A stretch of DNA of 64,000 nucleotides, taken from positions 1,280,001 to 1,344,000 of the forward strand of contig JBMNLH010000001.1 in assembly GCA_050952625.1 (NCBI GenBank), in the 5' to 3' direction. Under the pieces are notes generated by a model. It worked only from the letters and a program-made list of their open reading frames with translations. It had not been told where the DNA came from and searched no databases. The position numbers and the translations under genes are program-made. Origin of the DNA: Bacillota bacterium. GTDB lineage: Bacteria; Bacillota; Ch66; Ch109. The first letter of the stretch is position 1; each line of letters starts with the position of its first letter. This document shows positions 1 through 64,000 of the stretch, one piece after another.

Positions 1-113
1 TACGAGAAAGCCATCCAGGAATATGGGCTTATCAATTCGGTAGTAGTCCGCCGATGTGCTCCAGAGCATTATCAGATACTAGCCGGCGAATGTGAGCGGA
101 TGGTCTTAAACTA
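1..113 (+). pseudogene. ParB N-terminal-like fragment (window edge, premature stop)
   Basis: Frame 1 reads YEKAIQEYGLINSVVVRR...YQILAGECER*, resembling the ParB GLIQPIVVR...YEIIAGERR motif, with the GERR box degenerate. Confidence 0.5.
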
Positions 114-400
114 GACGACCGTAAGGCCTTAGAACCGATGCTCAGGCAGTGCGCGGAGGTGCTTTGCCGGTTTGTTCAACTGGTCAAAAACGCTTTTACG
201 GAACCGATTGCTTTTTCCCCAGGAAAACTTCAATTAAGGGAGGGTAATCCTCATGGCCATTGGACTTGAACTCTACCGAAAAATCCGGCGCCTTGTTTGT
301 CATATTGTTTCATGCTGGATACCTCCGCTGGTTTTATTGTACCAGCCTTTTGGCGTGTCCATCATTTGGGTGAGATGAGTTGGCAAAATTATTATTAAAT

Positions 401-440
401 CTTGTCAACCTTTTTGTTTTGTTGTTTGTCTTAATTATAG
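401..440 (+). promoter_or_regulatory. ECF-sigma-type promoter copy 1 (AACC-N17-GTCT)
   Basis: tgtcAACC(407-410) N17 GTCT(428-431)taattatag; motif recurs six times in the island. Confidence 0.7.
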
Positions 441-456
441 GGATAAAAAATTAAAG

Positions 457-578
457 GTAGGATCTCGGAAACTCAGTTACTTAACCGGGTATAGTTGTAA
501 ATGGTAAGGGAGATGAACCAAATATATCGGGCCTTTAACAAGTTATCTTGACAGAGTTAGGGTTTTCCGAGAACTTAC
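457..578 (+). ncRNA. Conserved structured 5' leader element, copy A
   Basis: Terminal stem GTAGGATCTCGGAAA / TTTCCGAGAACTTAC; homologous to 7218-7330 with pairing-preserving changes. Confidence 0.5.
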
Positions 579-718
579 AAACAAAAATAGGGGGTGTTAA
601 TCAATGATTTAATCTATACTATTTTTCGATTAATTACAAGTTTAAACAGAGAGAACTTTAGCCGATTTTTAAGTTTGCAGGAATCGAGAAAAATTTTAAG
701 GGGAGGAATAATAACGTT

Positions 719-1528
719 ATGTATAGAAGGATAAGTTTGTTACTTATATTAACTTTTTTAGCAGTCATATTGACTTGCCCACTCTTATATGCTTATGATA
801 TTTCCCAGGAAGACAATCTCAGTTCATGGGACATAGCCATTCAAAACTCCTTAATACAGGATAATGTTAATCAGGCAGAATTAGCGGTAAATATTGAAAA
901 AGCAAAAGAACAAAAACAACAATCGAGAGATGCTTTTATAAAAAAAGTAATATCTCAAGCAAATGAAGCTGGAATTGTACCGAAATCTTTCATTGAGCCA
1001 TTAAGTGTTAAATCGACATATACTTGGACAAATTTAATCGGATTCGATAGTGATGACGGTGGCTCGGGTGTTGGTTGGAGTGGCAGTAATTGGAATACTA
1101 CTTGGAATGCAAACTTTAACGGTTCAAGGGCAGAAATAGCTGGTTCTTATTGGGCTGAAGGCAGAGGATGGGTATATTATACCCCAGCAACATCTGGTAA
1201 TTACGATGTGTTTGCTAGTTATTATCTAACTGGAAGAATTATTGGCGGTAACTTTACAACTAAACTTTTGCTTATTGATACTAATACCGGATCAGAATAT
1301 GAACAAACTTTGTATAACACCTCGACTAGTCAATATTTTGACAATGTTTATAAATCTCATACAAAGAATTTTTATTTGACTGCTGGACATACATACGCAA
1401 TAACTTTTGTTACAGAAACAAGTGCATCAGCAACCGTTTCCGCAACTATGAGTGATTTTTACTCACAGGAATTTGACGGTACTCAACGTGAAATTGGATG
1501 GTATTCATTCTCTGTAACACCAAGATAA
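719..1528 (+). CDS. Secreted hypothetical protein (Trp/Tyr/Thr/Ser-rich C-terminal domain)
   Basis: SD ggggagga; N-terminal signal peptide (…LLYA/YD); 269 aa. Confidence 0.85.
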   Translation: MYRRISLLLILTFLAVILTCPLLYAYDISQEDNLSSWDIAIQNSLIQDNVNQAELAVNIEKAKEQKQQSRDAFIKKVISQANEAGIVPKSFIEPLSVKSTYTWTNLIGFDSDDGGSGVGWSGSNWNTTWNANFNGSRAEIAGSYWAEGRGWVYYTPATSGNYDVFASYYLTGRIIGGNFTTKLLLIDTNTGSEYEQTLYNTSTSQYFDNVYKSHTKNFYLTAGHTYAITFVTETSASATVSATMSDFYSQEFDGTQREIGWYSFSVTPR

Positions 1529-1561
1529 AAAGGTCGAAATACTCTTTTTAAGGGATGAAAA

Positions 1562-1843
1562 ATGGTGCAAAATAGTGATTCGTTAGCAATAGTTATAGCG
1601 CTACTCTTTATAGTTGGTATTTGTTACTATTTTTATATTGCTAATACCGTTAATAGTCAAAAAAAACGCATAATTGACTTACTTGTAATAGGTGCTATCA
1701 TCTGGTTAAGTCCTGTAATTGAAGAATGGATGAAAATTGATTCTTTGAAAATTGTTGGATTTTTAATTTTTGCATATGGATGGGGAATTCTGATTGGAGA
1801 AAAGTTCCTAGAGGGGCTTAACGAGGAAAAGCATGAAAAATAA
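1562..1843 (+). CDS. Small 3-TM membrane protein
   Basis: 93 aa with three hydrophobic segments, directly downstream of the secreted protein. Confidence 0.75.
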   Translation: MVQNSDSLAIVIALLFIVGICYYFYIANTVNSQKKRIIDLLVIGAIIWLSPVIEEWMKIDSLKIVGFLIFAYGWGILIGEKFLEGLNEEKHEK

Positions 1844-1910
1844 GAAAGGTTAAACAATTAATTTTTAGAAAATATTCAATTTAAAAACCGTGCACATGGA
1901 GGACAAAAAG

Positions 1911-2460
1911 ATGTACCGAAGACCCAAACCACAGTTAACTATCGATGATTTCATCTCCCCTTTTTCTGGTAAGTTTGATCCCGAAAATCGCTAGGTCAAA
2001 TTGGCCCAACTTATTACTTGGGATGAAATCGAAGAAGAATACGCATTTATGTTTCTGAGTGATCGAGGTAATGTAGCCAAACCGGTTCGCATGGCCCTAG
2101 GCACATTGATTATACAAGCACGGTGCGGTTTCGCTGACCGTCAAATCGTACAGCAGATTACCGAAAACCCCTATCTCCAATACTTCATCGGCCTTAAAGA
2201 GTATCAGTTGACGAAACCCTTTACCCCGGTCGCGATGGTCAAGTTTCGTAAACGCTTTAATGCCAAACGGTTGGTTAAGATTAATGAACGTATCGTTTCA
2301 GCCGAAACAGCCCAAAAGGCCACATAAAACGAAAAAGAGAACCACAACGATAACAATCATCACGACGATCATCAAAACGGGTCCGGTTGTGTGGACTCGG
2401 TCAAGCCGGTTGAAACCAATGCTGAAAAAGAAGATACCATTGGCTCAAAGACAGCCCGAT
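1911..2460 (+). pseudogene. IS5-family transposase N-terminal fragment
   Basis: MYRRPKPQLTIDDF…ENR*VKLA…WDEIEEEY…ITENPYLQYFIG…FRKRF; in-frame stops and truncation. Confidence 0.8.
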
Positions 2461-2542
2461 TTTAGTTGGTTGGAAAAATCAGGGGTTTGGCTAGCAAGCC
2501 CAAATTTAGGAGATTCAAAAGGTCATAACATACTTATTTAAT

Positions 2543-2582
2543 CTTGTCAACCTTTTTGTTTGTTAATTGTCTTAATTATAGG
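2543..2582 (+). promoter_or_regulatory. ECF-type promoter copy 2 (AACC-N16-GTCT)
   Basis: Near-identical to 401-450, including the downstream agggataaaaaa. Confidence 0.7.
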
Positions 2583-2928
2583 GATAAAAAATAAATTTAG
2601 TAAAAAGGGGGTGCTAAACTTAATATACCTTAATATTTTGGAATTTGAGCTTGCCCCGTTAAAATAGACACACCAAATGGCGGTGAGCTTAATCCTTAAT
2701 TTAAAGTTTTTGGCCGCCCTTGACATGGAGTCGCTAGACTCATGTTTCCGTAAGGCAGGGCGAGACCGGCTACGCATTGTCTCGCCCTGATAGGCTAACA
2801 AGACCACCCGTGTAAAGGGCTGCGCAAGAGGCCAAAAATAGTTTGCTCAATCAAACTGGGTAAGATTAGTACTATATAACTAACTTAACTAAAAGAGGGA
2901 GAAATCGAAATAGAATTGAGGAGGATTT

Positions 2929-3425
2929 ATGAATTCACATAATTCTCAATTTGTACCATCCACGGATAACCAGTATATACTAGAAAAGGCTGAATTCAGT
3001 GATCGTTTTTTTGCGATAATAGTGGATTTTATCATTGTAGCGATAATTATAAAAGGATTTCAGGTATTTATAACTTATTTTTTACCGAATCTTTATCGAC
3101 ATACTTATCTAGTCCTTTTTATTATGCTACTCATAGTCCTGACTTACTTTGCGGTTTATGCTTATAAAAACAATGGGCAAACAATCGGTAAAAAGTGGAA
3201 CAAACTAAAAATAGTAGGGGTATCAGGTCAGCCTCTTTCCTTAGGGCCACTTATTAATAAGAGAACTAATTGCCAGGGGACCAGCCGTCTTTACGTTAGT
3301 TTCGCTTCTTGGCTTTTATCCAAATCCGTGGTATCTAACTTATCTACTAGCATTAACTAAAGAAAAAAAGGCACTTCATGATATCATTGCTAAAACTCAG
3401 GTGGTTAGATTAAAAGACGGATAGG
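2929..3425 (+). pseudogene. RDD family membrane protein (frameshifted)
   Basis: RFFAIIVD…GQTIGKK…LKIV; the C-terminal ALHDIIAKTQVV motif lies in another frame near 3370-3410. Confidence 0.75.
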
Positions 3426-3531
3426 GTCTCTGAGAAGTTCTGAGGCTAAAGAATCATTAGTCGCGATCCGGATCTACCAAAAGGTCCTGTCGGGCAAATG
3501 ATTAAAGCCAAGATACATCGAAAAGAAATAA

Positions 3532-3996
3532 TTATTCAGAACAGACTTTAATCAGGTAAAGTGGACCTTCTGAAGTGGTTTGTACTTCCTCAAGTTGAAA
3601 TCCCTCGGGAATAAAAGCTGGTATAAGAATTTGATACGGTACGTTAGGTTGTACTGAATTAATTTCGGTTACGAGACGGTCAAGAGGTTGTTGGCTTGAG
3701 GGGTTTTCGGAGAATAAGAGTTGGATGCTCTGACCCCAGTTTATTATGGTCCGGGATAATTTTTCTCTGAAGGCATAGACTGATTCAGGAAAGAACACTG
3801 TCCAGGTAGTAGTCAACAAAGCGATTAAAATAACCGCGATTTGGAGGAAACGCATTCGCTTTCTTCTTCTTAATTCGCGATTTTGAGTCACCCTTTCATG
3901 AATTTCCCGTTTTATCGCATTAAGTGACTCATCCAACTCCATTTCACTTGACTTAAGAACCTGGCTTAAGAATTGGTCAAAATTGTCTTTGGTCAA
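3532..3996 (-). pseudogene. DUF4367-type anti-sigma factor, C-terminally truncated
   Basis: Overlaps the ECF stop codon; cytoplasmic N-terminus, RRRKR-TM, then IPAFIPEGFQL motif; ends abruptly. Confidence 0.7.
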
Positions 3997-4562
3997 GATT
4001 CATCACCTTCTTTAACTAATTGACTTTGTAGGTGGTCAAAAAGTTTAACCTTGGCTCTAGAAAGCAATTTTTTTACTGTTCCAGTAGATACACCCATCGC
4101 GTACGCTATATTTTTTTCCGTCATATCTAAATGATATCGGAGAATAACAGCCTCACGTTCCTTGATTGTCAGCTTCATTAAGGCCTTTTTTACAATTTCC
4201 TGTGTTTCCTTGCGTTCAACGAATTCTTGAGGGAAATCAAAATCTGAAGGCAATTGATTAAGGGTATTAACGTTTGAGGATACGAATATCCGTTTATTTC
4301 GTTTTAAATTGTTTTTGGCTATATTAAATGCGATAGACATTAGCCACGCCCCAAAACGATCCGGATTTTTTAATTGAGTTATTTTTTCTATAGCTTGGGC
4401 AAACGCTTCTTGAGTGACATCCTTGGCTAAATATTGATCCTTAGTATAGAAAAATATCGCGTTCATTATTTTATTATAATATTTTTCAATGACTAAATCC
4501 CAAAGAGAATAACCGTTTTCTGGAAGTCGAGGCATTTTGGCTCCCCCTAAGTTTTGTTGCAT
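3993..4562 (-). CDS. ECF RNA polymerase sigma factor
   Basis: Region 2 (AKDVTQEAF…FGAWLMSIAFN) and region 4 (LTIKEREAVILRY…IAYAMGVSTGTVKKLLSRAK). Confidence 0.95.
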   Translation of the reverse strand: MQQNLGGAKMPRLPENGYSLWDLVIEKYYNKIMNAIFFYTKDQYLAKDVTQEAFAQAIEKITQLKNPDRFGAWLMSIAFNIAKNNLKRNKRIFVSSNVNTLNQLPSDFDFPQEFVERKETQEIVKKALMKLTIKEREAVILRYHLDMTEKNIAYAMGVSTGTVKKLLSRAKVKLFDHLQSQLVKEGDES

Positions 4563-4770
4563 TATTATACCATTTAATGCCGAAATATTAAATTACAAGG
4601 GCTAAATATTTTGATAAGATTAAATAAGGTTGTTTAATAGTCAAATTGTTTCATAAAATTTAATTAAGGTGTTTAAGTTTGAAACCAGAACCTAACGGAA
4701 GTGGATAATGGACACAAAAAGGAACCGTAACGAAGTTACAGTACATTGAAAAAAGGCAAATGGAATAGGA

Positions 4771-6024
4771 CTAAGAAGCGATAACACCGTCGGAATCTAC
4801 GACCAGAAAACCGTGACGCTGAATGAAAGCGACTGCTTGCTCCACAGTAAAAGCACGGTTAGCAGGAATGGACACCACGTTTCTATAGAGATTGGGGTTG
4901 TAGGCTTCGGATTTTTTGAGGATGGCGTAGATCGCGGTCAACAACATCCTGCAAATGGCAATGATGGCTTTCTTGTGCCCACGACGCTTTTTGAGCGCAA
5001 GATAACGGCTTTTGATTTCAGGGTGCTTGTCTGAATTGCAGACGGTAAGAGCGCACTGAACCAAAAGTGGCTTGATGTAAGCTCCGGCACGGTTGATACG
5101 GGTAGACTTTTTCTTACCGGCACTCTCGTTGTTTTGCGGTGTAAGTCCCGCCCAAGAGCAAAGGTGCTTGGCCGTAGGGAACACGGACATATCCACGCCG
5201 ATTTCCGAAATAATAGCGATGGAGGAAAACAGTTGGATACCCGGTACGGTCATAACCAGCTCAAATTGAGAACGAAACTGCTCGGCAAGCGAGAGAATGG
5301 CAGATTCAAGACTAGCCTTGCAGAACTTCAGACTATCCATGTGGGAACGGATAATCTTTAACTTTTCAACCTGCTCGGGGCACATCAAGCCGTCAATAGC
5401 AGCTTGGATTTTGTCCGGTGATGCTTTGCAGCGACGATCAATAAACGGAGTAGCGTCAAAGTCCCCGTCGGGATGCGCAAGCAACTGTTCAGTAATAGCG
5501 GAAGCACTTTTACCAAAAACATCAGAGAAAACATCGTCCAATTTGATATTGGAAACGGTAAGGCAATTTTGAGCGCGGTTCTTCTCTCCGACAGAGAAGT
5601 TGGTCAACTTGACACGGTAGCGCATGAGGTCGCGGAGTTGCCGGATGGCAAAGGGCGGGATAAAGCTGCCTGAGACCAAATCGTGCTTGAAGATGTCGGC
5701 GATCCATTTGGCGTCCTTGGTGTCGGTTTTCTTGCCACGGATGGCTTTGACGTATTTAGGATGAGCGAGAACCACTTTACAGGTGGATTCGAGCATGTTG
5801 TAGACGGGGATCCAGTATTTCCCCGTAGACTCCATACAAACATCCCGGCAACCATGCTCCGCAAGCCATTGACCCAGCCGGCGGAGGTCACCTGTAAAAG
5901 TGGAAAATCTGCGCCGTTGGTAAGTCGTAACACCCTGGTCGTCGGTTGCCGCGATACAAGCTACGACGAAGGACTTGTGGACGTCGATTCCACAGCAGAC
6001 TGGATAAACGATTTTGAGTGCCAT
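4771..6024 (-). CDS. IS110 family transposase/recombinase
   Basis: GIDVHK, MESTGKYW, KTDTKDA, WAGLTPQNNESAG motifs. Confidence 0.95.
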   Translation of the reverse strand: MALKIVYPVCCGIDVHKSFVVACIAATDDQGVTTYQRRRFSTFTGDLRRLGQWLAEHGCRDVCMESTGKYWIPVYNMLESTCKVVLAHPKYVKAIRGKKTDTKDAKWIADIFKHDLVSGSFIPPFAIRQLRDLMRYRVKLTNFSVGEKNRAQNCLTVSNIKLDDVFSDVFGKSASAITEQLLAHPDGDFDATPFIDRRCKASPDKIQAAIDGLMCPEQVEKLKIIRSHMDSLKFCKASLESAILSLAEQFRSQFELVMTVPGIQLFSSIAIISEIGVDMSVFPTAKHLCSWAGLTPQNNESAGKKKSTRINRAGAYIKPLLVQCALTVCNSDKHPEIKSRYLALKKRRGHKKAIIAICRMLLTAIYAILKKSEAYNPNLYRNVVSIPANRAFTVEQAVAFIQRHGFLVVDSDGVIAS

Positions 6025-6034
6025 ATTCGACCTC

Positions 6035-6300
6035 CTCGTAAAAGAATGCGAGGATACCGACAGTGACTGACCGCTCGCATAAAAAACGAGTAGCGTCTTT
6101 ACAAAGATAAGTTTACGGGTTCAATGTCCCACTTATTTGTGCTTCAATGAGCGGTCGACACACATAAATATTCGGTCAGCGAAACGCTGGGCCCACTCAC
6201 CTCCGCGTGATCTGTAGTGTGACGGCATCCTCGCTGATATTGTATAACAAACTTTACGTGAAGGCCGACGTTTCATTACGTTTTGTGCCTTTCGTAGAAA
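6035..6300 (-). ncRNA. Putative bridge RNA of IS110 #1
   Basis: Hairpin-rich non-coding end; CATAAATAT at 6163-6171 equals the core plus flank at 6309-6317. Confidence 0.55.
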
Positions 6301-6530
6301 GGAATGGTCATAAATATGAACGATTCCATAAAAGGTAGTTATCGAAGTGTTTGGGAAACTGGTCAAGCTACTGATTTCACTCAATTCTTATTCTCCGCTT
6401 GGCCCTCGGTTCTAAGATTTAAGTTTCTGTAGCCTAAACGACTAACTGGCTCATCTGGATGTCGGCGTAAATGGGGAAATGTTAGCCTAGATGGAGAAAT
6501 GAAATTGACAATTAGTTGACATACACGTAA

Positions 6531-6565
6531 CAAGACGGGAGGAGTTTAAAACTCCTCCCGTCTTG
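6531..6565. terminator. Rho-independent terminator hairpin
   Basis: caagacgggaggagttt aaaactcctcccgtcttg inverted repeat downstream of 6593..7084. Confidence 0.7.
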
Positions 6566-6592
6566 TAGAAAACATTGCTTTTTTGTTGCTCG

Positions 6593-7084
6593 TTATTGGA
6601 TAAATACCGCTTGAGAAATCGTGGTCTGGTAATCTAAGAGTGATCCGTCACGAGCACTGTGAGTCGAACAACTTCTGTAATAGTATCCACCGGTAACTGA
6701 AATGTTTGAAAACCCAGAAGCCTCAATACTATTATAGGCCGAATAAGTGCGAGAAGTAACGTTAACCCAAGATGATCCATTCCATTGTTGTAGGTATACA
6801 GTTGCATCACAGTAATCGACCATACCGTAACCCGCTGTTCCTGTTAACCCTGAAATATTTACCTTTCTGTTACCTACATCTCGAATACCGCACCCCCAAT
6901 CCGAGATTAGGGTTATTCCGTCGGTTGTTACCTCTCTAGTGTGAATGACTATGCTTTTGTTTTGGTCGGTAGATATTTCTGTATCAGGCGGTGGTAGGGG
7001 AGCGGCACTCACTACCCCCGATATACAAAAAAGAAACACCAACAAGGACATAAACAACAAAGACACCCTACACCTTTTTTTCAT
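6593..7084 (-). CDS. Secreted protein, DUF6147-like (paralog of 14636..15130)
   Basis: Signal peptide; VYLQQWNGSSW and GYYYR motifs. Confidence 0.8.
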   Translation of the reverse strand: MKKRCRVSLLFMSLLVFLFCISGVVSAAPLPPPDTEISTDQNKSIVIHTREVTTDGITLISDWGCGIRDVGNRKVNISGLTGTAGYGMVDYCDATVYLQQWNGSSWVNVTSRTYSAYNSIEASGFSNISVTGGYYYRSCSTHSARDGSLLDYQTTISQAVFIQ

Positions 7085-7107
7085 AGAACACCATCCCTTC
7101 TATCAAT

Positions 7108-7146
7108 TCTATATATAAGACAATTTAGAGGACAGAAAGGTTGACA
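7108..7146 (-). promoter_or_regulatory. ECF-type promoter copy 3
   Basis: Minus strand tgtcAACC-N17-GTCTtatatatag, ~35 nt upstream of the 7084 start. Confidence 0.7.
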
Positions 7147-7162
7147 AAAATTATTATAAAAT

Positions 7163-7202
7163 CTTGTCAACCTTTTAGGGTTGTTAATTATCTAACTTGT
7201 AG
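7163..7202 (+). promoter_or_regulatory. ECF-type promoter copy 4 (divergent)
   Basis: cttgtcAACC-N17-ATCT…agggataaaaaa. Confidence 0.6.
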
Positions 7203-7217
7203 GGATAAAAAATCAAA

Positions 7218-7330
7218 GTAAGATCTGGAAACTTAGTACTTAACAGGATGTAGTAGCTAAAGGATTACTGGGAAAGAACTGTTAATATCTAGCCTAAACT
7301 GTTAGCAAAAAGGAGTTCCAGAGAACTTAC
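7218..7330 (+). ncRNA. Conserved structured 5' leader element, copy B
   Basis: GTAAGATCTGGAA / TTCCAGAGAACTTAC terminal stem; homolog of 457-578. Confidence 0.5.
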
Positions 7331-7551
7331 TTAGTACAAAGGGGGTGCTGAAGTAATTTTACTTTGAACATTAATGCAAAAAACGGAAAACTAGATAAGA
7401 TCAAATGGAGTGAAGTTTTAGATTCATTGAAAGAAGGATTAGACCCGATTTTTTAGGCCCAAAACGATTGTCATTTATAGGTGATTATTTTTCTTTCAAA
7501 CTGTTATCCCCCTATAATTAACAGGCGTTAATTCCCAGAAAGGAGAAATAT

Positions 7552-7985
7552 ATGTTTAAAAAACTTTAGGGTTACTTTTATAACATTTACTATCGGGCTC
7601 CTTCTTTCATTTGCGACTATTGTGATGGCAGCAGAAAGTACAACAAAGTACTTCGGCCCAGTTTTGGGATATAATTACAATAACTAGTCATTTGTTTATA
7701 GTACTGATAATGGAGCTCTGGGCCCATAGTTGGACAAATTGTGGAGATGGTAATGTACCAACAGGATATATGGGGATAAGTTCTTACCTGTACAATACAG
7801 ATGGGTGGTGTGTAGCGTACTCTACTTGGACATACAACCCCCATTCTTGTTCTGGAATATCGGAATATTCGGGTTATTGCGATGTTGCGGGCACATATTA
7901 TTATTGCAGAGGCCAAAGTGCAGTGTATAACGGTAACGGATATGATTATGTGTATACGAATTATACTCCAAATGTATACTATTAA
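7552..7985 (+). pseudogene. Secreted Cys/Tyr-rich protein (two frameshifts and an in-frame TAG)
   Basis: SD gaaaggag, ATG 7552; reconstructed signal peptide MFKKNFRVTFITFTIGLLLSFATIVMA; C-terminus NVPTGYMG…YYYCRGQSAVYNGNGY. Confidence 0.7.
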
Positions 7986-8101
7986 TTAGCTGTGAAAATG
8001 AGTGTTTTGTAAGCGCTCAATATTCAGGTGCATGGTCAACATGCCCTAGCCGTGAGAAAATATCTCCATGAAACTAAGAAAATAAGACATGGGGGTATTA
8101 G

Positions 8102-8398
8102 ATGGACATAAACGAACAACGGTCATTGGTAGCAGAATGCCGGGCCAGTGGGATGACAGCAAAAGCTTGGTGCGAAGCCAAAGACATTAATTACCGGCGA
8201 TATCTAACTTGGGCAACCAAAGTTAATCGAGAAAAACAACATGGATCACAGCAATGGGCAGAGGTGATGATTAAAAAAGAGAAATACATTCCAGGCGAAA
8301 TTAGGCTTAACTGTGGCAAATGGACAATTTGTGTAGAGAGTGGGTTCAGTCCTGCACTCCTTGCAGATGTCCTTCGGGTTGTTGATGATTTATGCTGA
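8102..8398 (+). CDS. tnpA: IS66 accessory protein TnpA
   Basis: CRASGMTAKAWC…W HTH-like first ORF. Confidence 0.85.
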   Translation: MDINEQRSLVAECRASGMTAKAWCEAKDINYRRYLTWATKVNREKQHGSQQWAEVMIKKEKYIPGEIRLNCGKWTICVESGFSPALLADVLRVVDDLC

Positions 8399-8754
8399 AA
8401 GACATCACAAGTTACGATGGAATCTATTTAGCGTGCGGAGTTACAGACCTTAGGCGTTCAGTAGACGGTTTAGCCACCATTGTGAAACAGCAATTCAATA
8501 TGGACCCGTTTGGGAACTATCTTTTCCTGTTTTGTAACCGAAACCGCAATCGGCTGAAGGCCCTAAGCTGGGATCGCAACGGTTTTGCCATGTACTACAA
8601 GAGGCTGGACGGCGCAGGAGCCCGGTTTATATGGCCCAAAGAGCCGGCCAATGTAAGAAACGTAACGGTCAGGCAGCTTCGCCTGCTTATGGAAGGTCTG
8701 TCCATAGACCCACCAAAAGGATTTGGTGAAGTCAGAGCTAGGGATTTCTGCTAA
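8392..8754 (+). CDS. tnpB: IS66 accessory protein TnpB
   Basis: TDLRRSVDGL…LFLFCNR…LSWDRNGF…KRL. Confidence 0.93.
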   Translation: MLKDITSYDGIYLACGVTDLRRSVDGLATIVKQQFNMDPFGNYLFLFCNRNRNRLKALSWDRNGFAMYYKRLDGAGARFIWPKEPANVRNVTVRQLRLLMEGLSIDPPKGFGEVRARDFC

Positions 8755-8876
8755 GGCAAAAATACCCTCTTGAGATCCAGAAATCCTCCGTTTTCGGTGC
8801 CTAAATTTCATGCATAAAATGCCTGAAACCCTTGATATTGCTGGATATTCGGTTATTTTTATGGTATAATTAAAGC

Positions 8877-10475
8877 ATGGAAAAAGTCGATTTGACGGGC
8901 CTTTCGCCCGAAGTAACTGCATATATCTCAAGCCTCGAAACGCAGCTTAAAGAACAGACCAAAACAGTAGAATCACAGAAAGTTCGTATTGACCGGCTCA
9001 TGGAGCTGCTGGCCAATTTACAAAAGGCCATGTATGGCCAATCCAGCGAAAAAAGAAAGTACGTACTTGGCGAGGAAGATAATCAGCTTTCCTTGTTCAA
9101 CGAAGCGGAGGCCGAGTCAAACCACAAAGCCCCGGAGCCTGACAAAGTCTCGGTTGCCGGGCATACCAGGAAAGCCAAACGTACCAAGGAAGAATTAGCC
9201 GCGAACGCTCCCGTAGTGGAAATCATCTGCGATCTAGATGAAGAAAAGCAAGTCTGTGAAGAATGCGGCGGCAAAATGCGGGTTCTGGGCAAAGAACCGG
9301 TCCGGGAAGAATTAGAATTCATCCCGGCCCAGGCAAGGCTCCTTCGGTATATCCGATACAGCTATGTTTGCGAAATCTGCGAGAAGGAAACGGGAGAAGC
9401 TACGATAATTAAAGCACCCACTCCCGCACCGGTTATAAAGCGGAGTCTTGCTTCAGCGTCTAGTGTGGCCCATGTTATATACCAAAAGTATGTCAACGGT
9501 ATGCCGCTGTACCGGCAAGAAAAAGACTGGGCCAATCAGGGAATAATCCTTTCCAGAGCGACCTTGGCTAACTGGATCATCCGCTCAGCAATCGACTGGC
9601 TGCTACCGCTATGGGAAACCATGAAATTCCATCTCCTGAAGCAGGCTGTGATTCATGCGGATGAGAGCGTTATCCAGGTATTGAAGGAAGAGGGAAAGAA
9701 GCCATCCTCCGAGTCGCGGATGTGGGTATATTGTTCAGGTAATACCGGGGAGGCACCAGTGGTGCTGTTTGAATACCAACCCACACGATCAGGCGAGCAT
9801 GCACGGCGATTCCTGGAAGGTTTTCATGGATTTCTTCAAACCGACGGCTATAGTGGCTACAATAAAGTCCCAGAGGTAACCCGATGTGGATGCTGGAGCC
9901 ACCTGCGTCGGAAATATCAAGAGGCCATGCCCAAAAGTGGCAGTCTTAAAGACTCCGCTGCCACAGTAGGATTTGAATACTGTAATAAGCTGTTTGCCAT
10001 TGAGAAAGATTTGGAACAACTCTCTCCAGAGAAACGAAAAATACAGCGTCAGGAACAATCTAAACCAGTTCTTGAGGCTTATTGGTCATGGCTTGAAACT
10101 GTAAACCCTCTCCAAGGCTCCAAACTTGGCGAAGCCATAACCTATTCAGTTAATCAAAAAGCTTCATTGTGTACGTTTTTAGAAGACGGTCGCATTGAAT
10201 TGTCTAATAATCGAGCGGAGAATGCGATCCGACCCTTTGTTCTAGGAAGAAAAGGCTGGTTATTCGCGGATACGAAAAAGGGAGCCCAAGCGAGCGCAAT
10301 CGCCTACAGCATTGTAGAAACGGCCAAGGCAAACGGACTTAATGTATACATGTACCTGGTACATATTTTTAGTAAAATGCCGGCACTTGACTTTAAGACT
10401 GACCCATCACTCCTTGAGGACTTGATGCCCTGGTCACCCAAGCTGCCGAATTACTGCCGCAACACAAGACATTAA
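8877..10475 (+). CDS. tnpC: IS66 transposase TnpC
   Basis: Leucine zipper, CxxC zinc finger, HADES, QTDGY, CWSHLRRK, NNRAENAIR. Confidence 0.95.
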   Translation: MEKVDLTGLSPEVTAYISSLETQLKEQTKTVESQKVRIDRLMELLANLQKAMYGQSSEKRKYVLGEEDNQLSLFNEAEAESNHKAPEPDKVSVAGHTRKAKRTKEELAANAPVVEIICDLDEEKQVCEECGGKMRVLGKEPVREELEFIPAQARLLRYIRYSYVCEICEKETGEATIIKAPTPAPVIKRSLASASSVAHVIYQKYVNGMPLYRQEKDWANQGIILSRATLANWIIRSAIDWLLPLWETMKFHLLKQAVIHADESVIQVLKEEGKKPSSESRMWVYCSGNTGEAPVVLFEYQPTRSGEHARRFLEGFHGFLQTDGYSGYNKVPEVTRCGCWSHLRRKYQEAMPKSGSLKDSAATVGFEYCNKLFAIEKDLEQLSPEKRKIQRQEQSKPVLEAYWSWLETVNPLQGSKLGEAITYSVNQKASLCTFLEDGRIELSNNRAENAIRPFVLGRKGWLFADTKKGAQASAIAYSIVETAKANGLNVYMYLVHIFSKMPALDFKTDPSLLEDLMPWSPKLPNYCRNTRH

Positions 10476-10941
10476 AGAAAAGATGTTGACACAAAACCCC
10501 AGCACGATGTAGATGAGTTGTGCTGGGGTTCGCTTTTGTCAATGCACCTGAATATTAACCGCTTACAGTGTTTTTAAAAGTACTTAGTTTATTAAGTGCT
10601 AGGGTAATATGTCAACCCCCTAATAGAACAAATATTTTTCCCGTATGAAAGGTATACAAAATCAAGGCCACCTGAAAAGCGCACATTTGTCCGCCAAATC
10701 AAGATGCCTCCTTATATATGGTTTTAATGCACTTCAGTTAACCTGGAAGTGCTTGCGGGCCTCAAATTAGACACAAAAGGCTAAGCTCATGAGGCCAAAA
10801 CTCAACCTTCAAAAAGCGATATTTCATCCCTCCTGGGCCTTACCGCCAATGGGTCAACAGACGTATCAAACCGGCAGCAGAACAGCAGACAGCGGCGGAT
10901 GGTGGACATTAACAGTAAAGTAATCGTGATATAAAACTCAA

Positions 10942-12186
10942 TCAAGTGCGTGGTGGTTGGTAGATCTTATTAGTCGATAAGAGCGTATAAATCAAACGTA
11001 CAAATTTACGAGCCGTCAGTACCAAAGCTCGTTTGTGCGCATGAGTTCTCGCCTCGTTGTATTTTTTAGCATAAAAAGCCTGATATTCTGAAGTGTGTCT
11101 ACGGAGTTGATCAGCCGATTGGATCAAGTAGTAACGTAAATAACTATTACCGCTGCGATTCAACGGCGTCTCATCCGCTGTGAAGTCACCTGACTGATGT
11201 TCATTCCAGGTTAGCCCTGCGAATTTAGCTAATTTAGACTGATCGGCAAAGCGGGAGATATCTCCTATCTCAGAAATAATTCCGGCCGAAAGAACCGGGC
11301 CAATACCAGGTATTGAGATCAATGGGTTAAAGATCGGCCTCATTTCTCGTTCAATAGTGTTGTTAATCTTATTCACAGATTGTTCAAAAAAACGAATGTT
11401 GTTCATACTTAGTTCGAGAATAGTATTAACCGAACTAGCCATATTTGGTTTCAACCGGTAAGCATCGCGAGCAATCTTTTGAATCTGTACTGCCAGGTCA
11501 ATAGGCGACTCAAACTTATAGCGGCCCTTCTCTGCCAGAAACACCGCTAATTCCTCCAGGGGCATAGCGGCAATCTCATCAGTGGAGAAAAAATCATTGA
11601 TCAAAGAAAGGCTAGCGGTACCAAATGGATTGCTAAAATCCGAATTATGATAAGTACTGAATTTCAAAAAGAGCATGTTCAAAAAGTAGTTCTTTTCTCG
11701 AATCAGAGATCCGATTAGATGAAATCGATAACGGGTCAGACGTTGTAGGGGTTGATACATATCATCGACCTCGTATGGTGGGGGAAGGCCTCGGCCCAGT
11801 CGCAAGCGTTCTGCGATCATCAAGGCATCATAGGTGTCGTTTTTTCCCCGCAAGGGATAAGACTTCTTGAAATTCTTGATAATACGCGGATTAATTGCAT
11901 AAACCTGAGGCTTATATGGCTGTAAAACTGTGGACTGGACTAGAAAATTCAGCAGGTGATAGTGAAAGAACGCGGTAGCCTCCATACCGATACGTAACTT
12001 TATCACCTTAACTTCAGCCATAACCTCAAGAATTTTATTCACTAGTCTTTCGGCCCCACCCTGGGAATTTTCGAAAACAAATTTAGGTAACGGGATATGC
12101 TCATCCGAGATTACAAAACAAGCGACATTGGACGATTTGCTGACATCAATACCAACAAACAAGGTATCCCAAGACAAACGAAGCAC
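10942..12186 (-). CDS. IS110 family transposase/recombinase
   Basis: VGIDVSK, GMEATA, KNDTYDA, FAGL…QSG motifs. Confidence 0.95.
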   Translation of the reverse strand: MLRLSWDTLFVGIDVSKSSNVACFVISDEHIPLPKFVFENSQGGAERLVNKILEVMAEVKVIKLRIGMEATAFFHYHLLNFLVQSTVLQPYKPQVYAINPRIIKNFKKSYPLRGKNDTYDALMIAERLRLGRGLPPPYEVDDMYQPLQRLTRYRFHLIGSLIREKNYFLNMLFLKFSTYHNSDFSNPFGTASLSLINDFFSTDEIAAMPLEELAVFLAEKGRYKFESPIDLAVQIQKIARDAYRLKPNMASSVNTILELSMNNIRFFEQSVNKINNTIEREMRPIFNPLISIPGIGPVLSAGIISEIGDISRFADQSKLAKFAGLTWNEHQSGDFTADETPLNRSGNSYLRYYLIQSADQLRRHTSEYQAFYAKKYNEARTHAHKRALVLTARKFVRLIYTLLSTNKIYQPPRT

Positions 12187-12224
12187 CTCTCAGTAAGCAG
12201 ATTTTCTTCGCTCCGATCCGGTGC

Positions 12225-12395
12225 AAGCAGAACAGCCTCGCTGTATTAGAACACATCTTGAGGCGGGAGACGGCCAGGACCTGCTGCCACCCTGGTCAAC
12301 CACAAGCGGAACAGGCTAGGGTTAGAGCCTTTACACCGTTGGACGAAGAGACAGACTTTATTAAGCAGTCAGTGCTGCAGGAGCTAATGGCTTGA
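12225..12395 (-). ncRNA. Putative bridge RNA unit 1
   Basis: Minus strand: CTCCT-hairpin(GCAG/CTGC)-TAATAAAG target loop … GCGAG donor guide. Confidence 0.6.
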
Positions 12396-12485
12396 GAATT
12401 TATCTGGCTTACTAACTTATCAATTATAAAGACAAAGGCATGTCTGGTAAAGTATTAAGCTTATTACCCCCAAGAAAGCGATGGA

Positions 12486-12510
12486 AGAAAAAAGCCCGTC
12501 GAAACGGGCT
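12486..12510 (-). terminator. Terminator between the two bridge RNA units
   Basis: Minus strand AGCCCGT-TTCG-ACGGGCT-TTTTT. Confidence 0.75.
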
Positions 12511-12539
12511 AATAACCTATAAAAGCCAACATGTCTACC

Positions 12540-12668
12540 AGCGCAAACAGCCTCGCATAACAATTAGAACTTAACGAACAAGCTAAGAGTTAGTATTACG
12601 CCAGATAGACCGGGGAACGCACACTTAAAGAGCAATCAGGTTGCAGGGAGAATTAACGCCACCCCCGA
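12540..12668 (-). ncRNA. Putative bridge RNA unit 2
   Basis: Minus strand: CTCCCT-hairpin(GCAA/TTGC)-TTAAG matches the actual target; TTATGCGAG matches donor TTATACGAG. Confidence 0.65.
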
Positions 12669-13185
12669 CTACGAGCAGCCTGTCAGCTACACTATAGAAT
12701 TAATATTCTTGAGTTCTATCGATTTTTAAGAGAAATGGTAATACCAGAATTAGCAATTTTTGATTTGTAAGGTAAGTAGTATGAAAGGCATGACGTCCTA
12801 CCCTTCAACTGCAAGAAGAACGAGCAACCATGTTGATCAATGTTGGAATAAGGGGTAGCGTAACCCGCCTGAATTAGGGTGAATCACTTTTCTGTGATTT
12901 ATATCCCTCAGGTTTCCCCATAAGCCAACTATCATCAAATGACAGATCAGGATTATATTTCGAACGCATCACCTCATAATTTAATGAAGCTTAAGACCAC
13001 CATCCATAACCTTCAGCTTCCTCTCGTACATCCGTTGCGCAATGTGTGGATATCCATATGTACATTGAGAGGTTGCCAAATCGATTTCCGATGGTCATGG
13101 CTCCATGTTTGGAACCGGTTCCTACGCTAAGGGGCTGATTAAAAGTCCCTTGGCCTGATCACTATTATACGAGGGAGGTAAAAAG

Positions 13186-13653
13186 GTGATGTTTAAAAAG
13201 TTTTATAAAGTGAAAACATTATCTGTCGTAATTGCTCTTGTTGCTGGTTTTTTAGTAGGGACACTTTATTTCATACCTGTAGTAGCTTTTAGCCAATCTA
13301 GCCAAGATATTGTGTCTGTTCCGGTATTTCCAGTTAATAAAAATGGAGAGACATATGGTTCCCTCGCTAAGGTTAATTCTCCCGGACAAGAACCAGATTT
13401 AGTTATGGCAATAGGGGTGGATGGGACTCGTGGATATGTTAAATATGTTGACTTGAATGGAAAACAACCAAGAACACCAGAAGAAGCTATAGCTTTACAA
13501 AACAGTAGACTAAAGGAAGGCCCTAAAACAATTCCACTATATGATGTTGATGGAAAAACTATTATAGGCGAATTTAAAATCAGTAAACCAAAGGGTATAG
13601 AAATAACCAAAGAAACTACGCAGGAAGATATTTTTAAGGTGTTAGAAAAGTAG
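13186..13653 (+). CDS. Secreted/membrane-anchored hypothetical protein
   Basis: N-terminal TM/signal; FPVNKNGETYGS…EPDLV…GTRGYV…IPLYDVDGKTIIGEF. Confidence 0.85.
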   Translation: MMFKKFYKVKTLSVVIALVAGFLVGTLYFIPVVAFSQSSQDIVSVPVFPVNKNGETYGSLAKVNSPGQEPDLVMAIGVDGTRGYVKYVDLNGKQPRTPEEAIALQNSRLKEGPKTIPLYDVDGKTIIGEFKISKPKGIEITKETTQEDIFKVLEK

Positions 13654-13815
13654 TCGTGTTTAAATAAAAAGGAACCCTATAGAAATATCTCAAATTTATC
13701 GCCAGTGATGACTTGCTACTGGGGAACTGATTTTGAGATATTTTTTTGAAAAATTTTTTTGGGTATATAAGGAAATTGTAATATTTGCTCTGAAACGGGC
13801 AAGGAAATCCGCTAT

Positions 13816-14122
13816 ATGATCAAAAAATTGAAGTGCTACATGATATTAGCCATTGAGAACCGCGAAGGCAAAGATAGCCGAGCTAACGGGGAACTTTTTT
13901 ACCTGTTTTGCGATGAGGTAGCAGATCTTGATTTTACTCAGGCTTTTTTGTATATCTTAGATTTGTTTACAAAGACACTCCGAGAAAATCTTTTTCTGTC
14001 TGACGCTATGGTTAATCAGATCTTATCTTCTTTCATGGATAAGCTGCCCAGTTTTATTAAAAATCGGTTAAGGCTTAATGCTGCATAAAAGAGTGATTTG
14101 TTAACTGCGAAAGTTGAGTTAG
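13816..14122 (+). pseudogene. IS4-like transposase C-terminal remnant with right end
   Basis: GELFYLFCDEVADLDF…FMDKLP C-terminus followed by CTGCGAAAGTTGAG end-like sequence. Confidence 0.6.
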
Positions 14123-14128
14123 TAATAA

Positions 14129-14566
14129 CTTCAGTTTAAGTTTTCAGGCTACACCCCCCAACCTCCTGATAAACTGGAAGCGGACATTGCTAAAATACAG
14201 TCGGATGTATCTTTTAATTTTAAGATAGCTGTTCCTAAATATGTTCCTCAAGGTTTCGAGTATAAAGGGATTGAAAAAATTCCTGGCAGCCAAAAACCAA
14301 GGATAACCATGAACTTTACAGATCAAGACTCGTTTGTAACGATTAATCAGGCTATAGCAACCGACAATAGGAGCCTTACCATCAATATTGATGCAGACAG
14401 GGGAAAAGTCGAAGAAGTTCAGTTTGGAAAATGCACGGGATTATTAATAACTTTTTTCGATGGTAAGTGTGAACTGATTTGGATATCGGATGATAATGTC
14501 GAATACTCAATATTTGGAGACTTAGAACCAGAGCAAGTGCTGGAAATGGCCACCCTAATGCAATAA
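14129..14566 (+). pseudogene. DUF4367-type anti-sigma C-terminal half (5' end lost)
   Basis: Frame open upstream of the 14309 ATG: …IAVPKYVPQGFEY…; C-terminus ELIWISDDNVEYSIFGDL…EMA; paralog of 3532..3996. Confidence 0.7.
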
Positions 14567-14635
14567 CAAAAAACAAAAGAGTGGTATCACTTGTATTTGA
14601 AGTGACCTCACTCTTTTTATAGTTAGATAATAGTA

Positions 14636-15130
14636 TTACTGGATAAAAATAGCATCTGAAGCTGAACCCTGGGCATCGATAATACCTCCATTTCTGGCGT
14701 TATGGGTGCTTATGGTTCTATAGTAATAGCCTCTGGCTACCGAGATGTAGGAAGAACCATAAATCGTATACGTATTACTGTCACTGTAGGTCCGGTTGGT
14801 TACATTTGTCCAACCGGAACCGTTCCATTGTTGCAAATAGACCTTGGCATCAAGGTAATCTACTGTTCCATAAGTAATTGTTTCCCCAATTATCGTTACG
14901 GTTCCATCATTATTATCCTCAATCCCACAACTCCACTGCCTGATTAATGTAGTTCCTTGGGGTGAAATATTCGTCTTGGTATTAATTTTTATGCTTTTAC
15001 TAGGATCATTGGAAATCTGATGATCGGGAGGAGGACCGGTAAGAGGTACGGCGTTAGCTAAACCAGGAAAAGACATAATGAGTACCACCAGGGTTAATAA
15101 AGAGGCCAGCAATTTGATTTTTTTTGCCAT
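14636..15130 (-). CDS. Secreted protein, DUF6147-like
   Basis: Signal peptide; VYLQQWNGSGW and RGYYYR; paralog of 6593..7084. Confidence 0.8.
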   Translation of the reverse strand: MAKKIKLLASLLTLVVLIMSFPGLANAVPLTGPPPDHQISNDPSKSIKINTKTNISPQGTTLIRQWSCGIEDNNDGTVTIIGETITYGTVDYLDAKVYLQQWNGSGWTNVTNRTYSDSNTYTIYGSSYISVARGYYYRTISTHNARNGGIIDAQGSASDAIFIQ

Positions 15131-15156
15131 TTAAAAAACCGCCTTTCTTTAAAATT

Positions 15157-15194
15157 CTATATATAAGACTCTTTAAACACAAAAAAGGTTTGCA
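15157..15194 (-). promoter_or_regulatory. ECF-type promoter copy 5
   Basis: Minus strand gcaAACC-N17-GTCTtatatatag. Confidence 0.7.
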
Positions 15195-15218
15195 CAAAAT
15201 TTATTTTTTTATAAAACA

Positions 15219-15258
15219 TGCCAACCTTTTTTAGTTTTAAGGACTCTTATAAGTATAG
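15219..15258 (+). promoter_or_regulatory. ECF-type promoter copy 6 (divergent)
   Basis: tgccAACC(15223)-N17-CTCTtataagtatag. Confidence 0.6.
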
Positions 15259-15406
15259 ATTCCTAAAAATACGTTTAAGGGAGGTGAAATTTAGTAAATC
15301 AATATTTTGAGGAGGTGAAAATGAAAGTTATTTGAGAATTATGTTTTCTGGCCCAGCTTAGTCCTGGCGACAATACTCGAATAATAATAAGAAAGCGGGT
15401 GTAGAA

Positions 15407-16099
15407 ATGATATTAAACAAAAAAATATCCTTAGTTTTACTTGCTGCTTTTTGTATTATAATGATATTACCTTTATATGGCTTTGGAAGTACCGAAATTG
15501 ATGATGCGAAAGATGATATAATAATTAAAGAAAATCTGGTTGAAGTGAAACCTGATGGGATTTTTATACAAGCAGGTACAAAACAAACTGAAATCGCACA
15601 GCAACTACATGGTGAAAAAATTAGCTATGGGGAGTTTGTCAGAAGAGTTTTCCCAGAAGCAGTTAACTATATCAAGCCAGAGCATATGCAAGACATGGAT
15701 AGTAAACCATTCCCCTGGGAAGATAAGGATAACAGCCAGCTTGAACAAAATGTTACTAATCTATCATATCCAAACTGGATATATTTTGTGTCAAATATTG
15801 GCGGTACAGCTAGAGAGATTGGATACTCTGCTACTCAACAATTGGTTTTTCCTACTGCTCTATGCTCTTATATGAGTACTACTGCGACGGTAGAAAAAGA
15901 TAATAATGGGACAATAACCCAAGAAACCTATGCATATTCTTATAGTGCTGACTGCGTTATGGATGTAGCATCGGGTATTTATAATGGCGGCCCTGGTGTT
16001 TATAGATCAGTCGGGTATTATTTATACGGAAGCCCTCCAGGATATTCTCCACCAAGTGGTACTTACACTACGTATACTTCTTGGAAAAACATGAATTAA
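15407..16099 (+). CDS. Secreted hypothetical protein (Tyr/Gly/Thr-rich C-terminal domain, two Cys)
   Basis: Signal peptide; 230 aa; terminator-like hairpin at ~16225-16270. Confidence 0.85.
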   Translation: MILNKKISLVLLAAFCIIMILPLYGFGSTEIDDAKDDIIIKENLVEVKPDGIFIQAGTKQTEIAQQLHGEKISYGEFVRRVFPEAVNYIKPEHMQDMDSKPFPWEDKDNSQLEQNVTNLSYPNWIYFVSNIGGTAREIGYSATQQLVFPTALCSYMSTTATVEKDNNGTITQETYAYSYSADCVMDVASGIYNGGPGVYRSVGYYLYGSPPGYSPPSGTYTTYTSWKNMN

Positions 16100-17164
16100 G
16101 AGATGGAATTAGATAATTCGAACAAAGAATAATAGCAATTGGAGGCTTTTGTAAGTAACTGTACTTTGTCGAAATAATTAAATTTAGAAAATACTAGAAT
16201 TTCATTTCGTGTATTTTCGGTCAAAAAAGAAAGAGGCAAATCCCTTAACGGTTAAGAGATTTGTCTCTTTTGTAGTATAGTAGTTTAGATATTATAATAA
16301 GGATTAAACAGGAGTTTAACTATCCAGGAACACTATTCAAAAAGGAAGAAAGAAGGAGATATTATGTTATGGATAATAACCAGTTCCAAAATACAACAGA
16401 AACAGCGAAATCAAAAAATAAGGGAGAGAGTCAGAAAAAGAACATAAGAATTGCAATTAAATGGTTTATTATGTTGTTTGCAATTTTTTGTTTATTCATC
16501 ATACAAGCAATTAAACTGGACGTCGCTAATATAGATAATTCAGTGAGCCAGTATGATATAGCAGATTACCCAGAGCGTCAAATTAAAGTAAATGGAAACC
16601 TGTTTGCCGGTTTAAATAATTCAAACATCATGGGTTTAGCCAAGGTTAGTAATATGGGATTAACTACGGTTCCTGAATTATCCGCAACCCAAGAAGGAGC
16701 AACTGTTACCTTAAAGGAAGTATACTACGATAAATCACAAATTGCCTTAGGTTTGGAATTTAAAGGATTTAGCGATTATAACAGCTTTTATTTTGCTTTT
16801 TTTCAAAATGATATAGAAATAATTCCAAAAAGTGCGAGCGGGACGAATTTCCCGGTGTCTGATGACTTGCACTATAAAGTGATCCGCTATAGCTTTATAG
16901 GGAATTTGCCAGATAAATTTGACTTTGACATAATAATTAAAGAACAAGTTGATTTAAAACGGGAATTTGAATTTACTGTCCACCTGGACCGTACGGCATT
17001 AAATGCTTTAACAAGCGATTTTTTTATCAATAAAACATATCAAATAGCAGATAACACAGAGGTATTTGTGAATGATAATCTAAAAGTGAGCCAAAAAGGT
17101 CCTTAGTGATCACGAATAAATGAGCCACTTATCAACCTAAGTGATCAATAATGATCACGAATAA

Positions 17165-18700
17165 GTGAGCCACTCAAACCAATCCCCTGTACAATTGATA
17201 AATCAGAAGCGATGTACAGGGAGGACGAAAGGTGTGATCATCGACGTGGATCTTTATGGCCGTATCCGGCATATGTATGTCAACCAGAACAAATCACAAC
17301 GAGCTATTGCCCGAGAACTGGGCATCTCACGTAACACTGTCAAAAAGTACTGTGGAGGTGATCGCGTCCCCTGGGAACGACAGACCTATGAACGGGAGTC
17401 ATCTGTTGTCACTCAAGAAGTCAAAGACTTTATTCGTCAGTGTTTCGCCCAAGATCAAGCCGAGAACTTACCAAAGCAACGCCATACTGCTAGACGCATC
17501 TACGAACGGTTGAGAGACGAAAAAGGCTTTACCGGCGCAGAATCCACCATTCGACGCGTCGTTCGGGAGATGAAACAACCGGTTAAAGAGGCTTTTGTCC
17601 CACTGGAGTTTGATCCCGGTGAGGCGGCCCAAGTTGACTGGGGTGAAGCCTCGGTTTATCTTAAGGACGTTAAGACTAAGGTTCAGTTATTTTGTTTTAG
17701 ACTCTGCTACAGTGCGGACATCTTTGTTAAAGCCTTCTTTCGTCAAAACCAGGAATCTTTTCTGGAGGGCCACCTGGCTGCTTTTACCCATTGCGGCGGT
17801 GTCCCTCGGAAGGTGATTTTTGATAATGCCAGAGTAGCTGTAAAAGAAGGGTTTGGGCTTCATGCCAAACCTCAGAATACCTATCAGGCACTAAGTGCCC
17901 ACTACGCTTTTGAAATACACTTTACCAACATCAACAGCGGTAACGAAAAAGGTCTAGTTGAAAACCTGGTTGGCTGGTGCAGACGAAATGTGCTGGTGCC
18001 TGTGCCCCGAGTGGACAGCCTGGATGAACTGAATGAAATATTAAGGCTCTCCTGCCTGAAATACCGCAGCCATAAGATCCAAGGCCGAAATCAGACTGTA
18101 GGTGAGCAGTTCTTGACGGACAAGCACTGTTTGAACCCGTTGCCCGCCTTTGTCTTCGATACCAGTAAAAGCCTGACGGTTCGGGTCGGGGATGACAGCC
18201 TGATCCGGTTTGAACGGAACCAATACTCCGTCCCCGTCAATCTAGTCGGTAAAATGGTCAGCCTTAAAGCCTACGGTAACCACTTGGTCTGTTATCACCA
18301 AGGAGACCAGGTTGCTTGGCATCCTCGTTGCTATGGCCAAGGCGAAACATCCTTTGAGTTGGAACACTACCTACCACTTCTGGAGCAAAAACCGCGGTCA
18401 GTGTTTCACGCCAAACCGGTCCGTCGATCAGCGGCCAATGAACTGTTAAACTGGGGCAAGACATTCCCTGGCGGTGCCAAAGATACGGTTAAACTGCTGA
18501 AACTCAGCGTCGAATATGGTCTTGACCGGATCCTGGCGGTTAGAGACCAGTTGCCAGCAGGGATTACCCCTACCATCGAGCTAGTGCAAAATGAACTGGC
18601 CCCTCCAAAGCGAGTAAAACTGACCACCATCAAAGATATTCCGGTCAGCCCGATTGACCTGGCAAGCTATGATCGCAAGTACCGGGTGGTGGCCCAATGA
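17165..18700 (+). CDS. istA: IS21 transposase IstA
   Basis: HTH, QVDWG, FDNAR, EKGLVE; true start probably ~17233. Confidence 0.95.
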   Translation: MSHSNQSPVQLINQKRCTGRTKGVIIDVDLYGRIRHMYVNQNKSQRAIARELGISRNTVKKYCGGDRVPWERQTYERESSVVTQEVKDFIRQCFAQDQAENLPKQRHTARRIYERLRDEKGFTGAESTIRRVVREMKQPVKEAFVPLEFDPGEAAQVDWGEASVYLKDVKTKVQLFCFRLCYSADIFVKAFFRQNQESFLEGHLAAFTHCGGVPRKVIFDNARVAVKEGFGLHAKPQNTYQALSAHYAFEIHFTNINSGNEKGLVENLVGWCRRNVLVPVPRVDSLDELNEILRLSCLKYRSHKIQGRNQTVGEQFLTDKHCLNPLPAFVFDTSKSLTVRVGDDSLIRFERNQYSVPVNLVGKMVSLKAYGNHLVCYHQGDQVAWHPRCYGQGETSFELEHYLPLLEQKPRSVFHAKPVRRSAANELLNWGKTFPGGAKDTVKLLKLSVEYGLDRILAVRDQLPAGITPTIELVQNELAPPKRVKLTTIKDIPVSPIDLASYDRKYRVVAQ

Positions 18701-19422
18701 ACCTAAAAAGCGAGATAATAGCCTTTTATGCCAAACAGCTCCGGGTCCCCAGCTTTACTCGTTACGAAGAAGTGCTGCGCCAGCAAGGGCAGCTAGGGTA
18801 TGAAGACTTTCTCATTGCGATGATGAAGCAGGAATTGGCTTCTCGCAGTGTCAATCAGCAAAAACGACGAATTAAGCAGGCTGGCTTTCCTAGCGAGAAG
18901 ACCCTGGAAGAATTCGATTTTAAACGGCTCAAACACATCGAAGAAGCCTATATTCACCAGTTGGCTAGTTGTGACTATATTCGTAACCGGCAAAACATAT
19001 TGATGATCGGAAACCCCGGTAGTGGCAAATCTCATTTAAGCATTGCCCTAGGCCTTCGAGCCTGCCAGGCAGGATTTCGAGTGAAATTCATCACCGCCGC
19101 CACTCTAGCCACCATGCTGGTGGAGGCCAAGGAAACCAAAGAACTCCTAAAATTGGAACGTCAGCTGCAGAAGGCAGAACTACTTATAATTGATGAACTC
19201 TCATACCTCAGCTTTAACCGCCATCAGTCTGAACTACTCTTTAAAATCATATCTGACCGGGCGGAAAAAAGCAGTGTAATCATCAGTACCAATTTGGAAT
19301 TCTCGCGCTGGACAGAGTTATTTGAAAATACCACGCTCATCGCAGCACTGGTGGACCGGCTCACTTTTCGGTCTCACATTTTGAACATGAACAATCCGTC
19401 CTATCGGATGGATCATGGTTAG
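18697..19422 (+). CDS. istB: IS21 helper ATPase IstB
   Basis: GNPGSGKS Walker A, LIIDE Walker B, ALVDRL. Confidence 0.95.
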   Translation: MNLKSEIIAFYAKQLRVPSFTRYEEVLRQQGQLGYEDFLIAMMKQELASRSVNQQKRRIKQAGFPSEKTLEEFDFKRLKHIEEAYIHQLASCDYIRNRQNILMIGNPGSGKSHLSIALGLRACQAGFRVKFITAATLATMLVEAKETKELLKLERQLQKAELLIIDELSYLSFNRHQSELLFKIISDRAEKSSVIISTNLEFSRWTELFENTTLIAALVDRLTFRSHILNMNNPSYRMDHG

Positions 19423-19982
19423 TGGGTTGTTAAGATGCCGCAGATGTGGATTATGATGGATAACTCCTTCGGAGTTACCCACAAACTCCACAACTGCTTG
19501 GACAATGCTGCGCATTGACCACATCTTAACAACTTCTACGACGAACGTATTTCTTCTTTTTCTTCTTCAAAGAACAGTAAACTAATGACTGACAGGTGGC
19601 TCACTTATTAGTGATCACCGTGGCTCAAAAATTCATGATCAACCGGCTCAAATATTCGTTGACATTCGGAGGTATTTGTAAAAAGGCTTTTATTTACCCC
19701 GGCAGCTACTTATATAGAGTGCGATTTACTGAAACCAATAGGCTTAATTAATTTTATTAATCCAAATTTATATCTAGAAATGCAGGATAATCAGGGAAAT
19801 AAAGTAGAATTGTCTGGGTTTACGGGTGGAGGTAGTTTCGACAATGACCGCCAGGTTATATCCTATTATGCTTTTTATCATCCCTGTGATGAAGTACCGG
19901 AGGCGCTAAAATGTCAATTTTATAAACAGGGAACTAATAAACCAATGTTTTCTTCGTTCAGTATAGATTTAACCAGATAATA

Positions 19983-20015
19983 AAGGAAGCAAGAGGACCG
20001 TCCCCTTGCTTCCTT
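19983..20015. terminator. Hairpin (terminator/REP-like)
   Basis: aaggaagcaag aggaccgtccc cttgcttcctt. Confidence 0.6.
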
Positions 20016-20071
20016 GAAGAGCCAAAATCGAAACCCATCTAACGTCTAAAATCTAAGATCTAACATCTAGA

Positions 20072-21600
<1,529 letters not shown>

Positions 21601-21812
21601 TAATTTTCTAAAAGTAAGGCGTGAGGTGTGAGGGGTGAGGCGTTAAACGTTAAACGGTTAAACGTTAAACGTAAGAAGTGAAGACGTGAAGACATGATTC
21701 GCTAAACCCTGCCAGATTTGGCTGAGCTAAGGATTGACAGAACCAAATAATTCGCTGTGAAGTTTTGAGGGTTCAATCTAAAATCCAATATCTAAAATCT
21801 AAGAATTAGATT

Positions 21813-21929
21813 TTCTGGTGACGATAGCGGAGGGGAAACACCCGTTCCCATCCCGAACACGGCAGTTAAGCCCTCCAGTGCTGATGGTACTTGGGTGGAG
21901 ACGCCCTGGGAGAGTAGGTCGTTGCCAGG
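21813..21929 (+). rRNA. rrf: 5S rRNA
   Basis: CCCATCCCGAACAC and GGGAGAGTAGGTCG motifs; terminal stem CTGG/CCAG. Confidence 0.95.
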
Positions 21930-22227
21930 ATATTTTAAAGCCTCAGGTTTTTGCCTGGGGCTTTTTAAAATGATGCCTACTGAAACCGCCGCCATTATTA
22001 TATTGACGATAATAAAGGGCAATAAATACAACTATGAAGTAATCCTCCAAAAATTGATAAAACACTATAGCTGCACATACACAATAATAGCAATATGTAA
22101 ATTTATTCCCATACACTTTTTTATCAAATAACTGAGTTAAAGGAGAGTAATTGACATTAACAACATATATTTATATACTTGATGACAATCATGCATTATT
22201 AAATAATAATTTAGCTGGTGGTATGTT

Positions 22228-23652
22228 ATGTATGAATTATCTATAGAAAACAGCTCTAGATTCTATCAATCCCTAACCAAACAATTTGCGGAAGCTCGCC
22301 AAGCAGCCCGGCAACTTATTTTGTACCGAGGTTTGCTAAAAGATAAGGTGATAAATGCTTTTCTGAGCTTATTGGATTTACTTGCCTTCATTCACAAATC
22401 GGACACAGCCTTGCAAAATATTTTGCAGGGAAGCATTCAGGATAAATTACTAGACTCTTACCATGATTTTTTTTATTTATTGGTTCAAATCCAGACACCC
22501 GGTTTCTGGCCAGATGCCTGGCAGAGGTATCTGGCCAGGATTATTTTACAAGACGAAAACCCTTTTAGCAGACAAGCGGAATGGCTATTACCTGAAGAGA
22601 TTGACGAATCTCTGATAGAGGTGGCCAAACATGATTTGCGGTGTCTACAAAAACTATTTCAGGTTAACACTGTTCAGATAAAACAAATAGTAGAAAAGAT
22701 CACAATTGTCAATCATGAGTCATCTAAACTGGAACTCGCGGATTGGAGCAATCTTACGTTTTCTACTGCTGATTCTAATCCTGACGAAACAGTTTTTATT
22801 CAAAACTTAGCAAAATCAACAAATTGGAGTCAAGATGTCCTTGCTCTGGCGGAGTATTACCACCGTAATGGGACCGGGGTTTTTGCCAGATTCAGAGCTT
22901 ATCGCTGGGATGATTCAAATACAGTCGGAAGCCTAAAAGGTATAACAGACCCGGACCCAATTACTTTTCATGACTTGATTGATTACCAATCCCAACGGGA
23001 GCAATTAATCAAAAATACAGAACATTTTTTGGCGGGCCTCCCAGCCAGTCATGTTCTTTTATATGGTAAAAGAGGTACCGGTAAATCATCCATGGTTAAG
23101 GCACTGCTTAACCAGTACCACCATCAGGGTTTACGTTTGATAGAGCTTTCTAAAGACAGCCTTCACAAACTACCCCATATCTTACACCAGCTAAAACATC
23201 GGGCTTTCCGTTTTATTATTTTCATTGACGATCTTTCTTTTGAAGATTATGAAGTAGCTTATAAAGACCTAAAAGGGATCCTAGATGGTAAATTAGAAAC
23301 CACCCCGGCAAATGTCCTGATCTATGCCACTTCGAATCGACGACACTTAGTGAAAGAGTTATTCAGCGATCGGAGCCAGGGAGAGGAGATCCATTATGAT
23401 GACACGGTTCAAGAAAAGTTATCTCTGGCAGACCGTTTCGGGCTGACAATATATTTTCCTTCTCCCTCACACCAGGTTTTTTTGAAAATTATAAATGGAT
23501 TAGCAAAGCAGCGCAATATAACACTAAATGCTTCTGAATTACAAGCCCGTGCTTTGGAGTGGGGAAAAATGGCATAATGGAAGGTCGGGTCGAACTGCAC
23601 GACAGTTTATCGATTGCCTGGTGGCCGAATTAAAGCCTAACTCTACTAAGTG
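22228..23652 (+). CDS. AAA+ ATP-binding protein (DUF815 family); terminal frameshift
   Basis: GKRGTGKSS, IFIDDLSF, YATSNRRHL, SLADRFG; HNGRSGRTARQF lies in a shifted frame. Confidence 0.85.
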
Positions 23653-23759
23653 AACCAGTTCAGCTTCGCCTGAACATCAAAGCTTCAGATGGAGACTCTA
23701 CTCAACCTGAAGTTCAAACAGGGTGACCCCTACTTATGAAAGTTTGGAGTCTTTTGATC
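23648..23759. repeat. Dispersed ~112-bp palindromic repeat, copy 1
   Basis: AAGTGAA…TTCAGCTTCGC…CTTCAGATG…CCTGAAG…TACTTAT; also at 58364, 63292 and inverted at ~61220. Confidence 0.75.
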
Positions 23760-23863
23760 AGATGAACTTTAAAGTACACAGTTTGATCATATTAATTAAA
23801 TATAGTTATGATGAAGATAAGATATTAGACATACTATTCTTAAAGCAATGAATATCACATTTT

Positions 23864-24994
23864 ATGGAGGCATTGATAATGACTGATCCTAGAATTAGTG
23901 TTCTAGCGAAAAACTTAATAAATTATTCTTGCCAGGTTCAGCCCGGTGAAAAAATTTTGATAGAGGCAATAGGATTGGAATCACCTTTAATTAAAGAAAT
24001 AATTAAAGAAGCTTATCGGGCTGGGGGAATACCTTTTGTTACGATTAAAGATCGCTCCATTGACCGGACCCTTTTAATGGAAGTAACTGAAGAACAACTG
24101 AAGCTGATGGCAAAATACGAAACAATTAGAATGAATGATATGCAGGCATATATCGGAGTTAGGTCAGGTAATAATGCAGCTGAGTTATCTGATGTACCAG
24201 CGGAAAAAATGGAGCTTTACGCTAGGCTATTTTCAAATGAAGTTCACACAAAGATCCGGGTTCGGAATACCAAATGGGTGGTATTAAGGTATCCGACACC
24301 GGCAATGGCCCAGTCTGCCAATATGAGTACCGAAGCTTTTGAGGATTTTTACTTCAACGTGTGTAATCTGGATTACTCCAAAATGTCAAGGGCCATGAAC
24401 CCCTTAGTCGAATTAATGAATAAGACTGATCAAGTCAAAATTGTTGGACCCGGGACTAATTTAACTTTTTCGATTAAAGGGATACCGACGATTAAATGTG
24501 ATGGGGAACGAAATATACCTGATGGCGAGGTTTATACAGCTCCGATTAAGGATTCCGTTAATGGATATATCAGCTATAACACCCCTACCATTTACCAGGG
24601 ATTTACTTACGAAAATATAAGATTTAAGTTTGTAAATGGTCAAATAGTAGAGGCTACAGCTAATGATACTGAAAAAATAAACAAAGTATTAGATACAGAT
24701 GAAGGAGCTCGGTTCACTGGGGAATTTGCCCTTGGTCTAAATCCCTACATAAACAAAGCTATAAAAGATACCTTGTTTGACGAGAAAATTGCTGGTTCCT
24801 TTCATCTTACTCCAGGGAATTCTTATGATGAATGCCCCAACGGCAATCAATCAGCGATCCATTGGGATTTAGTCTGCATCCAAACACCCGAATACGGTGG
24901 TGGAGAAATTTACTTTGATGGAGTACTAGTAAGAAAAGACGGGAGATTTATCCTTCCAGAACTTCAAGCCTTAAATCCGGAGCATCTTAAGTAG
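23864..24994 (+). CDS. Aminopeptidase (M29, AmpS-like)
   Basis: NIPDGEV, GEFALG, FDEKIAGSFH, SAIHWD. Confidence 0.92.
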   Translation: MEALIMTDPRISVLAKNLINYSCQVQPGEKILIEAIGLESPLIKEIIKEAYRAGGIPFVTIKDRSIDRTLLMEVTEEQLKLMAKYETIRMNDMQAYIGVRSGNNAAELSDVPAEKMELYARLFSNEVHTKIRVRNTKWVVLRYPTPAMAQSANMSTEAFEDFYFNVCNLDYSKMSRAMNPLVELMNKTDQVKIVGPGTNLTFSIKGIPTIKCDGERNIPDGEVYTAPIKDSVNGYISYNTPTIYQGFTYENIRFKFVNGQIVEATANDTEKINKVLDTDEGARFTGEFALGLNPYINKAIKDTLFDEKIAGSFHLTPGNSYDECPNGNQSAIHWDLVCIQTPEYGGGEIYFDGVLVRKDGRFILPELQALNPEHLK

Positions 24995-25088
24995 ACATGT
25001 CATTGACTTTCTTACAACAAGAAGGCGTATAAGAAGAATCCGGACGTTTTATATTTTTCCTAGAATTAATAATAACCATAATCAATCA

Positions 25089-26066
25089 TTGATTGGATTG
25101 AATATAACTAGTATTAAAATATTATACGACAGGGAGTTATTAAGTATGGCCATAAATATGCGGTCTAATAGCGAACAGGGGCTTACCCGGATTAAAGAAA
25201 TTGCCTCCGGTATTCGGCGTCGGGTTCTGGAACATACCGTCAATAATAACGGAGGTTACCTCAGCCAAGCCTGTTCCTCGGCCGAGATTTTTGCTGCTTT
25301 ATACGCTAAAATTATGAATCTCGGACCATCACAAGCCCCATTGATTCCACTTCCATTTCAGGGTGTCCCCGGACCAAAAAACCCGGATTACCAAACCGGG
25401 GCTGGGTATAATGGTCCTAAGTCGGCTAATCTGGATCGTTTCATTCTATCTCCCTCTCAATACGCCCTTGTTCTATACGCGACGCTGGTCGAGGTAGGCC
25501 GAATGGCTCCGGAGGGACTGCATCAGTTTAATCAAGACGGCAGCGCAGTCGAAATGATTGGTGCTGAACATTCACCAGGCATGGAGGTTATGACCGGTTC
25601 CTTAGGTCAAGGCTTGAGTCAGGCCGCCGGCATTGCCATGGCTCGCAAGCTCAAAGGTGAAACGGGAAAAGTTTGGGTTTTTATGTCTGATGGCGAGTGG
25701 CAGTCCGGTCAAAACTGGGAGGCCCTGCAGACGATTTCCTTTCATAAACTCGATAATATCGGTATTTTCATTGATTTTAATAAACAACAATGTGATGGGG
25801 ATATAGCCAGCGTCATGAGCATTGAACCATTCGACCGACGATTAGAAGCCTTTGGGGCTCATGTTTACCGTGTTGACGGGCACAGTATTGAAACTTTAAT
25901 TAGCGCAGTTCAAAAAAAGCCGGACGGAAAACCTCTGGTCATCTTAGCTGAAACTAATCCCTGGCAAGGAATTGAACTTCTCAAAAGTAGAGCCCCCAAA
26001 TTGCACTATGTCAGGTTTTCGAGTGAAGAAGAAAGACAACGTTATGCAACTGTAAGAATTGAATAA
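25089..26066 (+). CDS. Transketolase N-terminal subunit
   Basis: DRFILS, TGSLGQG, SDGEWQSG TPP motif; start likely ~25146. Confidence 0.9.
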   Translation: MIGLNITSIKILYDRELLSMAINMRSNSEQGLTRIKEIASGIRRRVLEHTVNNNGGYLSQACSSAEIFAALYAKIMNLGPSQAPLIPLPFQGVPGPKNPDYQTGAGYNGPKSANLDRFILSPSQYALVLYATLVEVGRMAPEGLHQFNQDGSAVEMIGAEHSPGMEVMTGSLGQGLSQAAGIAMARKLKGETGKVWVFMSDGEWQSGQNWEALQTISFHKLDNIGIFIDFNKQQCDGDIASVMSIEPFDRRLEAFGAHVYRVDGHSIETLISAVQKKPDGKPLVILAETNPWQGIELLKSRAPKLHYVRFSSEEERQRYATVRIE

Positions 26067-26152
26067 TAAGATTTGTTGTTTAAGCAAGCAATGCAATTAT
26101 AATTAATTTAGCTACGAAGAAAACTACATTTCAAGCTGAGAGGATATATGTA

Positions 26153-27160
26153 ATGGAAATTCTATCAAAAGTACACGCCCGAAACTTGGTCGAGTGGGCT
26201 AAGTCAAAGCCGGAGGTACTCGTCCTTTCTGCGGACCTGACCAGTTCTTCGGAGGCAGATCTTTTTCGCGATACCTATCCCAATCGCTTTATCTCTCTAG
26301 GAATAGCGGAACAGAATATGCTTAGTTTTGCCGGCGGTTTGGCTCGTGAGGGATTTATCCCCTTTATTCATACTTTTGCAGTATTTATTTATCGCCGGGC
26401 TTATGATCAGGTAGCTATGTCTGTCGCCTATCCTAACTTACCCGTAAAAATGTTTGGCTTTTTACCGGGAATTACCACGCCAGGGGGTGCAACCCACCAA
26501 GCAATTGAGGATATTTCAGTTTTGCGTTCCCTGCCGAACATGACGATTCTGGAGTGCGGTGACGCCACGGAGGTAGAATCGGTCCTCGATGTGGCTTATT
26601 CGATTCCAGGGCCGGTGTACGTTAGAATGATACGAGGAGAAATTCCACGTATCTTTGACCAATCTCAACCGATGCGTTTAGGGCAAGCCCGAACCTTAAC
26701 CACCGGGAGTGATCTAGTTGTTTTGTCCAGCGGTATCTGTACCGAAGAAGCGATGCGGGCTATTCAGGCATTACAGAAAAAAGGGGTATCTATCCACCAC
26801 CTGCATATCTCAACCCTAAAACCCTTTACTGATTCAGCAGTCCTTGAGGCAGTAGCCCAAGCCCGGTATGGGGTTATTACTATGGAAAATCATTCAATTA
26901 TCGGCGGTTTGGGGACTATTTTGGCCGAACAAATGGCAGAGAATGGGATTGCTCGTAAGCTGGTTAGAATTGGCTTGAAGGATACCTTTGCCCATGGAGC
27001 AAGCCTTCATTACCTCATGAAAGAGTACGGTTTGGAAGCAATGTCGCTGATTAAAGAAGTTGAAAAACTGCTTAACACTAGTTTTGGTATCAAAGAGACG
27101 GAACTATCAGAAATATATCTGGCTCCGGAACACAGCGAAGCCAAAGCGGAGGCACTGTAA
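26153..27160 (+). CDS. Transketolase C-terminal subunit
   Basis: GIAEQNM, GGATHQAIED, ENHSIIGGLG. Confidence 0.92.
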   Translation: MEILSKVHARNLVEWAKSKPEVLVLSADLTSSSEADLFRDTYPNRFISLGIAEQNMLSFAGGLAREGFIPFIHTFAVFIYRRAYDQVAMSVAYPNLPVKMFGFLPGITTPGGATHQAIEDISVLRSLPNMTILECGDATEVESVLDVAYSIPGPVYVRMIRGEIPRIFDQSQPMRLGQARTLTTGSDLVVLSSGICTEEAMRAIQALQKKGVSIHHLHISTLKPFTDSAVLEAVAQARYGVITMENHSIIGGLGTILAEQMAENGIARKLVRIGLKDTFAHGASLHYLMKEYGLEAMSLIKEVEKLLNTSFGIKETELSEIYLAPEHSEAKAEAL

Positions 27161-27240
27161 TGATTTCGGGTGAACGATTTTCCGCGGTCTATCGTATTAC
27201 CGGTTCGGAAAACGAGGCTCTGGAAAAAGCCAAAGGTGCT
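27160..27240 (+). pseudogene. N-terminal stub of a probable RuBisCO-like protein
   Basis: TAATG coupling; MISGERFSAVYRITGSENEALEKAK resembles form IV RLP N-termini, then similarity is lost. Confidence 0.45.
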
Positions 27241-27314
27241 AATCTTGAAACGCAGTTACATAAAAATGCCCTCATCAAGCGATTGGGGGCATTTTTTAAT
27301 TTAATCAAATTAGA

Positions 27315-27722
27315 CTAGAGAAGAATAATAATGTCAACGGTAAAAGTTTTTTCTGGTGGTGCATTTTCCCAGGGTCGCCGGTATTCTAGATTAATCGTTA
27401 ATGAACCGGGCTTAATTGCTTGATAAACCCAGTGTTCTTCACCCCTGCACCGATGACTGAGGAACTACTCTCAAAGTAATGCTTAATTTCTTTGATGTTC
27501 CCTGTGTCTAAAGGAGATGAGTACTGCCAGGAGTAACCGGTAGTAGGGTTGCTAGTTAGAGTTAATTCTAGTTTTTGACCTTTCCGCAGTTTAATAGTTT
27601 GTCCCTGACAGGATTCGTCTATTTGGACAGGATAATTGTACCATTTAATAATCCCCCAATAATATAGATCCTATAACTATTATAATTACCAGAGAGAATC
27701 GACCATATTTTGTAAAGCACAT
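27315..27722 (-). CDS. Protease inhibitor I42 (chagasin-like), frameshifted
   Basis: L..NPTTGYSW, GAG and YRRPWE motifs; shifts at G homopolymers; not in the ORF track. Confidence 0.75.
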
Positions 27723-27989
27723 AATTTCACCCCCATAATATTTTTAATCCCAGATATTGTTGGTTATGAAATAAAAATTTTGGAACCAAGACTTTTTCAA
27801 TAAATTATTAAGTCTTTTATATTCAGAAGCTAAGGAAGTCTGTTATAATAATTTAAACCAAGTAAACTAAAATAGGGACATCAGTATACCGAAATTCACT
27901 TTAACTTAATTTTTTATTCATTTGTTTACAGTTTTGTATTATTCCAGACGAACCAAGTTACTAGCAAATTGGCAGGGGAGGGTTAATAC

Positions 27990-28986
27990 TTGAAATTAAA
28001 AGTATTAGTAGTTACTTTAGTTGCTTTATTGGCAACAGCCGGGTCGTACTGGGTCTATCGTGAATACTATGCTGAGCCTAAATCTACCGCTATTCAAGCA
28101 ACCGGCACCATTGAGGCAACTCAAGTAGATTTAAGTGCCAAAGCCTCAGGAATTATTGAAACTTTTTCATTCAGAGAAGGAGATAAGCTAACCAAGGGTG
28201 AGTTAGTAGCTGAACTCAGCCGTAAGGATCTGGTAGCTCAAAAGGAACGCGATGCTATGGCCTTAATGAAAGCGAAGGCACAGCTCGCTGATCTAACCTC
28301 CGGTTCCCGGGAACAGAGAAAGTGGAGGCCTCAGCTAACGTCGAAATAGCCAGAGCTAATTATGATAAGGCTCAAACTGATTTAACCCGCAATGAAACCC
28401 TCTTCAATGAAGGGGTTATCTCTCAGGAAGAGTTTGACCGCTCTAAACTGAACGAGGAATTAGAAAGAAACCGGTTACAAGCTGCTGAAGCTAGATTAAG
28501 TTTAATTGAGTCAGGTAGTCGGCCTCAGTTAATTGCCGCCGCTAAGGCAGAAGTAGAACGTAGCGAAGCAATTCTTAAAGCAACCGAAGCCATGCTAGAG
28601 GATTTTAAAGATTTACTCGCCAATTAACGGAGTAATCCTGACTAAAAACTTTGAAGTAGGCGAATATGCCCAAACAGGGGCAGCCTTGGCCACTATCGCT
28701 GATTTAAATGATCTTTGGATTAAGGGTTTATATTCCGACTGATGATTTGCCAGTAGTTAAGCTGGGTCAACCGGTTACATTTACCGTCAGCGGCGAGTCA
28801 ACTACTTTTGAAGGGATTGTTTGTGAGATTGCTTCTTGGGGCGAATTCACCCCCAAGACTATTCAAACCAAAGAAGAAAGGACCAATATTGTCTTTGGGG
28901 TGAAGATAAGAATTAACAATGGTCAAGGCATTCTTAAACCGGGGATGCCCGCGGACGTTGTCTTTAAACCGGAGGTAGCCCAATGA
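27990..28986 (+). CDS. HlyD-family efflux membrane fusion protein (frameshifted)
   Basis: GTIEA, hairpin helices, EFTPKTIQTKEER, LKPGMPAD across three frames. Confidence 0.85.
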
Positions 28987-29892
28987 TTAAAACCACTGGC
29001 CTAACCAAGTCTTTCGGTAATAATATTGCTGTAGCCGGGGTAACCCTTCATGTGGCAAAGCAGGATATCTTTGGCCTCGTGGGCCCCTGATGGTGCCGGA
29101 AAAACAACCCTGATGCGGATGATTTGTGGCTTGATTACCCCGACTGAGGGAAAGGTTAGTCTAATTGGGTATCCATGGGAGCAAATAGAGCAAGTTAAAA
29201 AACATTTAGGCTATATGCCCCAACGTTTTAGCTTGTATGGCGATCTGACAATTATGGAGAATATCCACTTTTTTGGTTCTATGTACCAAATCAAACGCCG
29301 AACAATTAACGAGCGGGCCATGGAAATTCTCGAGTTAACCAACCTGCTTGAGTTTAAGGATCGTTTAGCGGATAACCTGTCCGGGGGGATGAAACAAAAA
29401 TTAGCCCTTACCTGTGCCTTGATTACTCGCCCTAGTATTCTAGTGTTAGATGAACCAACGTACGGGGTTGATCCGGAGTCCCGTAAAGAATTTTGGAAGA
29501 TTTTGTATCATTTAAACAAAGAAGGGATAACCATCCTGGTTTCAACACCCTATATGGATGAAGCTGAACTCTGTACTACGGTAGCTTTTATCAACCAGGG
29601 AAAAATAGTGGCGGTAGATTCACCAGCAAATCTCAAGAATGGCTTTCCCCATAGTTTGCTAGAAATCAAAACCGAATCAAAAGACCCCGACCTTTTCAAT
29701 GAACTCAGTTTAATCATTAAATCCTCTTTCTATGGCGACAAATACCATCTGGCAGTCGAGGATGTCACAGCTGCTGAAAATGTTATTAAATCCTACCTTA
29801 TCAGCCAAAATATAACTAATATAAAGATTACTAAAATTCACCTACCATGGAAGATGTTTTTGTATCTTTGGCCGAAAAAGAGGTGGTCTAAT
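28983..29892 (+). CDS. ABC transporter ATP-binding protein (frameshifted ends)
   Basis: [20 protein letters not shown]. Confidence 0.88.
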
Positions 29893-30800
29893 GGATTATG
29901 CCATCAGTGTCCAAGATCTGACCAAGATTTTTGGCAGCTTTACCGCGGTTGACCGCTTGACCTTAAACATCAAACCAGGAGAAATCTGCGGATTTCTTGG
30001 GCCAAATGGAGCCGGAAAAACCACCGCAATCCGGATGCTTTGCGGTGTATTAGCACCAACCTCGGGTTTCGGTCAGATACTTGGTTACGACCTAATCAAA
30101 GAAAGTGAAAAGATAAAACCGCATATTGGGTATATGTCCCAAAAGTTTAGTCTGTATGATGATCTGACTGTCGAGGAAAATCTTAGTTTTTATGCCGGAC
30201 TGTACAGCCTTCCAAATGACGATAGAAAAAATCGTATCAAAGAAATGCTAACTATGGCTCAACTAACTGGCAGAGAGCATGAATTGGTTGCTAATTTAAG
30301 CGGTGGCTGGAAACAAAGACTAGCCCTGGGATGTGCCATCATCGGTCGACCAGCAATTGTTTTTTTAGATGAACCAACTAGCGGGGTCAGCCCAACTAGT
30401 AGAAGAGACTTTTTTGCGATTATTCAAAAAATGGCTAATCAAGGAACCACAGTAATAGTGACTACTCATTTTATGGATGAGGCTGAACGCTGTAACCAAA
30501 TTGCCTTCATTTCAGCCGGACAACTACTGGCCATGGATACACCTGGTAACCTAAAGCAGAGTGCGGTCGAAGGGTTTATGGTCGAGCTTGACTTGCCGCA
30601 GGCGATTGAGCAGATAGATAGAATCGAACAGCAGCTTTATGTTAGAGAGTGCAGTCTGCACGGTCCGCTTCTGCATGTTCTCCTGAACAATGAATCAAAT
30701 GTTAAAGAGCTGGAGGAGTTAGTTGGCAAATCAGCCAGACCAATTACTCCGACTCTGGAAGATGTTTTTTATCGCACTTGCTAAAAAGAAACGAAAGTAG
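29891..30800 (+). CDS. ABC transporter ATP-binding protein
   Basis: [21 protein letters not shown]. Confidence 0.9.
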
Positions 30801-30808
30801 GTGGTCCG

Positions 30809-31922
30809 GTGAGTCGAATTCTTTCCGTTTTAAAAAAAGAAACTTATTCAGATGCGCCGTGATCGTTTAACTCTAGCCTTGGTCTTTATGATGCCGCTAA
30901 TCCAATTATTATTATTTGGCTATGCCATTCAAACCGAGGTAAAACATATTCCGACCATAGTCTTTGACCAATCCTTAACCAATGAAAGTCGAGAACTATT
31001 GGCATCTTTTTCCGCCTCAGGTTATTTTGATGTGACTAAAACTGCCAAGAATTATGCTGAGGTTAATCAAGCAATTGATAGTGGCCAAACAAAAGTTGGT
31101 CTTGTCTTTCCCCCTGACTTTGCAGAAAATATCCACCGAGGAAAGTCGGCCCAGGTCCAAGTTATTGTAGATGCCAGTGATAATATGGTCGCCAATCAGG
31201 CCATTGCGGTTGCTAATTCGATTGGTTTGCTCAAATCCCAGGAAACATTGGCCCAAAAGGTGCAGTTCCAAGCACCGCCTTATGATATTCGGGTTCGGCC
31301 ATGGTATAATCCCGATGGGATTACGGCCTATTTCATGGTACCGGCTAATTTTGGGCATTATTGTAACCATGACCATGGTGATCATTACTGCTGTCGCCAT
31401 TGTCCGAGAGAGAGAAAGGGGTACTCTAGAGCAGTTGCTAGTTACGCCAATCAAACCATATGAACTAATGATCGGCAAGATTCTGCCCTATATTGCGCTA
31501 GGTTACATTCAGATATCGGTCGCCCTTGTGGTCGCAGTAACTGTTTTTGATGTTCCGATTAAAGGCAGTTTGCTTGAACTCTACCTATTAACGCTGTTTT
31601 TTCATAACCGCCTCACTTGGACTAGGCATTTTAATATCAAATATCGCGAAAACTCAGATGCAGGGCCTTTCAGATGTCTTTTTTTGTTATGCTGCCCAGT
31701 ATCCTGTTATCCGGCTTTATGTTTCCTCGTGACGCGATGCCCCAGTTTATCTATTATCTAAGTGCATTGATTCCCCTAACCTATTACCTGGACATTATCC
31801 GGGGTATCATCCTCAAGGGTATCGGGTTTCAATATTTGGTTGGCCAGGTTACTGCGCTGCTAGTCTTTTCAATTGTTCTATTAATCGTTAGTACGCTTAA
31901 GTTTAAGAAAAAAATTGTCTAG
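30809..31922 (+). CDS. ABC-2 permease (YbhS/YbhR-like), frameshifted
   Basis: RRDRLTL, WYNP, RERERGTLEQLLVTP, LSGFMFP. Confidence 0.85.
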
Positions 31923-32006
31923 CATAAATTCTTGATATTCGGCAAGTAGCTTTTCGCACAAAAACTTAACACAAGAACTTAAGAATAAGGAACCTCTAAA
32001 AAAATT

Positions 32007-32618
32007 TTGACAAGTTGGTGTGACGTATTGGATGTAAAAAAAAGAATCGTTTTAGCCTGTAGGGAGTTGGCCAGGACCCGTGGATTTTACAATCTAACCA
32101 TGGATAAGTTAGCAAATCAAGCCTGCCTAAGTAAAAGAACAATTTATCGCTACTTCAGAAGTAAAGAAGAGATTATTGAGACAACCATAGATTCCTTTAT
32201 TCAAGAAACAGAACAAGAGTTTATTCAAGTAGCCACCAAAGAAGATAGCGTAGAAAACGTTGTTTCTTATATATTTAATTACATCTTAACTCATGGTCAA
32301 TTTATTTTTAATCTTCAGGGACTTAATGATTTAAGACTACACTACCCCGATTTATGGCAAAGAATTAAAAAAATACGGGAAGAAAAGATTCAAAACCTCA
32401 TTCGGTTAATGATGGAAAAAAGCGGGAACAAATCGGCCGTCCAGGAGATAGACTCAAGAATACTGACTGCTGTCATTGTGGCTTCGATAAATAAAGTAAT
32501 GACCCCTGATTTTCTCTTAACTAATGGCTTGACTTTGGAAGAAACCGCCAATCAATTTAGTAAACTCTTATTAGCTTTATTCTCAATATCTTTGGGCAAC
32601 AAAGATCCCAACACATAA
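32007..32618 (+). CDS. TetR/AcrR family regulator
   Basis: GFYNLTMDKLA…SKRTIYRYFRSKEE HTH. Confidence 0.9.
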   Translation: MTSWCDVLDVKKRIVLACRELARTRGFYNLTMDKLANQACLSKRTIYRYFRSKEEIIETTIDSFIQETEQEFIQVATKEDSVENVVSYIFNYILTHGQFIFNLQGLNDLRLHYPDLWQRIKKIREEKIQNLIRLMMEKSGNKSAVQEIDSRILTAVIVASINKVMTPDFLLTNGLTLEETANQFSKLLLALFSISLGNKDPNT

Positions 32619-32673
32619 TCCGGTTGAATGATATTTTGAGCGATAGACAAACACAAAGATAGGAGGGATTGAA

Positions 32674-33427
32674 ATGAATTATACCCAGCGGATTATTCAA
32701 CTAGCTAAGCTAATACGGTCTGCCAAACGCGTAGTTGCTTTTACAGGTGCCGGCATTAGTACAGAAAGCGGTATTCCCGACTTCCGAAGTAAGGGGACCG
32801 GGTTATGGGAAAAGGTTGACCCCATGGCAATTCTTTCCGTTAAGGCTTTGAAGCGTAATCCGCAACGTTTTTATCAGGATGGATTTGTTCATTTTTTAAA
32901 TCTAGAATCAGCTAAGCCAAACCCAGCTCATGAAGTTTTAGGGTGGTTAGAACAGAAGAAATTTTTGGCCGGTGTAATCACCCAAAATATCGATGGTTTG
33001 CACCAAAAGGCCGGTTCCCAAAAAGTCTTAGAGGTACATGGTCATCTCCGGACTGGTCACTGCATGCGTTGTAAAAAGAAGTATAAAATGTTAAATATCC
33101 GTCATCTCCTAGAGTCGGGAAAAATTCCGCCAATGTGTAGCTGCGGTGGTCTTTTACGCCCAGATGTTACTCTTTTTGGCGATCCAATGCCACGTGACTT
33201 CTGGAGTGCAACCGCTGAGGTCGAACAATCAGATTTTTTTGTTGGTGGTAGGCAGTAGCCTGACTGTTTCTCCAGCTAACAGTTTAGCCAGCATAGCCAA
33301 ACAGGTAGCAATCATTAATCTTGAGACAACAAGTTTTGACCGTCAGGCTGATTTGGTTATTCAAGAAAAAGCAGGCAAAGTTCTATTGGATCTGAAATTG
33401 GTGCTCGAAAGGGAAGAAAAAAATTAG
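32674..33427 (+). CDS. cobB: NAD-dependent deacylase (sirtuin), frameshift near 33240
   Basis: TGAGISTESGIPDFR, TQNIDGLH, HG, CxxC, VVGSSL. Confidence 0.9.
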
Positions 33428-33728
33428 CTATCTAATATTAAATGCATTAATAATATAGTATTATAAATAGTAAGTAAATAATAAAAAAACAGTCTTTGCA
33501 ACTTCCTATAAGAAGTATTATGTAAACTAATATTGGAAAATTATTTAGAAATTTATTTAAATAACTTTGTTGGTATATCTTTGAAAAGAAATGGTATTTG
33601 CAGGAAAATTTAAAAGCTGATAGAATATATAATAACATACATATGTTTGCAGTAAAGAATCCATGTATTACATTTAGCTAAGATTATTACGGGTATTTTC
33701 CCTTTAGGCAAGATGGCTTAGAAACACT

Positions 33729-34804
33729 ATGAAAAGAGGGAAAACTGTGACGATAACTGAAAGCGACCAACAAGGATTGAACGACCAAAAAAAGGTCAAT
33801 GCTCAAGAAGAGCCACGGCCGGATTGTTATACTGAACCTTTTGATATTAAACCTTTAGAAAGAAACAGAACTGAAAGAGAACTAATAACTTCAGGAATGC
33901 CTGCCTTATCTGAAGGCATGTACCGTTTAATGGTAGAAAATATTAACGATGTTATATTTATTTTAGACGACGAAGGCAATATGACTTATATCAGTCCGGT
34001 CCTTAAAAAAGTAATCGGCTATAACGAAAATGAACTTTTGGGAAAATCTTTCATGAAATATGTTCATCCTGAAGACCTACCCCGGGTTACTTGCCAGCAT
34101 GAAACGTTCTTTTGCCGGTGAAATTGAACCCTTTGAGTTCAGAATCTTTAGGAAAGATGGAGTTGTTCGATATGTCCGTACTTCAAGTCGATTGTATCAA
34201 GAAAACAATAAATCGTGCTGTCTCATAGGAGTATTAACAGACATAACAGAACGCAAACAATATGAAGAAAAACTGAAATATCTTAGTTTACATGATTCTC
34301 TTACCGGGCTTTATAACCGCGCTTATTTTGAACTTGAAATGAAGCGATTGGAGATAAATTGCATATATCCCCGCAGGAATAATTATCTGCGATATAGATG
34401 GTTTAAAATTTCAAAATGATAGTTTAGGACATAAGGCCGGTGATTTTTTATTAGTTGCGACAAGTAGATTAATCAAGAAATGTTTTCGGAGATCTGATGT
34501 AGTAGCTCGAATTGGTGGTGATGAATTTGCTGTTTTGTTACCCAATACGCCTGACCTAATAGTTGAGGAGGGCCCCAGTAATAGAATCCGTCAAGCAGTA
34601 ATTGAGTATATTTCTACCAATCCTATTACCCCTATAAGCCTTTCAGTGGGCTGGGCGACTAGGAACGATAGCTCAAAAACTATGACTGAAGTATTTGTGG
34701 AAGCAGATAATGAAATGTACCGAGAGAAGAAAAAAAACAGAGAAAAAATTCAAGATTTTCTTTTATCATTACCACAAAATGCCAATAAAATCAATAATAA
34801 ATAA
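33729..34804 (+). CDS. PAS-GGDEF diguanylate cyclase (multiple frameshifts)
   Basis: PAS (VHPED), HDSLTGLYNR, RIGGDEF at ~34508. Confidence 0.8.
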
Positions 34805-34884
34805 CAAATTATATAAAGTTTGTTTAAAGGTTAAAAAGAGAAGGCCGGCTCTATCCTTCTCTTTCTCAATAATCGTTTTAAAAT

Positions 34885-35271
34885 TTAATTGTCAATTATT
34901 GGATAAGATCCTTCGTCATCATGCACCTCAGTCCCTGTAAGCGGTGGAACGAAAACGCACATCATATGCATATCAGTAACTGCTCGTAGAAAATGCTTTT
35001 CATGTCCGTTCAGAGCATATAGGGTGCCAGTTTTGATTTGATAGATATCGCCACTATCAATTACCTCAATTTCTCCCTCTCCCTGTATGCAGTAAACAGC
35101 CTCCAGGTGGTTTTTGTACCAGATATACGTTTCTGTTCCGGCTTTAATTATAGTGTGATTAAATGAAAATCCCATGCCGTCTTTTTTCAATAGCAATCGG
35201 TAACTTCTCCAGGTTTTCGTATCAACATCATGCTCCGTGCCAATTATACTATCGAGGTGTTTAACAATCAA
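34885..35271 (-). CDS. ectC: Ectoine synthase
   Basis: DGMGFSF, WYKNHLEAVYC, PPLTGTEVHD; TTG start after GAAAGGAG. Confidence 0.93.
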   Translation of the reverse strand: MIVKHLDSIIGTEHDVDTKTWRSYRLLLKKDGMGFSFNHTIIKAGTETYIWYKNHLEAVYCIQGEGEIEVIDSGDIYQIKTGTLYALNGHEKHFLRAVTDMHMMCVFVPPLTGTEVHDDEGSYPIIDN

Positions 35272-35449
35272 TGTTATAGACTCCTTTCCGTTCTTTGCTT
35301 TTAACCCCCAAAAAGATTGTAATTCTAAAAACATTAGGGAGAATATTAAGCAATATCAACCCGAACTTGCGAGCAAGTCCTTCTTTCTTGATTCATCTAT
35401 TTTTTTTGGACTGATTTTGATAAACGATTGTACTCTAATATCATCTATA

Positions 35450-36734
35450 CTATCTTCCAAAATTGATAAACCTTCTATGAGGCCCAATCTCATCTATAAT
35501 AAGCGGCGGCATTAGCTTGATTACTTCATCATTTGCTCCAGACGTTTCCATTATTAGGCCGCGTTCAAAAGCTACAGAGCATATCTTTTTGGCTAATCCT
35601 TTCACTCCACAGGCTAAACCCTTTATCAATCCTCTACCCCTTACCTCACCCTTTATGCTTGGGTATTTCTGGACTAACCTGATCAAATAAGTATCTATTA
35701 TCTTTTCCTTAGCTTTAATTTCACGGGAAAAATTATCGTTTCTCCAGTAATTTAGTGCTTCGGTAGCGGTAATAAAAGCCAGATTATTTCCTCGGAAAGT
35801 GCCGTTATGCTCGCCCGGCGACCAGATATCTAGTTCAGGTTTAATTAAATTGATTGAGAGAGGCAAACCATAACCGCTGAGTGATTTGGACAAACATACA
35901 ATGTCTGGGGTAATACCCACAGGTTCAAAACTAAAAAATGTGCCGGTACGTCCGCAGCCTGCTTGGATATCATCAATAATAAGCAAAATTTCTCGCTGTC
36001 GGCACATTTCATTAATTCGTCTCAACCATTCGTAGCTTGCAGTGTTGATACCCCCTTCTCCCTGGACTGTTTCTAAAATAATTGCAGCCGGTGTTGGTAC
36101 CCCCGCTAGAACTGTCATCAAGGTATCTTTCAATACATTTTACTGTGTCAACACCTTCGCCGAAGTATTTATCATAAGGCATAAAAACTCCGTTATTAAG
36201 TGAAATGCCTGCCCCCTGACGTTTAAAAGAATTGCCGGTGATCGAAAGAGAACCAAGGGTCATTCCGTGAAAGGCATTGGTAAAACTGATAATCGTGTCC
36301 CGCCCGGTAACTTTGCGCGCTAGTTTAAGAGCACTTTCTACTGCATTTGTGCCAGTAGGGCCAGGAAACATGACTTTATAATCCATTTTCCTTGGTGTTA
36401 AGATTATCTCTTTAAATTTCCTTAAAAAAACCTTTTTGGCCTCTGTTGCCATATCTAGACTATGAACAATTCCATTATTGGCAATATAATGTAACAGTTT
36501 TTCTTTCATCACCGGGTGATTGTGACCATAATTTAAGGCACCTGCACCTGAGAAAAAATCAATGTATTTCCTTTTGTTGTTATCGTATAGTTGGTATCCA
36601 CTTGCCCATGTAAAAACGGTTGGAAAGCTTCGGCAATAACTACGGACATTAGATTCTAAGTCGTCAAAAATTTTTAGATCATTTAACTCAATATTCAAAT
36701 CCATCCCCTCACTTTCTAGGTTCTTACTTTTCAT
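35450..36734 (-). CDS. ectB: Diaminobutyrate aminotransferase (frameshifted)
   Basis: [40 protein letters not shown]. Confidence 0.92.
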
Positions 36735-37234
36735 TTTTTAATAGGACCAATACGAAGCATTAATTCATCTTCGTGTTGTCCACCGGGAAATAGTTGGGCT
36801 GGAAAACACGCAAATAATTCACAGTTGGTTTTTAATTCTGCCGCAAGCTTTCGGTATAGTGATTCAGCAGCTTTATTAGAAGGCGTGATAGTTATCTCCA
36901 AAAATTGGGTTTTTCTGCATGATCCACGATTAAGCAAATGCTTCAACATCTTTAATCCTAATTTACGCCGACGAAATGCTTCATCTACCGCTACCTGCCA
37001 GACAAAAAGAACCTCTGGTTTATGTGGCGGACTAAATGCAGAAATAAAGCCTATTACCTTGTTTTCTATTTCTGCTACTACACAAGTTTCACTAAAATAT
37101 TTACTTAATAACAGATAGCTGTACGCAGAATTTAGATCTAACACTTTTGTATTTTTAATCAGTTCCCAAATTGTTTTAGCATCTTCTTCCTGAGGACTTC
37201 GCAACCGGAGTTTTTCGGTCACATCATTTTCCAT
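36731..37234 (-). CDS. ectA: Diaminobutyrate acetyltransferase
   Basis: [21 protein letters not shown]. Confidence 0.93.
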
Positions 37235-37606
37235 CGTTTCTAATACTCCTTTACTCCCTGCTTTTTTACTTATTTTTTATGAAAGCATTAATTAGTACCT
37301 CGAAATGGTTACGTAAACACTCTTTGTGTAAAAATACTAAATCAGTTATTTTATACACAATAGGCAACTTTGATATACAATAAAGTTGTCTGTTTCAGCT
37401 TACCATAATCAGTATATAGTAAACAACTCCTATTTTTAGCCAGGTTGTCTGTTGAGCTAAAAATAGCATTCACTATAACCCATTTACTAATGCTAACACT
37501 TAAATTATCTGTAATACGTTAATTTATCTGTAATATACGTTATTAAAAACAAAAACCCCGGCATGGGGCTGAGCCAATCAATCTTTGTTTAGACCCTGGT
37601 TTGATT

Positions 37607-39025
37607 CTAAAGCTGAATAATATGAGTGGCGCAATAGAGACAGGGATCAAATGATCGTACTACTCGTCCAACTTCGATAGGTATTTTTGGATCTTCAATG
37701 GGAATCCCGATCAGGCAATGTTCAACCGGACCCAGTTTATCAAAATCATCTCTTGGTGAAAAGTTCCATTCTGATGGGGTTATGATTTGATAATGCGCTA
37801 CTTGGTTCGATTCGACCCGAATTCTATGCAGCAAACTTCCCCGAGGTACCTCTAAGGCACCAAATGCCTGCTTTGCAACTTGCTTGTCAGGTGGTCGATA
37901 GGCTAGTTTTTCTGGCTCTATCTCACCTAACCACTGCGACATTAAACGACTGATTAGATCCGCCTCATAACTTCGAGCGAGGACTCGGTCCATGGTAGAA
38001 GAACCAAAGGTTTCTCCCCGGATTATTGCCCGGGCCAGCGGACCAACTTCCATAGGTTCATTAGCGTATCGAGGTGCTTCCACCCAGGTATAAGCACCCG
38101 GTTTGTACGGTTCTGGCTGCTTACGCCCTTCAGGTTGGTTTATTCCTTCTGAGGTTTGTTGCTCAGACAACCAAGTGTATTTGTTTGCTTCAGTTATTTG
38201 GCGAATATCTAACGTTTGTTTCCTTTCTTGAATTATTACTCCAGGTGGTATCGCGTATTGACCCTTACTGTTAAGAAAACCACCATATGAGAGAAAATTT
38301 TCCGGTCCTTGACCAATTTTAAAATAATCTGGGTAAGTGTCAGCCAGTAAATGAGTATCCGGCAACAGTCTGGTCTCAATAAATTGCTGAACCGCAGCTA
38401 ATTTTGCGGCAAATTTGTTCAAGGTATCTGCACGAGGCCCTACAGTGGATCCCCCTGGCACTAACCCATGAGGATGTGGAACCTTCGCCCCAAACAGGGT
38501 TAACATGTCATGGCACATCCGACTAGCGGACACTGCTTCCTGATAGTGGGACCAAAGCACATCGTTTTCTTCTTTGGTAAAGCGATAATCCCGTCCTGTT
38601 GGATTAAAAAAAGGGAAATTTGGTGGTGCTTTGAGATAATCGGGAAGTTCCAAAAAATAAAAATGTCGGAGGTGATTCTGCAGAAATTCGGCTCCAAGCA
38701 TCAGATTGCGTAACAGCCAACCGTTGGGCGGCACCTCAGTTAAGTATATCTGCTCCAACATCAGACTAGAGACCATTGCGTGGGCGGTTGAGCAGATACC
38801 GCATATTTTTTCGGTTAAGTAAGCAGCATCAAATGGATCACGTCCGACCATGATTGTTTCGTAGCCCCGGTATACCCCACCGATAACGCGAGCGTTAACC
38901 ACGCGGCCTTGTTTGACTATAGCTTGAATACTTAATTGACCGCTGCTCCGGGTAATTGGGCTAACAGTTATTCTTTTTGGACGATTTTTCATATTATCGG
39001 ACTGGTTGATTCTCGGCTGCTCCAT
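37607..39025 (-). CDS. [NiFe]-hydrogenase large subunit
   Basis: L1 KICGICSTAH, PRG, L2 SFDPCLYCATH. Confidence 0.92.
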   Translation of the reverse strand: MEQPRINQSDNMKNRPKRITVSPITRSSGQLSIQAIVKQGRVVNARVIGGVYRGYETIMVGRDPFDAAYLTEKICGICSTAHAMVSSLMLEQIYLTEVPPNGWLLRNLMLGAEFLQNHLRHFYFLELPDYLKAPPNFPFFNPTGRDYRFTKEENDVLWSHYQEAVSASRMCHDMLTLFGAKVPHPHGLVPGGSTVGPRADTLNKFAAKLAAVQQFIETRLLPDTHLLADTYPDYFKIGQGPENFLSYGGFLNSKGQYAIPPGVIIQERKQTLDIRQITEANKYTWLSEQQTSEGINQPEGRKQPEPYKPGAYTWVEAPRYANEPMEVGPLARAIIRGETFGSSTMDRVLARSYEADLISRLMSQWLGEIEPEKLAYRPPDKQVAKQAFGALEVPRGSLLHRIRVESNQVAHYQIITPSEWNFSPRDDFDKLGPVEHCLIGIPIEDPKIPIEVGRVVRSFDPCLYCATHIIQL

Positions 39026-39129
39026 CTTGGTTTCCCTCCCTCCCTCCCTTCCTGTATTTTTAGTATCTACCGTTGTTTATACCATTTCCCGTATACTATT
39101 TTCGGCCCTCATCTTCAATATTTTGGAAA

Positions 39130-40051
39130 ACTAATTTAAGGCGATTAGTTATCAAGCGGGAAGGGAGGTTCAAAGAAGGGCTCCATGCCGTCCGGATAGG
39201 TTGGTTCGGTGCAGCCAATACAGGGGGTGTTTGCCTTAACTGGCCAGTTTAAGTAACTGTTCCATTGGCGTTCAGGACAATCCCGCATGGGTTAACGGTC
39301 CTTTGCATCCCAATTCAAACATACACTCAGGGTCACCTAACTCTTTAGCAAAAATTCGCTGATCAAAAAAGGATCTTCTGGTACAGCGTCGGTGAACCGT
39401 TTCGCCATAAAAAATTACAGGTCGTCCATATTGGTCTACTTCCGGCTCACCAAATAATAATAGATGAGCCAGAGTACCAATAATCCAATCTGGGTGGGCT
39501 GGACAACCGGAAACGTTAATCACTGTTCTTTGCAAAAATTCTCCCACTCCGACGCTTTTCGAAGGATTAGGTTTAGCGGCTGATGGTCCTCCAAAGCAAG
39601 CGCAGGTCCCAACAGCCATGACGTAGCGGGCGCGGGGAGCAATTCTAGTTATTAATTGAGAGCCAGTAATTATTGTATTATCTTTGACGGCCACGATACA
39701 AAGCTTTCCTTGACCTAGCGTCGAAATCGCTCCTTCGATTATCAGTAAAAAACCATTTGGATCCTCTATGGTTCTATCTAATATTGTCCAGGCCTCATTG
39801 TCTTCCGCCCACATCAAGGTATTCTGAAACCTTAAATCAATCAAGCCCTGTAAGATTTGGTTAAGATTTGGGCCAACGGCATTAAGCATTGAAATAGTAT
39901 TGCCGCCGCAACCGCTAACCTCAAGCCAAATGACCGGCATCTTTTTGTCTGGCTGGGCCTGATACAAATTATCTAGAGAGTAAAGCACTTTGGATAAATA
40001 CATTGTTCCGGTCAATGACCGGGAAGCATTGGCAAACTCCTCCCGGGTCAT
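39130..40051 (-). CDS. [NiFe]-hydrogenase small subunit, no Tat signal (frameshift ~39280)
   Basis: GCGGN, GTCACFGG, GCPAHP, HRRC, GCKGP; PCIGC motif in a shifted frame. Confidence 0.88.
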
Positions 40052-40069
40052 GACATCACCCCCTAACCA

Positions 40070-40099
40070 AAATTATGCGGGGGGTTAGATGGGATATGC
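40070..40099 (-). promoter_or_regulatory. SigE-like sporulation promoter
   Basis: GCATATC-N14-CATAATTT just upstream of the SD and ATG of the hydrogenase small subunit. Confidence 0.5.
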
Positions 40100-40152
40100 T
40101 AATTATGTCTATTACTTTTAGTGATTGCTCCCAAGCCAATTTAATTGTAATA

Positions 40153-41613
40153 CTAAATCCAATACAAAATAGCCAGATAAGGCTTAAACTCTTTGCTGCC
40201 GGTCCAGTTCCGGGACGCCGGGGTCTGCAGGGATCCCGCTAAAACGTCCTCGTCAATAGACCGCAAGCAGAGTCCGTAATTTGCCCGTTCACTTTTGATC
40301 CACTGTTTCACTATCTGCGTAATATTCCAAGCGAGCCAGGAACTGGCCGCATTTCCCTCGACCGCTACCCGATCAACTGGTTGATTTGCCTGAACCGGTT
40401 GATTGGACCAAGTTAGAGTTTCTTCATTCCAGGCTTCTAAAACCGGGTAACACCCGATAAGGTCAAAAACCGGGGCCTTCCAATTAAGCCAAAGATACAA
40501 AAAGGCTGAATCTATTTCACAGCCAGCCGGTAGTTCTGGCAGATGAAAGGCTAAATACGCCCGAGCGGATGACCATCTTCCTGATTGGTGCCACTCTCGG
40601 CCAATAACCAGGACCGCTGATTCGGGAGAAGGTTCCTCAGGTCTGCCACTCATTACACATGCATCAACAGAAGGCGGCTGAATCTGAAGTAATCGTAGAT
40701 TCCTGCCGGTTGAAATAGTTTTGCCCCCTGTCCGTTGCTTCTTTAATCCTAGACATGACAACATGTAATCAGCTCGATGTTTATAAGTGTGTTTAGCTAA
40801 AATTTCAGCTCGACCATTTTGAGAAATATAATGACGTTCTTGCTCCTGAACCAGGTAATAGTCAACTAACTCCAGGGTTTCACTAGGCGAATTGGTCAGG
40901 ATGAGATGCTGTCGGTCAACAAATAGCTGCTGAACCGCTGGAACACGGGTCGTTAATTGAACCCCTCCACAACCCATGATTTCAAAAGTGCGGGAAGTTA
41001 GCTGGGTGGTGAATCGATTTTCATTTTGTAAATTGAGGATTATTTTAGATCTTTGGTAAACGGAAAAAGTTTCTAGGAAAGAAATCGACCCGCCGCAGTA
41101 ATCTGTAATGGTCTTATGACCGCTTAGTTGCCATGGGGCTTGCTCCCAACCCTTACCCCATAAAACAAGGTCATATCCTCCTTTTTCAATTAAAGGCCTG
41201 ATTAAAATATCGACACTTTGCCAGCGATAAGTGCTGGTGTTTTCCCATATATCGTAGGTATTGGCAACTACGGCAATATCATGGCAATAGCGAGAATTAG
41301 CGGAATGCTCAACATATGCTTCCACGGACGGGTTATAACCAAATTCTAAATGAAAGGCTGGGATTCCAAGATTCTCGTAAAATGGTATACAGTCAGCGTT
41401 GATAGTAAACACTGCATCCGGCTGAACTGCTTTGACCATAGGCAGAGACCAAGTCTGTAGGTGCTGAATATCCTCCACGGCCCAATAAACATGCAGACAA
41501 TTATATTGACGAACTATTTCTCTAATAATCTCCCGTTTTTCAGGGACATATTCCTCAATCCAGCCTACAGTAATGACAAGGTCCGGCTTAAAGACCTCCA
41601 TGTACGTCTCCAA
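40153..41613 (-). pseudogene. CgeB-like glycosyltransferase plus DNRLRE domain, 5'-truncated
   Basis: YWAVED, RTFEIMGCG, HTYKHRA; C-terminal WNEETLTWSNQP…NYGLCL. Confidence 0.75.
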
Positions 41614-42121
41614 GTACGCCGGTGAAGGATACTGTAATGTTTTTTATGAGTTATATAATCTGCCAGTGGTTATAGTCAGATACTCTAATATTTATGGCTA
41701 CTATCAGACCCCGGCCAACCCGTACTGTGGGGTTATCGGTAAATTTATGTTGTGGGCTTTGAGAAATGAGCCGCTCCTGATTCATGGCGATGGAGAACAG
41801 ACCAGGGATTTTACCTTTATTGATGACGCAATCGAGGCGACGATCGCTGCTGCCTTTAATCCCAATTCAACCGGCAAAACCTACAATATCGGCACTGGTC
41901 AAGAAACCAGTATCAATCAATTGGCTAAAATGATAATTGAGGCAGTTGGGAGTTCATCAACTATCAATTATGTCGAATCACGCGATATTGATAATATTCG
42001 CCGCCGAGTTTTAAGTATTGAAAGACTAAGACGAGATTTACAGATTATTCCGCGCAATCCCTTAGAAAAAGGAATTGAACTTACCTTAAACTGGTTTCGG
42101 AAAAACGGGAATTGGGAATAA
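41600..42121 (+). pseudogene. NAD-dependent epimerase/dehydratase C-terminal half
   Basis: Starts at SKYAGE; RYSNIYG, GDGEQTRDF; Rossmann N-terminus missing. Confidence 0.8.
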
Positions 42122-42298
42122 AACCCATAACATCATATGCCATTTATAAGGCAAACGTGTCTTATAATCCCTCTTAAGGAAAAATAATCCTTTGCATCCC
42201 TTCCTCCAACAACCAAAAATCGGAAAGGGCACCCCCATGAGGTGCCCTCGCGTCTAGCCCTTAGTCTCAGAGAACAACGCGCTTCATTATGCTCATTA

Positions 42299-42544
42299 TT
42301 ATCGTCGCAAGACCTCAACCGGTCTAGGAAAGGAAGCTAAAACAGCCAGGACCTCATCCCGGGTATCCGGGGTAACCCAGATCACTACCAAGCCTAAGGA
42401 CGGGTCAACCGTGCTCACCATTCCCATACCATCCATTCCTTCAACAACTCGGGTTAAAAAATCAATATCAGCCGGGGCAACTTTCAGGACAATCTGAAAG
42501 CCCTCGGCCTGCTCAGGCGGCAATATTTTGGCCATTCCGCTCAC
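42299..42544 (-). CDS. DUF4911-like small protein
   Basis: IDFLTRVVEGMDGMGMVSTVDP. Confidence 0.7.
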   Translation of the reverse strand: MSGMAKILPPEQAEGFQIVLKVAPADIDFLTRVVEGMDGMGMVSTVDPSLGLVVIWVTPDTRDEVLAVLASFPRPVEVLRR

Positions 42545-42635
42545 CTTTCCAAGAAGCTATTAACGTGGGACACGGGACACGGGGACAGGTTTACGGTCCC
42601 GGGTAGTCTACTACCTTGAAAACAACTACGCGCTT

Positions 42636-43919
42636 TTAAGAATAGTGCTTAGGCCGTCTCACTAACGACCAAGGTTCAACCGGCTGGCTTATCTGAAAAG
42701 TAACTTTTTCTTGCGGGTGTCGGGCCACCTGGATCATCTCGCCGGCTTCATTCCACATTGCCTCAACCGTATGAAGAAAGGGCGGACTTTTAGGCCCAAT
42801 AATTTCCAGGGTATCGCCCACTCGAAAGAGACCCCTCTGCTCCACACGAATCACTCTAGTAGCCGGTTCATAGTCAAGCACCAAACCCACAAAATCATAG
42901 GATCGCATATACCCTTTATCCAGACTGATGGTCTGGTCCGCTTCTTGCCGGGCTTTATCCTGGTCAATATAGAAAGCGGAAGTGTATTCACGGTGACTAA
43001 CCTTATCCAACTCAGCTAGCAAATTTGGGTCCAAAACGTAGCCCGCTGGATCCGCCCAAAAGGCATCCAGGGCCTGACGGTAAGCCCGCACTACGGTGGC
43101 TACATAATGGACACTTTTCATCCGGCCTTCGATCTTCAGGCTATTAATGCCGCTGGCGACTAATTCCGGTAGATATGGGAGCAGACACAGGTCTTTTGAG
43201 CTGAGCAAATAGGTGCCCCGCTCATCCTGCTCAACCGGCAAATAGTGACCGGGTCTTTTTTCCTCCATCAGGGCATACCGCCACCGACAAGGTTGCGAAC
43301 AATCTCCTTGGTTGGCATCCCGGCGGTTAAAATACCGGCTCAAATAACAGCGGCCTGAATAGGAGAGGCACATGGCCCCGTGGATGAAAATCTCCAACTC
43401 GACTGATTTGTTCTTGATATCAACTTTGTCCCGAATTGTCCGAATCTCATCTAAGGTTAGCTCCCGTCCCAGAACTACCCGTTTAATCCCCTGATCTGCC
43501 CAAAAGCGAACGCTGGCCCAATTGACAGTATTAGCCTGGGTACTTAGATGAAGAGGAAGATCCGGCACCGCCGCTTGAGCTAGGGCAATCACTCCGGGGT
43601 CTGAGACGATCAAGCCGTCAGCTCCAAGTTCTTTTAATTGACGAAGATAGCCAGGAATACTTTCCAGGTCACGGTTATGGGCAAAAATATTCACGGCCAC
43701 GTAAACCCGAACCCCTCGGGCGTGGGCAAAAGCAATGGCCTCGGCCATTTCTTCAAGACTAAAATTGCCAGCCCCGGCTCGGAGACTTAAACCCTTCCCG
43801 CCTAGATAGACTGCATCCGCCCCATAAAGAACCGCCATGCGCAGTTTCTCCAGATCTCCGGCTGGGGCTAATAACTCTGGCTTAGGCCGATTGATATCCA
43901 TTGTTGTTAAACCGGTCAT
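42636..43919 (-). CDS. U32 family peptidase (YrrO/TrhP-like)
   Basis: PELLAPAG, GADAVY, HGAMC..YSGRC, CSQPCR, KIEGR. Confidence 0.93.
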   Translation of the reverse strand: MTGLTTMDINRPKPELLAPAGDLEKLRMAVLYGADAVYLGGKGLSLRAGAGNFSLEEMAEAIAFAHARGVRVYVAVNIFAHNRDLESIPGYLRQLKELGADGLIVSDPGVIALAQAAVPDLPLHLSTQANTVNWASVRFWADQGIKRVVLGRELTLDEIRTIRDKVDIKNKSVELEIFIHGAMCLSYSGRCYLSRYFNRRDANQGDCSQPCRWRYALMEEKRPGHYLPVEQDERGTYLLSSKDLCLLPYLPELVASGINSLKIEGRMKSVHYVATVVRAYRQALDAFWADPAGYVLDPNLLAELDKVSHREYTSAFYIDQDKARQEADQTISLDKGYMRSYDFVGLVLDYEPATRVIRVEQRGLFRVGDTLEIIGPKSPPFLHTVEAMWNEAGEMIQVARHPQEKVTFQISQPVEPWSLVRRPKHYS

Positions 43920-44032
43920 TTCTATCCTTACCCTTTTCTTTAACTTGATCAGAGACTCGCATTAAAACGGAGCGTTATGTTATCATCATTATCAATGCCC
44001 GATTTGCGGCTGAGATTCCCCCTATGCCTAAC

Positions 44033-45166
44033 TTACCTCAACCGTCTCTTAGCCTGATTATGTTCGTCAAGCGTGCGGGAAAAAACGTGTGAGCCATCGG
44101 GCTTAGCGACATAGTAATAATAATCATGCACTGCTGGATTTAGCACTGCCTCAATCGAACTCATCCCGGGACTGGCGATTGGACCCGGCGGTAATCCCAG
44201 GTTACGATAGGTGTTATATGGCGATTCAACCTCTAGGTCCTGGTAATAAATACGGTCACGATGCTGTCCAAGGGCGTATTGAATTGTCGCATCAACCTGC
44301 AGAGGCATATTAATGCGCAAACGATTAAAAAGTACGCCAGCAATGACCGGTCTTTCTTCCGCTAGTCGTGCCTCTTTTTCCACGATCGAAGCCAAGGTAA
44401 CCAAATCTAGGACGCTAAGTCCCTGTAATGCTGCCTTCTGCCTGATATCTGGATTCACATTGCGTTCGAAACACTTGAGCATCATCTCGACAATCTCTAA
44501 TTCCGTCATTCCCTTAGTAATATTATAGGTGGCCGGGAATAAAAAACCTTCCAAACGGTTTTCACCAGGCAGTGAATCTTGGAGAAAATCGAAGGCAAAT
44601 TGGCTTTCCCGAATTACCTTCCGGAACCTCTCCTGATCTATCAGGCCTTTTTCCAGCAGGACGCTTTCTATCTGATCCAGAGTATAACCCTCGGGGATAG
44701 TAACCTTAGTATAGTTAACTACGCCCTGGCACAATTCCTGAACTATCTCCTGGATACTCATGGTGTCAGATAAATTATATTCACCGGCTTTTAAACTGCG
44801 GTCAGACCCGCTATAACGTAAATAAATAAGAAAAGCAGTAGGATTTCGGATAAGCCCTTCCTGATATAACGCTTGAGCAATCTGACTCGACGACGTATTC
44901 GGCAGTACTTGGAAAGACTTGGTTATTGGTGCTTGCTCAGTACCAATTGGTTGCCAATAAAATCGAAGAAGAAATAAAGAGCCCAGGAGACATAATAGGG
45001 TTAGCATCATCAGCTTTGCCAATATGCCTCTTATAAACGATCGTTTATTGCTTGAATCAACATTAGTGCCTAAAGGAGTTATTTCTTTTATTCTACGTTG
45101 GTCGGTAGGATTTGACATGTCTGTTCTCCATAGTATTGTTTGTTCGACCTTTACAACGATAACCAA
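44033..45166 (-). CDS. mltG: Endolytic transglycosylase MltG
   Basis: LEGFLFPATY, ASIVEKE, SPYNTY, GLPPGPI. Confidence 0.93.
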   Translation of the reverse strand: MVIVVKVEQTILWRTDMSNPTDQRRIKEITPLGTNVDSSNKRSFIRGILAKLMMLTLLCLLGSLFLLRFYWQPIGTEQAPITKSFQVLPNTSSSQIAQALYQEGLIRNPTAFLIYLRYSGSDRSLKAGEYNLSDTMSIQEIVQELCQGVVNYTKVTIPEGYTLDQIESVLLEKGLIDQERFRKVIRESQFAFDFLQDSLPGENRLEGFLFPATYNITKGMTELEIVEMMLKCFERNVNPDIRQKAALQGLSVLDLVTLASIVEKEARLAEERPVIAGVLFNRLRINMPLQVDATIQYALGQHRDRIYYQDLEVESPYNTYRNLGLPPGPIASPGMSSIEAVLNPAVHDYYYYVAKPDGSHVFSRTLDEHNQAKRRLR

Positions 45167-45387
45167 ATTATACTACTCCGCCTTAGGATGATGCAACCAC
45201 ACTCATGAGTATTAAAAAATGGCACCGTTATTTTTTAAGGTTTAAACAAGGCAAACTCCCACTTAATGATAGAATTGTCGTCTTTAGATTTAAATAAAAA
45301 ACAGAGAATTGATACTGCGGACAGTATCAATTCTCTGCTTTCCACCATCCCACGCCTTTATCTGTTATTGTTAGTTAATATTTTAGC

Positions 45388-45636
45388 TTACTCTTCTTCT
45401 TCTTCCACGTCTTCCGGTTCAACCCATGAGGGGTTTGGCCAGCTTACTTTAAGGGCTAGCACATATTCTTCATCATCATAGTCATACTTAATCTTGTATT
45501 CGAGTTCAGTATCTTTGGGAAGCCTTAAAGTTTTGCCTTCGATATTTATACCTCCGGAATTCAAACTCTTCCACACTTCTTGCATGAACCTCAGAAACTC
45601 CGACCTTGAGCCAACATATTCCTCGACGTAGGCCAT
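45388..45636 (-). CDS. Small acidic protein (amphi-Trp-like)
   Basis: SD ggaggg; ends LALKVSW; SigK-like promoter upstream. Confidence 0.6.
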   Translation of the reverse strand: MAYVEEYVGSRSEFLRFMQEVWKSLNSGGINIEGKTLRLPKDTELEYKIKYDYDDEEYVLALKVSWPNPSWVEPEDVEEEEE

Positions 45637-45914
45637 CAAAATCCCTCCACTTAAGATTTGTAGTTTCAATCCTGATTTAATGTATGATTCATCACTAAAA
45701 AGTGTGCAAATCTATTCGGATAAAACGACGGCATGATAGACATTTATATTTTCAATCGTTAATGGGCTATTGCTAGTAGAATCAATGTTTTTTCAAGTAG
45801 ATACCAGGTGCCGACCATTGGCCACAAAATTCTGTTTTGGCTACACCATCCAGATAATCAGTTCATAGGATATAAGAGTATAAGAGTAAATCACTAGTTA
45901 TAGGAGGATCGCAA

Positions 45915-46904
45915 GTGACTTCAGCTTTACTTGATCTTGCTTCTTCTGTGCTTCAGGAGTATGGCAAAAGACCTGACCAAGTTAGTCTAATCCAAAGTGG
46001 TGGGATTAAGACGGTTTGGAAAATACTAGCCAAAGGTGAAACCTTTTGCCTTAAAAGGCTTCGTCATAACAAAGAACGGGCGATGTTCTCAATCTATGCC
46101 CAAAAACACATGGCTGCTCAAGGTGCCAGAGTTCCCCAGATCTTTCCTAGCCTTAATAATGAAGATTACGTTGAGTATCAGGGTTATCTTTTTGTCCTTT
46201 ATGAATGGATAGAAGGGCGCAACTTGACTTTGTCCCGTGATTTATCAAGCGCGCTGGAGGGATTAGCCCAATTTCACCTCGACTCTGCTGGTTATGTTCC
46301 ACCCCCGGATTGTCGAGTTTCTTCCAAACTTGGTCGACTGGGTCATTATTATGCATCAGTCATCAAACGTTTTAGTGAATGGGAAAAAACAGCGCAAAGC
46401 AACCGGCAGAATCCCTTGTGCCAAGCATTTTTAAAAGAAGTACCCGGGATGTCCAGACTTGGTTTAGAATGCATTGATCTATTGGAAAAGTCTGCTTACC
46501 CCTCCTGGGTTGAAGAAATAAAGCAGCGGGGTAACCTGTGTCATCAGGACTACGGTGATGGAAATGCTATCCTTACCCCGAAAGGAGTATATGTTCTGGA
46601 CCTGGATGGGGTTACTTTTGATCTGCCTAGTCGTGACTTACGTAAAGTCATTATTAAAATGATGTCCAACCGTAACAGCTGGGATATAAAGCTGCTGAAA
46701 GATATGCTGAACTGGTACGAAAAAATAAACCCGCTGAATGAAGATAAACGCCGGGTATTATATATTGATTTACTGTTCCCCCACGAATTGCATGATACCG
46801 CTAAAAACTATTTCAAGAAAAACAAATCAATAAATGCTAGTGCCATAACTAGGGCAAGTGCCTTAGTGCGAAAAAAAAGCGAGATACTGTCAGGGTTAAT
46901 CTAG
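45915..46904 (+). CDS. CotS family spore coat protein
   Basis: Kinase-like fold, LCHQDY, YEKINPL…DLLFPH. Confidence 0.88.
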   Translation: MTSALLDLASSVLQEYGKRPDQVSLIQSGGIKTVWKILAKGETFCLKRLRHNKERAMFSIYAQKHMAAQGARVPQIFPSLNNEDYVEYQGYLFVLYEWIEGRNLTLSRDLSSALEGLAQFHLDSAGYVPPPDCRVSSKLGRLGHYYASVIKRFSEWEKTAQSNRQNPLCQAFLKEVPGMSRLGLECIDLLEKSAYPSWVEEIKQRGNLCHQDYGDGNAILTPKGVYVLDLDGVTFDLPSRDLRKVIIKMMSNRNSWDIKLLKDMLNWYEKINPLNEDKRRVLYIDLLFPHELHDTAKNYFKKNKSINASAITRASALVRKKSEILSGLI

Positions 46905-46906
46905 GA

Positions 46907-47944
46907 GTGGGTGATAAAATCATGAGTTCATCAGATACCAAAAGGTCAAAGATCTTAACTGAAGTTTTGGGGCAGTACAACTTAGCTGAAGCCCAAATAA
47001 TCGAATTAAGAGACAAAGGAAAAAAAACAGTCTGGCAAATAAATAAAAATGGTAAAAAAATGGTCTTAAAGAAAATGCCTACCTCTGTTACTCGAACCGA
47101 ATTTATCGTCGAGGCCACAGAGTTCCTGCTCAACAACAATGTCCGGGTTCCCAAGATAATCAAAAATAATAACCAGGAAAAATTTGTAGTTGCTGGTAGT
47201 GATGCCTATATCTTAATGAATTGGATTGACGGTAAGCAACCGGATTATCAGCGCAATCTAGAAGGCATCTTATCATCAATGGCCTTATTCCATCGAGGGT
47301 CTCGGGGTTTCATCCCAGCCGGAGAGGCTAATCGGCGAACTCATCTCGGCACTTGGCTGAAGAGTTATCAACAAAAGAAAAACTATTTACTAGCCTATGC
47401 TGAGCAGGCTAATAAGGAAAAAGGTAAAGATGCATTTACCGAACTTTTCTTACAGCACCTCAAACTGGCTGTCCAAAGAATTGATCAAGCGATTGAATTA
47501 CTTGAGAAATCGGACTATCAAGAATGGGTTAAAGACGTGGATCAGAATGGTTCGCTGTGTCACCAGGACTTTACCCCCAAAAATCTTCGTCTAAGTTCGA
47601 ATGGGGATATTACTGTCTTTGATCTTGATTCAATAACCGTTGATCTCCCCGCTCGCGATTTAAGAAAAATATTCAACAAGGTCTTAAAAAAAGAAGGAAC
47701 CGGCAAGGAACGGTTAATCAAGCGGATGGTAGATTCATATCAAGCCTGCAATCCGCTTACCAGTAGTCAATGGGAAGTCGTGGTGGCGGATCTCCTATTT
47801 CCGCACCTATTTTTTGGTATTGTCGATAAGTATTATCGCCACCGAGCTCCTGACTGGGATTTCGGAAAGCATCTGAAAACACTCAAGCAGGCAATTCGCA
47901 CTGAAGAGCATAAGGAGACAATAGGCTTGCCGAAGCTAATGTAG
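46907..47944 (+). CDS. CotS family spore coat protein
   Basis: LCHQDF, DLPARDLRK, DLLFPH. Confidence 0.88.
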   Translation: MGDKIMSSSDTKRSKILTEVLGQYNLAEAQIIELRDKGKKTVWQINKNGKKMVLKKMPTSVTRTEFIVEATEFLLNNNVRVPKIIKNNNQEKFVVAGSDAYILMNWIDGKQPDYQRNLEGILSSMALFHRGSRGFIPAGEANRRTHLGTWLKSYQQKKNYLLAYAEQANKEKGKDAFTELFLQHLKLAVQRIDQAIELLEKSDYQEWVKDVDQNGSLCHQDFTPKNLRLSSNGDITVFDLDSITVDLPARDLRKIFNKVLKKEGTGKERLIKRMVDSYQACNPLTSSQWEVVVADLLFPHLFFGIVDKYYRHRAPDWDFGKHLKTLKQAIRTEEHKETIGLPKLM

Positions 47945-48105
47945 ATACCACCGGTTTAGACACATCCTTAATGCATCGAACATAATATATATCAGCCGTA
48001 AAACAAAAATGTTGAATTGCTAATTGCTGATGAGCGTGATTATTGTGAATTGCTTTTCGAGTTTACCGCTTTTCAAGTCAGTACTATCAAGGAGGGTTTG
48101 CTGTT

Positions 48106-48633
48106 ATGCGTTCCATTGGAGGAACAAAACTTAAATCAAGTCTGAAACCATATAGAGAAATTATCACCAAAGCAACCTGTGGCGATGCCAAAAAAGTGTT
48201 TCGAATTAACCAGCTAATTCCCGTCCCAGAGGGACATTACCCCACCCAGATACTGGGAACAACCATTACTAAACTTCAGCTAGCAACCGAAACCAGCCTC
48301 AGTGACACAATGTATAAACCAGAACCGGGTATTCAAATCGGCGGCTCATTTGAAATACATGTCTGGTATGCCCATAAGAATGGTAAAGCCACTGAAATAG
48401 TAAGACAAATCGTCCAATTTACGGAAACTATCCCAGTAACAGATTTCGATCATAATATCTTAAACCTACTAGACGCGAAAGTCGAAGTGATGAAGAGTCC
48501 GGAATGTCTGGAGACCTCAATAACGAAAGAGAATAAAATTAAGGTGGAAGTAGAAATTGGGGTATACGCGGAAATAGTTGGGGAAACCAAAGTCGCGGTC
48601 TATACTTATCAATCCGATGAAGATGATGATTAA
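48106..48633 (+). CDS. cotE: Outer spore coat protein CotE homolog
   Basis: REIITKA.CG, G.FEIHVWY, EIVGETKV; SigK-like GACACA-N16-CATAATATA upstream. Confidence 0.85.
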   Translation: MRSIGGTKLKSSLKPYREIITKATCGDAKKVFRINQLIPVPEGHYPTQILGTTITKLQLATETSLSDTMYKPEPGIQIGGSFEIHVWYAHKNGKATEIVRQIVQFTETIPVTDFDHNILNLLDAKVEVMKSPECLETSITKENKIKVEVEIGVYAEIVGETKVAVYTYQSDEDDD

Positions 48634-48775
48634 GGGACAGTGCGACATAAGGGACAGGGGGACAGGTTAACTGTCCCTTTCTGCTCTTAAGATCACTTTG
48701 GTGAGTCCCAGTGGCTGGAAACAAAAAAAGGACCTTGCTGATCAATCGACCGGCAAAGTCCTTTTGTTTAATTGG

Positions 48776-49981
48776 CTACTCCACTTGCTCCTCAGGTTCG
48801 CTGCTGCCTGTTTCTTTTTCTTCTACTTGCTGGTTTAACATATCATAGACTTCCATTATTTCTTGAGCGACCCGTCCCCAATGGTATTTTTCTTCTGCTA
48901 GCTTTCTCCCCCGGTGCCCCATGGCGAGAGCAGTTTCGGAGTTCTCCAGGAGATAATTGATCGCTGCCGCGAACTCCTGACCGTTTTTATATTCCTTAAT
49001 AACCATCCCGTTACCGTAACCCTCAATCACTTCCGGGTTGCCGCCCCGGGCGGTGGTGATTATCGGTAACCCAGCCGCCATCCCCTCGTAGTGGATTCTG
49101 GCCAGTGGTTCCTGCCACTGTGAGGCACAAACAAAAACATCACCGCAGGCATAGAACTCAACCACTTGTTTGGGGGGGATAAAACCGGTAAAGATAACCT
49201 GTTTTTCCGGTAGTTCTTTAGCCAAACGATGGACATAAGCAACATACTCATCTACCTTATTACTCCCGTACCACTTGCTGCCTACTACCAATAAGATTGT
49301 TTGAGGATGCTGACGCAGGACCTCTTGCATCGCTTCAATAACCAGGTGGACTCCCTTCTTCTTAGAAAATCTGGTAACCAACAAGACTACTTTTCCGTTT
49401 CCGATGCCAAATTGACGTTTTATTCTATCTCTAATTTCCCTGGCTTCTTCCGTCCAAACCGGGTAAAAATCAGCCGGGTTTACCCCGGAATAAATGGTCC
49501 GTACTTTACCAACAGCTACCGGATATTTAATCTCGACGGTGTTTTTGATAAAATTACTAACGGTAATTACCTGGTCCACTGTTTCCAGACAAAAGCAAGC
49601 TTCTTCCTGGGTAATTTTATTGGCCGCAAACATCTCATTATGCAGGCTTAAGATAAATTTACTTTCTGGGGAGGCTTGGTAGAATGTACGAAACGATTTG
49701 GGTCGATTAAAAATGTGCACCAGATCAAACTTTCTTCTAGTTAATTCTTCTGCAACGAGGGCTACATATTTTTGCTTACTTTTACTGCTCACGGGAATTC
49801 GAAAGTATTCCACCTGATTCACAACTTCCTGATCTTTCAATTTGGGGTGGGCAATTGAAAAAACGGTAACCTGGTGCTTCTTGGCCAAAAATGGCACTAT
49901 TCCCTCAATGTAAAGTTGAATTGCCCCTCCCTGAATTGGGGGAACTGGTAGTTTTTCACTGCAGACTAAAGCAACCTTCAT
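48776..49981 (-). CDS. GT4 glycosyltransferase, CotSA-like
   Basis: EKLPVPPIQGGAIQ, QWQEPLARIHYEGMAAG. Confidence 0.88.
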   Translation of the reverse strand: MKVALVCSEKLPVPPIQGGAIQLYIEGIVPFLAKKHQVTVFSIAHPKLKDQEVVNQVEYFRIPVSSKSKQKYVALVAEELTRRKFDLVHIFNRPKSFRTFYQASPESKFILSLHNEMFAANKITQEEACFCLETVDQVITVSNFIKNTVEIKYPVAVGKVRTIYSGVNPADFYPVWTEEAREIRDRIKRQFGIGNGKVVLLVTRFSKKKGVHLVIEAMQEVLRQHPQTILLVVGSKWYGSNKVDEYVAYVHRLAKELPEKQVIFTGFIPPKQVVEFYACGDVFVCASQWQEPLARIHYEGMAAGLPIITTARGGNPEVIEGYGNGMVIKEYKNGQEFAAAINYLLENSETALAMGHRGRKLAEEKYHWGRVAQEIMEVYDMLNQQVEEKETGSSEPEEQVE

Positions 49982-50023
49982 GACATCACCATACCCATCT
50001 TAGACTTTTTTGGCACCTGATCG

Positions 50024-51355
50024 TTACCGTCCAACCGAACAGTAAGTAAAACCTTGCTGCTTCATTAACTGGGGATCAAAGATATTTCTGCCATCAATAA
50101 TGATCTGACCGGTCATCAGGTTTTTCACTTGATTCAAGTTAATGTTCATGAATTCTTTCCATTCGGTTAAGATGAGTAAGGCCTCGACCCCCTGGACTGT
50201 TTCATATGGGTCCTGGCCATAATCTAGATCTGGGTGAATTCTTTTAAAATTAGGCATCGCCACCGGATCGAAAGCTTTTATTCGACAACCAACCTCTTTG
50301 AGGCATTGGACTATGTCTAGGGCGGGGCTTTCCCTGATATCATCTGTATCCGGTTTAAAGGACAGACCCCAGATGCCAATTGTCAGTCCGGGCTTGACTG
50401 GTAATAGCTCAAATAGTTTTTGCAGTAAATTGTGCCGCTGCTTGAGGTTTACCCGGACTACTGATTGAAGCAAATTCATTTCACAACCCAACTGCTTCCC
50501 CGTTGCAATAAGGGATTTAATATCTTTAGGCAGGCAGGAACCCCCGTACCCAACACCAGCCTTTAAAAACTGCGGCCCTATTCTAGAATCATAGCCAATT
50601 CCCTCGGCTACCTTATTGATATCACCCCCGACCTTCTCACAGATACCGGCTATTTCGTTAATAAAGGATATTTTAGTCGCCAGAAAAGCATTGGAAGCAT
50701 ATTTAATTAACTCCGCATTCTCCCAGGTCGTAATCACTATTCTTTTGGAAATAGGTTCATAGATATCAGCAAGTATTCTTGCCTCTGAGGTTCGTTCAGT
50801 CCCGATAATAACTCGATCCGGATATAAAAAGTCGTAAATAGCACTACCCTCTCGCAAAAACTCGGGATTTGTCAGCAAGGCGAAGTTATGCCCCTTTTGT
50901 TGCCCGAGCAAGGTCTCTTTAAATAAACGGGTACCGCCAACTGGAACGGTACTTTTTAAGATTATTGTTTTAAAGTTGTTAAGGTATTGGCTAATCTCCC
51001 TAGCTACCTGTAAAACCCGGGACAAATCTGCCGAACCGTCTGCCCGATTGGGAGTATCTACGGCGACAAAAACTAGTTCCGCACCATTCATCCCCTCTTC
51101 CAGGCGGCTAGTAAATCCAATTTTTTCAGCAAGCTTGGCCTGAGCAACCGCTTCCGCTAATCCTGGTTCAAAAATGGGGATTCCACCACTTTTTAAACAG
51201 GTGACTTTTTCCTGGTCCCGGTCGACCAGGACCACCTTGTGTCCAAAATTAGCTAAACATGTGCCGGCTACAAGGCCCACATAGCCGGCGCCAATTACAC
51301 AAATTTGCACCCTGTAACACCTACCCTGTTGATACTCTGTTCCGACCCTATTCAA
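50024..51355 (-). CDS. UDP-glucose 6-dehydrogenase
   Basis: GAGYVG, NPEFLREG, GYGGSCLPKD. Confidence 0.93.
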   Translation of the reverse strand: MNRVGTEYQQGRCYRVQICVIGAGYVGLVAGTCLANFGHKVVLVDRDQEKVTCLKSGGIPIFEPGLAEAVAQAKLAEKIGFTSRLEEGMNGAELVFVAVDTPNRADGSADLSRVLQVAREISQYLNNFKTIILKSTVPVGGTRLFKETLLGQQKGHNFALLTNPEFLREGSAIYDFLYPDRVIIGTERTSEARILADIYEPISKRIVITTWENAELIKYASNAFLATKISFINEIAGICEKVGGDINKVAEGIGYDSRIGPQFLKAGVGYGGSCLPKDIKSLIATGKQLGCEMNLLQSVVRVNLKQRHNLLQKLFELLPVKPGLTIGIWGLSFKPDTDDIRESPALDIVQCLKEVGCRIKAFDPVAMPNFKRIHPDLDYGQDPYETVQGVEALLILTEWKEFMNINLNQVKNLMTGQIIIDGRNIFDPQLMKQQGFTYCSVGR

Positions 51356-51376
51356 TTAGTCCCCGCTTTAAGCTAA

Positions 51377-52321
51377 TCATTGTGAAAATCTTCTCAAAAA
51401 CCATTTCACTTGGTTGTTTAGCCCCTGTTCCAGTAATACTTTAGGTTGATAATTCAATAATCTGCTGGCTTTCGTTAAATCTGCCCGGGTATTGATCGGG
51501 TCACCCTTTTGTCCTTCAAGGTATTGAATTTTCAATTCTTTGCCGGTAATTTTCTGTAAAATTGATATTGCCTCAAAAAGAGTAGCCTGACATCCCCCGC
51601 CGACATTGATAACCTCACCACTAGCATTGGATTTGGCGGCCGCTATGGTTGCCTCCACTATGTCGTCTACGTAAGTAAAGTCCCTTGTTTGTTGCCCGTC
51701 ACCGTAGATAGCGAATTCTGCTTCTTCCATAAGGCAGTGAATTATTTTCGAAAAGGCCATATCTGGCCTTTGGCGAGGTCCATAAACAGTAAAATAACGC
51801 AAAGCAACATATGGTATTTGATAGTTTTCCCGGTAGGCCTGACAGATCTGTTCAGCCGCTAACTTGGTTACGCCATAGGGAGAAATTGGCCGGGGCAAGA
51901 CCGCTTCGCTCATCGGTAAGGCACAAGTTCCGTAAACTGATGAGCTTGAAGCATAAACAAATTTTTGAATACCACTTTCCTTTAGAGCCTCTAACAGCAC
52001 CTGAGTGGTTAATACATTACGATCAAGGTAGTCCTGAAAGCTATGTCCCCAGCTTAGTCTCACCCCCGGCTCACCAGCTAAATGAAAACAAAAATCTATA
52101 TCCTTCAGTAATAAAGACAGATTCACCTCGAGTAAATCGACTTCCCAGAAAGTAAAGTTTGGCTCATTCAATAACTTGGCAAGGTTTTGCTTCTTTAGTG
52201 CTGGATCATAGTAGCTAGTAAACGAATCAATACCAACCACCATTATTCCATCAGCAATCAGTTTTTCAGCTAAATGAGAACCGATAAAACCGGCTACTCC
52301 GGTAATCAGACATTTACTCAT
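51377..52321 (-). CDS. NAD-dependent epimerase (YtcB-like)
   Basis: GVAGFIG, YGVTK, RYFTVYGPRQRPDM. Confidence 0.92.
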   Translation of the reverse strand: MSKCLITGVAGFIGSHLAEKLIADGIMVVGIDSFTSYYDPALKKQNLAKLLNEPNFTFWEVDLLEVNLSLLLKDIDFCFHLAGEPGVRLSWGHSFQDYLDRNVLTTQVLLEALKESGIQKFVYASSSSVYGTCALPMSEAVLPRPISPYGVTKLAAEQICQAYRENYQIPYVALRYFTVYGPRQRPDMAFSKIIHCLMEEAEFAIYGDGQQTRDFTYVDDIVEATIAAAKSNASGEVINVGGGCQATLFEAISILQKITGKELKIQYLEGQKGDPINTRADLTKASRLLNYQPKVLLEQGLNNQVKWFLRRFSQ

Positions 52322-52574
52322 AACACACCTCTCTCATATGACTACCACATTCTATGTTATTAACTGCAGTAGGGTTCCAGTTCTAACGGTCTTATCCAGC
52401 ATCAGCGGGACACTGCTGGCTGAAAAATGAAAAGTATATTTGCCACGTCACCTTTTTATGCACACTTTTGACAGACAAAACGTATTATATTAACGCGAGA
52501 GTTATTAACGGAGGGTGAAATGAGCGGGCCGGAACTAACCGGAAGATAAGCTTTGTAAGATAGGAGGAGTTAAG

Positions 52575-53084
52575 GTGAAGAGAACCGCGGGATCAGAAAA
52601 AAATAGAGAAATAATCACCAAGGCCATCTGCGGAACAGCCAAAAAAGATTTTCGTCATACCCACTATATTGATTTACCTAAAGACATTGTTCCAGACCAA
52701 ATATTGGGATGCTCGGTAACGCAGTTACGCTTACAGCAGCCAAAGGTCCAGGAAAAAAATCTGGTTGACAGGGCGATTGAGATTGGAGGCTCTTATGAAG
52801 TTCACATCTGGTACGCCCTGAACAATGGCAAAACAACTGATGTCTTACGTTGTCCGATTGATTTTAAAGACTCGATTCAGATGGACTATTACGACCACCA
52901 GAGCACTGGCTTATTTGATATTCGAACAACAGTGATCAAGAGTCCTCGGGTGCTTGAATCAGTAATCACTAAAGATAACCGAATTAAGTTAGTCCTTGAA
53001 TTGGGGATTTATGTTGAAGTAGTTGGCGAGACTAAAATTACCGTTCGGGTGCTTGTCCCGGAAAACGATGAGGATGATGATTGA
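52575..53084 (+). CDS. cotE: Second CotE homolog
   Basis: REIITKAICG, EVHIWY, EVVGETKI. Confidence 0.85.
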   Translation: MKRTAGSEKNREIITKAICGTAKKDFRHTHYIDLPKDIVPDQILGCSVTQLRLQQPKVQEKNLVDRAIEIGGSYEVHIWYALNNGKTTDVLRCPIDFKDSIQMDYYDHQSTGLFDIRTTVIKSPRVLESVITKDNRIKLVLELGIYVEVVGETKITVRVLVPENDEDDD

Positions 53085-53194
53085 TAAAAATCTGGCTTTT
53101 TATTTGTAAGTGCCAAATTTAATGACACCGAAACCCCAGCCCGATGTCCCGTACCCCGTTTAATGGACAGTAAAAACGTATAGTATACTGAACA

Positions 53195-53350
53195 TCAAAC
53201 GGGGTACGGGGCAAAGTGCCCAGTTTGCGGGTCGTAATACCTGGCCCCGAAGTAGTACAGCCCCGAGGAGTCCATCTCCTTGCCCACAAACTTCATTATG
53301 TCGTCGGTACCTTCGGTCTTTACCACTAATCCAAAGGGGGAGTACTCCAT
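53195..53350 (-). pseudogene. RHS repeat-associated core fragment
   Basis: MEYSPFG…KFVGKEMDSSGLYYFGARYYDPQTGHF; 51 aa, below the ORF-track cutoff. Confidence 0.8.
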
Positions 53351-53529
53351 AGCTGTTCAATCGATTGTATCAATAGATAATTCAATAGTTTTAGGAGGTT
53401 ACCGCTATATAACACGAGGATAAACCCTAAGACATTTAAGAAAAAACCAGAAAAAGACCCACTAAACCCCGTGTTCCATTGGCACGGGGTTTAAGCATTA
53501 AAGTCAATGTTTTAATTGTTATTTTATAA

Positions 53530-55466
53530 TTAGTATGCTTTAATCGTAGGAATCTTTAACCGTTTTCCAGCTAACAGTTCGCCATCCAGACCAGGGTTTG
53601 CTTCCATTATTTCCGCTACCGTGATTTGATAAGCGGCCGCAATCTTTGGCCAGGTATCGTCGGGTTGAATAAGGTAATAGCGGGCCATATTAGTTTGCCG
53701 TCTCCCTGCATGACCCCTGGCTGGTCTTGAAGGTCCAGCTAACTTTCTTCCAGGAACAGGATCAATCCCTTGAATAGACTCTATAACCTCCGAATCTAAA
53801 CTAGCAATCGTCTTTTGGGTTGGTGTTTCCGTCGCTTTCGGTCGGCCCAGTGGCCTCGGTCGGTTTAACTGGGGAGTTAAAAGAATACCCGGCTCAACCC
53901 CACTAATTTCCCCTCTTTTTCTGGCTAAATGTGCTTCTCGTTCTGCCCGGCCGGGCCGACGACGAGCAAGGGAGCCGGTTCGATAGCTTATACCAACTGG
54001 ACCATAATCGACTTGAGCAGTCAGAGCATTGTCGGTATCTTGGTCTTGCTCAAAAACAACAGACTCCGGCGTTTCTACCGCCTCTCCATTTACCGCCTCT
54101 TCAACTACCGCCTCTCCATCTACCGCCTCTTCGATGACTACTACCTCTGCCAAGGTCTTAGTTTCTGCAGTTTCATGGGTTTCATCTAGCAATTCATCAA
54201 CAGACAGCAATTCATCAACAGTCTCGACTAATTCGGGTATTTCCTCTACTTTTTCCTCTGTCGGCACTTCACTTTCACTTTGTTTTATAAACTCAGGCTG
54301 TTCTATTAGCTCAGGTGTCTGCTCAAATGACGGCTGGTTTGGCCAATCTATTTCTGTTTCGTCTGAAATATTATCCAAAGTATTGTCTTGAGCAGCATCT
54401 GCTGTATAAAACTTGTCAAGATCAATTGCATCCGCCAGCTCCACCGGGATTTCCCGGATAAAGGTCTCCGGGGTTTGAGCTGAGTCCACGGTCAGCTCTA
54501 ATTCAGCTTCTCGATTGACTGCCATGTCTTCATTCGTTTCCGCAGATCTTTTATCAACCGCACTTTCAATTATTTGTTCAGACGTATCTTCAAGGGTTTC
54601 CTCAAATTTTTCCTCAACCATATCTTCAAAGGCTCCCTCATCAAAACCCTCAACTTGAAGTTCTTCCCATTCCTGAACCGCAAAACTGTTTTCTGGTTCC
54701 TCAACATTTAGTACATTTGCCGTTGAAAATTCCGGCTCGGACCATTCTACGGCGGCCGAAATTGTTGGCGCCTCGGCTTCCATAGTCTGCAACAATTGAG
54801 CCTGGAGCCCTGACCGAGCCCTCCTCAGCCAGTTCATTAAATACCGGTTGATCTGAGGCTATTAATGAGTATTTCAACTTGTAGATTGAGCACCCGAGAA
54901 CCAATGATTCGACACTCGACGTTTTCCACCTTAGGAATCAAGTGAATAACGTCTTCCTCTCCTGGATGAACATTACTAATAGTCAGATAAAAAGGAATTC
55001 GATGCCGAATACACTGAGCCCCAGCCGAGGTCTCCCTAGGCTCTCCTAAAACTTCCAAAACCGATGAATCTGCCGAATCATCTTCCTTATCCTCAATTGC
55101 TTCAATACTTGATTCTTGGATTACTAGCTCGGCTAGATCTAAAAAATAGTCATCAAGGACTGCCTTGTTTTCTGTTTCCGTTTCATTATTAAAACCTGTT
55201 ATTTCTCCTTCAAATTGAATTGGGTCATAATAGATAAGAGCTTCCAAAAAACCAAAAACTCCAAAAACTTCCCCATTCCGTTCACTGCTTGAGATTTCTG
55301 GAGTAAGCACTACTCCAGTAACGGTCCTGGGAGCTGGCATCTCATAGGGCACCCGGATTCTAACTTTAATTGAACCCTGTCCAGTCCCCTGCCATCCCGG
55401 CTGCTTTCCATTTTCCGCAATACCGTTAGATCTAATCTGATTTATATGTTCCTCAAATCCCGTCAA
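53530..55466 (-). CDS. SpoVID-like morphogenetic protein (N-terminal domain, acidic linker, LysM); split in two ORFs
   Basis: Acidic central region; C-terminal LysM YYLIQPDDTW..IA; located beside a YsxE/CotS-like gene. Confidence 0.65.
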
Positions 55467-55607
55467 AACGCCTCTCTCCCTTCCACCCAGTTTATCTAAA
55501 CTTCCTGGTCAACGTATGAAAACCACCCAACTTTATTAACACAATGCCCTGCTGTTCCGTATAATAAAGTAGCTAAAACCAAGGGATTTCGAGAGGAGGA
55601 GTAAGCT

Positions 55608-55985
55608 TTGTCTTATCCCTGCGGCCGTCATATTATTGCAGAACTTTATCAATGCAATCCCTTAATTCTTAACGATTTATCCAGTATTCAAGGAATTCTA
55701 ATTGAGGCAGCAGTACAGGCTGGGGCAGAAGTCCGTGATTTTGCCTTCAAAAAGTTGTCACCGTCTAGACTCTGCGGGGTAATGATCATTTCTGAATCCC
55801 ATCTAGCAATTCACACTTTCGCGGACCTGAGATATGCTTCGCTAGATATCTATACTTTCAGTCAACGGATTAATCCCGATGAGGCTTATTATTATATTGC
55901 TAATCAGCTCCAGGCCTCCTGGTCACTGGTTAAAGAACTCCACCGTGGATATGGGGAAATCCAAGAAAAATTATTGGACTACTAA
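55608..55985 (+). CDS. speD: S-adenosylmethionine decarboxylase proenzyme
   Basis: GRHIIAEL, ISESHLAIHT. Confidence 0.85.
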   Translation: MSYPCGRHIIAELYQCNPLILNDLSSIQGILIEAAVQAGAEVRDFAFKKLSPSRLCGVMIISESHLAIHTFADLRYASLDIYTFSQRINPDEAYYYIANQLQASWSLVKELHRGYGEIQEKLLDY

Positions 55986-56014
55986 GGAACTACAACAAGG
56001 CACTACAGCTCAAA

Positions 56015-57043
56015 TCATAAACACTGCTGGATAAAATCTTGGTGGAGAGGCAGTTCTAACAATGCCTGCCGGAGACTATGGATATGCTCTTGAGAATTTG
56101 GCTCGCCTTCAAGATAATAAGCCCGACTGATTTGCCAAAAACGTTGGGGAAAACTTAAATAAGCCATAAGCACCTCTAAATGACGGGGATCTAAATATAA
56201 TTCCTTATTATATGTTTTGAGGAGATTTCTTGTCAGATCCAAATCCCAACCGTAACACGGAAGCACGCGGGCGAATAACTCTGCCAAATCAAACAGATGG
56301 ATATCCAATAGACAGTTGTCAAAATTGACAACATACACACCCTTGCCTCGAGTTCGAATCAGGTTACGGCCGGTATAGTCATGATGGCAAAGACTACCCT
56401 CCGCTCGGGCTTCCTCTACCAATTCTTGATATGGAGAATCAACAATCATTTCTAAGGTGATGCGGGCCTGCTCTAGAACCTGATCGGCTTCGGATAAAAA
56501 TAGAATATCAAATTCCGATGGTCGATCCTTAGTCTCAGCCAACTTAAGACATTCTTCCAATTCTAACAAGCGTAAGCTGAAAAAATCTGGCCAAAGACCC
56601 CAAGATTCCCGAGTTGGCACCATTGGCGGCATAAAACCTTTAGCCGACGCCTGCATCCTAGCTAAGGTAGCTACTGCTTCCTCCAGATGAGACCATCTGC
56701 CAAGCTGTAATTCCTTGCCTTTTATCCATTTGGTCAAGTAATACGTATGATCGTTCAGCCGGACAAAAGCATCGCCATATTTAGTGAGAATGAATGGCGA
56801 GACCTGAGAGAATCCCTGCTTAATTAAGTACCTCATACCAGCATCAGCTAACATAATAGCCTCTGGGTCGGATTGGGTTACTTTTAAGAATCGGGGTCCG
56901 GAGCGGGTTTCTATTTTATACCCCCCCTGAACTACTTGAACCTTCACAGCCGGTAAGTCATACTCCCAGAGGACGGTGTCATTTAACTGCTCTTTTAACT
57001 CAACTGGCAATATGTCACATTTCTTTTCCACCCTGACCACCAC
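56015..57043 (-). CDS. CotS family spore coat protein
   Basis: LCHHDY, YLSFPQRFW. Confidence 0.85.
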   Translation of the reverse strand: MVVRVEKKCDILPVELKEQLNDTVLWEYDLPAVKVQVVQGGYKIETRSGPRFLKVTQSDPEAIMLADAGMRYLIKQGFSQVSPFILTKYGDAFVRLNDHTYYLTKWIKGKELQLGRWSHLEEAVATLARMQASAKGFMPPMVPTRESWGLWPDFFSLRLLELEECLKLAETKDRPSEFDILFLSEADQVLEQARITLEMIVDSPYQELVEEARAEGSLCHHDYTGRNLIRTRGKGVYVVNFDNCLLDIHLFDLAELFARVLPCYGWDLDLTRNLLKTYNKELYLDPRHLEVLMAYLSFPQRFWQISRAYYLEGEPNSQEHIHSLRQALLELPLHQDFIQQCL

Positions 57044-57154
57044 CCTCTTGTCTCAAGATCCTCTTCTTTTCAAAGATATGCCACTTAGAGAAAAAAAATG
57101 AGACCAATAGATTATTCCTATCTGTAACCATTTGGCCCTTTTTTGCATACCCTG

Positions 57155-58219
57155 CTAACAAGCCCAATTATAAAACCATTCCAGACACTGTTCCCGAGCA
57201 CTTTGAAGGTTAATTTCTTTCTGCAGGGCAAAGGTAAAGGTTTTTTCAGACAATCCCGAACCGTTCTGATAGTACGCCTGAATATAGGAACAACTTGGAT
57301 AGGGAAACCACAGTTGAGCCAGTAAAATCTTTCGTTCTGCCGGTTCTAAAGGCCAAACCGCCTCATAAGTTTCGAGGACTTCTTGACCAACGGCTAGATC
57401 CCAATCATAAAGACATAAAACCCTTTGCAAATATCTCCCTAATTCATATATACGCAAATCAAATATACAGTTTTCGAAACCAAATACATACAGCTTACCC
57501 TGTCGGGTCAGCGTCAGGTTGACTTCGCGATAAGAATTATGACAAACAAAAGGCTGCTTTAACAAGCCGGCAATTAACGAATCATATTCACTATTTAGCA
57601 AGAGAGACAAGGCATACTCTATTTGGTTTAGGATTTGGTTATAAAAATTTAGAAAAACATTATCAAATGCCTTGAACTCTCGATGATTTCCTAACCGTTT
57701 AACCTGGTCAATTATTAGACGATAAACCTGTTGCCACTGTCCTGGCCATTGGCCCCGATTATCCCGACCGGATACATGCCCCGAAGGCAAATAACCTTTC
57801 AAATGATAATGAAGCTGGGCTAAAGTCGTTGTCGCGCAAACTAAGTGACTTCTATTTAGTAGATTAGGGTTGATCCCCTCTACCCAATCACACAAAAATA
57901 AAAAAGCCTTATCCCTGGAAACCCAAGCCCATCCATCAATGGTCCTGATAAATCTAGGAATTGTTTTAAAACCGTTTTGCCCTAGATGATCCAGTAAAGT
58001 CTGAACGAATATAAGTTGCTCTGGCTTCCAATAAACTCGGTTCAGTTGTTTAAAGCCACGTTCTGTTAACAATTTCCAGCGGTTACTGTCAATTTGCTCT
58101 ATTGCTTCTACTTTTAAACCCCAGGGGACTAGCCAGTCCTGATTTAAGTTGTTTTGCTCCCAGTCTAATAGCTGAGTCGGTTTCCCTTTTTTCTTATCTC
58201 GCTTCCCCAAAATAGGCAC
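57155..58219 (-). CDS. CotS/YsxE/YutH-like spore coat protein
   Basis: Kinase-like fold, VCHNSY, YEAVWPL…LWFP. Confidence 0.8.
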   Translation of the reverse strand: MPILGKRDKKKGKPTQLLDWEQNNLNQDWLVPWGLKVEAIEQIDSNRWKLLTERGFKQLNRVYWKPEQLIFVQTLLDHLGQNGFKTIPRFIRTIDGWAWVSRDKAFLFLCDWVEGINPNLLNRSHLVCATTTLAQLHYHLKGYLPSGHVSGRDNRGQWPGQWQQVYRLIIDQVKRLGNHREFKAFDNVFLNFYNQILNQIEYALSLLLNSEYDSLIAGLLKQPFVCHNSYREVNLTLTRQGKLYVFGFENCIFDLRIYELGRYLQRVLCLYDWDLAVGQEVLETYEAVWPLEPAERKILLAQLWFPYPSCSYIQAYYQNGSGLSEKTFTFALQKEINLQSAREQCLEWFYNWAC

Positions 58220-58363
58220 CTCCTCGATGGGTCACTATAGATCAGTGCCTGAACTTACTTCATGATTATATTTATGGCAAATTTATAAATTAATGTCACA
58301 AAAGTGCCTAACACTTCTGTTATCTGAAAAAGAAAAACCGGCCTAGCCGGTTTTGCAGGACTT

Positions 58364-58473
58364 AAGTGAACTTGTTCAGCTTCGCTGAAAAACGGGGCTT
58401 GAGATGAAGACTTTGCCCCACCTGAAGTTTTATACAGGATACCCTACTTATAAAAGTAGGAGTCTTTTAATTC
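58364..58473. repeat. Dispersed repeat copy 2
   Basis: Similar to 23648-23759. Confidence 0.75.
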
Positions 58474-58496
58474 AATTGAATAGGGAGGTGAAAATT

Positions 58497-58655
58497 GTGC
58501 ACCGAAAAATAATCATGCAAATTCAGCGACACCTTCAACTGTTAATCTTGATTGTAACCTTGGTTACTTTTTTAAAAGCCCTCATTTTTCCAAACTCTTT
58601 AGATGTCTTTATTCTTCTGCTGCTGGTCCTGATCCTCCTTGGAATAATGCGCTAA
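58497..58655 (+). CDS. Small 2-TM membrane protein
   Basis: SD agggaggt then GTG 58497; two hydrophobic segments. Confidence 0.55.
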   Translation: MHRKIIMQIQRHLQLLILIVTLVTFLKALIFPNSLDVFILLLLVLILLGIMR

Positions 58656-58677
58656 ATCTATCATTATCCGCCGTCAT

Positions 58678-60453
58678 TTACGAAGTAACCCCTGAACTAG
58701 TTTCCGAATTCGTCCCTAAATTTAGATTGTCTTCAGGAGCTTTCTCTGGTGTCGTTTCTGGAGTTACCTCAGATTGTATTCCCGGGTCTGTTGTTTCTGG
58801 GTCAGCTCCCGGTTCTGTTTCTGGGTCGACTCCCGGTTTTGTCTCTGGATCAGCTCCGGGTTTTGTTTCTGAATCAGTTCCGGGTTCTGTTTCTGGATCA
58901 GCTCCGGGTTCTGTTTCTGGATCAGCTCCGGGTTTTGTTTCTGAATCAGTTCCGGGTTCTGTTTCTGAATCAGCTCCGGGTTTTGTTTCAGCTTGTGGGT
59001 CAGTTCCCGGCTCTATTCCAGGCGGATTCTGCTGGACTGGGCTACTGGGTTCTTCCCCTTCTTTTTTGGTCCCAACTTGGACAATTCGAGCGACTGGATT
59101 ATAGACATCCGTAGATATTAATTCATTACGCACTACTTTCCCTTGTTCCTTTACTGTTCGGTATACCTGAACTCTTAGCCCGGCTGTCCCGGCCTGCTCA
59201 ATAACTTCTTCCCCTTCAGGCAGTTCCGGATTGGGCTTTTTGATCACCCCGGGTTCAATAAAGCTTATTACTTTATGGGTAAGACTAACGTCCTTACGAA
59301 ACTGCTTATCCCCAAATATTTGAATAGTTAAGGTATTTCCTTGAACTTTGGTCTGAAGTAAGAGGTCCCCCTCAGTAGGATTAGAAAAACGAAGGTTTTT
59401 ACCCCCATAAGTAACGGTAGCATCACGACCAGGGGGAACATAATCAACGGGTAAGGAATGATTGCTCCGTTCAACTACCGGAAGATCAGCGAGAAGAACT
59501 GCATTATACAGGGTTGATGATACCTGACATACCCCGCCACCCAAACCGGGAACAAACTCATTTTTTACAATGATCAGGGCTTCTTTGTAGCCAGCCTCTT
59601 CACTCCGTGGTCCTACTACTTGATTAAACGAAAATATTTCACCAGGTTTAATTCGCTGATGATTTAGAGCCTCAGCCGCTACCTTTACGTTATACGTCCG
59701 GTTAATATTTGAGGCATTAAACTTGGTGGAATAACTTGAAAGCAAACCGTTAATCCGCCAGCTTTGCACATCAGCCTCGGTTATTTCAGCCGGCATATCG
59801 ACTTTCGTCAGCCTAACCGTCCAGGTTTGGTCAAGCGGCTCTTTAACTCCCTTCTCCAGGATTGACTTTATTTCTTGAGCAGCGGCTTGGCTATCGACTT
59901 TTGATCCTGGTTGATCATGGGTAATTATTAACTCATCCCGTTCGTTTATTGTTAAAGCAGCATTAACGGGCCCGGTGGTTAATTCACGAGTACGTTCCGC
60001 TATAATCGAAGCGATCCGGGCTACATCTATCCGATAATGAAGAGTAATTTGTCGGCCTTCTTCTTTAACGTTCGTGTACTCCTGAAACCGTTCCCATGGA
60101 TTACCCTGATGACCCACCATCGCGGCTTCATCGATTGCCTTTTCTAAGTCTAACTCTACGCCAAGGTCAGCAAGGGTCATCTCCCATCTTCGATCGCCAT
60201 AGCTTAAACTAATAACTTGAGATAACGCCTTATCAGACCAGACCTTAATCTTCTTCAGGGCCTCTTCTTTATTCATCCCTCCAACATAAACTGGACCAAC
60301 ACTAACCCCTTCAACAATCTCAAGAAAGGGCGCAGACAGGTAATTAAAATAACCAGAGGCATAACCGGTAGCAGTTCCTAATAAAACAATTACCACTAGA
60401 GTAATAATTAATAAGTGCTTTCTTGATCCAGACATGCCTCTAGCCCCTCCCAT
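58678..60453 (-). CDS. VanW family protein with PG-binding and G5 domains
   Basis: GGGVCQVSSTLYN, PGRDATV, G5 VQVGTK. Confidence 0.9.
   Translation of the reverse strand: MGGARGMSGSRKHLLIITLVVIVLLGTATGYASGYFNYLSAPFLEIVEGVSVGPVYVGGMNKEEALKKIKVWSDKALSQVISLSYGDRRWEMTLADLGVELDLEKAIDEAAMVGHQGNPWERFQEYTNVKEEGRQITLHYRIDVARIASIIAERTRELTTGPVNAALTINERDELIITHDQPGSKVDSQAAAQEIKSILEKGVKEPLDQTWTVRLTKVDMPAEITEADVQSWRINGLLSSYSTKFNASNINRTYNVKVAAEALNHQRIKPGEIFSFNQVVGPRSEEAGYKEALIIVKNEFVPGLGGGVCQVSSTLYNAVLLADLPVVERSNHSLPVDYVPPGRDATVTYGGKNLRFSNPTEGDLLLQTKVQGNTLTIQIFGDKQFRKDVSLTHKVISFIEPGVIKKPNPELPEGEEVIEQAGTAGLRVQVYRTVKEQGKVVRNELISTDVYNPVARIVQVGTKKEGEEPSSPVQQNPPGIEPGTDPQAETKPGADSETEPGTDSETKPGADPETEPGADPETEPGTDSETKPGADPETKPGVDPETEPGADPETTDPGIQSEVTPETTPEKAPEDNLNLGTNSETSSGVTS
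58790..59010 (-). repeat. 24-bp coding tandem repeat (PG[AT]D[PS]ET[EK])
   Basis: About nine 8-aa units in the VanW C-terminal tail. Confidence 0.85.
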
Positions 60454-60642
60454 CGCGAGATAACTTATTAATTAGACTTACATTAATATAGAAAGTATAT
60501 ACCTTAGCAATAGACACTAAAGTTAACGTTAAAGTTCCACAATCAAGATTAATATCAAGTAAAACAAAGCACTCTTCCTTATCTGGTAAGAGTGCCTTTT
60601 TCAGCCCGAAAACGGTCAAATACGGCAAAAAAACTTATCCCA

Positions 60643-61122
60643 CTATTTATCACATTCTGAATGGGCACAACCTCTGCTTTCTCTCCAGCATTCCTCATGA
60701 TGCAAGGTCTTACAACTGGGGCAAGAAACCGCTTTGCCTCCTGGCTTAAGCGGAGTACGACAATAAGGACAATTAGTATTGGCTATTTCTTCCGTGACTG
60801 TTACTGGAACAATCTTTTGTAATTCTTCCTCGGCTAATTCTATGTTTCCCTCATCCTTGTCTACCTCTTCCCAAGCATCAGCCACCTGTTCCCATTCTTC
60901 GTCATCTTCAATCTCATAGAAAACCTCGTTACCTTCCTCATCTTCACCTATTTTTAAGATAATAACTTCACTTTCTTCTTCGTCATCCTCTTCGGCTGGT
61001 AGCAGGACCGCGTACCGACCTTCACCCACCTCAATTGTATCAATGAGATAAAACTCGTGTTCTCCGCCATCATCGTCAACAAGAACTACTAATTCTTCTT
61101 CCTCTATAATTCGGTCAACCAT
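60643..61122 (-). CDS. DUF1292 protein with C-terminal Cys/His zinc finger
   Basis: Acidic YrzB-like domain plus CPYC…CPSC..HHEECW…C…C. Confidence 0.85.
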   Translation of the reverse strand: MVDRIIEEEELVVLVDDDGGEHEFYLIDTIEVGEGRYAVLLPAEEDDEEESEVIILKIGEDEEGNEVFYEIEDDEEWEQVADAWEEVDKDEGNIELAEEELQKIVPVTVTEEIANTNCPYCRTPLKPGGKAVSCPSCKTLHHEECWRESRGCAHSECDK

Positions 61123-61219
61123 AAACTCACCTCATTTGCTAAATTATTAGCATTGTATACCAGTCGAATAGAGCATGTCAACCTGAGTCATACCTGATAT
61201 TGCCTGAAGCTTTATCTGA

Positions 61220-61325
61220 GTTCAAAAGGGCACCGGCTTGGATAAGCGGGAGTTACCTGGTTCAGACCTCAAGTGGAGTAGAGTCTCCACCTGAATCCTC
61301 GGTGTTCAGCGAAGCTGGACGAGCT
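61220..61325. repeat. Dispersed repeat copy 4 (inverted, overlaps ruvX 3' end)
   Basis: GGAGTAGAGTCTCCACCTGAA…TGTTCAGCGAAGCTG is the reverse complement of the repeat. Confidence 0.65.
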
Positions 61326-61753
61326 GATTGACGTTTCTGGGCATATAGCCAGTCAAGATAACTCTGGAGTATTATGGTTGCCGCCATTTTATCGATAACT
61401 TTTTTCCGTTTACGTCGTGATACATCACCGGACAACAATAGTTTTTCTGCTTCCACAGTCGTCAAACGTTCATCCCAAAGGATCACTTCTATTTCTAGTT
61501 CTTTAGTTAAAAAGTCGGCAAAATCTTGAACACTAGCTGCTGCCGGCCCCAGACTGCCATTAAGGTTTTTCGGTAAACCCAGAATAATTCGATCAACTTC
61601 GTACTGCTGAATCAATCGTTTGATTTCATTCAGATCATCAATTGGTTCCTTACTTCGGTGCCAAGTAGTTAAACCCTGAGCGGTTAAACCCATTGGATCG
61701 CTTACTGCGATTCCGATAGTTCGGGATCCATAATCAAGTCCCAGCGTGCGCAT
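61262..61753 (-). CDS. ruvX: YqgF/RuvX nuclease
   Basis: LGLDYG..TIGIAVSD, WDERLTT, IDKMAA..ILQ. Confidence 0.93.
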   Translation of the reverse strand: MRTLGLDYGSRTIGIAVSDPMGLTAQGLTTWHRSKEPIDDLNEIKRLIQQYEVDRIILGLPKNLNGSLGPAAASVQDFADFLTKELEIEVILWDERLTTVEAEKLLLSGDVSRRKRKKVIDKMAATIILQSYLDWLYAQKRQSARPASLNTEDSGGDSTPLEV

Positions 61754-61765
61754 ATATACCTCTTT

Positions 61766-62763
61766 CTATACTATTTTAATGCAAAATTCTGGACAACTGG
61801 CTCCGCAATAACCACATAAAAGGCACTTATTGACGTTAACCCGCACTTTTCGTGCCACCATCTGTTCTTCTAATTGGGTTAATTGTGTGGGCAAAGGAAC
61901 GTCTAACAAACTCAAGGCATTTTGAGGACAGGAATCAACACACCGACCACAACCCTGGCACCAGTCATCAATATGGAGGCGACGTTTTTGCTTGCTCAGG
62001 GCGATCTCCGCCAGCGGATCTGGTTGCCTTCCTTCGGCTAAGGCAACGTTGACTTCAACCTCCAAATTAGATTTCATGCCGACCGCTACAGCATGTAACT
62101 CTGGCAGACTTAAAGCGTATCGCAGTGCTTCTCCAGCTCGCGCCATCAAGTTTCCGCCACCAATTGGCTTCATCCCATAAATACCTTTGCCTTTTTGATG
62201 AGCCAAGCGAATCGCTTCCAGCATCTCCTCCTTGGTCCCGTCAAGAATCCCAATACCCGCCAGATTGATTAAAGGATGAATAACCTCAACCTCTGGCATC
62301 TCTCCCGCTGCTCGTACCGCTGCCACCGCATGAGTTGAAATACCGACGGCTCTCACTAAACCTTTTACCTTTGCTTCGAGAAGGTATTCTAAAGCTGGAC
62401 GATGCCCTTGAAGAGTCAAGGCACTTTCTTGTTCATGGAGAAGGAAGATATCAACCACATCCCGGCCAAGTTCCCGCCGGGCCTTCTCCAAGCTTTCCTG
62501 CATCCCTTCTGCTGTGTAAGCATATGATTTTGAGGCAACTACGACCTCACCGGAAAAGCCACGTAAAGCTTCTCTGATGTAGGGGTAAGTTCCATAAAGT
62601 TCTGCCGTGTCAATAAAATTTACTCCTAATTCTAAAGCCCGTCTGATTACTGCGGCCCCCCTGGGGTATCGGCAAACAAGCCTGTAAAGGACCAATGGTT
62701 AGAGCACCGAAACATAATTTGGAGACCTTCAAGTTCGTGTTGCCCAGCCGGTTGTATTCCATT
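61766..62763 (-). CDS. Aldo/keto reductase with C-terminal 4Fe-4S dicluster (frameshift near 62670)
   Basis: LGNTNLKVSKLCFG, FIDTAELY, two CxxCxxCxxxCP motifs. Confidence 0.88.
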
Positions 62764-62910
62764 TCCGTACTCCTATGCTGCTGCTTGCATGTATTATATT
62801 CTGATAGAAAGACCTCATCGACATAAGGTCGTGAGGTCATCTATGCCAAGTTAGCATAATTACTGAATTTCATCACCATTGCCTAGTCCTCTGAGCTTTA
62901 ACTTGGATGT

Positions 62911-63192
62911 CTAATCCTCCACCTGATCCGCCACGTGGTTAACCAGATAACTACGCAACAATTCCTCTAATAGTTCATCCCGTTCCAACTTACGAATCAA
63001 GGTCCGAGCATTACCATGGCTGGTAATATAGGCTGGATCTCCAGATAGTAAAAACCCAACCAGCTGATTAATCGGGTTGTACCCTTTCTCCCGGAGAGCG
63101 AAAAAAACGTGCTGTAATATCTCCCTCGCACTCTCTACGTCCTCAGACTTTACTTTAAAGGTCATAGTCTCCTGCTGGGTGTCACGCGACAT
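62911..63192 (-). CDS. IreB/ReoM (DUF965) regulatory phosphoprotein
   Basis: [24 protein letters not shown]. Confidence 0.93.
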
Positions 63193-63291
63193 TCTATCTC
63201 ACCCCCCGTTTGGTTTATTCCTTAATTTATCATATTCGCTGTAAATAGGCCGGTTCCTCCAAGTTACTCCTAAAAATTTAAAGGAGATACC

Positions 63292-63403
63292 AAGTGAATC
63301 ATTCAGCTTCGCTAAACATCAACGCTTCAGATGCAAGCCCTACTTTACCTGAAGTTTTTAAAATAAGGTACCCCCATTTATAGAAGCAGGAGGCTTTTGG
63401 ATC
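63292..63403. repeat. Dispersed repeat copy 3
   Basis: Similar to 23648-23759. Confidence 0.75.
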
Positions 63404-63442
63404 CAAATTGAAAATGGTCCTTAATAGTCAGCAGCCTCTCGC

Positions 63443-64000
63443 TTAATTAAGTGGTTTAATCATCTGCTTAACGACCTTGATTCCGTGTTCAAGAGCTTCG
63501 TTCAAGCGAGAAGGATCTTTGCCGCCAGCTTGAGCCATATCGGGTCGGCCGCCGCCGCCTCCTCCGGTAATTGAGGCTACTTCTTTAATGATTTTTCCGG
63601 CATGCAGGCCTCGTCCCAGTAGATCCTTAGTCACCATGGCCACAAAGCCAACTCGTTCAGCCCAAGCACTACCTAGAATAACTACTCCTGAACCTAACTT
63701 ATCCCGGATAAGATCAGCCATTTCGCGCAAAGACTCGGCATCTCCGCTCCCGACCGCGGTGGCCAGCACCTTTATTGTCTGGACTTCCTGAACCCGCTCC
63801 AATAGCTGCTCAACTTCATAATGCGCTAATCGCCCCTGTAAAACTCCGATCTCTTTTTCCCGCTCCCGCAAAGCTTGTTGCAATGCCTCTACCCGTCGAG
63901 CTACCTCCACTGGCGGAGCCTTAATAACTGCCGCCACGTTTTGTAAAACATCTAGCCTTTCATTAAAGTATTGATAAGCACCGGCCCCGGTTACCGCTTC
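63443..64000 (-). CDS. alaS: Alanine-tRNA ligase C-terminal part
   Basis: GGGGGGRPDMAQAGG DHHA1 motif; runs off the window. Confidence 0.93.
   Translation of the reverse strand, partial: EAVTGAGAYQYFNERLDVLQNVAAVIKAPPVEVARRVEALQQALREREKEIGVLQGRLAHYEVEQLLERVQEVQTIKVLATAVGSGDAESLREMADLIRDKLGSGVVILGSAWAERVGFVAMVTKDLLGRGLHAGKIIKEVASITGGGGGGRPDMAQAGGKDPSRLNEALEHGIKVVKQMIKPLN

Follow-up and report, generated by a model that had tools for sequence, protein, structure and literature searches.

Two diverged bridge-RNA-like units in an IS110-family element of a Bacillota bacterium, with a possible division of target and donor reading between them

The window (the whole 64,000-nt stretch of contig JBMNLH010000001.1 that was analyzed) contains an IS110-family element at 10595 to 13173 on the minus strand. 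The element is 2.58 kb long (2,579 nt, including the CT core at both junctions). Its recombinase gene (10942 to 12186, minus strand) is a 414-aa ORF, and translation probably begins a few codons inside it. The protein contains an N-terminal DEDD/RuvC-like domain (DEDD_Tnp_IS110, PF01548, 7.3e-26) and a C-terminal Tnp domain (Transposase_20, PF02371, 2.7e-21), as in the IS110 group. The left (upstream) non-coding end is 985 nt, and the right is 347 nt. The upstream non-coding guide RNA expected of this group is present as two units, u1 and u2, both within the 985-nt end.

Only one full copy of the element was found in its own genome. Because it is single-copy there, its ends were inferred by homology, from multi-copy relatives and an alignment of the right end. 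The right end, TTGACATATTACCCTAGCA-CT, reads from 10615 to 10595 on the minus strand. It contains a -35-like TTGACA (10610 to 10615), the left-donor sequence ACCCTAGCA (10597 to 10605), and the CT core (10595 to 10596). The long right non-coding end (10616 to 10941, minus strand) is conserved inside the two-unit clade. In most clade loci, the TTGACA lies about 316 to 329 nt past the transposase match (261 nt in L019); in most single-unit relatives, the distance is about 115 to 202 nt. The left end, CT-CGTATAAT (13164 to 13173, minus strand), is conserved wherever the left end of a relative could be read. It contains the CT core (13172 to 13173) and a -10-like TATAAT (13164 to 13169). CT is present at both junctions in the multi-copy relatives and in the window. 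Another right end, near 10853 beside a supposed IS66 end, was considered and rejected. The IS66 inverted repeats are at 8008 to 8039 and 10536 to 10567, the second ending beside the right flank of the element, and the true right end is at 10595 to 10615.

The occupied site reads ...GTTTATTA-AG-element-AG-GGAGGTAAAAAGGTGATG on the plus strand. The element is inserted just upstream of a Shine-Dalgarno sequence. The flank GGAGGTAAAAAGGTGATG (13174 to 13191, plus strand) contains this sequence and the start of an ORF (13186 to 13653), and, viewed from the element, it is the left target. The flank ACTTAGTTTATTA (10582 to 10594, plus strand) is the right target. None of the sequencing runs listed as containing the stretch is an RNA run; in contigs of four DNA runs, neither a joint nor an empty site nor a circle junction was found.

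The two units are diverged copies of one motif set, as the first-pass annotation had described, and alignments, nhmmer, and a covariance model each recover both. The unit u1 is in the canonical position next to the recombinase gene (12200 to 12416, minus strand). The unit u2 is upstream of it (12530 to 12712, minus strand). They are homologous over the whole unit, both in the pairwise alignment and in a 13-sequence alignment, and AACAGCCTCGC is present in each (12231 to 12241 and 12546 to 12556). A search of the non-coding end with nhmmer gave exactly two unit matches (E of 3.3e-43 for u1 and 1.4e-17 for u2). The covariance model built from u2 also gave two, at 12522 to 12722 (98 bits for u2) and 12204 to 12420. 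Rfam 15, which may hold no bridge-RNA family, gave no match at E up to 1 in 10500 to 13600.

A spacer of about 450 nt (12713 to 13163, minus strand) separates u2 from the terminus. It has no recognized content, and it is missing from three aligned relatives. No other copy of it occurs in the genome, and Pfam gave no match for its 63-aa ORF. The suggestion that 12670 to 13170 might hide further degenerate units was not borne out: neither nhmmer nor the covariance model found a third unit in 12713 to 13163 at E up to 1.

In u2, the target loop (12652 to 12624, minus strand) reads TTCTCC-CT, hairpin GCAACCTGATTGC, and TCTTTA-AG. The left-donor-like strand CTAACTCTTAGC-TTG (12579 to 12593, minus strand) is decayed, its match to the right end being reduced to TAGC (4 nt). 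The right-donor guide TTGTTATGCGAG (12552 to 12563, minus strand) pairs with CT-CGTATAATAG. In u1, a target-like loop (12356 to 12387, minus strand) reads TTAGCTC-CT, GCAGCACTGACTGC (hairpin GCAG..CTGC), and TTAATAA-AG. The left-donor guide is CTAACCCTAGC-CTG (12312 to 12325, minus strand). The right-donor guide, ..GCGAG (12237 to 12244, minus strand), makes five contiguous pairs (one wobble) with CT-CGT of the left end. The long apical donor-loop hairpin that is typical of the family is present in u1 and absent in u2.

The two-unit layout was found in the window, in L008, L009, L010, L017, L018, L019, and L096, and in seven copies in one genome (G457). It covers eight lineages with transposases that are 56 to 76% identical. 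About five of these are independent (the window; L018; the L009/L010/L017 group; the L008/L019/L096 group; G457). The seven G457 copies are identical or 1 base apart. With the nhmmer unit models, every clade locus with a complete upstream end had two unit matches. The remaining detected relatives (L035/L063-66, L053, L075, L077/78, L080/81) had one. No new clade member was retrieved from 401 genomes of the phylum of the window (38 matched, all at 51% identity or less), from 400 genomes of the G401 phylum (the sole match was G401), or from a plasmid collection (best identity, 48%). Viral contigs scanned for the right-end word gave 0 matches. Truncated fragments of such elements are present in L089, L090, and L092.

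Both units fold and covary. The u1 alignment has 45 consensus pairs, with 91.6% of cells paired and 18 of the 45 pairs changed on both sides. The u2 alignment has 23, with 91.3% of cells paired and 11 changed on both sides. None of 500 shuffles reached the covariation of either unit, and slid controls gave 2 to 9 such pairs for u1 and 3 to 7 for u2; these structures came from the same alignments on which they were tested, and the independent lineages are few. The long donor-loop hairpin of u1 is compensatory in seven of its eight pairs (helix 8). The target-like loop of u1 is conserved, and its hairpin is kept with one compensatory pair (helix 3). By eye, the target-loop hairpin of u2 is GCAA/TTGC in the window versus GCAG/CTGC in L018. 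Pairing between the u1 5' strand and a u2 stem, also considered by eye, was dropped, with no covariation in L008 or G457.

Recurrence of the layout in eight lineages and covariation of u2 show that the second unit is no decayed nested copy. A dead relic, left when the upstream end of the element was duplicated in tandem or by nesting, is highly improbable. The missing donor-loop hairpin of u2 and the existence of truncated fragments fit such a relic. Against it, both units are retained in elements with recombinases only 56 to 59% identical to that of the window, u2 has its 11 compensatory pairs, and its guide follows the flank of each element. A fossil end-to-end junction at the u1 promoter, which would be an old trace between the units, was also considered. 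The local alignment score for it was no better than chance, being reached by 37 to 486 of 500 shuffles.

Target reading was scored as the longest suffix of the flank plus CT that is present in a unit, with 2,000 shuffles each. The u2 strand matches its own flank by 6 nt in the window, 7 in L018 (of a possible 7), 6 each in L009, L010, and L017, 13 in L008, and 4 in L096. At the seven G457 sites it matches by 7, 5, 6, 7, 5, 7, and 4 nt. The match is therefore at least 6 nt in seven of the eight lineages, and L096 fits only after a one-base register shift. The shuffles that reached these scores were 26 for the window, 11 for L018, 9 for L009, 10 for L010, 32 for L017, 0 for L008, 296 for L096, and 44 for G457. 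Matches of 6 nt are modest evidence singly because all flanks are C-rich anti-Shine-Dalgarno words. In the window, CTCC-CT of u2 is the 6-nt flank match, and TTA-AG fits the other flank, CT-TAA. The first-pass annotation had fitted CTCC[CT]-hairpin-TTA[AG] to both halves of the occupied target, and this reading was confirmed at 12652 to 12624. In the truncated L090 fragment, which consists of a left end plus u2, CCTC-CT is in the flank and in u2 alike (by eye).

The u1 strand behaves differently. It matches the flank by 3 nt in the window and by 0 nt in the other seven lineages, where no match of at least 3 nt ending in the CT core was found to any flank. Its guide position there reads CC-GT, CC-AT, CC-TT, or CC-GA, versus C-CT in the relatives that were read by eye. 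CT at this position is found only in the window. In 35 of 41 rows from single-unit relatives, the best flank match is 220 to 257 nt ahead of the recombinase match. In two-unit rows it is 426 to 495 nt upstream, that is, in u2, in all eight. A guide complementary to the target flanks and core, as in bridge RNAs, is therefore found in u2 and not in u1.

These matches bear on the proposal of the first-pass annotation that two independent bridge RNAs multiplex one recombinase over the Shine-Dalgarno variants TTAAGGGAG and TAAAGGAG. The sequence that it read in u1, CTC[CT]-hairpin-TAATAA[AG], stands. The window u1 contains GCTC-CT, a hairpin, and TTAATAA-AG, with the CT core correctly placed. It also has its own promoter-like site, and a terminator-like hairpin follows u2. 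The separate target assigned to u1 was not supported, with no flank match of this kind in seven of the eight lineages. Nor do the insertion sites split into two classes, since all seven G457 flanks end in TC-CT and fit u2 and none fits u1. The window site itself fits u2 by 6 nt versus 3 nt for u1, and nothing about this single-copy element shows a second site class. We regard multiplexing as very unlikely.

Guides complementary to the element's own ends, as in bridge RNAs, are present in both units. Over the eight lineages, the left-donor match to the right end is 8, 8, 6, 6, 6, 6, 6, and 6 nt for u1 and 4, 5, 6, 6, 6, 7, 6, and 3 nt for u2. The lowest u2 values are those of the window (4 nt) and G457 (3 nt). 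The left donor guides had been described as weak, which is wrong for u1: ACCCTAGC matches the right end over 8 nt. In L018, the same T-to-C change is present in the u1 left-donor guide and in the right end. The 8/9 identity reported between TTATGCGAG of u2 and the first bases of the element was reproduced. The right-donor guide of u2 in the window makes 4 strict pairs, or 12 in a row when three G.T/U.G wobbles are counted. Across lineages, pairing to the left end is 5 to 6 pairs for u1 and 5 to 12 (with wobbles) for u2. We dropped the idea that the donor-like strand of u2 (AGC-A/T-TG) is broken relative to that of u1 (AGC-C-TG); single-unit relatives vary there by eye (CTG, TTG, TCG).

The same data can be read with u2 as the sole complete bridge RNA. 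The unit u1 would then be a leader of the recombinase mRNA, a regulatory or donor-only excision helper that is dispensable for insertion. The left-target guide in u2 of seven of the eight lineages and the TTAAG strand in u2 of every two-unit lineage agree with this. So do its 6- to 7-nt left-donor match in five of eight lineages and its right-donor guide in eight of eight. The unit u1 also directly precedes the recombinase start, like a 5' leader. The difficulties lie in what u1 has kept and u2 has lost. The u1 left-donor guide matches in all eight lineages and changes together with the right end in L018, and its long donor-loop hairpin is maintained by compensatory pairs. That hairpin is missing from u2, the left-donor strand of which falls to 4 nt in the window and 3 nt in G457, where the seven near-identical copies argue for recent activity. 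We consider this account of u2 unlikely.

Signals for transcription differ between the units. Upstream of u1 is a promoter-like TTTACC-17-TATAAT (12451 to 12423, minus strand) with 10 of 12 consensus matches. The TATAAT had been noted before, and it is invariant in four aligned elements. A 3-kb promoter scan was not above shuffles (5 found versus a mean of 6.3), so the case for this site rests on its conserved position in relatives and not on the scan. No promoter-like site for u2 was found within the element. Between u2 and u1 is a terminator-like hairpin with a T run (12488 to 12510, minus strand; hairpin 12510 to 12493), which agrees with the minus-strand terminator reported at first. It is found only in the window and is missing from the three aligned relatives. 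Read from the two ends only, the right-end TTGACA and the left-end TATAAT would sit 17 nt apart on a circle junction.

The two units, their conservation and covariation, and which guide tracks which DNA are shown by the sequence comparisons. The reading of them that we favor, with slightly better than even confidence, is a duplicated bridge RNA with divided labor, in which u2 reads the target and u1 reads the donor. The bridge RNA would have been duplicated in this IS110 lineage, and the two copies would then have split the work. The unit u2 would carry the working target-binding loop, with a left-target guide and CT core that track the flank. The working donor-binding loop, with both donor guides (left and right) and the long apical hairpin, would be in u1, where the target-like loop would have ceased to read the target. 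Each RNA would contribute one loop to recombination, u2 the target loop and u1 the donor loop, and the units would probably be transcribed as separate RNAs. From its own promoter-like site, u1 may supply donor loops while the element is integrated, and these may be enough for excision. The terminal TATAAT upstream of u2 is joined to the right-end TTGACA only in the circular form, so u2 may be produced mostly from the excised circle. Taken further, this would be a two-gene bridge-RNA system, in which u2 (target) made from the circle drives insertion and donor-only u1 drives excision, at different stages of the cycle. We regard this extension as possible but doubtful.

The division of labor would be asymmetric and not clean. 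The unit u2 keeps donor guides in most lineages and could therefore act as a complete bridge RNA alone. The conserved target-like loop of u1 and its hairpin are unaccounted for by the model. In the window, u1 has CT at the guide position, unlike in the other lineages, and the terminal TATAAT is 450 nt away from u2; both speak against the favored reading.

Bridge recombinases have been described as one protein with one bispecific RNA, as in IS621 and its IS110-group relatives (Durrant et al. 2024, PMC11208160). Like IS621 as described there, the window element has a recombinase with DEDD and Tnp domains, places its guide-RNA units in a long non-coding end upstream, is bounded by a CT core at each junction, and has guide strands that match target and donor; a promoter divided between the ends is predicted for it as well. 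Unlike IS621, it has two paralogous RNA units, the flank-matching guide has moved from the canonical unit to the upstream copy, and the element is 2.58 kb with non-coding ends of 985 nt (left) and 347 nt (right). Hiraizumi et al. 2024 (PMC11208158) proposed that, when the synaptic complex of IS621 forms, one bridge-RNA molecule supplies the target loop and a second supplies the donor loop. That proposal gives a mechanistic basis for one RNA providing the target loop and another the donor loop. In that account the two molecules are the same RNA; in the window element, they would be products of two different genes.

Other reports describe parts of such an arrangement. CazIS110-1, an IS110 element of a thermophilic Firmicute, makes a target-loop-only RNA beside its full RNA (Sun et al. 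2025, 10.1101/2025.10.25.684509). This second species is like the proposed u2 in having only a working target loop, but it is described as a shorter transcript of the same bridge-RNA gene and not as a second locus. Donor-only (DBL-DBL) "half-match" excision was reported for IS621 (Xie et al. 2026, 10.64898/2026.08.31.748434), and it would allow a donor-loop-only unit such as u1 to excise. It was shown with the single IS621 RNA, and the account given there describes no dedicated donor RNA. Expanded IS110 loci contain tandem non-coding repeat units (Hu et al. 2026, 10.64898/2026.08.14.744561). Like the window element, they have repeated non-coding units beside the recombinase gene and are larger than 2 kb. 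The repeats are treated in that report as products of local expansion, not as two diverged guide RNAs with separate roles. ISPpu9 with its MITE-like ssr9 module (Pares-Guillen et al. 2025, PMC12288879) is likewise an IS110-family element with an extra small-RNA module. As described there, ssr9 follows the gene, is bounded by element ends of its own, is self-mobile, and is dispensable for transposition. Unlike ssr9, u2 has no element ends seen around it, and its sole solo fragment, L090, is truncated. A full-text literature search, with supplementary catalogues outside its reach, found no description of such a pair of target-reading and donor-reading RNAs.

Pipelines that take the RNA nearest the recombinase as the bridge RNA would misread the target guide in the two-unit clade. 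If the division of labor proposed here is true, nature already employs separate target and donor guides. These elements would then be a natural test case for the assembly of one synaptic complex from loops of different RNA molecules. They would also show a possible coupling of excision and insertion to different promoters, and they would offer an example from nature of target and donor guides that are split and can be programmed separately.

The IS110 recombinase gene (10942-12186, minus strand) encodes 414 aa with matches to DEDD_Tnp_IS110 (7.3e-26) and Transposase_20 (2.7e-21). Only one full copy of the element was found in its own genome, where five further tblastn matches were at most 31% identical. 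With no second copy to compare, its ends were placed from relatives. In five relative genomes with two to four copies each, the copies diverge exactly between CCTC-CT and CGTATAAT upstream and between TTGACAnnnTTACCnnnnnn-CT and T downstream. The right end in the window, TTGACATATTACCCTAGCA-CT, is at 10615 to 10595 (minus strand), from alignment of the closest relatives' downstream regions. From the boundary read in the relatives' copies, the left end, CT-CGTATAAT, runs from 13173 to 13164 (minus strand). The element thus spans 10595-13173 on the minus strand, with non-coding ends of 985 nt upstream and 347 nt downstream of the gene. By all features testable here, it belongs to the IS110 family.

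The occupied site on the plus strand reads GTTTATTA-AG, the element, and AG-GGAGGTAAAAAGGTGATG. The insertion immediately precedes the Shine-Dalgarno sequence of an ORF at 13186-13653, in agreement with the first-pass annotation. The ORF encodes 155 aa, begins with a hydrophobic, signal-peptide-like segment, and has no Pfam match. Its Shine-Dalgarno sequence is the insertion site, and the insertion cuts the ORF off from its former upstream sequence. The flank GGAGGTAAAAAGGTGATG (13174-13191, plus strand) resembles AGGTAAAAGAAAGGTGATGG inside the right end of relatives (about 4295-4320 in locus L009). Chance may account for the likeness of these two ribosome-binding-site-like sequences, or there may be more to it.

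Three mobile elements lie within 9 kb. A complete IS66-family element (8008-10567) ends 27 nt from the IS110 right end. Its terminal inverted repeats are 32 nt long and 88% complementary, and it carries two small ORFs (8102-8398 and 8392-8754) and, at 8877-10475, a gene for a 532-aa IS66 transposase. A second, distant IS110-family recombinase gene (4771-6024, minus strand, 417 aa) encodes both Pfam domains and has 28% identity to the one studied.

The upstream non-coding end contains two units, one adjoining the recombinase gene (u1, about 12200-12416) and one upstream of it (u2, about 12530-12712). The two motif sets described there at first pass are real. Both units occur in the same order in aligned relatives, and the TATAAT between them is invariant. 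The relatives collected were L008 and L019; L009, L010, and L017; L016 (contig cut); L018; L096; and genome G457, which has seven copies, identical or one base apart. Recombinases of the collected relatives are 56 to 59% identical to that of the window, and the G457 recombinase is 76% identical to that of L009. An nhmmer unit profile gave two matches in every collected relative element with a complete upstream end and one match in more distant detectable relatives. A covariance model built from u2 found u2 strongly (98 to 196 bits) and u1 weakly in eight sources; it missed u1 of L009 and L017. At E values up to 1 it found nothing else in the window's upstream end, including 12670-13170, where further degenerate units had been suspected. 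By these matches, each element of this clade has two units, and none has a third.

Some clade copies are decaying: the L010 recombinase gene (2875-4214) is broken into two ORFs by a frameshift or stop, and that of L096 has an in-frame TAG. L090 (G402:C44, about 1495-1710) is a solo left end with u2, truncated directly after the donor-like loop of u2. Its flank, AACCTC-CT, again fits the u2 guide GTCCTC-CT. Smaller u1 and u2 fragments occur in L089 and L092. The record of L008, a close relative, is labelled Bacteroidales; other named records are Desulfoscipio (Firmicutes). Either horizontal spread or a binning error could account for this.

Both units have a predicted fold with covariation. RNAalifold gave 45 pairs in u1, 18 with compensatory change (nine sequences), and 23 in u2, 11 with compensatory change (eight sequences), over only about five independent lineages and with structures derived from the same alignments as tested. 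None of 500 shuffles reached the observed pair counts of u1 and u2. Sliding the 3' partners by 1 to 3 columns lowered paired cells from 91% to 26 to 55%. A long hairpin with a CAGCAG loop is kept by u1 alone, and this loop motif lies about 90 to 160 nt before the gene in most relatives. By structure and guide logic, u1 and u2 are predicted bridge RNAs.

In the single-unit relatives inspected by eye, the first internal loop has a 5' strand that repeats the flank and finishes with C-CT just before a hairpin. In G289, for example, TTTCACTC-CT faces four flanks, three of them TCACTC-CT and the fourth ACACTC-CT. The upstream end was then scanned objectively for the longest recurring suffix of a string made of flank (10 nt) plus CT. 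The best match was 220 to 257 nt before the recombinase match in 35 of 41 single-unit rows, regardless of upstream-end length (328 to 701 nt). In two-unit elements it was 426 to 495 nt before it, within u2, in 8 of 8 rows. Against its own flank, u2 matched over 6 nt (CTCC-CT) in the window, all 7 possible nt in L018, 13 nt in L008, and 6 nt in each of L009, L010, and L017. In L096 the match was 4 nt, or by eye 8 to 9 nt once shifted by one base. At the seven G457 sites it was 7, 5, 6, 7, 5, 7, and 4 nt. The matching strand is more 5' in the L009, L008, L096, and G457 lineages than in the window and L018, and there it precedes a GGTGGTGA element. The u1 match was 3 nt in the window. No u1 match to the flank was found in the other seven lineages, where the strand reads CC-GT, CC-AT, CC-TT, or CC-GA.

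The first-pass proposal of two guides for two Shine-Dalgarno variants is contradicted by these relatives: their insertion sites do not form two classes, and their u1 mostly lacks the core. It keeps a slim chance because u1 of the window has the CT core and the window element has one site only. A dead relic is more improbable still, opposed by conservation, covariation, and flank tracking.

On the donor side, matches to the right end over the eight lineages are 8, 8, 6, 6, 6, 6, 6, and 6 nt for the u1 strand that precedes AGC-CTG, and 4, 5, 6, 6, 6, 7, 6, and 3 nt for the u2 strand. In L018, a T-to-C change in the u1 donor strand is accompanied by T to C in the right end. Facing the left end, G(C/U)GAG is present in u1 and u2 alike. 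Window u2 forms 12 pairs with the left end if three wobbles are allowed, and G457 u1 forms 6 strict pairs.

A scan found TTTACC-17-TATAAT before u1 and a hairpin with a T run after u2. This terminator-like hairpin, placed between the units at first pass, is absent in three aligned relatives. No promoter-like site was found upstream of u2 within the element. The right non-coding end (10616-10941; 4210-4540 in L009) is long and conserved in the two-unit clade. It contains hairpins and a Shine-Dalgarno-like AAAGGTGAT followed by ATG, with no conserved ORF. In most loci of the clade, TTGACA is about 316 to 329 nt past the recombinase match; in most single-unit relatives the distance is about 115 to 202 nt. 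On a circle, the right-end TTGACA and left-end TATAAT would be 17 nt apart. We infer that u2 would be made from this junction promoter. In L009-type elements u2 begins about 60 nt past the terminal TATAAT. The case is weaker for the window, where the two lie 450 nt apart with unique sequence between them.

A full-text literature search (main texts) turned up no element described as having two diverged bridge-RNA genes that play separate roles. In the portions of the sources available, the nearest known cases are CazIS110-1, with a target-loop-only transcript from the same gene; tandem non-coding repeat units by IS110 recombinases, described as expansion products; and the MITE-like ssr9 of ISPpu9.

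It is possible, though doubtful, that u2 is sufficient and u1 is a leader or helper. With all four guide strands in five lineages, u2 could act alone there, but its left-donor strand has decayed in the window and G457. We lean toward a division of labor in which u2 would read the target and u1 would most reliably read the donor. The division is not clean, since u2 keeps its four guide strands in those five lineages and the target-like loop of u1 is conserved and unexplained. Donor recognition would depend on u1 in the window and in G457, whose copies suggest recent activity. This reading fits two published statements, each from the available part of its source: in one IS621 synaptic complex, the two loops are probably contributed by different RNA molecules (PMC11208158), and donor-only recognition is enough for excision (bioRxiv 10.64898/2026.08.31.748434).
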